Origin: a virus
Lineage: Duplodnaviria; Caudoviricetes
DNA: 41,331 nt
IMG/VR virus record: IMGVR_UViG_3300042210_000071
Location: 1-41,331 of that record
Reading direction: 5' to 3' (one strand)
The stretch's first letter is position 1. The number at the start of each line of letters is the position of its first letter. Positions 1 through 41,331 of the stretch are shown here, one piece after another. The notes beneath the pieces are model-generated. The model ran no database searches, was not told the origin of the DNA, and was given only the letters and a program-made list of their open reading frames with translations. Position numbers and translations under genes: made by a program.

Positions 1-447
1 TTATTCTTTAACACTAACTATATTAAAATGAGTGTCGAAATAGAATCTTTTTTCGGCTAATATTAGGCCGCCTAATTGATTCTTTGCTCTATACTTGAAT
101 GTAGCACCAATTTCATCGATGGTTTTTTCTGAGACTGTGTCTAAAATGTTTTTATACCTCTCATACTCAGATAAATGTTTTGCGTATTGCTCTTTTCCGA
201 ATGCTGTTGTGTCATTTTTGTAATCATTTACCCATCCTTCATATAGTTTTTTGTATTTTAATGAAGACTCTTTTAAGTAAAAGGTGTCAATTTCCGATAC
301 AGAAACAAACTCATAACTATTTGGGTCGTTAAGGCTTTCAATTAATACCGGTTCAATAACTTCTTTGAACCTATCTTCAATTGTTGGATCATTTTTACAA
401 GAGAATATCACTGTTGTAAAAATTAAGAGTAAGAGTAATTTTTTCAT
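1..447 (-). CDS. Lipoprotein, hypothetical (possible superinfection-exclusion or lysogenic-conversion protein)
   Basis: MKK + hydrophobic core + lipobox IFS-C; downstream of and co-oriented with the repressor. Confidence 0.7.
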   Translation of the reverse strand: MKKLLLLLIFTTVIFSCKNDPTIEDRFKEVIEPVLIESLNDPNSYEFVSVSEIDTFYLKESSLKYKKLYEGWVNDYKNDTTAFGKEQYAKHLSEYERYKNILDTVSEKTIDEIGATFKYRAKNQLGGLILAEKRFYFDTHFNIVSVKE

Positions 448-503
448 AATTATGTGGTTTTTGGTGTTTTAAAAATTTATGTTAATTACTAAATATCATC
501 ATC

Positions 504-875
504 TCAACTATGCTGATAAGATTTTTTTTCGGCTTCCTTTATCTTTAAAGATTTCTCCAACTCATCTATCCGGTTCTCAAGCAGGGTTATTAATTTTTTT
601 TGAGTCTCTACTAAATCAGCACTACTACTGGCAGGAACCTCATGCCGCGAATCCGCATTCTTATACATTTCACCCTTGCCGGTAAGGAGCCACTCTGAAT
701 TTATTTGAGGATAATTTTCAATTATTTTCAAGAGCCATTTAGTTTGGATATCCGTGCTATTTCTCAAAGCCCTAGACAAAACGCCAGCACTCGCTCCTAT
801 AACGGTTTCGAGCTTAGTGATAGTAATGTTTTGACTATCAACTATTAATGAAATTCTATGTAAAATATCATTCAT
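504..875 (-). CDS. CI-like HTH repressor
   Basis: XRE-like HTH (ITKLETVIGASAGVLSRAL), INSEWLLTGKGEM signature, C-terminal coiled coil, divergent from a Cro-like gene; no S24 peptidase domain. Confidence 0.85.
   Translation of the reverse strand: MNDILHRISLIVDSQNITITKLETVIGASAGVLSRALRNSTDIQTKWLLKIIENYPQINSEWLLTGKGEMYKNADSRHEVPASSSADLVETQKKLITLLENRIDELEKSLKIKEAEKKSYQHS
708..723 (-). promoter_or_regulatory. Putative distal operator inside the repressor gene
   Basis: Exact reverse complement (16 bp) of AATTGAAAATTATCCT found twice in the switch region. Confidence 0.55.
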
Positions 876-877
876 AA

Positions 878-924
878 AATTGAAAATTATCCTTGAAATA
901 TTTTTTTAATTGAAAATTATCCTT
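878..924. promoter_or_regulatory. Two putative repressor operators
   Basis: Identical 17-mers AATTGAAAATTATCCTT at 878-894 and 908-924, pseudo-palindromic core GAWAATTWTC. Confidence 0.7.
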
Positions 925-932
925 TACATTTG
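925..932 (+). promoter_or_regulatory. Rightward (lytic) promoter -7 element
   Basis: TACATTTG matches the Bacteroidota TAnnTTTG consensus, immediately next to operator 2. Confidence 0.6.
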
Positions 933-946
933 TTTTGTAATTGAAA

Positions 947-954
947 CAAAAATA
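947..954 (-). promoter_or_regulatory. Leftward (repressor) promoter -7 element
   Basis: Minus strand TATTTTTG matches TAnnTTTG. Confidence 0.5.
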
Positions 955-963
955 ATAATAAAA

Positions 964-1182
964 ATGAACTTGTCAGAGGAAACTATACAAATTTTGAGAG
1001 ATCCCAAAAATGAATCTATCAAATCTGAACTCATCCGAGCCACAAAAAAAAGCTACCCGACCATTTGTCGGTGGATTACAACAAACAGCGTACAGCTCAC
1101 GCAGAAAGCCTGCCTGATAGTGCTTACGCGAGAACTCGGCGTGTCCGAGGAAGAACTTTTTGAAACCGAAAAAACCAATTAG
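964..1182 (+). CDS. Cro-like HTH regulator
   Basis: 72 aa from ATG 964 after an A-rich leader; HTH-like KSELIRATKKSYPTICRW; divergent from the repressor. Confidence 0.7.
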   Translation: MNLSEETIQILRDPKNESIKSELIRATKKSYPTICRWITTNSVQLTQKACLIVLTRELGVSEEELFETEKTN

Positions 1183-1184
1183 TC

Positions 1185-1391
1185 ATGAAAGCAACTGTTA
1201 CAAGAAAAACATTCGCAGGGAATATTATTTACGAAAAGGAATTTCAATTTGAATCTTCCGCTCAATCGCACTTTGATGAGCTTGCGGGCAAACTTCGAAC
1301 AAGTGAGTTCTATCACTCAGGATGTGTTGGTTCAATACACCTCATTGTTGACGGAAAACATGAAAGAAGGTCATTATGGGAAATAGTGTAG
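1185..1391 (+). CDS. Hypothetical early protein
   Basis: ORF tightly packed in the early operon. Confidence 0.6.
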   Translation: MKATVTRKTFAGNIIYEKEFQFESSAQSHFDELAGKLRTSEFYHSGCVGSIHLIVDGKHERRSLWEIV

Positions 1392-1591
1392 TAATATCTC
1401 GAAAAGAATTTGACAGGTTGCAATTTCATTTGAAATCACTCGATGAGCTGCTCAATAAAATGGAACCCGTAGAAGAGCAAAAGAAACCCATAAAACCAAA
1501 AAGGGTTTCATTCAAAAAAGGCGTGGAAAATTACAAGGCACTTATCGAGTCCGGGCAAAAAAGAAAACCGCCCAAGCACCTCGAAAAATAA
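1376..1591 (+). CDS. Hypothetical early protein (basic)
   Basis: ORF overlapping the previous gene, same strand. Confidence 0.6.
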   Translation: MGNSVVISRKEFDRLQFHLKSLDELLNKMEPVEEQKKPIKPKRVSFKKGVENYKALIESGQKRKPPKHLEK

Positions 1592-1650
1592 AAAGCCACC
1601 CGCTGTAACGGATGGCCATTAAACAATGTTCAATCAAAAAATCGAAACAA

Positions 1651-1872
1651 ATGTACTTAAAAAAAATCTCAATCGGAAATCCTTTAATCAACTTTCAAAT
1701 GTGGGAAGAATTGGACGAGTATGAAAAAATAACAACGGACGAAGAACTCGCCGCTTTTCATCATAAGCTGCTCAACAATTGCCCGGAAGAAAGGACAACG
1801 CTCATCGGGTTTATTTACGCGATGATAGCTTACTCGACAGGTGTCAACATTAACCCTCAAGTGCTTATCTGA
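1651..1872 (+). CDS. Hypothetical protein
   Basis: ATG 1651 after an A-rich leader; stop overlaps the next start (TGATG). Confidence 0.6.
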   Translation: MYLKKISIGNPLINFQMWEELDEYEKITTDEELAAFHHKLLNNCPEERTTLIGFIYAMIAYSTGVNINPQVLI

Positions 1873-2027
1873 TGGAAATGATTATCACCTACGAAAACAG
1901 CAGATGGCTTGTCAACGGCAAGCGGCTGCAAGACCTCAACCACGATGAAGTTAACTTTTTAGATGACTTCTTCCGCGAGATGAAAAGGGAATTTGAAAAT
2001 CAAGAATCTTTAACTGAATCAAAATGA
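1872..2027 (+). CDS. Small hypothetical protein (51 aa, not in ORF track)
   Basis: MEMIITYENSRWLVNGKRLQDL...; start and stop both coupled to neighbours (TGATG, ATGA). Confidence 0.65.
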   Translation: MEMIITYENSRWLVNGKRLQDLNHDEVNFLDDFFREMKREFENQESLTESK

Positions 2028-2149
2028 AAACAACAAAGCAAATCTTATTTATGATTGTCGCCGCATGCCTCATCGCCATCGTTGTAGCAGGAATCGGCTA
2101 CACGGTGTACGAAATCATTACGAATCATCAAAACATCACTTGGCCATGA
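2024..2149 (+). CDS. Small single-TM membrane protein (41 aa, not in ORF track)
   Basis: MKTTKQILFMIVAACLIAIVVAGIGYTVYEII...; ATGA overlaps at both ends. Confidence 0.65.
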   Translation: MKTTKQILFMIVAACLIAIVVAGIGYTVYEIITNHQNITWP

Positions 2150-2373
2150 AAAAACACATCATCCGCTGGCTTGTTGCCGGCACTGTTCTAAGTTGGCTCA
2201 TTGCCCTCGCCATCGCGATGCGTTTGATCTATTGCGGAGACCTCTACGACTGGGAAGACAACCGATTTACTGCAATGCTTTTTTTCGCACTCTTTCCACC
2301 ACTCTGTTGGTTTATGGCCATCATCGTGACAGCAGGAGATGACTATCACGTGTGGGACAGGCACATCGTTTGA
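2146..2373 (+). CDS. Two-TM membrane protein; probably the 5' part of a gene split by a cassette
   Basis: ATGA-coupled start at 2146; two hydrophobic segments; the stop codon lies inside the inserted cassette. Confidence 0.65.
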   Translation: MKKHIIRWLVAGTVLSWLIALAIAMRLIYCGDLYDWEDNRFTAMLFFALFPPLCWFMAIIVTAGDDYHVWDRHIV

Positions 2374-2489
2374 TTATATGAAACGGTGGGAATTTGACGC
2401 GCTACATTTCCGAAACCGTAAACAGTTAATTAGTGCAAGTGGGCTAAAAAGACACACAACACCCCACTGTTTTATATAATGTGTTGTGT
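2361..2489 (-). other. attC-like recombination site (129 bp)
   Basis: Minus strand: R''-like ACACAAC, long inverted arms, hybrid R' G|ATGTGC; original R' GTTGTGT at 2725-2719. Confidence 0.65.
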
Positions 2490-2724
2490 GCAGTACTTTA
2501 TGAAGACTTATATATTAATTAACAAAGAAACAAATAGTTACATTGGAGTTGACCGAAATAGTGGTGGATACCCTTATGATACCGACCACTTAGGCAGTGC
2601 GAAAATCTGGTACAATAAAAATGATGCAAAGGGATATGCAGATACATTTCCAAATAAAAAACTAATATTACATGAGGTTACAGTTAGCAATGAACCGTGT
2701 GCGTGGGTTTAGTATTGCACACAA
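2367..2724 (-). mobile_element. Integron-like gene cassette (358 bp) with attC-like site
   Basis: 18-bp stem 2373-2390/2463-2480; 15-bp inverted repeat 2483-2497/2711-2725; joining the ends rebuilds one long hairpin; removal restores a reading frame. Confidence 0.7.
2500..2712 (+). CDS. Cassette-borne hypothetical protein (70 aa)
   Basis: ATG 2500 and TAG 2710-2712 fill the space between the 15-bp inverted repeats almost exactly; AT-rich. Confidence 0.7.
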   Translation: MKTYILINKETNSYIGVDRNSGGYPYDTDHLGSAKIWYNKNDAKGYADTFPNKKLILHEVTVSNEPCAWV

Positions 2725-2869
2725 CGAGCGAATTAAATGCCCCGAGTGCATGAAGAACTGTGAAGCTGAGGTTGTGAGAGCCGAGCCTTGGTATGTTTAT
2801 GTGCATGAGTGCGAGCATTGCGGCCATATAATCACTGAAAGCGAATGGGAAACAATTAAAAATCAATAA
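2725..2869 (+). pseudogene. Zinc-ribbon domain (CxxC...CxxC), 3' part of the cassette-split gene
   Basis: ERIKCPEC...HECEHCGHIITESEW; no convincing own start outside the cassette; in frame with 2146-2366 once the cassette is removed. Confidence 0.55.
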
Positions 2870-2877
2870 ATCATGAA
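2851..2877 (+). repeat. 27-bp direct repeat, copy 1
   Basis: AACAATTAAAAATCAATAAATCATGAA, identical to 7747-7773. Confidence 0.9.
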
Positions 2878-4906
2878 AAAAATCACAATCAAAACCATGG
2901 CCCTTACCAACTTCAAGGGCATCAGAAGCCTAACCATAGACTTCAACGAAAAAACAACCGATATTTTCGGGGCGAACGGAACAGGTAAGACTACCATTAT
3001 CGATGCTTTCACCTGGCTGCTATTCGGGAAAGACTCTACTGACAGGCAGTCGTTTGAGATTAAGACCCTAACAGATGGTAATGTTGCCATTCCTAAAATC
3101 GAACACGAAGTAGAAGCCTTGATTTCGATAGATGGGAAGGACGTTCGGGTCAAAAGAACGCTTCGGGAGAAATGGATAACAAAAAGAGGGAGCGCTGAAT
3201 CGGAATTCTCAGGAAACGAAACGCTTTATCATTGGAACGATGTGCCTGTAAACGCAGGTGAGTTTTCTGATAAAATTGCTTCTGTTATCGATGAGAAACT
3301 ATTCAAGCTTATCACAAGCCCGGCGGTTTTTAACTCTCTTAAATGGCAGGATCAGCGCCAAGTATTGATTGGCATGGTAGGTGAAGTGAGCGATGAGTCG
3401 ATAGCCGAATCAGATGCTGACTTCAAAGCATTGCTTGCAGATCTTGAAGATTCAGGCAAGACGCTACTTGAGCTTGAAACGCAAACAAAAGCATCGCTCA
3501 GGAAAGCAAAGGACGAGTTGAAGTCCATCCCTACACGCATCGATGAAGTCGAGCGTGGGAAGCCGGAACCAGTCGATACTGATGCGCTTGGGATTCAGTT
3601 GAATGACAAAATCAGAGAACGAGCAGCACTCAATGAGCAGATAAGCGATGAGCTTAGTGCCAATGCGGCTCACAACGAAAAGAAAAAAGAGCTTCAAAAC
3701 AGAATTTACAACCTCGAACGCGAGATAGCAGAGCGCGAGCGCGCACATCAAAGAACAGCAGACGAGCAGGTGCAATCAGCACTTGCCGGGCCTAAGAAGC
3801 TACAATTTGAAATCAACAAGCTGAGCGAGAAATTAGCTACTTACAAAATCGAGATTGAAACCCTCAACAATAAATTAGGTAACAAAAAGAGCTTAGTTTC
3901 TCAGTTGGATATCGAGATAGTTAACCTCAGAAATTCTTGGGAACAAAAGAATGCTGAGGCATTTCACATGGATGATAAAGATTGCGCTTGCCCAACTTGT
4001 GGTCGCGATTTTGACGCAGACAAGATTGAGGCTAAGCGGGAGGAACTCAAAACCCGATTCTTGGAGTTAAAGAATTTTGATCTCCAAAAAATAAACAATA
4101 AAGGAGTCGGCCTGGCATCAGAAAAGAAAGACATTGAGGCGGAGATTAAGGCTCTTGAAGAACGCATCGCCAAAGGCAAGGATGTCATCAAAGAAAACGA
4201 AGATGAATTAAAGTCGTTGGTTGCGAGTCAATCCAATAACACAGCCGTACCAGACTACAATGAGATATATACTACATTGCGCTCAGGCGATGCGGTAATA
4301 AAATCACTGTCTTTAGAGATAGAGAATTTGCGTGCAGACATGAATGTTCAGGCCTCCACAGATAGAGAAGATTTGAAAGCGAAACTTTCAGCCGTTCAAT
4401 CAGATATTGACAGAATTAAAAGCCTGCTTACGAATGACACGCTCATCCGTTCAGCAGAGGTCAGAATCTCCCAACTGAAAGAACAAGAGCAATCCCTTGC
4501 GCAAACGATAGCAGACTTCGAGAAGCTTCAGTTCACAATTGAACGTTTCATCAAAGCCAAAATGGAAGCTTTAGAGACCACAATCAACTCTCGTTTTGAG
4601 CGTGTAAAATTCAAACTCTTTGAAACACAGATAAACGGTGGTGAGGTACCAACTTGTAAGGCATTGATAAACGGCGTTCCTTTTAGCGATGCAAATACTG
4701 CATCAAAAATAAATGCCGGCATTGATATCATCAACTCACTGTGTGGTTATTACAACGTTTCCGCGCCTATTTTCATAGACAATCGGGAGTCAGTTACCGA
4801 CATCATCCCCACAGCTTCTCAAATCGTCAACCTCATCGTGTCTCCGCAAGACAATCGGCTCCGGGTTGAAGCTTCCGGGAAACGTCAATTTGAATTATCA
4901 ATTTAA
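2873..4906 (+). CDS. SMC/SbcC-like AAA ATPase (phage recombination module)
   Basis: NFKG, Walker A GANGTGKT, long coiled coil with central CPTCG hook, C-terminal PIFIDNRE Walker B. Confidence 0.85.
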   Translation: MKKITIKTMALTNFKGIRSLTIDFNEKTTDIFGANGTGKTTIIDAFTWLLFGKDSTDRQSFEIKTLTDGNVAIPKIEHEVEALISIDGKDVRVKRTLREKWITKRGSAESEFSGNETLYHWNDVPVNAGEFSDKIASVIDEKLFKLITSPAVFNSLKWQDQRQVLIGMVGEVSDESIAESDADFKALLADLEDSGKTLLELETQTKASLRKAKDELKSIPTRIDEVERGKPEPVDTDALGIQLNDKIRERAALNEQISDELSANAAHNEKKKELQNRIYNLEREIAERERAHQRTADEQVQSALAGPKKLQFEINKLSEKLATYKIEIETLNNKLGNKKSLVSQLDIEIVNLRNSWEQKNAEAFHMDDKDCACPTCGRDFDADKIEAKREELKTRFLELKNFDLQKINNKGVGLASEKKDIEAEIKALEERIAKGKDVIKENEDELKSLVASQSNNTAVPDYNEIYTTLRSGDAVIKSLSLEIENLRADMNVQASTDREDLKAKLSAVQSDIDRIKSLLTNDTLIRSAEVRISQLKEQEQSLAQTIADFEKLQFTIERFIKAKMEALETTINSRFERVKFKLFETQINGGEVPTCKALINGVPFSDANTASKINAGIDIINSLCGYYNVSAPIFIDNRESVTDIIPTASQIVNLIVSPQDNRLRVEASGKRQFELSI

Positions 4907-4923
4907 TCAATAAATCCAATATT

Positions 4924-5934
4924 ATGAGTACATCAAAAGCTGTGGCCAACGTGGCCACAGAAAACAACCCGTCAGAGCGGTTCACCATGGCCGTCATTAA
5001 AGAATTCCCAACAGGCCTCAGCAAAGAGCCTATTCAGCTGACTATATTTCAGCGGAAACTCATTCAGAATTATTTCATCAAAATTGATTCTGTTTTGAAA
5101 GACGCAGAAGTTAAAAGGCTTGCAAAAAGCGAACAGTACAGAGATGCTTTGGAGTTCTCTTGGCAAAACGTGAACATGCACAAGCTTGCACTCGATGTAG
5201 TGGCTTATTCAAGCATTGGTTTGGATCCGCTTCAGAACAACCACATCCATCCGATTCCGTACAAAAACAACAAAACGAATAAGTACGACATCGTGCTGAT
5301 GGAAGGGTACAACGGATTGGAATTGAAGGCGCGCAAATATGGCTACGACGTACCGGATGAAGTCATATTTGAGTTGAAGTATTCCGGGGATCGTTTCAAA
5401 TCTCAAAAGAAAGGCTTGAACGTGCCTGTTGAGAGTTACACATTCGAGATAGGGGACGACTTCAACAGAGGCGATCTCGAGGGCGGCTTCTATTACATGA
5501 TCTTCAGGGATAATCCTGAAAAAAATAAGCTTGTTGTTTTGAGCAGAAAGCAAATTGAAAAACGTAAACCAGCCTACGCATCTGCTGAATTTTGGGGCGG
5601 CGAAAAAGACAAATGGGAGAATGGTAAGAAATCCGGAAAGGAGCAAGTAGAAGGATGGGAAGAGGAAATGTTTATGAAGACTTTGAAACGTCATTGCTGG
5701 AATTCTATCAACATCGACAGCCAAAAGATTGACGATCATCTTGTGCGTATTTTAGAAAGCGAAGCCCAGGCGCATGACCGAGCTGTCGAGGTTGAAATTT
5801 CTGAAAACGCCAATAAAAAAGAGCTTCAGATGAATGTCACGGAAGATCGTAAGCTCGAGCCAAAGTCACAAGCTGAAGCTTTCGAAGTGCCGGAATCAGA
5901 AAAACAGATTACATCTCAAATGCCTGGTTTCTAA
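4924..5934 (+). CDS. recT: RecT-family single-strand annealing protein
   Basis: IGLDP..N.IHPIPY, GYNGL and EEMFMKTLKR motifs; lies between the ATPase and a nuclease. Confidence 0.75.
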   Translation: MSTSKAVANVATENNPSERFTMAVIKEFPTGLSKEPIQLTIFQRKLIQNYFIKIDSVLKDAEVKRLAKSEQYRDALEFSWQNVNMHKLALDVVAYSSIGLDPLQNNHIHPIPYKNNKTNKYDIVLMEGYNGLELKARKYGYDVPDEVIFELKYSGDRFKSQKKGLNVPVESYTFEIGDDFNRGDLEGGFYYMIFRDNPEKNKLVVLSRKQIEKRKPAYASAEFWGGEKDKWENGKKSGKEQVEGWEEEMFMKTLKRHCWNSINIDSQKIDDHLVRILESEAQAHDRAVEVEISENANKKELQMNVTEDRKLEPKSQAEAFEVPESEKQITSQMPGF

Positions 5935-6668
5935 TGCAACTTAAAATCATCGGTACCGGATCTAAAGGAAATGCTTACCTCCTCGAAAACGAGGAGGAAG
6001 CACTCATCATCGAGTGTGGAGTTCCTTTTAAAGAAATTAAGAAGGCCATCGACTTCAACTTTAAAAAGTTGCAAGGATGCATTTTAACGCATGAGCATAA
6101 TGACCACGCCATGAGCGCAAACGATCTGTTATCATCGGGCGTGTATGTTTGGGCGACCGAGAAAACGCATGAAGCTTTAGGTACCTTGATGCATCACAGG
6201 GCATGTATGTTACAAAGATTCAACACAGACACGTTTATCGGCAATTTCAAAGTGATGCCGTTCGACGTTAAGCATGACGCGGCGGATCCGTGCGGCTTTC
6301 TTATCTACCATCCAGATACCGGCACAATCTTATTCATAACCGACACTTCTTACTGCAAGTATCGATTTGACAACCTCAACAACATCATAATTGAGGCCAA
6401 TTACGACACGGCAATTGCAAAGAAAAAACTTTCAGAAATGGAGTTCCTACGCAACCGAATCATACAATCGCATATGAGCTTAGACACCTGTGTTAATCTC
6501 CTTAACGCGAATGATCTGTCTAAGGTAAATAATATTGTACTGATACATTTATCTGACAGCAATAGCGATGAGCAGGCATTTAAGAAGCGTGTGTCAGACG
6601 AAACCGGAAAGAACGTGACGGTGGCCAGCAACGGTATGGAAATCAATTTTAATAAAACACCTTTTTAA
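5934..6668 (+). CDS. Metallo-beta-lactamase-fold hydrolase (YycJ-like exonuclease)
   Basis: GTGSKGN, THEHNDH, HDA, TDT, IEANY, HMS and HLS motifs. Confidence 0.9.
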   Translation: MQLKIIGTGSKGNAYLLENEEEALIIECGVPFKEIKKAIDFNFKKLQGCILTHEHNDHAMSANDLLSSGVYVWATEKTHEALGTLMHHRACMLQRFNTDTFIGNFKVMPFDVKHDAADPCGFLIYHPDTGTILFITDTSYCKYRFDNLNNIIIEANYDTAIAKKKLSEMEFLRNRIIQSHMSLDTCVNLLNANDLSKVNNIVLIHLSDSNSDEQAFKKRVSDETGKNVTVASNGMEINFNKTPF

Positions 6669-6678
6669 AACCACAGTC

Positions 6679-6876
6679 ATGACTTTCACTCCCGAAGAGA
6701 CAACTAAACTCAAAGCTATGATGCTTTACCTCGTAAAAAAGAAACACTCTGAAAGCGGTGGAAACTGTGGCTTTAGCTTGGTTGATTTGGTTTCAATTTT
6801 GGAAGAATTGGAAACCGAAGGAATCATTAAATCAAGACCAACAATCGGTCAAAACAGATATTTTTTAACAACTTAA
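6679..6876 (+). CDS. Hypothetical protein (possible winged helix)
   Basis: Small in-operon ORF; LEELETEGIIKSR resembles a wHTH. Confidence 0.55.
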   Translation: MTFTPEETTKLKAMMLYLVKKKHSESGGNCGFSLVDLVSILEELETEGIIKSRPTIGQNRYFLTT

Positions 6877-6886
6877 TTTTTTAATC

Positions 6887-7438
6887 ATGCAAATCGAAAT
6901 CACAAAAGCAGTTATCAAAAGCAGAATTCTATTGTCTTATGAGTATAATAGAAAAATCGGTGATGTCCGAGAAAAAATCAGCACCAATTCTGATGCACCA
7001 ATCCATCCTGATTTACAGGAATGCTTTCAGGCTTTTATCCCTCACTTCGCGTTGCTTACTGAGGAGGTAAAATCAGAGGATGTCAAGAATGCTATTACCG
7101 TTGGTGAGCAATCATTAGGAGAGATTGAAAAACTTTCAAAATTCGATGTTGCCGGTGTCTCTGTTTCAGGAACTGACGATGCCGAGGGCATCACTATAAT
7201 GGGACAAAAAACGCTTTCCTCAGGTAAAAAAATCAATTTCAACACACCTTTCACCCGGTTGTTCGATGATTCAACACCTTATGCCTATCAGCAAGAACTA
7301 TCCGAGGCATTATCTAAGTTGAAAGAGGAAGTAATTCTATACATGGAAGGAAAACAAGCCGAAAAAGCTCAGACAGAATTTGATTTCGGAGAGGACTCCG
7401 GCGGGTTTGAATTAGTTTCTGACGATGATGCGGCTTAA
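6887..7438 (+). CDS. Hypothetical phage protein with acidic C-terminus
   Basis: 183-aa in-operon ORF. Confidence 0.7.
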   Translation: MQIEITKAVIKSRILLSYEYNRKIGDVREKISTNSDAPIHPDLQECFQAFIPHFALLTEEVKSEDVKNAITVGEQSLGEIEKLSKFDVAGVSVSGTDDAEGITIMGQKTLSSGKKINFNTPFTRLFDDSTPYAYQQELSEALSKLKEEVILYMEGKQAEKAQTEFDFGEDSGGFELVSDDDAA

Positions 7439-7637
7439 CAGGGGCGGCCGTAAATACAGAAAGATGTTAGGTTATTTGGACAGCCAGTCAATTGTCATAA
7501 GCATTGTAAGACAGGCGCCTAAAGAATACCTGTTATGCAGAAACGGCGAAGTCGTCAAGCAATACAAGCAACGAGCGAGTTGCAATAAAATCATTGAAAA
7601 ATTATACAATCAACATTATGGAAGATCAAGTGTGTAG
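7425..7637 (+). CDS. Hypothetical basic protein
   Basis: Overlaps both neighbours, same strand. Confidence 0.55.
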   Translation: MMRLNRGGRKYRKMLGYLDSQSIVISIVRQAPKEYLLCRNGEVVKQYKQRASCNKIIEKLYNQHYGRSSV

Positions 7638-7746
7638 AGTCTGCGGATGCACTGACTATGATTGCTCGGGATGCATCGAAAGAACAGGAACAGCGTGCCA
7701 TTGGGTAGAAGATGACCTATGCAGCGCATGCGCAAGTCAAGTTTAG
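7618..7746 (+). CDS. Small Cys-rich protein (42 aa, 8 Cys; not in ORF track)
   Basis: MEDQVCRVCGCTDYDCSGCIERTGTACHWVEDDLCSACASQV; fills the gap before the ParB gene. Confidence 0.7.
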   Translation: MEDQVCRVCGCTDYDCSGCIERTGTACHWVEDDLCSACASQV

Positions 7747-7773
7747 AACAATTAAAAATCAATAAATCATGAA
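7747..7773 (+). repeat. 27-bp direct repeat, copy 2
   Basis: Identical to 2851-2877. Confidence 0.9.
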
Positions 7774-9364
7774 GAAACCAGTAAACCAATTGAAACAAGT
7801 TTCGCTTGTGGATATCTCCATAGGCGAAACAAACCCAAGGAAGCACATCGATGAGGATTCATTGAATGAGCTTGCAGAAAGCATTAAACAAAAGGGAGTG
7901 CTTCAGCCGGTACTTATCAGGCCGCTTGAGCAAGGATACGAACTTGTCTGCGGAGAACGCCGTTATCGTGCGGCCTTAATTGCTGGGTTGAAAGAAATAC
8001 CTGCCAACATTAGATCGATGAATGATGACGAGGCTTTAGAGTGTCAGATCGTCGAGAACCTTGAAAGAAAAGATGTACATCCGCTTGAAGAGGCTGAGGC
8101 ATTTAAACGAATGATCGATTCCGGAAAGTACACTTTGGCCGACATAGCGGCTAAATTAGCGAAGACAGAAACCTTTGTCTTGCAAAGATTAAAACTCAAC
8201 GAACTAATCGATGAGGTGAAAAAAGATTTTTATGACGGCCATCTCGGCGTAGGGCATGCCACGCTATTGGCGCGGTTATCTGCTTCCGGCCAAAAGGAGA
8301 TATATGAAGACGCGCACGATCATTATAGTGAAGATGTGCGCTATGGTACAATAAAAGAAATCAAAAACGACATTCAAGGCTATACCTATGACCTCACCAA
8401 AGCTATTTTCGACCTTAATAATGAAACGTTGAATCCTGTTTCCGGGCCTTGTACAAGGTGCCTAAAATGTTCGGCGTCCAACCTCACTTTATTTCCTGAT
8501 ATGGCCGATGAAAATATTTGTTTTGACACCGCTTGTTTCGACCTCAAGGCTGTAAATCACACGATTTCTTTGATTAAGAATTTACAAGAATCAGGTGAAA
8601 AGTTCATAGTCGGGAAGAATAGATGGGGTTCTGATCCGGACGAACGGATTCTTAATTTCACGGGTGAGAATGGAATAAAGGTACTCACGATGTATGACGA
8701 CTTCAATATTTCAGAAGATACAAAATCTATCAAAGGACACGTGAAATGCGTCATGGCTTCGGGCCTCTATCAAGGTACTGTTAAATTAGCAAAGCTTATC
8801 AAAAAATCGGAATCCGGCGAAGATGAAGATTCACAAGACGGCATCAGCGAATCGGAAAAACAAATAGTAAACATCAAGTTAAGAGCTGCAAGACAACTTG
8901 AGCTTGACAACGAAAAGGTAGAAGCTGCCTTGAGAGAATTACTGAAAGATGAAAGCGTGCAAACTGACATATCTTCAATGGACTATCTTGAACAGAAGAC
9001 CGAGCTTCAGATTGCTTGCTTCTGCCTTTATAAGTTAATCGACTACTATCGCCGTGACGAAATCAGAGATTTTATAGGAATAGAGAGAGGTAATGATGAT
9101 TATGACGGGATGCTAATTTATGAGAAGATTAAGAGCTGTGAAAGCAACTTACTGCTTCACAAAATCATTCGTCAGCTGTCTATTCAGCAATTGACAGATC
9201 GAGTAGTCTCTGACAGGAGAAAGAATGCTTATTCCGCTGCTTTTTATGATCTGATGGAACTCTACGCAAGAGGTCGTGTGATTGAGGTTCAATCTAATCA
9301 GGATGAAATAGCGCGTGCGAGGTCTGAGCGTGTACAAAATAGAATTGAAAAACTTCAGGAATGA
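7769..9364 (+). CDS. ParB/RepB/Spo0J-family protein with long C-terminal extension
   Basis: NPRK, LAESIKQKGVLQP, GERRYRA, ENLERKD and HTH; internal CxxC...C...C cluster. Confidence 0.85.
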   Translation: MKKPVNQLKQVSLVDISIGETNPRKHIDEDSLNELAESIKQKGVLQPVLIRPLEQGYELVCGERRYRAALIAGLKEIPANIRSMNDDEALECQIVENLERKDVHPLEEAEAFKRMIDSGKYTLADIAAKLAKTETFVLQRLKLNELIDEVKKDFYDGHLGVGHATLLARLSASGQKEIYEDAHDHYSEDVRYGTIKEIKNDIQGYTYDLTKAIFDLNNETLNPVSGPCTRCLKCSASNLTLFPDMADENICFDTACFDLKAVNHTISLIKNLQESGEKFIVGKNRWGSDPDERILNFTGENGIKVLTMYDDFNISEDTKSIKGHVKCVMASGLYQGTVKLAKLIKKSESGEDEDSQDGISESEKQIVNIKLRAARQLELDNEKVEAALRELLKDESVQTDISSMDYLEQKTELQIACFCLYKLIDYYRRDEIRDFIGIERGNDDYDGMLIYEKIKSCESNLLLHKIIRQLSIQQLTDRVVSDRRKNAYSAAFYDLMELYARGRVIEVQSNQDEIARARSERVQNRIEKLQE

Positions 9365-10125
9365 AAAAGCCCCTCACGTTCTATCAGGAGTCTTTTATCC
9401 GGGATAACTACCTTAAGCTGTCTAGCAGGTTATTATCCGAGAGGTTATGCATGTCTAACACAAGAGTGCTTAATTTTCTGAAAAGAAACGGACTGAAGGT
9501 TTCTAAAGAAATTTTTATAAAATGGAGAACTGATGCTTTGAGAAAACCTCTAACTGATGCCGAGATCGAATTCATCCACAGCAACATTGAAAAAATGAGC
9601 ATCAAACAAATGTCTAAGGAAATGCGGCGCACAAGCAGACTAATTAGTGACGCGGCGCACTCGCTCGGGTATTCCGAATTAATTCTAAAGAGGCATTTGA
9701 ATTCAACTTTTCAAAAAGGAATCGTGCCAGCCAACAAAGGAAAAAAGCTCGAGGAATTTATGTCGCCGGAAACGATTGAAAAATTTAAACGTAATCAATT
9801 CAAAAAGGGTCAAGTCCCACACAATGAAAAGTTTGACGGACACGAGAGGATAGACAATGGTGGTTATGTGTGGATGAGAATTAGTAGGGGAAAATACGTA
9901 CTGAAGCATAGGCACGTTTGGGAATCAGTTCATGGAAAGATTCCGGAAGGATACGTCATCAGTTTTATAGATGAAAACAAAACCAATTGTGCCATTGAAA
10001 ATTTAGAAATGATTTCAATGGCCGACAACCTCCGGAGGAATTACCATCAGTTTCCTCCGGAAATTAAAAAAGCAATGGCCTTAAACAATAAAATTTTAAA
10101 ACACCTAAACCATGGAAAACAATAA
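9361..10125 (+). CDS. HNH-family endonuclease-like protein
   Basis: Repeated F.KG.VP.N motifs, HRHVWE, DENKTN..IENL. Confidence 0.75.
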   Translation: MKKPLTFYQESFIRDNYLKLSSRLLSERLCMSNTRVLNFLKRNGLKVSKEIFIKWRTDALRKPLTDAEIEFIHSNIEKMSIKQMSKEMRRTSRLISDAAHSLGYSELILKRHLNSTFQKGIVPANKGKKLEEFMSPETIEKFKRNQFKKGQVPHNEKFDGHERIDNGGYVWMRISRGKYVLKHRHVWESVHGKIPEGYVISFIDENKTNCAIENLEMISMADNLRRNYHQFPPEIKKAMALNNKILKHLNHGKQ

Positions 10126-10465
10126 TTTAACAGAGCTCAACAATGTTTTGTTTGAAACGCTCAGAGGAGTTCAATCAGGAGATGTTGACAGTAAGCAAGC
10201 GCAGACAGTCACTAATATTTCCAATTCAATTATTAACAATGTAAAAACACAATTGTTGGCATTTAAAGCCACACAAGGAAAAGCCTATAGGGGCGCCTTT
10301 GGACTTCAGGAGACCAACGGGTTAGTTCCGGCTCTAGGTCAGGGTAAATATGAGCTGATGAGCGAATACGCTTTATCCAAAGGATATAAGAGCGTCACGG
10401 ATGCCATGGAAAAAATAGGTAAATCGGAATTCGTAAGCCAGTTTAATAATTGGGCAAAACAATAA
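10112..10465 (+). CDS. Hypothetical phage protein
   Basis: Overlaps the HNH gene end; LTELNNVLFETL N-terminus. Confidence 0.65.
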   Translation: MENNNLTELNNVLFETLRGVQSGDVDSKQAQTVTNISNSIINNVKTQLLAFKATQGKAYRGAFGLQETNGLVPALGQGKYELMSEYALSKGYKSVTDAMEKIGKSEFVSQFNNWAKQ

Positions 10466-10469
10466 CGTT

Positions 10470-12143
10470 ATGCAAATAGTTGAATACGCATCAGAGTTCC
10501 GCATTAGAATCGACTTCAATGGCTTTCGTAAAAGAAACGAGGCGGCTGTTAAAAGGATTCCCGGCGTGAGATATGATTGGAAAGAACGTGTTTGGCGCGC
10601 GCCGCTATCTCAACGGCAAAACCTAGTTGAGCTTCAAAGATACGCCAGGGCTAAATACTTTAAGATAGATCATGTTGAGCCTGAAAAATTTGAGGCAATC
10701 CCTGAGCTGCCTGACTTAGATATTAACATCCCGCTTTATCATCCTCAAGGTTTTGGCCTTAGGCCGTACCAAGCTAAAGGTGTTGCGCGCGGATTACAGT
10801 TGAAGAGGTTCATTAACGGAGACGAGCCCGGCCTTGGTAAGACATTACAGAGCATCGCCACATTACACGCGGCCTCTTTAAATGGAGAGCATGTTTACCC
10901 TTGCTTAGTGATTTGCCCGGCATCTATCAAAATCAATTGGGAGCGTGAGTGGAAGATGTGGGCCGGGAAAAGCGCGATGATTTTAGACGCAAAAAACAAA
11001 GATTCTTGGCATCGTTTTTACCAACTTGGAATGGCTGATGTGTTCATTACTAATTATGAGAGCCTGAAATCTTTCTTTGTAACCTACATGCCTCCCAAAA
11101 AGAGCCTTAAAACATCCAAAGATATCATCATGGATGACCGGATCAACATCTTTAAATCGGTCATAGTCGATGAAAGCCACAGGTGTAAGAACCCGCAGAC
11201 ACAACAAGCTAAATTAGCTTTGAAAATATGCAACGGAAAAGAAAGAGTTATATTACTCACAGGAACACCTGTAATTAATAGGCCGTATGATTTATTTGCT
11301 CAGCTGGCAATTATGAACAGGCTGAGCCATTTTGGGGGTAAAAATGGCTTTAACCTACGATATTGCGAGGGTGGGAAAGGATCCGCTAACCTGAAAGAAT
11401 TGAACTACCTCCTCAACACTTATTGCTTCTTCAGGAGAGAGAAAAAGGATGTCGCAAAAGATTTGCCTGAGAAGCAAAGACAGGCTTTCCTTTGCGATAT
11501 CACCACCCGGAGTGAGTACAACAAGGCTAGAGATCAATTCGTGTCATGGCTCAAAGAAAACGGATGTGACGACAAAGAAGTGGCTAAGAAATTACGAGGC
11601 GAGATAATGGTAAAACACGGAGAGCTTCGCCGTATATCTGCTTTGGGTAAGATCAATGAAATCAAAGAATTTATTGAGGAGGTAACCGGTTCCGGGGAGA
11701 AATTAATCGTTTTCTGTAACCTCCACGCCATCGTGGATAAGATTGTTGAGGAATTTCCTGATGCTGTTACGGTCACTGGCTTACAAAGCTCAGATCAAAA
11801 ACAAAGAGCCATCGACAGCTTTCAGAATAATCCAAAAACAACTTTAATTGTGTGTAACATCAAAGCTGCCGGTGTCGGAATAACGTTGACTGCTTCATCT
11901 CGTGTCGCTTTTATAGAGTTCCCATGGACTTACGCCGATTGTGTGCAATGCGAGGACAGAGCGCATCGAATTGGCCAGACCAATAATGTCATGTGTACTT
12001 ACTTTTTGGGAGTTAATACTGTGGATGAGGAGATGTTAGACCTGATCCAAAACAAACGGGAGATTGGCAACACCATTACAGGTGGCACAGACGAGATGGC
12101 CATCGATAAAATAGATAAATTAATGAATCTTTTAAAAAAATAA
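10470..12143 (+). CDS. SNF2-family helicase/translocase with HARP-like N-terminus
   Basis: DEPGLGKT, DESH, LTGTP, GVGITLT, QCEDRAHRIGQ. Confidence 0.9.
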   Translation: MQIVEYASEFRIRIDFNGFRKRNEAAVKRIPGVRYDWKERVWRAPLSQRQNLVELQRYARAKYFKIDHVEPEKFEAIPELPDLDINIPLYHPQGFGLRPYQAKGVARGLQLKRFINGDEPGLGKTLQSIATLHAASLNGEHVYPCLVICPASIKINWEREWKMWAGKSAMILDAKNKDSWHRFYQLGMADVFITNYESLKSFFVTYMPPKKSLKTSKDIIMDDRINIFKSVIVDESHRCKNPQTQQAKLALKICNGKERVILLTGTPVINRPYDLFAQLAIMNRLSHFGGKNGFNLRYCEGGKGSANLKELNYLLNTYCFFRREKKDVAKDLPEKQRQAFLCDITTRSEYNKARDQFVSWLKENGCDDKEVAKKLRGEIMVKHGELRRISALGKINEIKEFIEEVTGSGEKLIVFCNLHAIVDKIVEEFPDAVTVTGLQSSDQKQRAIDSFQNNPKTTLIVCNIKAAGVGITLTASSRVAFIEFPWTYADCVQCEDRAHRIGQTNNVMCTYFLGVNTVDEEMLDLIQNKREIGNTITGGTDEMAIDKIDKLMNLLKK

Positions 12144-12147
12144 TTAT

Positions 12148-13044
12148 ATGTCACAGCTCGGATATACATGGTACCCACAAGATTGGTGGACCAGCGAAAC
12201 TTTCAAAAGATTAAAAAGATACCCGATGGTACGCTATGCCATAAGGGAATTGTTTGACCTTATGTACAAGGAGGGACAGCCTATATTAATGAATCGAGAT
12301 TACTTATTTGATGATTTCAACATCGTTTTGTCGGATGATGAATATAAAAAACTGATGGATTTTATAGTCGTAACAGAAGACGGAAAGTGGTGGATAGAGA
12401 GCATCAGAAAAAGGATTGATAAAGCAGAATCGGCTCGTAAAAATGGTAAAAAAGGAGGCGCACCAAAGGGTAATAATAACGCTAAAAAAACAACCCAACA
12501 ACCCAACGAAACAACCCAAGAAAACAACCCAGAAAAACAACTAAAAAAACAACCTAAAAACAACCAAAACAACCTAAATAACAACCCAAACAACCCAAGT
12601 AAAACAACCGAAGAAATAAATTATAAAAATATAAAAACTCTTGAATCTATTGAAAACATTGAAGAAATTAATAAAAAAGACGTTAAAAAAACAACCCAAA
12701 CAACCCAAAAAACAACCGAAGAAAACAACCCAAACAACCCACCTTATAAAGAGAAAGAGAAATATAAAGAAAAAGAGGGAGAAACGCGCGCGATGTTGTT
12801 TCTAAAAAATAATTTTCCAATTCGGTATGAAACTGATTTTTTAATGAAGTATAAATCGAGGATAAATAACCTCGAAAAGTTCACTGAAGATTTCGATGAT
12901 AAGTGTGATATTGAAGGGTTGGAATTTACCCAAAAAATTCTGTTTGCCAGGCTCGGTCAATTTGCGCGGAATTGGATCGAATTTCAAAATAAAAATAAAC
13001 CTATCGAAAATCAAAATGAAACTTGTGGAATTCCAATAATCTAA
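12148..13044 (+). CDS. Putative replication initiator
   Basis: YPQDWW N-terminus, NGKKGGAPKGN motif, low-complexity iteron-coded middle, directly upstream of DnaB. Confidence 0.7.
   Translation: MSQLGYTWYPQDWWTSETFKRLKRYPMVRYAIRELFDLMYKEGQPILMNRDYLFDDFNIVLSDDEYKKLMDFIVVTEDGKWWIESIRKRIDKAESARKNGKKGGAPKGNNNAKKTTQQPNETTQENNPEKQLKKQPKNNQNNLNNNPNNPSKTTEEINYKNIKTLESIENIEEINKKDVKKTTQTTQKTTEENNPNNPPYKEKEKYKEKEGETRAMLFLKNNFPIRYETDFLMKYKSRINNLEKFTEDFDDKCDIEGLEFTQKILFARLGQFARNWIEFQNKNKPIENQNETCGIPII
12484..12740 (+). repeat. Iteron-like AACAAC(C) repeats, putative replication origin
   Basis: About 16 copies in two clusters (~12484-12610, ~12685-12740) around an AT-rich spacer. Confidence 0.65.
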
Positions 13045-13047
13045 AAA

Positions 13048-14451
13048 ATGGCAAACGAAACAAAATTACCTCCGCAGGCTATCGATTTGGAAAAAGCAGT
13101 TTTAGGCGCAATGCTTATTGACGGTAGGTGTATAGACGAAATATTAGATTTTTTGAGACCCGAAGCTTTCTACAAAGACGAGCATCGGTATATTTTTGAA
13201 GCTATTTTAACTTTGTTTCACGAAAATAAACCCATCGATTTACTCACGGTATCCAATCAACTCAAAAAAAATCAAAAGCTTGACCTAACAGGGGGCGATT
13301 ATTATCTGATTCAACTCACCCAAAAGGTTGCTTCCTCGGCGCATATCGAGTTTCATGCGCGCATCGTTACGCAATGTTTCATCAAGCGGGAGATCATCAA
13401 AAATTCATCTAACCTGATTGAAAAAAGTTACAACGAAGACACCGATGTGTTTGATTTACTTGACGAATCATTTTCACACCTCAACGACGTGAGCGAAACG
13501 ATTGTTTCGAACAAAGATTTCTCTATGTACGAGAGCATCAAAGCAGTAACTGAAAGAGCGGCTAAAATTTATTCCGGAGAAATAAAACCAGGTGTTGAAA
13601 CACCAATAGTCCGGCTAACGAAAACAATGGGTGGATGGAGAAATGGAGAATTGATAATCATCGCGGCACGTCCCGGAATGGGTAAGACTTCATTCGCTTT
13701 GAGGTCAGCGTGGTTGGCTTCTAAATCAGGAATTCCGACAGCGTTCTTCACACTCGAAATGACAACCACAGGAGTTGTTGCTAGGTGTTTGTCGATGGAA
13801 ACAAAAATACCTGCCGAAAAATTTATAAAATCAGGGGTCAACCAACACGATCAAAAATTGATTTATGACAACATCGCGCAGCTTTCAAACACGGAGTTGT
13901 ACATCTACGATGATTCGGTATTGAACATAAACTCGCTACGGATCAAAACAAAAAAATTAGTCAAAGAGAAGGGTCTAAAGATGATTGTTTTAGATTACCT
14001 ACAACTCATGGTCCCGGTCAAAAAAGGAAAGGGAAATCGCGAACAAGACGTTTCTGAAATAAGTCGTGGATTAAAATCTCTCGCCATAGAGCTTGACATA
14101 CCGATTATCGCGCTTTCACAATTATCGAGAGATGTTGAGAAACGTGGAGGAATAAAGCGGCCAATGCTGTCAGATTTGAGAGAATCCGGTGCCATCGAGC
14201 AAGACGCTGATGTCGTGATGTTTCTTTACCGCCCTGCTTATTACAACATCAGGAATTGGGACGACTACGGCCAAGTGTCCACGCACAATGAAGCCGAATA
14301 CATCGTTTCAAAAAACAGAAACGGCGGTTTACTGAGGAACCGAATGAGGTTTGAGCCCGAATATACATTGTTTTCGGATTTAGACTATGACATGCCGGCC
14401 GCGATTCAGTGGCAGAACCAAGAAATTGACAACGAAGATATCCCTTACTGA
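13048..14451 (+). CDS. dnaB: Replicative DNA helicase DnaB (phage copy)
   Basis: PPQAIDLEKAVLG, AARPGMGKT, DYLQLM, LSQLSR, SDLRESGAIEQDAD, KNRNG. Confidence 0.95.
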   Translation: MANETKLPPQAIDLEKAVLGAMLIDGRCIDEILDFLRPEAFYKDEHRYIFEAILTLFHENKPIDLLTVSNQLKKNQKLDLTGGDYYLIQLTQKVASSAHIEFHARIVTQCFIKREIIKNSSNLIEKSYNEDTDVFDLLDESFSHLNDVSETIVSNKDFSMYESIKAVTERAAKIYSGEIKPGVETPIVRLTKTMGGWRNGELIIIAARPGMGKTSFALRSAWLASKSGIPTAFFTLEMTTTGVVARCLSMETKIPAEKFIKSGVNQHDQKLIYDNIAQLSNTELYIYDDSVLNINSLRIKTKKLVKEKGLKMIVLDYLQLMVPVKKGKGNREQDVSEISRGLKSLAIELDIPIIALSQLSRDVEKRGGIKRPMLSDLRESGAIEQDADVVMFLYRPAYYNIRNWDDYGQVSTHNEAEYIVSKNRNGGLLRNRMRFEPEYTLFSDLDYDMPAAIQWQNQEIDNEDIPY

Positions 14452-14452
14452 A

Positions 14453-14863
14453 ATGAAAAAATGGACTGAAAAAGACATCCGAAATTTGAAACTAAAAAAC
14501 AATCTCGAAGATGTCCCGGTTAAAAAATCAATCAAAGTCGAAAAAATTTCGATCGAAAAAAGAGCGATCGAGATGGTTTTATTCATGTTTGTGCACGAAA
14601 AAGCCATCGAATCATACGTTCGTGAACATAAATTTTTAGAAAATCGGAGATTTAAGTTCGATTGGGCGATTCCAAATCTCAAAATCGCAATCGAATACGA
14701 GGGTGTAATTTCCGATAAAAGCAGGCACACGACCATCAATGGTTATTCCGGAGACTGCGTAAAATATAACCTTGCGGCAACTCAAGGTTGGCGAGTATTG
14801 CGTTACACAGCCTTGAATTATCAAAATTTTGAAGATGATTTAAAAAAAATTCTTGAAAAATAA
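14453..14863 (+). CDS. Vsr/DUF559-like PD-(D/E)XK endonuclease (possible resolvase)
   Basis: EHKF...RRFKFDWA...IAIEYEG...GWRVLRYT; start moved to ATG 14453. Confidence 0.75.
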   Translation: MKKWTEKDIRNLKLKNNLEDVPVKKSIKVEKISIEKRAIEMVLFMFVHEKAIESYVREHKFLENRRFKFDWAIPNLKIAIEYEGVISDKSRHTTINGYSGDCVKYNLAATQGWRVLRYTALNYQNFEDDLKKILEK

Positions 14864-14885
14864 TTTTTTGCATTACTTTTTTGTA

Positions 14886-14893
14886 TAAGTTTG
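14886..14893 (+). promoter_or_regulatory. Promoter -7 element
   Basis: TAAGTTTG in the intergenic gap; -33 spacing not ideal. Confidence 0.5.
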
Positions 14894-14931
14894 TGTCTGT
14901 TAAAGTCATATAATCTAAAAACAAAAACATT

Positions 14932-15294
14932 ATGAAAAACTTTTTGAAATTATTCTGCATCTCAATTTTTTTGATTGCAATTTCTCCGAACTCAGCACTT
15001 GCTGAGAACCAAGACGAAGGTAATTTTGTCACAAAAATCGAAACTCAAAGTCAATTAGTTATTGATTTCGTTTCTGCAACAGATGAAATTTTCTTTGTGA
15101 GTAATGATTCTAAATCGAGCGGCACAACTGATGATTATCCGGCACAAAGTGAACGCTTTTCGATTAATAGTTTAGGCAAGGAATCTGATGTCTTAAAAGT
15201 TGATCCCCCGGTTTTTATATTTTCAAAGCCGGCTTTTAAGAACTTGCAGAACGCTAAAATCAATAGTCATCGAATACGTATTTTAAGTTGGTGA
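14932..15294 (+). CDS. Hypothetical secreted protein
   Basis: Sec signal peptide ending ALA-E. Confidence 0.65.
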   Translation: MKNFLKLFCISIFLIAISPNSALAENQDEGNFVTKIETQSQLVIDFVSATDEIFFVSNDSKSSGTTDDYPAQSERFSINSLGKESDVLKVDPPVFIFSKPAFKNLQNAKINSHRIRILSW

Positions 15295-15306
15295 ATGAAT
15301 AACAAT

Positions 15307-15380
15307 CGTGGGGTAGCTCAGTTGGTTAGAGTGCCTGATTCATACTCAGGTTGTCACAGGTTCGAGTCCTGTCCCCGCAA
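15307..15380 (+). tRNA. tRNA with CAT anticodon (Met-type, atypical)
   Basis: Full cloverleaf: CGTGGGG/CCCCGCA, D stem GCTC/GAGT, anticodon arm CCTGA-TTCATAC-TCAGG, T arm ACAGG-TTCGAGT-CCTGT; CCA not encoded. Confidence 0.9.
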
Positions 15381-15414
15381 CAAACTTTTATTTGGGTAAG
15401 TTGGTTTTTGGTTG

Positions 15415-15442
15415 GCCCGCTCTATACAAGGGCGGGTTTTTT
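15415..15442 (+). terminator. Intrinsic terminator
   Basis: GCCCGCTCT-ATACA-AGGGCGGGT followed by a T run. Confidence 0.75.
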
Positions 15443-15459
15443 GTTAACAAAACTAAAAG

Positions 15460-16917
15460 ATGAAAAAATTAATATCAAAAATTCTTAAAACAGAATCCAT
15501 AAAATGGAAACAGCTTGAGTTTATTCAAGATGAAAACTTTAAAGAATGGATAGATAAAAGCGATGAAAAACTTATTGAATCGCTTTTGAAATTTCAATTT
15601 GTAGATCCATTCAAAGTATGGCAAGACGGAGATAAAATCTACTGCCTCGATGGCAAACATCGGTATCTTGATTTGTTGAAAATTCAAGACATGGGAGTTG
15701 AGGTTCCTGAAGAGTTACCGGCTACTTTCATGCAGTGTGCTGACATTAAAGAAGCGGCTGAGCTCGTATTGGTTTATTCGTCTCAGTATGCGAAGATAAC
15801 CCAAAAGGGGATGTTTGATTTTGTATCAAAGTTTGACATTGATCTCCCCGGAATGTTTAAATCCATCAACTTACCAGACTTCTCCATGCAGCGTTATGAG
15901 CAACAATTTGATTTATATCAAACAGGCTTGTCTGAGGAACCAATACCGGAAATATCCGAAGAAAATATTATAGTGCAGTTTGGTGACTTGTTTGAAATAA
16001 ACGGGCACAGAATCGTATGCGAGTCTTTTGAAAACACGAAAGCCATAAACGTTATGATGGAAGGAAAAAAGGCCCGAATTGTAAACTGTGACCCACCGTA
16101 TAATCTACCTGCTGGGTTTTTCTTAAAAGACAATAAGAAGCACAATAACCATAAGGATTTTAGTATGGCATCAGGCGAAATGTCTGATGAAGAGTTCGTT
16201 ATTTTTCTTTCAAAAATAATGCAGGCATCTATTGAAAACACTGTTCCGGGATCTATTCATTACATCTTTATGGACTTTAGGCATTCATGGCACATGACAG
16301 AAGCCGCGAGGAGGATATACGGTAATCCGCAACCAAAACAAGTATGTGTCTGGAACAAAGACATGATGGCCAATGGTTCTTTTTACAGAGCACAGCACGA
16401 GCTTTGTTTTATTTTCTCAGATGAAAAATCAAAATCACTCTGGAATAAAGACTTGATAGACGAAGGTGGAGAGTTCTATAAATCCAACAATGAGTGGTGT
16501 TTCGTTTTTAAAAACGGAGATGCGGCCAAACACTTATCACATCTTGAACTCAAGAACAGGATCCGGTCTAACGTATGGAGATACCCGTCAGCCATGTCAA
16601 TGGCTAATCCCGACAGATTTGAGTTAAAAAACCATCCTACGCCTAAACCCGTTTCAATGATTGCTGATGCAATACTCGACACAACCAATCAAGGAGATAT
16701 CGTTATTGATTGGTTTCTTGGTTCTGGAACTTGCCTGATTGCTTCAGAAGTTACTAAAAGGAAAGGCAGGTTTACAGAAATAGATCCGGCTTATGTTCAG
16801 TGCTCAATTATTAGATACGTAAACTATTGTCGAAGGAACGGACTTAATGTTAACTTTAGGCACCTAAACGGGGGGTTAACATTAAATCATTTCACCAATG
16901 AAAACGGAAAATTATAA
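15460..16917 (+). CDS. DNA amino-methyltransferase (beta class) with ParB-like N-terminal domain
   Basis: CLDGKHR; DPPY precedes HPTPKP and FLGSGT. Confidence 0.9.
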   Translation: MKKLISKILKTESIKWKQLEFIQDENFKEWIDKSDEKLIESLLKFQFVDPFKVWQDGDKIYCLDGKHRYLDLLKIQDMGVEVPEELPATFMQCADIKEAAELVLVYSSQYAKITQKGMFDFVSKFDIDLPGMFKSINLPDFSMQRYEQQFDLYQTGLSEEPIPEISEENIIVQFGDLFEINGHRIVCESFENTKAINVMMEGKKARIVNCDPPYNLPAGFFLKDNKKHNNHKDFSMASGEMSDEEFVIFLSKIMQASIENTVPGSIHYIFMDFRHSWHMTEAARRIYGNPQPKQVCVWNKDMMANGSFYRAQHELCFIFSDEKSKSLWNKDLIDEGGEFYKSNNEWCFVFKNGDAAKHLSHLELKNRIRSNVWRYPSAMSMANPDRFELKNHPTPKPVSMIADAILDTTNQGDIVIDWFLGSGTCLIASEVTKRKGRFTEIDPAYVQCSIIRYVNYCRRNGLNVNFRHLNGGLTLNHFTNENGKL

Positions 16918-17134
16918 AGAGCTTATCGCAATGAGAGACACCATTTTAGAATACCTGAACGAGGAGAAAGGAATCAATGAATGTGCCTTGAAAGCCTATG
17001 AAGACAGCACAATAAATCCTGTCGACTCCGAGGTTAGAATTATGAGAGAGCGGGAAAGAATAAAGCTTTTAGATAGAATATTCGAACTTAAAAGACATAT
17101 TGAAGTAATCAAAAGAATGTATCCAAGCGAATGA
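16898..17134 (+). CDS. Hypothetical coiled-coil protein
   Basis: In-operon ORF. Confidence 0.6.
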   Translation: MKTENYKELIAMRDTILEYLNEEKGINECALKAYEDSTINPVDSEVRIMRERERIKLLDRIFELKRHIEVIKRMYPSE

Positions 17135-17135
17135 A

Positions 17136-17540
17136 ATGGCTAAAGAAAAAAGAGCAACCCGGCATGAAAAAGAAAAGAGAATACTTGCTGTGCAAGCATG
17201 GATTATAGACGGCGTTCAGGACGATTTCATGGTGAGGCAGATGGGTACACAGTGGGGGTTGTGTGTTAGGCAAGCCAAGAGGTACCTCGAAGAAGCTTAC
17301 AAAAGGTGGAGACACAACGAGAACGTAAGCATAGAAGATCGTAGAGCCGCCAAGATTGCAGATTTGAAGCAAGTGAGGAGGTCGTTGAAGCCGGAATTCG
17401 TTGGCACACCGCAAGGAATAAACGCGATTGTGAGGATTGAAAGATTGATGATGCGTCTTGAACCGATTGAGGTCCCAAGAAATATAAAGGTTGATATCGA
17501 TAACGGAGTAGAAATTAAAGGGATAACATTCAAAGACTGA
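17136..17540 (+). CDS. Putative terminase small subunit
   Basis: HTH-like basic protein whose stop overlaps the TerL start. Confidence 0.65.
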   Translation: MAKEKRATRHEKEKRILAVQAWIIDGVQDDFMVRQMGTQWGLCVRQAKRYLEEAYKRWRHNENVSIEDRRAAKIADLKQVRRSLKPEFVGTPQGINAIVRIERLMMRLEPIEVPRNIKVDIDNGVEIKGITFKD

Positions 17541-18808
17541 TGGTTTATATAGACAGCAACGGATATTTGAACTTGAGTAGGTTACACCAAGCTCAGCAGG
17601 ATTTTATCCGCTCAAACCATCTACATACTGGTTTAGTTGGAGGTTACCAATCAGGCAAGAGTGTTGCCGGCACAACTAAGGTTCTGACTAAACTCTTGAA
17701 GAACCCAGGCGTTCCTTGCGCTTATTACCTACCTACCTACCGGCTGATCACCGATATGCTCGTTCCAAAGTTTGAAGCTCTCTTCGAATCACTTAAAATA
17801 CCTAACAGGCATCTGAAGCAAGACAGTAGCTTCGAGACGAAGTACGGAAAGATAATGATGAGGTCGCTCGACAACCCGAGCTCTATTGTGTCTTACTCGG
17901 TTGGCTATTCGCTTGTGGACGAATTTGACGTTATACCTGCCGCTAAGATGAAAATCACTAACGGTAGGGTTGTGGCAAGGAACAGCTACAAGAATCCTAA
18001 CGGAGAGCCGAACAGTATAGATTATGTATCCACGCCAGAGGGCTTTGGCTTTGCCTATCAGTTTTTTGTAAAAAATATTAACGAAAACAAGAAGCTCATC
18101 CGTATAAGTACGATCGATAATGAGAGTAATTTATCGGATAGTTACATTCAAGGCCTGCGGGAAGCTTACGATGAGAACCAGCTTAAAGCGTATTTAAACG
18201 GTGAGTTCGTAAACCTCACTTCCGGGACTGTTTATTACAATTTCGATAGGAATAGAAATCACACCGACAGGGTGTTGATGGATTCAGACACTACCATTCA
18301 TGTGGGGATGGACTTCAATATTACAAACATGAGCGCAACCATCAGGGTCATTGACGGCCAGCTTAGTTATGCTGTCGATGAAGTCACAGGATGCTACGAC
18401 ACGGCCAACATGATAGAGGTTCTAAAAAGCAGATATGCCACTTCAGGTAGAAAAATAATCGTGTATCCTGATGCGTCCGGAGATGCTCGCAACACAGCCG
18501 GTGACAGCGATATAAACCTATTGAGAAAAGCGGGTTTTACGATTAGAGTAAGTAGCTCTAATCCGTCAGTAAGAGATAGAATCAATACGGCCAATGCTTC
18601 TTTTCTCAACGCAAAAGGAGATGTCACGAATTATGTTAACACCAATAAGTGCCCAGACCTTACAGAGGCCTATGAGCAACTTAACTACAAAGCGGGTTTA
18701 CCAAATAAAGAGTCAGGATTTGACCACATAACCGATGCGGACACTTACTGCATTTATCAACAGAAAAAAGCAACAACGACATGGCAAGGATCGAGCAGGA
18801 TGGTATAA
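17540..18808 (+). CDS. terL: Terminase large subunit
   Basis: Walker A GGYQSGKS, Walker B SLVDE, STPEG, nuclease GMDFN, YPDASG, DHITDA. Confidence 0.93.
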   Translation: MVYIDSNGYLNLSRLHQAQQDFIRSNHLHTGLVGGYQSGKSVAGTTKVLTKLLKNPGVPCAYYLPTYRLITDMLVPKFEALFESLKIPNRHLKQDSSFETKYGKIMMRSLDNPSSIVSYSVGYSLVDEFDVIPAAKMKITNGRVVARNSYKNPNGEPNSIDYVSTPEGFGFAYQFFVKNINENKKLIRISTIDNESNLSDSYIQGLREAYDENQLKAYLNGEFVNLTSGTVYYNFDRNRNHTDRVLMDSDTTIHVGMDFNITNMSATIRVIDGQLSYAVDEVTGCYDTANMIEVLKSRYATSGRKIIVYPDASGDARNTAGDSDINLLRKAGFTIRVSSSNPSVRDRINTANASFLNAKGDVTNYVNTNKCPDLTEAYEQLNYKAGLPNKESGFDHITDADTYCIYQQKKATTTWQGSSRMV

Positions 18809-19389
18809 TAAGCTTGTTTGAAAACAGGCCTAAGCTTTCGGACTACGAGTCTTTAAGCAAGGGGCAGAAAGAGGCAGTTGATTCAATTGTCAAAACAGCC
18901 CTTAAGGATAACAATGTTCTGCGGGTAGGTGAAAGAAACCATCATCCAAAATTTGACGATTTTTGGATGATGCCTTGGAATAAACTCGTTGACGTAAGAG
19001 ATTGGATAAGCGCAGGCGGGATGTTCGAAGTCATGGCTATGATTTACAATATTGACGAACGACAGTTCTCAGATTTAGACATCTTCAATGCGTTTGCTTG
19101 TTACAAATGGATAGCTGATCAGGTTAAGACCATCTATGAGATTGAGAAGTCCAAGCTTTATGATACGCCGTCAGATGAAGAAGCTAATTTAGGAATTGAA
19201 GAACTCGCGGATTATGGCCATGCGGCAAACTTAGATCTGCTATCTGGAGGCGACATTACCAAGGAAGATGAAATATTCAGCAAACCGTATGCAATCATCT
19301 TTCAAAAACTTTGCTTGATAAGGACAAAAAACAACATTAAATTAAAACAAGTTCAAAATGCTAGTAGAAAAATTAAAAGCGGCTTCTAA
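18781..19389 (+). CDS. Hypothetical morphogenesis protein (possible tail assembly chaperone)
   Basis: Position and acidic helical composition only. Confidence 0.45.
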   Translation: MARIEQDGIISLFENRPKLSDYESLSKGQKEAVDSIVKTALKDNNVLRVGERNHHPKFDDFWMMPWNKLVDVRDWISAGGMFEVMAMIYNIDERQFSDLDIFNAFACYKWIADQVKTIYEIEKSKLYDTPSDEEANLGIEELADYGHAANLDLLSGGDITKEDEIFSKPYAIIFQKLCLIRTKNNIKLKQVQNASRKIKSGF

Positions 19390-19792
19390 CGACCTTGGAT
19401 TCTTGTTCGATTACGGAAAGGAGCATTGGCAAAACTTAGCCGATCTACCGAATGAGGATGACAAACCACCGCAAGACAGGACTGTTTATTTATTGCTTTT
19501 GTACAAGGATAGAAAAGTAGTTACGAATTCTTATAACTCAATTGAGTATCGAGAATACACGGGAGAGATGTTGTTGTGCGTCAGGTCTCAAATAACAGAC
19601 CCGGACTATAACTTTAAATACGAAAACCGGATAGAGCTACTTGAGCAGCGGTCAGAAGACCTCCTCGAAGCTTTAGGCGGGTTATGTGAAGGCTGGACGA
19701 TAAAGCTATGGTCTGAGTCGGAAGTTGAGAATCTATATGATACCAATGTGGATGGTTTAAAAATAAGATACACGATTACAGATGAGAAGTGA
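19358..19792 (+). CDS. Putative tail terminator/completion protein
   Basis: 144 aa, acidic, beta-rich C-terminus; position. Confidence 0.4.
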   Translation: MLVEKLKAASNDLGFLFDYGKEHWQNLADLPNEDDKPPQDRTVYLLLLYKDRKVVTNSYNSIEYREYTGEMLLCVRSQITDPDYNFKYENRIELLEQRSEDLLEALGGLCEGWTIKLWSESEVENLYDTNVDGLKIRYTITDEK

Positions 19793-20255
19793 GGAAGTTA
19801 TTTACCGTGAATATTTACTAAAGCTAAAGGCGAAGCTCATTGATAAATACAACGAGCTTGGGCTGAGGGCTTCCGGGAAATACGAGAAAGAGCTTGAGGA
19901 GGAAATCATCAACAACAAACTCATCATGTGGGGTGCCTTCCATTCGCAATTCATGGAGAGCGGACGGGATAAAGGAAAGTTTCCACCTCGAAAAGCCATC
20001 GAGGATTGGATAGAAGTCAAGCAAGGCCTTCCGGAAGTGTTCCGGGAAAAGAAAAAGCAGTTCGCATTCCTAATAGCAAGGAAGATCGCTAAACAGGGCA
20101 TAGTCGTTCCGAACGAATTCAACGCCGGGGAGGTCGTTTCGTCTGTTGTCAATTCCTTTTTAGGTGACGACCTCAACGAAATGTCGGAAGAGTTAGGGAT
20201 AATTTGGCTCAGAAGAATACAGTCAGATGTTGTTCAATTATTAAAAGTAGCATAA
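19782..20255 (+). CDS. Putative neck/tail completion protein
   Basis: ASG...E.GR..GKFPP...AFLIARKI...G pattern; position. Confidence 0.5.
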   Translation: MRSEEVIYREYLLKLKAKLIDKYNELGLRASGKYEKELEEEIINNKLIMWGAFHSQFMESGRDKGKFPPRKAIEDWIEVKQGLPEVFREKKKQFAFLIARKIAKQGIVVPNEFNAGEVVSSVVNSFLGDDLNEMSEELGIIWLRRIQSDVVQLLKVA

Positions 20256-20256
20256 T

Positions 20257-21369
20257 ATGGCAATCACATTCACAAAGGAGCCTCAAGGGAATCTATTAAA
20301 CGCTTATAATAATTCTATCGTCGAATTCACAACCGACATAGGCACAGCCGCCCGTGCTATCATTCGCGTAGGGTCGTTCGTGTTTGACATTACGCCTATT
20401 CAAAATGTATTCTTTTTTAATTTCAAAAGGATCGTTTCTGTGCTCATAAATCAGGATAATTTTTCAGACACAATAAGTGTCGATTTACCAACCAGCTTCA
20501 ATTTTCAGGATCCAAAGCTTTATCTCGAATTCACTTTCGACATCGAAATAATTAAAACCACCGGGGTTTCAGAATCCGTAAGTAAGACTTACAAATACCT
20601 CAAATCAGTTAAGCAACTACTCGGGCAGAGAATATCAGAAAGCGAGGAGCTGCGGATATTACTTCCCTCGATTGACACTAATAAATATCTCACCTACTTC
20701 GAGGGTTTACCAATCGATGTGGCTATTTATTCAAGCTCGGCCCGGCAGATTTCTATTTTAAACAAACGCACCGGTACTATATTTCAACTTCAATTAGCCA
20801 AAGGAGTTAATCGTATCTTTATATCGAACGGCGAAAATGACAACCAAGGATTTGAGGGCATGCTACCGCTTTTGATTGGGATTAACCAACTCGAAATAAC
20901 TTTTGATGTTGTCAAAAAAGTAATGCTATATATTACGAAAAGAGAAGTTCGTTGCGGCACTTATCTAAAGTGGTTCAATCAAAGCGGAGGTTGGTCTTAT
21001 TGGCGTTTCAGAAATCATTTCACGGAAAAAGAAAACACGAAATCTTTGGGTGAAATAAACAATGATTCTTTTAACATTGAAGATGGCCAGTCAAACACGT
21101 TGACCGTTGGTAAAACATCTGATGCCGAAAGAAATGTAAGTTCAGGACTAATGACCGAAGAAGAGAGGTTGCATTTGGTTGAGTTGCTAACATCGCCCCG
21201 TGTCTTTATTTATGATAATGATAGTTTACAGCCATTCTCTTTGACGGATTGGAAGGCCGTTGATGTCAAATCGGGGAGTAAAGACACCAAAGACACAAAG
21301 AAAATCAAATCTGAGTTGGAGTTGACTGTTCAGCTTCCAGAAATAAATACGCAAGTTTATGCCGGTTGA
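20257..21369 (+). CDS. Putative tail (distal/baseplate) protein
   Basis: Beta-rich; WFNQSGGWSYW and LLTSPRV motifs typical of Bacteroidota phage tail proteins. Confidence 0.5.
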   Translation: MAITFTKEPQGNLLNAYNNSIVEFTTDIGTAARAIIRVGSFVFDITPIQNVFFFNFKRIVSVLINQDNFSDTISVDLPTSFNFQDPKLYLEFTFDIEIIKTTGVSESVSKTYKYLKSVKQLLGQRISESEELRILLPSIDTNKYLTYFEGLPIDVAIYSSSARQISILNKRTGTIFQLQLAKGVNRIFISNGENDNQGFEGMLPLLIGINQLEITFDVVKKVMLYITKREVRCGTYLKWFNQSGGWSYWRFRNHFTEKENTKSLGEINNDSFNIEDGQSNTLTVGKTSDAERNVSSGLMTEEERLHLVELLTSPRVFIYDNDSLQPFSLTDWKAVDVKSGSKDTKDTKKIKSELELTVQLPEINTQVYAG

Positions 21370-23380
21370 AGTTTACATTGATGGTTTGAAACTAGATACT
21401 GATGCCTCTACGAAAATCGCGGAGACAAAGCAGATCAATGATTTTTTTGAAATAAGCCAACGTCAGACATCTTACACGAACACGATTAGGTTTCCAAAAA
21501 CAGACAAGAATATTGCGATATTAAATGGTATGGACATACCCGGCAATACTTCGATGTCACCTTACCGCGTTCACAACGTCTCGATTTTCCGGAATGGAAT
21601 TCAGACAGTATCTGATGGTATCGGGTTCCTGAACGATACCGACACTTCATTTAATTTATTCGTTTATTCCGAAAACATAGATTTGTTTGACTCAATCGGC
21701 GGAAAATCAATAGCAGATCTTAATCTCACATTTCTCAACCACGATTTAGGCATTGGTACATGGTTATCATCGTTCTCAAGAAACGATTACGTTTACCCGC
21801 TGGCAGATTACGGCAAGACGGAAGGCGACACCGTTGAGGTGAACTACCAAATACCGGCATTGTTCGTTGCGTTTTTATGGAACAAAATTTTCACAGACAA
21901 CGGGTTCTCTTATAAGTATGCCGGGAGGGCTAATCAGAGCGACTTCAATCCTTTCATCAAGCAGGAATGGAAAGAACTGGCCATATCAATAGACGAGGGT
22001 TTGCCTGTCAAACAGGAAAGTGTAACCGCGATTAAAAAACTCGAGCTTTCAAAAATCAAGGTCACAGAAATTGAAGGTAAAATTATCAATCCGCTTGGCA
22101 ACTCGATAGTTGTGCAGAAAGCGACTGGCGATATAGTTGAATACATGAGGTTCTTGACAGTCTTTGACCCGGATTCGTTGCACGTCATAACGAATGCTGC
22201 TCAGTTGAACAGGTCAAGAATTCGTGTAAAGGAAGATGGTTTTTATAAAATTGCCGTTACCGGTGTATTTTTCAACCTCGAAACAGACAGTGCAGCAATG
22301 TTCATCGAAAAAGGAGGCGTTGATCTGTTTACTTTATCTGACAACTTGCCCGAGCTTCAGAGCTCTTTTGGTTTTTCAAACAAAGTATGGCTCAGGGCCA
22401 ACGAAGAATTGCTTTTTAAAGTGGTCAGTAAACCGAAGGACGGCAGATCGTTCTACTCTTATGATATCAACATAGTCTTTGAACTTGACAATTCTGTCAA
22501 TAATATTAATTTCAGTTCATACCTGTCTAAAATTAAGCAAAAGGATTTTCTGAAAGATGTCATGCATCACTATGGATTGATGTTCCGGCGCATTGGCAAA
22601 ATTTACGAATTCATCGCGTTTGATGAAATTCTCGATCCAACTGCAAGTTATAGTAATCCGCAACTCATCAAACCTGAAGACATATTTATTGATTGGTCTA
22701 ATAAATTTCAACGTTTGACGAAGGAATCAACCAACCTTGGCATGTACGCCAAGCGAAATTTGTTTAAATATCGATACGCCAATCCTGACGACAACTATGC
22801 AGATGGATCTATCACGATAGACGATCAAACTTTGGATGATGAAATCACTTTAATTGAAAGGTTATATCGCGCACCCGACAGCTCGAGCCTTAGGATAAAC
22901 AATCAAATTTTAAGGAGTTGCCCTTTCTACGAGAAAGAGCTAAATGACGATGGATCAATTAAATCAATTAAGCCAATCAAAGGAGAGCCTTATTTCTTTA
23001 AGGTTGTCAAACAGCAAATGTCTTTGAAATACAAGCTTGCAGGTTCCTCAGGCAATAGCGTGTTTCTTGGGAATGTTCCTGTGGCATCTTTTGATGATCT
23101 TGACTTCAACAACATCATTGCAACGAGGTACTCAGCCTTAGCTAACACGCTCAATTACGGCAGAAAGATATCCGCAGTTATGAAACTAAACGAGCTTGAC
23201 GTTAACAGGCTTGATTTCTTCAAGCTCATCTATCTTAAACAGGAAGGGAAATTATTTTACATTAACAAGTTGCCAAACTTCACGGGCGACGAGTTCACGT
23301 CTATTGATCTATTACAAGTTCGGTCGATAGAGAAACTCGGAGAGTTCAGCGATGATTTTGGTGATGATTTTAACAATTAG
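21359..23380 (+). CDS. Putative tail tip/hub protein
   Basis: TSYTNTIRFPKT..N N-terminus, FSDDFGDDFN C-terminus; position. Confidence 0.55.
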   Translation: MPVEVYIDGLKLDTDASTKIAETKQINDFFEISQRQTSYTNTIRFPKTDKNIAILNGMDIPGNTSMSPYRVHNVSIFRNGIQTVSDGIGFLNDTDTSFNLFVYSENIDLFDSIGGKSIADLNLTFLNHDLGIGTWLSSFSRNDYVYPLADYGKTEGDTVEVNYQIPALFVAFLWNKIFTDNGFSYKYAGRANQSDFNPFIKQEWKELAISIDEGLPVKQESVTAIKKLELSKIKVTEIEGKIINPLGNSIVVQKATGDIVEYMRFLTVFDPDSLHVITNAAQLNRSRIRVKEDGFYKIAVTGVFFNLETDSAAMFIEKGGVDLFTLSDNLPELQSSFGFSNKVWLRANEELLFKVVSKPKDGRSFYSYDINIVFELDNSVNNINFSSYLSKIKQKDFLKDVMHHYGLMFRRIGKIYEFIAFDEILDPTASYSNPQLIKPEDIFIDWSNKFQRLTKESTNLGMYAKRNLFKYRYANPDDNYADGSITIDDQTLDDEITLIERLYRAPDSSSLRINNQILRSCPFYEKELNDDGSIKSIKPIKGEPYFFKVVKQQMSLKYKLAGSSGNSVFLGNVPVASFDDLDFNNIIATRYSALANTLNYGRKISAVMKLNELDVNRLDFFKLIYLKQEGKLFYINKLPNFTGDEFTSIDLLQVRSIEKLGEFSDDFGDDFNN

Positions 23381-23384
23381 CAAA

Positions 23385-23906
23385 ATGGCAAAGACAAGAA
23401 ACGCAATCACTCAGGCCGTCAATGGTAACATCTTTGACAACAATAACAAGGAGATTCTCGCCGCAATGGTCAGGTCTGTACTTGCCGATTACAGAGATTC
23501 TTATTTCAACCTCATAGATGATAGGCTGAAAGCAATGTTCTATGACGGCAACGTTACGCTGGAACAGCATCTAAATAATATCGTAGGTGCAATTCCGAAA
23601 TTTGGGACGATTATCGGCGTTGATCCTGACGGAACGTTGGCAACCTATTCTGTCAGCGGAATCATTTCATCAGCAGCATCTATCGACAAAGGAGCAGACG
23701 CTTCTGTAATTGAGGTAAATTTCTCCGAAAGCATCGCCAATAGAAGATTGATACCGGTGATTGCATTCACACATAACGAGTGGTGGAAGACTGACGACTT
23801 TACAATGATGTCAATCAGAAGGATATCATCTACGAAAATTAACCTCATCGTTCGCGAGATAAAAGGCGACACTCAAAATATTAACATCGAAATCATCGCG
23901 ATATGA
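23385..23906 (+). CDS. Hypothetical virion protein
   Basis: ATG 23385 after the previous stop; ATGA overlap with the tape measure gene. Confidence 0.55.
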   Translation: MAKTRNAITQAVNGNIFDNNNKEILAAMVRSVLADYRDSYFNLIDDRLKAMFYDGNVTLEQHLNNIVGAIPKFGTIIGVDPDGTLATYSVSGIISSAASIDKGADASVIEVNFSESIANRRLIPVIAFTHNEWWKTDDFTMMSIRRISSTKINLIVREIKGDTQNINIEIIAI

Positions 23907-26848
23907 ACGAGAAGCAAAAATTATTAGAGATAGACATTGACATCGAGTCGCTTTCAAAAAAAGCGGCAGACGCGAAGAAGTCACTTGAGTTCCTGAAGAG
24001 CGAAGCGTCGTTTTTCCAAAAAGCCATAAGCGAGGGAAACACGATTATAGACTCTTACAAGACAGGGCTTGCCGCGATGGAAAAGCAGGGCAAGACCAAC
24101 ACGGAAAGGTTTAGAATAATGACAAAAAATCTTGAAGCTTCCACAAAGAAGCAGGAGGAGAATAGGCAGAGTCTTGAGGTAATGAACTCTAATATCCGCA
24201 AGCAGACAATTGAACTCCGCTCGGCAGGCCAGCAGATAGACGCTTACAACAAAGTTGCGGGAGCGGAGGTGAAAGTAATCAAAGACACTGACGGCTCGAT
24301 ACTTCAAATAAACGCCGCGCTTCAAGCCAACATCAAACAATACAAATCATTGTCGGCAGAACAAAGGGCTAATTCAGCAATCGGTGGCGAGCTCAAGCGG
24401 GTGATCAACGAACAAGATTCGGAGTTCAAAGAATTGAGTAAATCAATAGGTATCAATCAGGTTGAGGTCGGTAACTATAAAGAGCAGATAAAGCAAGCAC
24501 TATTGGAAACTTCAGGGTTCACGATTACCCTTGAGCGGCAGATATCTCAGATACCGGTAGTTGGAAGATCGTTGTTGGCACTCACAGAAACAGGAAGAAG
24601 TTATGCACAAGCCCAAATTGCTGGAGCGCTAGCTACAGGCACAAGCACGACTGCTTTAAAAGCATTCAAGATTGCATTGATATCAACAGGGATTGGGGTT
24701 ATTTTAGTGGCACTTGGCAGTTTAGTAGCTTTCTTGGCATCAACGCAGGAAGGAATCAATAATGTAAATAAAGTTCTGGTCCCGCTTAAAACGATCTTTG
24801 CTTCGCTTTTCGGATTGGTTCAGGACTTCGGTAAATCATTATTTGAGGCTTTCTCAAATCCGAAAAAAATAATAAAAGAATTAGTAGATGTTTTAGTGCA
24901 AAGCGCGATCAATAAATTCAAAGGGCTTAAACAAATCATAACGGGAATTTTCACGTTTGACAGCAAGAAGATCAAGGAAGGCTTTAACACAGCCACTCAG
25001 CTCGAACAGCAAATTCTTGGTAAAGTTCTTAGCACAGGCAAGGCAATTGCAGACACAATTGCGGAAGCGGCAAAGCGAGGTGCTAGGATAGCCGAAATTC
25101 AAAGGCAGTTAAGCGCGTCAGAAGCCGATTTCATAACGCTCCAAGCGCAATCAAGAGAGGCATTTAAAGAACAAAACAAAATTGCCGAGGATCAAACCAA
25201 GTCGTTAGCAGATAGAGAGGAAGCCGCTAAACGCGCTATCGAAATAATAAAAGCTGCAAACGAAGAGGTTCGCAAGAGAAACGCACTTGAGGTTGAGCAA
25301 CTTAAATTACAACAAGCATCAAACGACACGAGCGATGCGGAACGAGCAGAGTTGGCTAAAAAAGTAGCAGAGGTAGTACTGGCCAACGCACAACTGTTAG
25401 AAGAGGAGACGACCGCACAAAACAAACTGAACATCATCAGAAAGACAGCCAATGACCAAGCCATCAAAATAGCTAAAGAAAGAATCGATGCTGAAATCAA
25501 AGCATCGCGAGTAGCTATAGATAGGTTTGTGCTCGAAAACACGAGCATTAATAGTACACTTAAAGAGAGAACTGACCTAATCAAAACTACCTTAGACAAA
25601 GAACTGAAGCTTCTTGACGATCAACTAAAAGCAAAACAGATAACTCAAGATGAATTTGAACTGGCTCAACTCGAAGCCAAAAAAGACGCACTTCAAAAAA
25701 CGAGCGAAGCCGTTGTTGCAAATGCAGAGAAGGAACTCGAACTTTTCATCGCTCAAAACAGGTCAAAAATTGACAACGACACCTTGCTCACTGGAGAGCT
25801 TGTCAGTTCTGAACAGTCAAGGCTTCAGGAGTTATTCGATAGGAGAATGGCAATTCTCGAAGAGCAACGTACCTCTGAGCTAATCAGTGAGCAAGATTTC
25901 CAAATAAAAAAATTAGAATCGCAGTTCGATTTCTTGCAATCTCAAAAAGAACTTGAGGACGAATTCAAATTGCAAAAAGCAGAAGCCGAGCAACTTGATT
26001 TTGAAAACGACATAGAGATCCGCAGGCTCAGGGGAGAATCAGAATTCCAGTTGAAGCTTGAAGAAATCGAACGGCAGAGGATTGCTGAAGTTGAGGACGC
26101 GAGGCGTAGGGGTGCGGATGTCACTAAGGTTGAAGATAAGTTTTCTGAAATCAGCAAAGGAATTAAGGAGGATGAGATTAGCTTTAAACGACAATTGCAA
26201 GCAGATTTATTCGGAGACGTGGCTGAATTATTAGGCAAAGAGACAATTGCAGGAAAAGCCGCAGGGATCGCGCAGGCAACAATAAATACCTTTCAGGGCG
26301 TATCTGAAGTTTGGCGTTCAAAGTCTACCCTTCCTGAACCATTCGCAACCGCACAAAAGGTTATAAGCACAGGTATCGTGCTGAAAAGCGGTTTATCTGC
26401 GGTGAAAGAAATAACAAAAGTGAAGCCCCCGAAAGCCGAACGAGGAATTTCTTTCACGATTGGCGGCAAAAGGCATTCGCAGGGTGGCACGCTATTCAGA
26501 GGTTCAGACGGATCAGCTTTCGAGGCTGAGAAAGACGAACGACTATTTGTATTGAACAGAAAGTCATCAGCGGCATTGGCACCGCTATTGTCAGACATTA
26601 ACCAAGCTTATGGAGGTGTGTCTCTTTCAAATAAATCATCGTACCTCGCTGCCGGTGGCGAAATTTTGAGAACTGCACAGCAGACGCAAAGTACGACTAT
26701 CAAGGTCGAAACGCAAAGCATCGCCGACACCATCGGAAATAAATTCGTAGAAGCTGTCAGCCAATTGCCTCCGCAGTTCGTGTCTGTGACTGAGATAAGC
26801 GATGTATCTAGAAACCTTTCAAAGGTTGTAGAAGGCGCGAATATATGA
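23903..26848 (+). CDS. Tail tape measure protein
   Basis: 981 aa, Ala/Lys/Glu-rich helical, VGNY motif, TM segment ALISTGIGVILVALGSLV, C-terminal GKRHSQGG. Confidence 0.85.
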   Translation: MNEKQKLLEIDIDIESLSKKAADAKKSLEFLKSEASFFQKAISEGNTIIDSYKTGLAAMEKQGKTNTERFRIMTKNLEASTKKQEENRQSLEVMNSNIRKQTIELRSAGQQIDAYNKVAGAEVKVIKDTDGSILQINAALQANIKQYKSLSAEQRANSAIGGELKRVINEQDSEFKELSKSIGINQVEVGNYKEQIKQALLETSGFTITLERQISQIPVVGRSLLALTETGRSYAQAQIAGALATGTSTTALKAFKIALISTGIGVILVALGSLVAFLASTQEGINNVNKVLVPLKTIFASLFGLVQDFGKSLFEAFSNPKKIIKELVDVLVQSAINKFKGLKQIITGIFTFDSKKIKEGFNTATQLEQQILGKVLSTGKAIADTIAEAAKRGARIAEIQRQLSASEADFITLQAQSREAFKEQNKIAEDQTKSLADREEAAKRAIEIIKAANEEVRKRNALEVEQLKLQQASNDTSDAERAELAKKVAEVVLANAQLLEEETTAQNKLNIIRKTANDQAIKIAKERIDAEIKASRVAIDRFVLENTSINSTLKERTDLIKTTLDKELKLLDDQLKAKQITQDEFELAQLEAKKDALQKTSEAVVANAEKELELFIAQNRSKIDNDTLLTGELVSSEQSRLQELFDRRMAILEEQRTSELISEQDFQIKKLESQFDFLQSQKELEDEFKLQKAEAEQLDFENDIEIRRLRGESEFQLKLEEIERQRIAEVEDARRRGADVTKVEDKFSEISKGIKEDEISFKRQLQADLFGDVAELLGKETIAGKAAGIAQATINTFQGVSEVWRSKSTLPEPFATAQKVISTGIVLKSGLSAVKEITKVKPPKAERGISFTIGGKRHSQGGTLFRGSDGSAFEAEKDERLFVLNRKSSAALAPLLSDINQAYGGVSLSNKSSYLAAGGEILRTAQQTQSTTIKVETQSIADTIGNKFVEAVSQLPPQFVSVTEISDVSRNLSKVVEGANI

Positions 26849-27096
26849 GAAAAGTAGCAGACATATTATCAGGTTACAAGGGCTACTTCATCATGGACTT
26901 GGAAGTCGAAGAGGTGGCAAAAGAAAGGGCCGGTTTCTGTGCCGAGTGCGAGCATGCCAAAGAGGGGTTACATTCTGTGATAGTCCCTGACATGCGAATA
27001 AAAGAAATAAGCGGGCATTACTGCGGCTTGTGCTATTGCCCGCTACCCGCTATTGTGAGATCAAAAGGATACAAATGTAAAGCCGGGAAATGGTAA
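26845..27096 (+). CDS. Small Cys-rich (zinc-binding) protein
   Basis: CAEC...CGLCYCP...CKAGKW. Confidence 0.65.
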   Translation: MRKVADILSGYKGYFIMDLEVEEVAKERAGFCAECEHAKEGLHSVIVPDMRIKEISGHYCGLCYCPLPAIVRSKGYKCKAGKW

Positions 27097-27317
27097 CGCT
27101 ATACGAGAAATTGCGCAAAAAAAAAGAAGCAATCAAAGAGCTTACCATGATTGGTGTTATCTCTCCGGTTTGGGTCCGTGACATTGAAATCTTTGAATCT
27201 TATTCAGCACTACCGGAGAATCTTTGTTGCTATTGCAAGCACGAGGTGTTGGCTGAAAAGTATAAGATCAGTGCGGACCGAGTGAAGAGAATTGTGTTGA
27301 AGCTCGGTAGGTCTTAA
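27090..27317 (+). CDS. Small HTH protein (possible late regulator)
   Basis: C-terminal LAEKYKISADRVKRIV HTH pattern. Confidence 0.55.
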   Translation: MVTLYEKLRKKKEAIKELTMIGVISPVWVRDIEIFESYSALPENLCCYCKHEVLAEKYKISADRVKRIVLKLGRS

Positions 27318-27595
27318 CGTTTGCTCATAGGTATTCCGATTTCTCTTTCAAACCGAAGCTCTTCCGGTGTCTTAAATTTATCTATGGGAAGGTCCCCACC
27401 TGTTTTATCGAGCCAGTCCATATATTCATCATAAGAGGAATCATTCACCCTGCGCATGATGTGGGCTTGAATGTATGGATTTTCAGGATCATATTTTGGT
27501 TCCTTCTCAAATAGCTTGAATGTGAAATTAACAAGCTTTATCCAAAATCGGATTAAAAAGTAAGCCAGCACGATACCTGTGATTAAGATTACCAT
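27314..27595 (-). CDS. Single-TM membrane protein (moron-like)
   Basis: Only reverse-oriented gene in the late region; N-terminal TM; own -7 element. Confidence 0.65.
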   Translation of the reverse strand: MVILITGIVLAYFLIRFWIKLVNFTFKLFEKEPKYDPENPYIQAHIMRRVNDSSYDEYMDWLDKTGGDLPIDKFKTPEELRFEREIGIPMSKR

Positions 27596-27599
27596 AAAA

Positions 27600-27671
27600 C
27601 AAATATAATGATTTAGGTTGAAAATGCAACCTACTTAATGCTAAATTACTGAGATACCTTTGATATCAAAG
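27600..27671. promoter_or_regulatory. Divergent promoter region with two palindromes
   Basis: Minus -7 TATATTTG (27607-27600); TAGGTTG-N6-CAACCTA (27614-27633); plus -7 TACCTTTG (27655-27662); CTTTGATATCAAAG (27658-27671). Confidence 0.6.
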
Positions 27672-27685
27672 TTTTTACTGTAAAA

Positions 27686-28867
27686 ATGGCAAAACATTTC
27701 TTCAAGTCTTTACCGGTTTTCTCAGGCTCTGAAATAAAAATTGACAGGGAAAACTCAATTATCAGAGGTGTTCAGATTGCCAAGTTTGGGAGAAACAAAA
27801 ATAAATCCTTCTTTGACGAGAAGTTCATTGAAGATTTAGTTAAAAAAGGTAACGAACAGAAACAGGGCGTCAAGAGCCGCTTTGGCCATCCTAACATGTG
27901 CGCTACATCATTCGGCACGTTCATTGGGCGATACAAAAATTTCAGGCAAGGAGAGATCGGCGCGGGTGGGCCGACCGCTGTTTTCGCAGATTTACACATT
28001 GATCCTATCACCAAGCAGACAGAGGTAGAAGGCAAAGGAATAAAGATGTATGACTACATCTTCCAAATGGCCGAGAACAACCCCGATATGTTTGGAAATT
28101 CCATACACATTGATTCAGATATTGATCGGAGGGTAATCGATGAAGAAATGCAGGATGTTCACACGCTTACATCTTTCATCGCATCAGATTTAGTTGACGA
28201 CCCGGCAGCCACGGACGGTTTGTTTTCAAATGGAACCGACCTTGGCGTTTTAGTCACTTCTTTTTTGGATGAAAACCCGGGAATTTTCAGTTCTATTCAG
28301 GCAAACCCCTCTATAATTGATGATTTTTTCGACAGATACAGGCATTATTTAAGTAACTATAAAAAAAGCAACATGAACATTTTCAAAAAAATTGCTGATA
28401 AATTCAGCTCAAAATTTGACGTTGAAAAGACGACTGCCACAGGCGATGTAGTGACAGTAGTCACAGAGGATTCTTCTCCAAAAGTAGGTGACGCCGTGAA
28501 CAACGCTGATGGCCAAGCAATAGCCGATGGAGACTTGCTATTGGCTGACGGAGAAACCTACGTCATCAAAGACGGCAAGATTCAAGAAATAAAACCCGCG
28601 ACGGGTACGCCCGAAGATGCCGAACGCGCCGAAACGATGTCAAGAGTTACGGCTTTGGGTAAAAAGTTTGAAACTTTTCAAAATCAAAGCGAGAAAACTT
28701 TTGGATTTTTAGCCGATCAGCTTGTAGCTATGAACAAAAAGTTTGACGCATTGGCTAGAAATATCGAGTCTAAAAAATTCGATACACCGGATGCAGAGGA
28801 AACAGGCCTGAAAACGAAAGGCCTTTACGAAAAAGTCACTGAAAAATTAACCGCTAATAAAAAATAG
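27686..28867 (+). CDS. Putative prohead protease/scaffold
   Basis: SRFGHP, FGNSI, SDLVDDPAAT motifs; coiled-coil C-terminus; directly before the capsid gene. Confidence 0.7.
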   Translation: MAKHFFKSLPVFSGSEIKIDRENSIIRGVQIAKFGRNKNKSFFDEKFIEDLVKKGNEQKQGVKSRFGHPNMCATSFGTFIGRYKNFRQGEIGAGGPTAVFADLHIDPITKQTEVEGKGIKMYDYIFQMAENNPDMFGNSIHIDSDIDRRVIDEEMQDVHTLTSFIASDLVDDPAATDGLFSNGTDLGVLVTSFLDENPGIFSSIQANPSIIDDFFDRYRHYLSNYKKSNMNIFKKIADKFSSKFDVEKTTATGDVVTVVTEDSSPKVGDAVNNADGQAIADGDLLLADGETYVIKDGKIQEIKPATGTPEDAERAETMSRVTALGKKFETFQNQSEKTFGFLADQLVAMNKKFDALARNIESKKFDTPDAEETGLKTKGLYEKVTEKLTANKK

Positions 28868-28872
28868 TAGCC

Positions 28873-29943
28873 ATGGCACTAAACATTTTATCGACATTTA
28901 CAGGGATCGCTACGGATGAGCGGTTCATTCAAGACATCAGGGAGATTGTAAGAAGTCAGGTTTTATATGAAAACACGGACAACTTCTTTACCATTGTACC
29001 CGGCATCAAAGGTGGCCAGCAAGTGGCTGCAATGCGAGGCATTGAATACGTGACTAAAAAGTCACAAGGTTGTGGAGGCGTTGCTTTATCTCCTGCTTTT
29101 CCTGCCATTTCTCAAAAATGGGAACCACAACTGGCAGAGGTGAATATCAAATACTGCTACACGGACTTTATGAGCAAATTCACTCAGTGGGGTCTTGCTA
29201 ACGGGTACGCGATCAAAGACCTTGCTGAAGCTGAGTTCTTTCTGTTTATTCAAAGCCTCATTGTTGACGCGATGAAGCTTGACCTTCAGAGAATCGTTCT
29301 TTTTGGCGATGAAGACATCGCAACTCAAAACATTTTGGCAGATGTGAATAAAGCTCCTTTTTATGACATCATCAAAAAAGGATTGATCCCGACTTTGCAA
29401 TATTTCAAAACAATTGCAGAGTTGGCTGACAATTTTATTCCGCTGAGCAAAAACACCGGCACAGATCAATTCAACTTGGCGCAAGATTACGCGTTAGGCA
29501 TCTACGAAGAATTGGTGGACGTTGACGATTTTGATGGCGACATGTTGTTGACCTCTTCAAAGTTATACAAGAACTACGAACGATACTTCAAAAGATTGGC
29601 CGGGGTAGGGCTTGAAACTTCTAAAGCTGAAATCCAAAACGGAATTCAGAACTTGAGGGTTGACGGGGAGAACATCGTCCCGATCAAGAATTACGACCGA
29701 TGGAGAAAAGTTGATTTTGTGACCGAGACAGCTCCTGCTTCAGGCCTGTTCACAACGCACTTGCCTCACTTCGGTTTGTTCACAAGAAAAGAATTCTTGC
29801 AAGTCGGCGTTGACGATGCTTCGGCGTTGGAAAACCTTACGCTTGAGTACATGGGTGGTAGTGACGAAAGCTTCTACATCAAAGGCAACTACATGGTTGA
29901 CTTCAAGATGGTGAATCCGTTCGAGTTCAAAGCGGCTATTTAA
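28873..29943 (+). CDS. Major capsid protein
   Basis: 356 aa after protease/scaffold; LQRIVLFGD...KGL pattern of HK97-fold proteins. Confidence 0.75.
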   Translation: MALNILSTFTGIATDERFIQDIREIVRSQVLYENTDNFFTIVPGIKGGQQVAAMRGIEYVTKKSQGCGGVALSPAFPAISQKWEPQLAEVNIKYCYTDFMSKFTQWGLANGYAIKDLAEAEFFLFIQSLIVDAMKLDLQRIVLFGDEDIATQNILADVNKAPFYDIIKKGLIPTLQYFKTIAELADNFIPLSKNTGTDQFNLAQDYALGIYEELVDVDDFDGDMLLTSSKLYKNYERYFKRLAGVGLETSKAEIQNGIQNLRVDGENIVPIKNYDRWRKVDFVTETAPASGLFTTHLPHFGLFTRKEFLQVGVDDASALENLTLEYMGGSDESFYIKGNYMVDFKMVNPFEFKAAI

Positions 29944-29962
29944 TTTTTAAAAATAAAGACAC

Positions 29963-30553
29963 ATGGGTTGCGCAACCAAATTAGCAGGCGGCTTCGTAAG
30001 GGAGTGCCTGCACAGGCCAAAACAAGGACTCCTCAAGAAATGGTATATCGACGAGGAAGACATCGACAGAGCTGCCACGCAATTGGCTAACAGAGGAACG
30101 AAGGTCACAGCCTTAGTTTTAAAAGTCGGAGCTAAAATTTATCCGGCTGAAGGGACTGACAAAACGAAATCAGGATCACACGCTTTGTCTGTGACTGATT
30201 TCGGTAACGGATACATTCATACCGACAGCTTCACAATTACTTACAGAGGTGAAAAGCAACGTGAGCGCATCCAAGAGTTGGTTGACGGCGCAAGAGTAGT
30301 CACCATCAATCAGAAGGTTGACAAAGGCCTCACTGGTGAGCTGTCTTACGAAATTCTTGGCCTTGAATCCGGGATGTTGATTACTAATGACGATTGGAGT
30401 TCAAGCGAAAATTCCGGAACTTCTAAAATCGTTGTAGCGACCAGAGAAGGCGAAGAGGAGTTGACCGGTGCGAAACTTTGGAGCGAAGGCACATTGGCCG
30501 CAACAGAAGCTTGGATTACAGCCAATGAGTTCGTTGAGCCTGTTGTACCGTAA
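29963..30553 (+). CDS. Putative major tail (tube) protein
   Basis: MGC...C N-terminus, EILGLESGM, beta-rich; follows capsid. Confidence 0.6.
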   Translation: MGCATKLAGGFVRECLHRPKQGLLKKWYIDEEDIDRAATQLANRGTKVTALVLKVGAKIYPAEGTDKTKSGSHALSVTDFGNGYIHTDSFTITYRGEKQRERIQELVDGARVVTINQKVDKGLTGELSYEILGLESGMLITNDDWSSSENSGTSKIVVATREGEEELTGAKLWSEGTLAATEAWITANEFVEPVVP

Positions 30554-31106
30554 GGAAATAGACCTGATATCATCGCTTAGTCATTATCAAATAATGAGAG
30601 GTGCTGACAGTCAGGGAAAGCCTTATTTAAAAACGCTTTTTGAAACTCATGAGAAATTGTTTGGGCAAACTTGTTCATCCTGTCCTTCAAGAATCAATGA
30701 GTACATCACGAGAATTAAAAAATTAAAATTTAAACAAGTGGAAAACAAGAAATTCAAACTCAAAAAAGGAGCGATCATCGTTGTTCCCGGAACCTCAGAA
30801 TCTTACTCTGAGCACAACCTCACTGATGAGATTTCCCTAAAGCTTCTAAAAGACAATCCAAACCGGAGAAGTCTTTTCGTTAAGGTACCTGAAGATCTAG
30901 ACAGCCTGTTGTCTGAAGAACCATTAGTGGACGTGTTTGGCAAAAGCATGACTATTCCGGAGACTTTGTCGCTGCTTGAAGAAGCAGGGATAAATACGAA
31001 GGCTACCACAGCTGACGGCTTGAGCAAGAGGATAAAATCTCTGAAGCCTGACGAAGTTGAGTACCTCAACATTGTTATCAAAGACCGTGAAACTGTCACA
31101 GAATAG
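30525..31106 (+). CDS. Hypothetical protein with CxxC (start uncertain: 30525 or 30594)
   Basis: CSSC motif; lies between tail tube and portal. Confidence 0.55.
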   Translation: MSSLSLLYRKEIDLISSLSHYQIMRGADSQGKPYLKTLFETHEKLFGQTCSSCPSRINEYITRIKKLKFKQVENKKFKLKKGAIIVVPGTSESYSEHNLTDEISLKLLKDNPNRRSLFVKVPEDLDSLLSEEPLVDVFGKSMTIPETLSLLEEAGINTKATTADGLSKRIKSLKPDEVEYLNIVIKDRETVTE

Positions 31107-31125
31107 ACAATGAAAAATTTTCAAT

Positions 31126-32523
31126 ATGAAAAGCCGGCTGATACAGTCACATAGAGAAGAAGTTCAGGAGGTCTTCAACAAAAAGCTTGGGGTTATTTTC
31201 AACGGTGAAGATAACCTCAAGCCGTTTATGATAGAATCGCTGATTGATAAAAGTCCGACAGCAACACAATGCGCATGGATATATCAGAGCTTTCTCGGTG
31301 GTGGAGGTTTTAAAGTGGACTTGACAAAATTCAATCTTTCAGACAAGTTTCACGAGTTTGTAAACCCGGATGATTTATTGTTCGATGTAGCTGAATCTCT
31401 ATCCAGGCATCAAGGTGTATTTATACACGTCAGCTATAACGCATTATTCAATAAGACAGCTTATAAGGTAATACCCTATTCGCTTTGCCGGGTTGGAAAA
31501 AAAGACAGTGACGATTTCTCCGGCAAAGTAGTGCTGTCAAGAAAGGGATGGGGAAAATATTTGAAGAAAGACGAACTTGAGGTTTTCGACGCTTACAACC
31601 CTAATTCTGATGTAATCTTAAAACAGGTTGAGAGAGATGGTGGTTGGCACAATTACAAAGGGCAAGTTCTTTTTTTTAAGCTTTCAAATAAATCTACCTA
31701 TCCGGTATCGCTTATAGAATCTGCTTACATCTTTGCAGACTCTGAGTATAACATCGGCCTGTTTTATAATTCCACAACAAAACGAGGTTTCAACGACATC
31801 ACTATTGTGATGCATAAGCCGTTTGATTCCATTTTACAACAGCAATCTTTTGATGATAACGCTCGTAAAGTGACGGGTGTCGAGAACGCGAGCTCGCTCT
31901 GGATGATTGAGGACAACATGCCCGGTTCTGAAGACGCTAACGTGAAGTTCGATAAAATATCATCTGATCAGAAGCCTGACAGGTACCAGCACATAGAGCA
32001 GAGTTCTGCTAACTTTATCAGAAAGGCGTTTAAAAACATCCCTCCGCAGTTAGTAGATTACATTCAAGGCAAACTCGGGGCAACATCCGGAGAGGACCTC
32101 ATCAAAGCGCAATCGGTTTATAACTCGATTATAAGCAGGGACAGGCTAAAGGTAGAATCACTGTTTAAGGAGCTATTTGAGAATTACAAAGAAGCCATCA
32201 ACCCGTCAGGAGATTGGACAATCAGCCAATATTCTTTACTCGATGATGGTACAGCCGGAAATGCAAGCGCATCAGTAGATGGCTCAGACGAGAATAAAGG
32301 TGCAGATCAGCTGAAACTCGAAGCGCAATCAAATCTTAGAGGATCAGTTGGTGGAGTTACAGGGATTCTGTCTATTCAAACATCAGTAGCACAGAAAGTA
32401 ACGAGTTATGATTCCGGAATAGCCATGTTAGAGGAAATTTTCGGATACGAGACAGCTGTTGCAGAACGCATTTTAGGAGAACCAATAGAATTAGAAAAAT
32501 CAAATGACACGGTTAATCAATAA
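31126..32523 (+). CDS. Portal protein
   Basis: 465 aa; NGEDNL.P, SPTA..C, IRKAFKNIPPQL; size and context. Confidence 0.75.
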   Translation: MKSRLIQSHREEVQEVFNKKLGVIFNGEDNLKPFMIESLIDKSPTATQCAWIYQSFLGGGGFKVDLTKFNLSDKFHEFVNPDDLLFDVAESLSRHQGVFIHVSYNALFNKTAYKVIPYSLCRVGKKDSDDFSGKVVLSRKGWGKYLKKDELEVFDAYNPNSDVILKQVERDGGWHNYKGQVLFFKLSNKSTYPVSLIESAYIFADSEYNIGLFYNSTTKRGFNDITIVMHKPFDSILQQQSFDDNARKVTGVENASSLWMIEDNMPGSEDANVKFDKISSDQKPDRYQHIEQSSANFIRKAFKNIPPQLVDYIQGKLGATSGEDLIKAQSVYNSIISRDRLKVESLFKELFENYKEAINPSGDWTISQYSLLDDGTAGNASASVDGSDENKGADQLKLEAQSNLRGSVGGVTGILSIQTSVAQKVTSYDSGIAMLEEIFGYETAVAERILGEPIELEKSNDTVNQ

Positions 32524-33016
32524 AGCAACAGTATCGGCTAAACTTCAAGTCGCTATCGGCTATTCCGAAGCCGACTTCAATACTTTTATTGATGAGGCTC
32601 AAATATTTGACATCAAGCCGTTGCTTTGCGAGAATTTTTACGCCGATTTGTTAGCCAAAAAAGACGAGCCAGCTTACAAACTGCTAATTGACGGAGGATC
32701 GTATCTATATAACGAGAGAAACATCGAGTTTCCCGGAATTGCAGATGTGCTGTCTTACTTTACCTATGCCAGGTTCGCGCTTAAATCTAATTTCGTAAGC
32801 ACTTCTCACGGGTTTTCCGTTAAAAAGACACCCGTATCAGATCCGGTATCGGAAGGTGAGAAAGCACATATTTATAATCATTACCGAAAAGACGCTAATA
32901 CCCTTTTTGAAGATGTAAAAAAATACATCGAGCGCAATATCGAGCTGTTCCCAAGCTACAAATGTGACGGATGCGGCTCAAATCCACAAATTTTCAAATC
33001 AAGAGTCATACAATGA
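32504..33016 (+). CDS. Putative head-tail adaptor
   Basis: FIDEAQ.FDIKPLL, LSYFTYARF helical pattern; follows portal. Confidence 0.6.
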   Translation: MTRLINKATVSAKLQVAIGYSEADFNTFIDEAQIFDIKPLLCENFYADLLAKKDEPAYKLLIDGGSYLYNERNIEFPGIADVLSYFTYARFALKSNFVSTSHGFSVKKTPVSDPVSEGEKAHIYNHYRKDANTLFEDVKKYIERNIELFPSYKCDGCGSNPQIFKSRVIQ

Positions 33017-36000
33017 TATTCAGTTTCATCGACATATCGACATCAAAGTTTTCAATCAACGGACGAACTATGTTCAAAACTTTCGTCCCGTTTTTTATTG
33101 ATGATACGCACATCAAAATTTTCAACATTTATGACAGCCGGTGTCCGCTGATTGATTCTACGGATGTGGCCGACATAGAAGTTGGCGGGATTGTTTTTGC
33201 AAACGCCACAGACCTCATCAACGCGATTCATGGCGTGCTTTTCTCAAGAACTGTGGCCGGAGATATTGACAACGCTCAAATCGAATTGAACAGACTGGCT
33301 ATAATAAGCCTTCAAAACAGTAAATCAGATGTTGGCCACGTGCATGATGACCGATATTATACTAAGTCGCAAATAGACCAGCTCGTCACATCGATAGTCG
33401 ATTCGTCAGATCTCATAGCAAGCGGTCAGATTGATGGTGACAATCTCATTTTCTTCAATAATGCAGGCCTGCAGTTGTTTAGTTTAGACGCGAAGAGGTT
33501 CACGAGCCAAGGCACTATTGTTTCTTTTGCAAATGGGGTTTTGACATTGAAAAATGAAAGAGGCGAGGTTTTATCACAAACGAGCATCTCTGCTGAGGAG
33601 AGCTATTATGATAAATTTCAATTCCTTTCCGGATTAGAGGATGATTTGGGAGACCTTATCCCAACTGAAAAATTTTCAGTTGTAGAAACCACGTCAGGTT
33701 TATTTTTCTTTGTGTCAAAAATTGGCAACAAAGAAGTTTTTGAAGGGAAAAGGCTGCTTGTTAATTTGAACAAATTTCGTGTTGATTTTGGCCAGCCAGA
33801 TATCACAAACGGCTTATTCAAAGCTTGGGGGCTTGCAGGATTTGAGGGAGCTTTCGTGTCTAACGAATTTTACACGTTTGATTTTTGGGAATTGGAGTCG
33901 CCTTCAGACAACATCCCCGTCACCTTCACCACCACCGCAACGGACGTACCTACTTTGGTAGCTTGGCTAAACACCCAAAACCCGCCAATCGAAATTACAG
34001 CCAATCAAATCCCCGAATGGGAGTTGACAGACGGTACACGTTACCGTTTTGAGAACAAAGGAAAAGGCGTTTACGGCGTTGGGCAAACGCCAATTGTGGA
34101 GGGTGATTTTAAGCTCGTCTTGGACGGGGCTAATACAAAAAAACTTGAAACAATAACAACGCCCGGTATCTACCCTCTTTGGAATGTCGTATTAGAAAAT
34201 GTACAAAGAATCGTCAACGGGCAGGAATCGGGATTTGTAACGAGCGTAAATGAGGTGTTGAGCCTTTCTGGAGTGTCGGTTGTGAAAAAGGATATGCCGA
34301 TAGTTTACGGTTTTGATTTAATCAATGGTGCTGGCACTATCGTCTCTTCGGTTGCTGAATTAAACGCTTTTCCGCATTCAGATGGGGCTACGGTGGTTTT
34401 GAGTTTTGGGGGCTCATCTTACCTATACGTGTCTGTTTCTGCACAATGGATACTGATTGGCATTTTCACAGCTATTTCAAACACTTTTGCAGAAATAGAG
34501 TTGGAAGCGGAGTACGCTACTGTTCCAAAAGTCACAAGCTCCGACTATGGTATGATGGTTGTCAATTTAGATAAAGTCATTTCAACAACCAACGGAGAAT
34601 TGAGCGATGCCGACAACGTTCAGATTGACTTGATGCGAAGCTTTATCAATTTTCCAACTTCGGTCATCGCTGTTAAAAATAAGGTAGTTTTGACAGACGA
34701 TTTAGTTTTTTCAAAAAAGAAAATGAATGACCTTTTCGTTAAGGTTGTCGCAAATGACGTAAATCATTTTGATTTCAACTTTGACTATCGTTACAAAAAT
34801 ATTTCAGGAACTGTCATCCTCAAGGAAAGAAGAACCCTAATGCTGAATGAATTGGCGTTGCTGAAAGCCAACCAAACAGGCGGGCTTGTATTAACAGCTA
34901 TCTTAGGCAACCTTGAAGGAACGATTGAGGGCGTTACTGGTGAAGGCGACAAGTTCAAAGAGCCCTTGCAAACTGCTTTTGACAACACGACCAACGAAAA
35001 CATGGTTGTCAACGCCATCCTGCAACGGGATGATATCTCACAAGTCACAGTTACGGTCATAGCTAACGACCTCACCGACCGAACGTCATTTGCGACTGTC
35101 ACAGGCGAAAAGGTAATAATTTCAGATATCGAAGCAATTCACACAGGTAAGCTTCACCAATGGTTCAATTTCGGGCATGAATTCGTGATGCCATTTGAAA
35201 GCGAGTTTGTTGATACTTTTACCGATATAGGTACTGAATTACAAGGTAATAATATTTCATCGTACACAAAGAAGAACGGTGGTCACATGAGCCTATCCGC
35301 AATTGTAGGAAAAGAGATACAGCTTACTGAAGACGTAGATGCAGATGTGATTCATGTCACAGGGCATGGTGCGAACGACCCTATCAGAATCGATTGGACG
35401 GACGGTGACAAAACTTTCCGCCCTAATCTGATTATCGTTGGAGCTGGATTAGAAACTGACTTAGACGCTAACTGGCAGACCTCGTTTGGTTTTGGAATGG
35501 AATTTATAGAACCAACTTCTGTAAGTACAGTTCCTACAATTCCTTTAGGTGCAAGCGAACCTGATGTTCATCAGCAGTCGCCTGCAACTGCAATTGTAGC
35601 GGGTAAGCTGAGAGCCATCAAAAAGTCAGTCCCCAATGCAACTTGGCAAGAGGTGCGTTTAGCCGCTCGTGCAACAGCAAGCAGAGCGACTGCTTGGGAT
35701 ATGTACCGAGGCTTCGGTGTCATTGATACAGCGGCGGCAATTGCTCAATTGAAGTTAGACGTTGAAAGAAATTCGCTTGTAAAAGCAAACATTTATAACC
35801 GAAACAATAAGGTCGCTAAGAGCATCGACTATTCTAAAATAAATGAAGATGTCGCAGTACCGAAGCGGCATTTAGCCTCTTTGGGATTGGTAGTCGCTGA
35901 TGAAATAGTCAACAAAGCCGTTTCGTTTATGAAAGATGATGGCGGCTTTAGGGATTTGAAAGCCGACATACCTGGATTTTATAAAACCAAATTTTTGAAG

Positions 36001-37023
36001 CAATCCATTAAAAGATTGCATGAGAATGAGGAATTTGACGGGCTTACAGGCATCTTCTTACCTGAAGCAAGCAGAACATCTAACGGAACTTCCGGTAAGT
36101 TGTACAATCTCCTGAATCCGGCGATATCTTTCGGTTTCACGAGAAATAGCCTAAAATACGGACATCGGGAAAGTTTAAAGATTGTAGAGTTCACTGCTCA
36201 CGAGCCTGCAATCTGCTATCTTAACGGATACCCCGAACTAATTGTAGAACCTCAAAGAACTAATTTAGTTTTAAACAGCGAACCGACAGCTAATGAGGGA
36301 GCTGCTTCGGCGGGGGTAACTTACCAAACCTTGCCAAATCCTTTTGGTTTTGCGAGTTGGGTGAATGTGCCGTTTTCATCATCTGTTTTTGGTTTTAGAT
36401 ATAATGGCAATGTTACAGACGCTAATTTTTACGAGCAACATTATTACATAAAAGTTCCGAAAGGTATGGCTATTGACTTTTCAAATGATGCATCTGTTTT
36501 AGATAGTTATCTAAGCGTGGTTTTGAGAGGTAATATAAATATAAATAAAACTGCAAAATTCAAATTAAAAAAAATAACAAATGAGTTGTATTTTTTGGCT
36601 GCAATTGATTTTCCAAGAGGCTCAACCAATAATGCAAATAACGGGATAGCACTACCAAACACAACTGCACATCAGCGAGATGCAATTTACACAGGCATAG
36701 GGCTTATACAAACAACTGACACGGCTTTTGTAGGCTCATACATCCGCACCACGGGAGCAACAAAAACAGTTAATGCAGACGTTTATACGATTAGCAACTT
36801 ACTTGCCAATGGAATGATAACTGCCACAGAAGGAACAATTATAGAACGTGGAAGCAACCAAGAAGTTAGAACTGTTTGGATAGGAGGAAATAAGTTAAAA
36901 TTTATTGACAATGCTTTGGTATCGACCGTTGCGGAAGTGCCAAATAATAATGCTTTTACGCTTGACACTTCAAGTTACAGACTATCTGAAATATTAATTT
37001 ATAATAAAGCTATTTTACCATGA
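33013..37023 (+). CDS. Large mosaic fibre/spike protein with internal subtilase (S8)-like domain
   Basis: ATGA-coupled start at 33013; HVHDDRYYTK motif; S8-like motifs ~35080-35760; C-terminal EPQRTNL...SYIRTTGAT fibre-type domain. Confidence 0.7.
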   Translation: MIFSFIDISTSKFSINGRTMFKTFVPFFIDDTHIKIFNIYDSRCPLIDSTDVADIEVGGIVFANATDLINAIHGVLFSRTVAGDIDNAQIELNRLAIISLQNSKSDVGHVHDDRYYTKSQIDQLVTSIVDSSDLIASGQIDGDNLIFFNNAGLQLFSLDAKRFTSQGTIVSFANGVLTLKNERGEVLSQTSISAEESYYDKFQFLSGLEDDLGDLIPTEKFSVVETTSGLFFFVSKIGNKEVFEGKRLLVNLNKFRVDFGQPDITNGLFKAWGLAGFEGAFVSNEFYTFDFWELESPSDNIPVTFTTTATDVPTLVAWLNTQNPPIEITANQIPEWELTDGTRYRFENKGKGVYGVGQTPIVEGDFKLVLDGANTKKLETITTPGIYPLWNVVLENVQRIVNGQESGFVTSVNEVLSLSGVSVVKKDMPIVYGFDLINGAGTIVSSVAELNAFPHSDGATVVLSFGGSSYLYVSVSAQWILIGIFTAISNTFAEIELEAEYATVPKVTSSDYGMMVVNLDKVISTTNGELSDADNVQIDLMRSFINFPTSVIAVKNKVVLTDDLVFSKKKMNDLFVKVVANDVNHFDFNFDYRYKNISGTVILKERRTLMLNELALLKANQTGGLVLTAILGNLEGTIEGVTGEGDKFKEPLQTAFDNTTNENMVVNAILQRDDISQVTVTVIANDLTDRTSFATVTGEKVIISDIEAIHTGKLHQWFNFGHEFVMPFESEFVDTFTDIGTELQGNNISSYTKKNGGHMSLSAIVGKEIQLTEDVDADVIHVTGHGANDPIRIDWTDGDKTFRPNLIIVGAGLETDLDANWQTSFGFGMEFIEPTSVSTVPTIPLGASEPDVHQQSPATAIVAGKLRAIKKSVPNATWQEVRLAARATASRATAWDMYRGFGVIDTAAAIAQLKLDVERNSLVKANIYNRNNKVAKSIDYSKINEDVAVPKRHLASLGLVVADEIVNKAVSFMKDDGGFRDLKADIPGFYKTKFLKQSIKRLHENEEFDGLTGIFLPEASRTSNGTSGKLYNLLNPAISFGFTRNSLKYGHRESLKIVEFTAHEPAICYLNGYPELIVEPQRTNLVLNSEPTANEGAASAGVTYQTLPNPFGFASWVNVPFSSSVFGFRYNGNVTDANFYEQHYYIKVPKGMAIDFSNDASVLDSYLSVVLRGNININKTAKFKLKKITNELYFLAAIDFPRGSTNNANNGIALPNTTAHQRDAIYTGIGLIQTTDTAFVGSYIRTTGATKTVNADVYTISNLLANGMITATEGTIIERGSNQEVRTVWIGGNKLKFIDNALVSTVAEVPNNNAFTLDTSSYRLSEILIYNKAILP

Positions 37024-37577
37024 TACAATTAGCACAATTCACAGTCTTCCCATCAGCCGGCCACAGCAACGCGGACCCAGGAGCCGTTGCTAATGGCTTC
37101 AAAGAAGCAGCATTGACACAAGAGCTTCGCAACATGGTAGCTGAACGGCTCAAAGCTGCCAACCATCGCTTTATCACCGACAACGACAACGAGAGCAACC
37201 GGCAGCACCAAGGGCGCATCAAGCCGGGCAACGGGAGCGTGCTGCTCGATTTTCATTTCAATGCCGGGCCGCCAAGCGCAACCGGCACAGAGGTCATCGT
37301 TAGCAATGTAGCCAATGACAACAGCAGGCTTTTTGCCCGCGAGCTCATAGATGGATCTTCACGAATCTTAGGCATTCGCAATCGCGGAGTAAAAGGTGAA
37401 AGAGGCTCACAACACAGCCGTATAGGTATCTTGCACCTTGGTGCAGGCATAGCCGCGTTGGCGGAGGTTTGCTTCATGACGAATGCGCAAGATTTAGCTG
37501 CTTATCAAGTCAACAAAGAGCGGTTGGCTGACTTTTACGCAGAAATGCTCATTAAATATGATAATCTTATAAAATAA
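37020..37577 (+). CDS. Endolysin, N-acetylmuramoyl-L-alanine amidase (Amidase_3)
   Basis: SAGH..DPGA..E, HFNA, GTEV, NRGVK, AEVCF. Confidence 0.92.
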   Translation: MIQLAQFTVFPSAGHSNADPGAVANGFKEAALTQELRNMVAERLKAANHRFITDNDNESNRQHQGRIKPGNGSVLLDFHFNAGPPSATGTEVIVSNVANDNSRLFARELIDGSSRILGIRNRGVKGERGSQHSRIGILHLGAGIAALAEVCFMTNAQDLAAYQVNKERLADFYAEMLIKYDNLIK

Positions 37578-37582
37578 AACAC

Positions 37583-38602
37583 ATGAAAGAATTAGTAGTA
37601 GCCATCACACCCACATTGCTCAAGATACACAACGTGTGCGCATTAATGACAACGAAGAAGGGCGTTGCATTGATTGCTCCGGTAGTGGTGGCGTCTGCAA
37701 TAGTTGACGTTAAATCAGTCATCATCTTGCTAATATCTTTGATGATAGCTGATTTTGCTACCGGTATCCTTGCGAGCTACACTATATGGAAAAAAGAACA
37801 TGCCGGAAAGTTGGAAAAACCAAGGCTTATTTCGAGCCAAAAGCTGATAAAATCGGGTTATAAAATTTTCTTCTATTTCTCCATCATTATAGTGTCGTAT
37901 GCAATCGAGAAGATTTTCTTTATCAACACGTTTTCATTTTCTTTTAGCATTGCAAACTTTACGGTCACTACTATGGCAACGGCATTCCTGTGCCTGATTG
38001 AATTATTTTCTATATTCGTTGAGAACCTACCAAAAATAGGTTTTGATGTTATTGAAATGACAAAGAAAATTTATAAAAAATTTATTACAACTAAATCAGA
38101 TTTCACGGCCAAGTCTGTTGTGATTGTGATTTTGATATCGTTATCATCGTGCGCGGCTAAGAAACCTCTGCCTCCCAATGTTATAACCACAAACAAAACG
38201 ATCAGAGAGATTTCGAGAGATTCCACGATTGTAATAAAAGGAGAAATGAGTCTGAAGGTAGTTGAAATTGGATGCGCCGACGGATCTAAACCCACAGTTA
38301 AAAACATATCAGAAAAAAAGGACACAAATTTAAAAGCGCCAACAATCAAAGAGACTCCCAACGATTCCGGAGGCATTACTTTGGCTATAAATTGCGAGAC
38401 TGAGGCTCAAAAACTTTTTTTACAATGGAAAGAGCAGTTCATATCTGAGCAGATAACCGAAAAGATTCCGGTACAAGTTCCTTTCGATCCAAACTGGTTT
38501 CAAACTCTTTTTATGTGGGCAGGTAAGATCGTCATCGGTTTGGCTGTGGTAGCAGTAGGGCTGAGGTTGTCGCCGTTGAAGATGAATGTTTTTAAGTTTT
38601 AA
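37583..38602 (+). CDS. Holin (Phage_holin_4_1-like) fused to u-spanin-like lipoprotein
   Basis: DFATG, SS.KL..S..K...Y and E..SI..EN...G holin motifs; internal lipobox LSS-C190; C-terminal TM. Confidence 0.75.
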   Translation: MKELVVAITPTLLKIHNVCALMTTKKGVALIAPVVVASAIVDVKSVIILLISLMIADFATGILASYTIWKKEHAGKLEKPRLISSQKLIKSGYKIFFYFSIIIVSYAIEKIFFINTFSFSFSIANFTVTTMATAFLCLIELFSIFVENLPKIGFDVIEMTKKIYKKFITTKSDFTAKSVVIVILISLSSCAAKKPLPPNVITTNKTIREISRDSTIVIKGEMSLKVVEIGCADGSKPTVKNISEKKDTNLKAPTIKETPNDSGGITLAINCETEAQKLFLQWKEQFISEQITEKIPVQVPFDPNWFQTLFMWAGKIVIGLAVVAVGLRLSPLKMNVFKF

Positions 38603-39756
38603 AACTCCGGCGATTTTTCAATAATCTCGTTCCTGTAAACTTCTTTGATGACTTTAGCATATCTCATCGTCATCAACTTCGAGCTGTGGCCATATAGTTC
38701 GCGGAGTGCATCTAAATCAATCCCTGCTAATATTTTTGCGTTCGCCCCGGCGTGCTTTTCGCTGTACATATTTGCGCTGATTCCCAATCCGTCTTTTACC
38801 AATTTTTTCCACCTTTTAGTTGCTGTGTCTGTTTTAATTCGTGTAGGTCCTGGCAAGAAGTCTTTATGATTGCCTCTATTTCCTACTCCGGATTCTCTGA
38901 AGCTTCCAAAGAGATAATATTCTCCGGGAAATTTTCCAAGGTTCATTTTTTTAAGAGACTCAAGCAAGTGGTTGTTAATCGGAACCACCCTTTCTTTATT
39001 TTTTTTAGTTGTCTGAGGAGGTAAGATGATTTGTTTGTTTTTAATGTCAACTTTAGAAATGCGTATTTGTAGTATCTCGTTCGGTCTGATACCTGTGTGG
39101 AAAAGTGTTTGAATGAAATTATAAAAGTTTGGATCTTTAGAGAGCAGTTCTTGTTTGATTAAAAGATGATCTTCGGGGGTAGCCGGAATATTTGCCATGC
39201 TTTCTTCAGTAGGAAGGTTTTTAATGTTATGAGCAGGATTTAAATCAATAATATCGAATTGTATTAACTCTGACATCACGGCTTTTATATGGTTGAGGTG
39301 TTTGTTGTAGGCCTTATTAGACCAGCTTCTTAATTGCTTTGCTCTGTCTGCTATATTTCGGATGTGAGAGCGTTTTACCTCTGAGATGATAATATGTGCA
39401 AGGCCAAGACTTTTTGCGGCCTCTGAGTAAAATTTTACCGATCCTTTGTAGCCCGCATAGCTCTTTTTTGATATGTTAGGTCTTTTCTTTTCTAAAGCGA
39501 AATCCAAGGCTTCAGTTAAGGTAAATTTTTCTGTGTGAAAAAGGTTTTCGTTATCAGAAATTGGATCCCACCCATTTTTAAGTTTTTGATGAAGTGCGTC
39601 TCTAAGCATGGAGAATTCTCGCTCGCGCTCTTCAATGTTTTTTATCCTGTTCAGTTGGAATTTATACTTTTTGGGTACGCCATTAAACCTGAAGAATACG
39701 TACCAACCGTCTTTTGCTTTTACAACTATTGGAATTGAAAATTTTTGATTTCTCAT
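38599..39756 (-). CDS. int: Tyrosine recombinase / phage integrase
   Basis: TGIRPNE, TTKK, YSEKH, LYGHSS, TMRY; N-terminal arm-binding-like beta domain; next to tRNA. Confidence 0.93.
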   Translation of the reverse strand: MRNQKFSIPIVVKAKDGWYVFFRFNGVPKKYKFQLNRIKNIEEREREFSMLRDALHQKLKNGWDPISDNENLFHTEKFTLTEALDFALEKKRPNISKKSYAGYKGSVKFYSEAAKSLGLAHIIISEVKRSHIRNIADRAKQLRSWSNKAYNKHLNHIKAVMSELIQFDIIDLNPAHNIKNLPTEESMANIPATPEDHLLIKQELLSKDPNFYNFIQTLFHTGIRPNEILQIRISKVDIKNKQIILPPQTTKKNKERVVPINNHLLESLKKMNLGKFPGEYYLFGSFRESGVGNRGNHKDFLPGPTRIKTDTATKRWKKLVKDGLGISANMYSEKHAGANAKILAGIDLDALRELYGHSSKLMTMRYAKVIKEVYRNEIIEKSPEF

Positions 39757-39758
39757 AA

Positions 39759-39781
39759 TTTTGTAACCGGTTTTGTAACCG
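39759..39781. repeat. Tandem 11-bp repeat, putative integrase arm-type sites
   Basis: TTTTGTAACCG at 39759-39769 and 39771-39781, between int and tRNA. Confidence 0.55.
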
Positions 39782-39801
39782 ATTTTTTTATGATTTATTC
39801 A

Positions 39802-39825
39802 AAACCCCTATTTTCATAGGGGTTT
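39802..39825 (-). terminator. Hairpin downstream of tRNA-Ser (terminator-like or att-associated)
   Basis: AAACCCCTA-N6-TAGGGGTTT; U tract short. Confidence 0.45.
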
Positions 39826-39835
39826 ATGAATATTG

Positions 39836-39920
39836 CGGAGAAAGAGGGATTCGAACCCCCGGAGGTGTGACCCTCAACGGTTTTCAAGACCGCCGCATTC
39901 GACCGCTCTGCCATTTCTCC
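39836..39920 (-). tRNA. tRNA-Ser(TGA), probable integration target
   Basis: GGAGAAA/TTTCTCC-G acceptor, GCGGT-CTTGAAA-ACCGT anticodon arm, long variable arm, GGTTCGAATCC. Confidence 0.97.
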
Positions 39921-40054
39921 AATTCGTCGAGAAGTTTTCAAGACCGCCGCTCCCGACACTTCGGGGCGACCGCTCTGCCATTTCTCCAATTCGTCGAGAA
40001 GCTTTCAAGACCGCCGCTCCCGACACTTCGGGGCGACCGCTCTGCCATTTCTCT
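39921..40054 (-). repeat. Two 67-bp tandem units derived from the tRNA-Ser 5' half
   Basis: 39921-39987 and 39988-40054, 2 mismatches; each contains a CCCGA-CACT-TCGGG palindrome. Confidence 0.9.
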
Positions 40055-40134
40055 TCTCTACAAAGGCTTCCTCAAAAATGAGTGTCCCCGGTGCGGCTTC
40101 AAAAAACGCAGTTAACTCGTTTTTTTAGCGGTTG

Positions 40135-40142
40135 CAAATATA
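40135..40142 (-). promoter_or_regulatory. Host promoter -7 element for tRNA-Ser
   Basis: Minus strand TATATTTG(C). Confidence 0.6.
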
Positions 40143-40575
40143 ACGATGAATTTTGATTTAATGGAAATAAATTTTAAAGATTTTTTTTTATTGTAGTCCA
40201 GTAAAAATAAATAGCTGATAATGACATTTTTCAATATTTCATTAGGTCTATGTTTTTTATTTACAAAAAAACATCAATGGATTTCTAATCACTTTTTACC
40301 TCAATCATCTTTGATTTGGCTAAAGCCCAATAAACCATTGTTGCTGCTTTTATACCGCTGAAGCGGGATGCAATTGATGAATTGGGGTTGGCTTTAGCCA
40401 AAATAGATTATTTTTTCCGTCATAGAAAAGGAAGCTCAATTTATGCTATATATTTCATAAGAATTGCGATTGCTGGAATTATTACATTAGATTTAATGGA
40501 AAGATTTTTTTGTTTGATTTTTATCCTGCGATGCATTCGCAAATGGTTTTATTATCTTTATCCAAATTTTTTGGA

Positions 40576-41331
40576 ATGAATGATTTGCTTTATCCGATGA
40601 TTCTTTTGGTTGTAGGGATTTTTGCAGGTTTTATCAACACGATTGCCGGAGGTGCCTCACTTGTAATCTTGCCGGTTTTGATATTTATGGGGCTTCCGCC
40701 CAACGTGGCAAACGGCACCAATCGGGTGGCGATTTTAGTGCAAACCGTTTTTTCTACCGCAGGATTTAAAAGCAAGCAAGTCAATACCTTTCCTTTCAGT
40801 CTTTACATCGGAGCAGCAGCCCTGTTTGGGGCAATCATCGGCGCACAATTGGCAGTTGACATTCCCGCGCTCATCTTCAATCGCACCTTGTCTGTCATCA
40901 TGGTGATGATAGTTTTTTTGTTGATTTACAAACCGAAAGTGAGTGTAGAAATCATCCAAGAACGCACAGGCGGAATCGCTTTGTGGATCAGTATTTTGGT
41001 GTTTTTTTTGATTGGCATTTACGCCGGATTTTTACAGGCCGGAGCCGGAATTTTCATCATTTTGGCACTCAACTTAATCAATCGTTTTTCATTGGTGAAA
41101 TCAAACGCTGCCAAGAGTATCGTTATCCTGATTTTGACCGTAGGGGCGTTGACCGTTTTTATCATCAACGGAGTAGTCAATTGGAAATACGGGATACTTT
41201 TAGCGATAGGAAATGCCGGTGGAGCTTGGTTTTCGAGCCGGTGGTCGGTTCAAAAAGGAGATGCCGTGGTGCGGATTTTTCTCGTGGCGATGATTGTCGT
41301 CATGGCGGTAAAACTCTGGTTTTTCGGATAA
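40576..41331 (+). CDS. Sulfite exporter TauE/SafE (TSUP) family membrane protein (host)
   Basis: AGFINTIAGGA, ANGTNR, GIYAGFLQAGAG; about 8 TM segments; likely start ATG 40576. Confidence 0.9.
   Translation: MNDLLYPMILLVVGIFAGFINTIAGGASLVILPVLIFMGLPPNVANGTNRVAILVQTVFSTAGFKSKQVNTFPFSLYIGAAALFGAIIGAQLAVDIPALIFNRTLSVIMVMIVFLLIYKPKVSVEIIQERTGGIALWISILVFFLIGIYAGFLQAGAGIFIILALNLINRFSLVKSNAAKSIVILILTVGALTVFIINGVVNWKYGILLAIGNAGGAWFSSRWSVQKGDAVVRIFLVAMIVVMAVKLWFFG

What the first reader, a model, noticed from the sequence alone, without database searches (positions are those of the whole stretch)
37583..38602. Holin and u-spanin-like lipoprotein encoded as one ORF
Seen: aa ~1-170 carry holin_4_1-like motifs and several TM segments. 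With no stop, these run into K-SVVIVILISLSS-C190 (signal core + lipobox), a polar region with RDST and two further Cys, and a C-terminal TM (WFQTLFMWAGKIVIGLAVVAVGL). Established: N-terminal lipoylation plus a C-terminal TM is the u-spanin architecture (T1 gp11), normally a separate gene. No other spanin candidate is in the lysis cassette. Inference: a lysis polyprotein split by signal peptidase II, or an in-frame internal start (Met159, ATG 38057).
Basis: partly seen in the sequence, partly recalled or inferred. Interest (0 to 1): 0.75.

Follow-up and report, generated by a model that had tools for sequence, protein, structure and literature searches.

The report
Phage holin fused to spanin-like lipoprotein
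A prophage encodes its predicted inner-membrane hole-former (holin) and a likely outer-membrane-breaking lipoprotein (spanin) as one protein, kept in three related lineages although nearly all relatives use two genes, so the host's lipoprotein peptidase likely has to cut the two apart, which is untested.

Summary
Confirmed. ORF 37583-38602 (339 aa) joins a complete Phage_holin_4_1 holin (aa 1-177) to a 12-residue hydrophobic stretch, a lipobox (LSS-C190), a beta-rich domain and a C-terminal membrane helix. It is not an assembly error: two other runs bridge the joint without change, and two diverged lineages keep the fusion (a 78%-identical protein; a contig about 89% identical in DNA, with mostly synonymous changes at the joint). 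Both halves are otherwise separate genes: 141 of 143 relatives of the C-half are short stand-alone proteins, and 41 of 46 tested genes directly upstream of such proteins are cell-wall hydrolases, so the family behaves like an unnamed Bacteroidota u-spanin. Met159 belongs to the holin's own tail and has a poor start context. The holin can only be made as the fusion. Predicted topology puts C190 on the periplasmic face, so processing by Lgt/LspA is the likeliest route (about 0.55); nothing is shown at the bench. No natural holin-u-spanin fusion turned up in my searches; the scan noted an unrelated holin-i-spanin fusion on other DNA. New variant of a known kind; rare.

The parts
37020..37577 (+). 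Endolysin, N-acetylmuramoyl-L-alanine amidase (Amidase_3), 185 aa, no export signal seen; ends 5 nt before the fusion ORF
   Evidence: Pfam PF01520 E 6e-20; PHROG endolysin families
37583..38602 (+). Holin-u-spanin-like fusion ORF, 339 aa
   Evidence: full-length homologue P0002, 78% identical
37583..38113 (+). Complete holin (aa 1-177), Phage_holin_4_1 family, with basic amphipathic C-terminal helix (aa 154-173) predicted cytoplasmic
   Evidence: Pfam; alignment with 33 stand-alone holins; model and fold search, top hit Fpv3 holin E 8e-8; charge distribution
38057..38059 (+). Met159, the proposed internal start; a residue of the holin tail with a weak initiation context
38114..38152 (+). Internal signal core (12 uncharged residues, aa 178-189) and lipobox Cys190
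   Evidence: 13 of 13 residues identical in P0002; one conservative change in X10; family lipobox profile
38150..38602 (+). Predicted mature lipoprotein (aa 190-339): beta-rich periplasmic domain with conserved Cys231 and Cys271, then C-terminal membrane helix
   Evidence: 143 representatives; conservation; model
38507..38563 (+). C-terminal transmembrane helix (aa 309-327), predicted inner-membrane anchor
   Evidence: present in 132 of 141 short relatives
38599..39756 (-). Tyrosine integrase, convergent with and overlapping the end of the fusion ORF; prophage end
   Evidence: Pfam PF00589 E 6e-19
39835..39920 (-). tRNA-Ser(TGA), likely integration site
   Evidence: ARAGORN; position beside the integrase (inference)

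Best explanation
The ORF is one translated fusion of a complete holin to a u-spanin-type lipoprotein that has no start codon of its own, and it likely works as a lysis polyprotein that the host's lipoprotein machinery would cut in two. Shown: one frame, complete holin, intact lipobox, intact C-half, conservation of the join. Inferred steps: (1) the holin inserts in the inner membrane with its basic tail (aa 147-177) in the cytoplasm; (2) the tail's end plus aa 178-189 act as the n- and h-regions of an internal signal and send aa 190-308 to the periplasm, with aa 309-327 as stop-transfer anchor; (3) Lgt adds diacylglyceryl to Cys190 and LspA cuts between Ser189 and Cys190; (4) the lipid end goes to the outer membrane while the C-terminal helix stays in the inner membrane, giving an envelope-spanning u-spanin; (5) the holin is left with a 12-residue hydrophobic tail, releases the amidase at lysis, and the spanin then fuses the two membranes. 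Holin and spanin would be made 1:1.
For: Fusion kept in three lineages: the window, P0002 (78%) and the X10 contig (167 differences over 37119-38700, only gap outside the ORF). At codons 149-207 of X10 the 19 listed differences (of 21) give 13 synonymous and 5 amino-acid changes and no stop. Signal core and lipobox are 13/13 identical in P0002 while aa 200-281 are only 29/77 identical; that middle part is 65/77 identical to a stand-alone family member in G001, so the spanin half exchanged its core with the free family and kept frame, lipobox and both cysteines. Holin is complete: stand-alone relatives end 26-42 residues after the ENLP motif, the window reaches Lys177 after 31. Positive-inside pattern: loop 66-94 has 8 K/R, loop 109-126 has 1, tail 147-177 has 7, which puts the tail inside and Cys190 outside. 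Lipobox LSS-C fits the family and the consensus (PMC8689077). The C-half family follows a cell-wall hydrolase of five different Pfam families in 41 of 46 loci tested. No other spanin candidate near the cassette. Overlapping, unfused holin and u-spanin-type genes exist (L096, phage RAP44), a plausible precursor state.
Against: No biochemical or expression data; no RNA run was listed. I found no paper on LspA cutting an internal lipobox behind several membrane helices. Described signal peptides are 16-26 residues (PMC8689077). The 12-residue hydrophobic core is at the short end of the family (12 of 118 are as short) and has low model confidence. Spanin function of the family is inferred from architecture and gene context only: the periplasmic part does not match four SpaninDB u-spanins above shuffles, 5 of 46 loci have no known hydrolase upstream, and the two closest stand-alone relatives follow a probable capsid gene, not an endolysin. 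The fusion is rare (1 of 143 representatives). TcdE-family topology is itself unsettled (PMC9527704).
Confidence: 0.55

Rival explanations
1. An in-frame internal start at Met159 makes a separate spanin precursor with a 31-residue signal peptide; the full-length fusion supplies the holin, cut or uncut.
For: The Met159 form passes a simple lipoprotein filter. Met159 is kept in P0002 and X10. Its upstream profile score is in the top 12% of 156 internal ATGs.
Against: Met159 aligns within the tail helix of stand-alone holins and is Met in 6 of 25 of them. G at -3, no A at -12 or -13 (1 of the 4 determinants of PMC6847099). Folding energy of the start region, -7.1 kcal/mol, equals the median of internal ATGs; 1 of 29 predicted gene starts is as structured. 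X10 carries four changes towards G/C at -21 to -7. Only 3 of 118 family members have the lipobox Cys at position 30 or later.
Confidence: 0.2
2. The fusion is not cut. It works as a holin with two extra membrane segments; the spanin half stays in the inner membrane and is inactive, or acts only as a periplasmic regulatory domain, and outer-membrane rupture is poor or done otherwise.
For: No precedent found for internal LspA cleavage. Natural uncleaved-type holin-endolysin fusions are described (PMC9527704, section 10). The fusion is confined to a small clade.
Against: Lipobox and signal core are the best-conserved part of the C-half between fused lineages (13/13), and the periplasmic core was swapped with a free, presumably working family member without loss of frame. 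The hydrophobic core stayed signal-length (12) and was not extended to a full membrane anchor.
Confidence: 0.14
3. The C-half family is an envelope lipoprotein with another job (for example superinfection exclusion or lysis regulation), not a spanin; the fusion is then holin plus accessory lipoprotein.
For: No homology to tested SpaninDB u-spanins; no fold match; two conserved periplasmic cysteines (74% and 91%), whereas PMC6139136 states that its 58 u-spanins have none; nearest free relatives sit in the head region away from the endolysin.
Against: Lipobox plus C-terminal helix in 104 of 141 short relatives by a strict filter; beta-rich periplasmic part as in T1 gp11 (PMC6139136); stays behind endolysins of five unrelated families; holin, endolysin and this gene are adjacent in L046 and L050; Bacteroidetes phages are reported to use only u-spanins (PMC12596118). 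The SpaninDB row for phi10:1 does hold one periplasmic Cys.
Confidence: 0.09
4. Assembly error or a recent stop-codon loss in a decaying prophage.
For: Almost all relatives of both halves are split.
Against: Independent contigs bridge the joint unchanged; two diverged lineages keep the fusion with mostly synonymous change at the joint; the spanin half has no start codon of its own, so the split state cannot be restored by a stop alone.
Confidence: 0.02

Closest known systems
Unimolecular spanins (T1 gp11; SpaninDB u-spanins of Cellulophaga phi10:1, Flavobacterium 11b, Riemerella RAP44; PMC6139136)
   Same: Lipobox Cys, beta-rich periplasmic domain, C-terminal membrane helix, position in a lysis cassette of a Gram-negative phage.
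   Different: No N-terminal signal or own start codon: the lipobox lies at residue 190 behind a whole holin. No detectable homology of the periplasmic part to the four tested. Two conserved periplasmic cysteines.
Phage_holin_4_1 holins (PF05105; TcdE-like, named from TIGR01593 and PMC9527704), Flavobacterium phage Fpv1/Fpv3-type subfamily
   Same: Sequence (33-43% to stand-alone members), helical fold, basic amphipathic C-terminal tail, endolysin neighbour.
   Different: Stand-alone members are 173-197 aa and stop after the tail; here the tail runs on into a signal core and a 150-residue lipoprotein.
Natural holin-endolysin fusion of Clostridium sporogenes (TpeE family; PMC9527704 section 10)
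   Same: A holin translationally fused at its C-terminus to a second lysis protein, 1:1.
   Different: Different holin family and cargo, Gram-positive host, no lipobox; here the cargo must reach another membrane, which needs a cut.
Bradyrhizobium japonicum FbcH cytochrome b-c1 polyprotein (recalled; my search, did not retrieve a paper)
   Same: A polytopic membrane protein followed by an internal signal and a periplasmic, C-terminally anchored protein, separated by a host signal peptidase.
   Different: Signal peptidase I, no lipidation, cellular respiratory complex.

Membership tests
Phage_holin_4_1 (PF05105) | Profile match above the curated cut-off over most of the model | tested here: met
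   42.1 bits against cut-off 22.2, model 6-113 of 116
Phage_holin_4_1 (PF05105) | Multi-helix membrane protein with basic C-terminal tail | tested here: met
   fold search returns holins, best E 8e-8
Phage_holin_4_1 (PF05105) | Permeabilises the inner membrane and releases endolysin | not testable with these tools
   no assay possible; amidase gene 5 nt upstream is context only
u-spanin (PMC6139136) | Lipobox Cys preceded by a hydrophobic core | tested here: met
   LSS-C190 after 12 uncharged residues; matches family columns
u-spanin (PMC6139136) | The lipoylation signal is at the N-terminus of its own gene product | tested here: not met
   Cys is residue 190 of a fusion; residues up to 177 align with stand-alone holins. 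Met by the free relatives
u-spanin (PMC6139136) | C-terminal transmembrane domain | tested here: met
   aa 309-327; helix in the model
u-spanin (PMC6139136) | Beta-rich periplasmic domain | tested here: met
   six strands between the lipobox and the C-terminal helix, mean pLDDT 82.5, pTM 0.41
u-spanin (PMC6139136) | Lies in a lysis cassette with no two-component spanin | tested here: met
u-spanin (PMC6139136) | No periplasmic cysteine (an observed trait of the 58 listed, not the definition) | tested here: not met
   Cys231 and Cys271 conserved in 74% and 91% of 119 aligned sequences; the listed phi10:1 sequence also has one
u-spanin (PMC6139136) | Sequence homology to a listed u-spanin family | tested here: inconclusive
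   4 of the 58 tested (T1 gp11, phi10:1, 11b, RAP44): periplasm-only profile scores within shuffles; 54 not tested
u-spanin (PMC6139136) | Lipidated, outer-membrane sorted, complements an RzRz1 defect | not testable with these tools
   needs bench work

The most novel reading that the evidence does not exclude
A phage uses the host's lipoprotein signal peptidase as the protease of a lysis polyprotein: LspA cuts an internal lipobox behind a four-helix holin, and this cut is also the switch, the uncut fusion being an inactive holin (antiholin-like) so that hole formation is tied to spanin maturation and to the state of the host's lipoprotein pathway.
Probability: 0.15. Interest if true: 0.85.

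Novelty: new variant of a known kind. Interest (0 to 1): 0.6.

Why it matters
Holin, endolysin and spanin are normally separate gene products, and a u-spanin is defined by an N-terminal lipoprotein signal. A natural, selected fusion means either that Lgt and LspA can process a lipobox 190 residues in, behind a polytopic membrane protein, or that a holin tolerates a large periplasmic tail. The first would widen what counts as a lipoprotein, since predictors look only at N-termini, and gives a ready test substrate. It also fixes holin and spanin at 1:1. As a by-product the work outlines an unnamed, cysteine-containing family of u-spanin candidates (about 140 clusters at 50% identity) in Bacteroidota prophages that Pfam, PHROGs and NCBIfam do not name. 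The limit is rarity: three lineages, none cultured as far as my searches show.

Tried and rejected
Assembly error: rejected. Thr175 (ACG) as a relic or near-cognate start of the spanin: rejected, X10 reads a synonymous ACA and the DFT/DLT motif is part of stand-alone holin tails. Frameshift giving a free holin: only an A6 run at 38075, no canonical slippery heptamer by inspection; a -1 shift there would stop at once; not supported, not excluded. Internal promoter or terminator at the joint: counts within shuffles. Searches for further fused relatives: word-indexed search near length and longer lengths with the family profile (only the 7995 best candidates scored, 329-2000 aa) gave only P0001 and P0002; pattern scans with the fused protein or its halves found nothing in viral, metagenome or genome contigs; C-half single-sequence search found nothing; DUF6712 and amidase scans gave no locus with the fusion. 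Fold searches of the C-half: nothing at E <= 0.001 or Z >= 5, which does not show a new fold. No RNA holder listed. Runs X14, X16, X17 and X6 laid nothing on the joint. Alignment A5 (holins and lipoproteins mixed) was misaligned and not used. The T1 gp11 localisation paper (PMC6206483) was not available. Bacterial genomes could not be searched by kinship because the window is a virus record. No complex prediction was run, as no binding is claimed.

Full report
Observation. The window is a virus record: a prophage with replication, terminase and structural genes, ending in an integrase and tRNA-Ser. Its relatives point to a Bacteroidota host (Flavobacterium phage fF4, Myroides, Flavobacteriales); I did not determine the host itself. 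An Amidase_3 endolysin (37020-37577) is followed after 5 nt by one 339-codon frame. Residues 39-166 match Phage_holin_4_1 above the cut-off. After Lys177 come 12 uncharged residues, the lipobox LSS-C190, a polar region with Cys231 and Cys271, and a hydrophobic helix at 309-327.

Is the fusion real? Contigs of runs X4 and X5 cross the joint with no difference. A contig of run X10 (hot-spring metagenome) covers 37119-38700 with 167 other letters and one gap, outside the ORF. Over 37991-38240 it has 21 differences and no gap; the 19 listed fall in 18 codons, 13 synonymous and 5 changing a residue, none a stop. I saw only part of X10's differences elsewhere in the ORF, so a stop there is not excluded by direct view. 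P0002, a 334-aa protein from another assembly, is 78% identical over the whole length. It differs from X10 (five-residue deletion, T169A), so there are three lineages. These are contigs, not reads.

How do relatives look? Of 143 representatives hit by the C-half among 1.84 billion proteins, 141 are 100-210 aa, one is P0002 and one is a 2552-aa protein with short repeated matches. Of the 141, 109 have a lipobox by a strict pattern, 132 a C-terminal hydrophobic helix, 104 both. I aligned 118 of them with the window (dropping truncated or odd N-termini, so the invariant lipobox Cys is partly by selection); the two periplasmic cysteines are kept in 74% and 91%. A profile search of longer proteins returned only P0001 and P0002 (weak evidence). 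In 56 of 56 loci (55 viral contigs and phage fF4) the gene stands alone. I scanned the gene directly upstream in 46 of them (9 near-duplicates and 1 without upstream gene left out): 41 are Amidase_2, Amidase_3, CHAP, M15 peptidase or phage lysozyme, 5 have no Pfam match. In L046 and L050 the order is holin_4_1, CHAP, lipoprotein as three genes. Against this, the two closest free relatives (G001, L127) follow a probable capsid gene. For the holin half, 45 of 46 loci (one ran off its contig, one of the 45 is partial) and 8 of 8 further loci end in a stop after the tail, at 173-197 aa when complete.

Anatomy of the joint. Stand-alone holins end in a basic amphipathic helix 26-42 residues after ENLP; the window's tail reaches Lys177 after 31. 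So the holin is whole, and what follows is the hydrophobic core and lipobox of the lipoprotein without its own Met-Lys start. In L096 and in Riemerella phage RAP44 a holin gene overlaps the start of a separate u-spanin-type gene in another frame; a small deletion in such an overlap would give this fusion (inference). The signal core and lipobox are 13/13 identical in P0002, aa 200-281 only 29/77, aa 282-339 52/58; the middle part of P0002 is 65/77 identical to the free G001 gene. The tree of 47 C-halves groups both fused proteins with G001 (100/99). I read this as recombination with the free family after the fusion, keeping frame, lipobox and cysteines, which argues that the spanin half still works.

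Topology. Family hydropathy peaks at 46-64, 96-114 and 126-144, with a weaker N-terminal segment; loop 66-94 has 8 K/R, loop 109-126 has 1, the tail has 7. By the positive-inside rule the tail is cytoplasmic whatever the N-terminus does, so aa 178-189 cross outwards and Cys190 meets the periplasmic face, where Lgt and LspA act (PMC8689077, passages read). The model of aa 1-200 is helical, confident for 41-170 and poor for 179-200; it matches holins. The model of aa 178-339 has six strands, two of them 18 residues long, then the C-terminal helix, like the beta-rich u-spanins of PMC6139136 (abstract, passages, section 13 and rows of supplement 2 read). It has no clear fold match. Its periplasmic profile does not recognise T1 gp11 or the u-spanins of phi10:1, 11b and RAP44 above 200 shuffles, while the fF4 protein scores 101 bits.

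Internal start. Met159 is a holin-tail residue, Met in 6 of 25 distinct stand-alone holins with the ENL[PK] motif. It has A at -6 but not at -3, -12 or -13, the positive determinants in Flavobacterium (PMC6847099, abstract and section 15 read). Its start region folds at -7.1 kcal/mol, the median of 156 internal ATGs, against -2.3 for 29 predicted gene starts (these starts are my ORF calls). A position profile ranks it in the top 12% of internal ATGs, which leans the other way. It would put the lipobox Cys at 32; the family median is 20 and 3 of 118 reach 30. An internal start is thus possible but not favoured, and in any case the holin is made only as the fusion.

Mechanism. I commit to a polyprotein that Lgt lipidates at Cys190 and LspA cuts, freeing a u-spanin and leaving a holin with a short hydrophobic tail (0.55). 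Rivals: internal start (0.2), uncut fusion (0.14), C-half not a spanin (0.09), artefact (0.02). All processing and lysis steps are inferred.

Literature. Searches for holin, spanin and fusion terms listed no natural holin-spanin fusion; I read passages in 3 of the 23 papers, where the terms meant the three-gene system or an engineered holin-endolysin, and saw the others only as listings. A natural holin-endolysin fusion is described (PMC9527704, passages and section 10 read). PMC12596118 (passages read) states that Bacteroidetes phages use only u-spanins. Searches for internal lipoboxes gave nothing relevant. The library lacks most subscription papers, PMC6206483 was not held, and I saw only searched rows of one SpaninDB supplement, so a mention elsewhere is possible. 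The FbcH analogy is recalled (one search found no paper). The scan's notes hold no look-alike of this protein and one unrelated holin-i-spanin fusion in a soil phage (e1-6289096), which I did not check.

Verdict. Real, selected, rare fusion of two known kinds of lysis protein, with a topology that seems to demand an unusual internal lipoprotein processing step. New variant of a known kind; interest 0.6.

Noticed in passing
L096:2477-3614; L123 (phage RAP44) 1209-2298: Holin gene whose end overlaps, in another frame, the start of a separate lipobox-plus-C-terminal-helix gene: a likely precursor state of the fusion.
   Followed up: partly
window 38180-38425 versus P0002 and G001:19807-20295: Mosaic spanin half: P0002 aa 200-281 is 65/77 identical to a stand-alone gene of a different, probably Mu-like prophage and 29/77 to the window. 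The same prophage shares the amidase (84%) and the 1350-aa protein (74%) with the window.
   Followed up: yes
G001 (L068, L069): A 96%-complete prophage with amidase and stand-alone lipoprotein 14 kb apart and no holin_4_1 match; its holin is unidentified.
   Followed up: partly
window 39900-40053: Two tandem 67-nt repeats that copy the 5' end and anticodon arm of the adjacent tRNA-Ser, each with a short inverted repeat.
   Followed up: no
window 32971-37023: 1350-aa protein without Pfam match just before the endolysin; its stretch around residue 870 resembles a subtilase active-site serine motif (recalled, untested).
   Followed up: no
window 1-447, minus strand: 148-aa lipoprotein in the early region, no family match; possibly a lysogen-expressed exclusion protein.
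   Followed up: no
L014, L018, L026, L036, L041, L049, L054: A 91-125 aa protein with one N-terminal hydrophobic segment and a coiled-coil-like tail sits before the endolysin and the lipoprotein in many related prophages; a holin or lysis-regulator candidate.
   Followed up: no
PMC6139136 supplement 2, phi10:1 row: The listed u-spanin has a periplasmic cysteine although the main text says none of the 58 has one.
   Followed up: no
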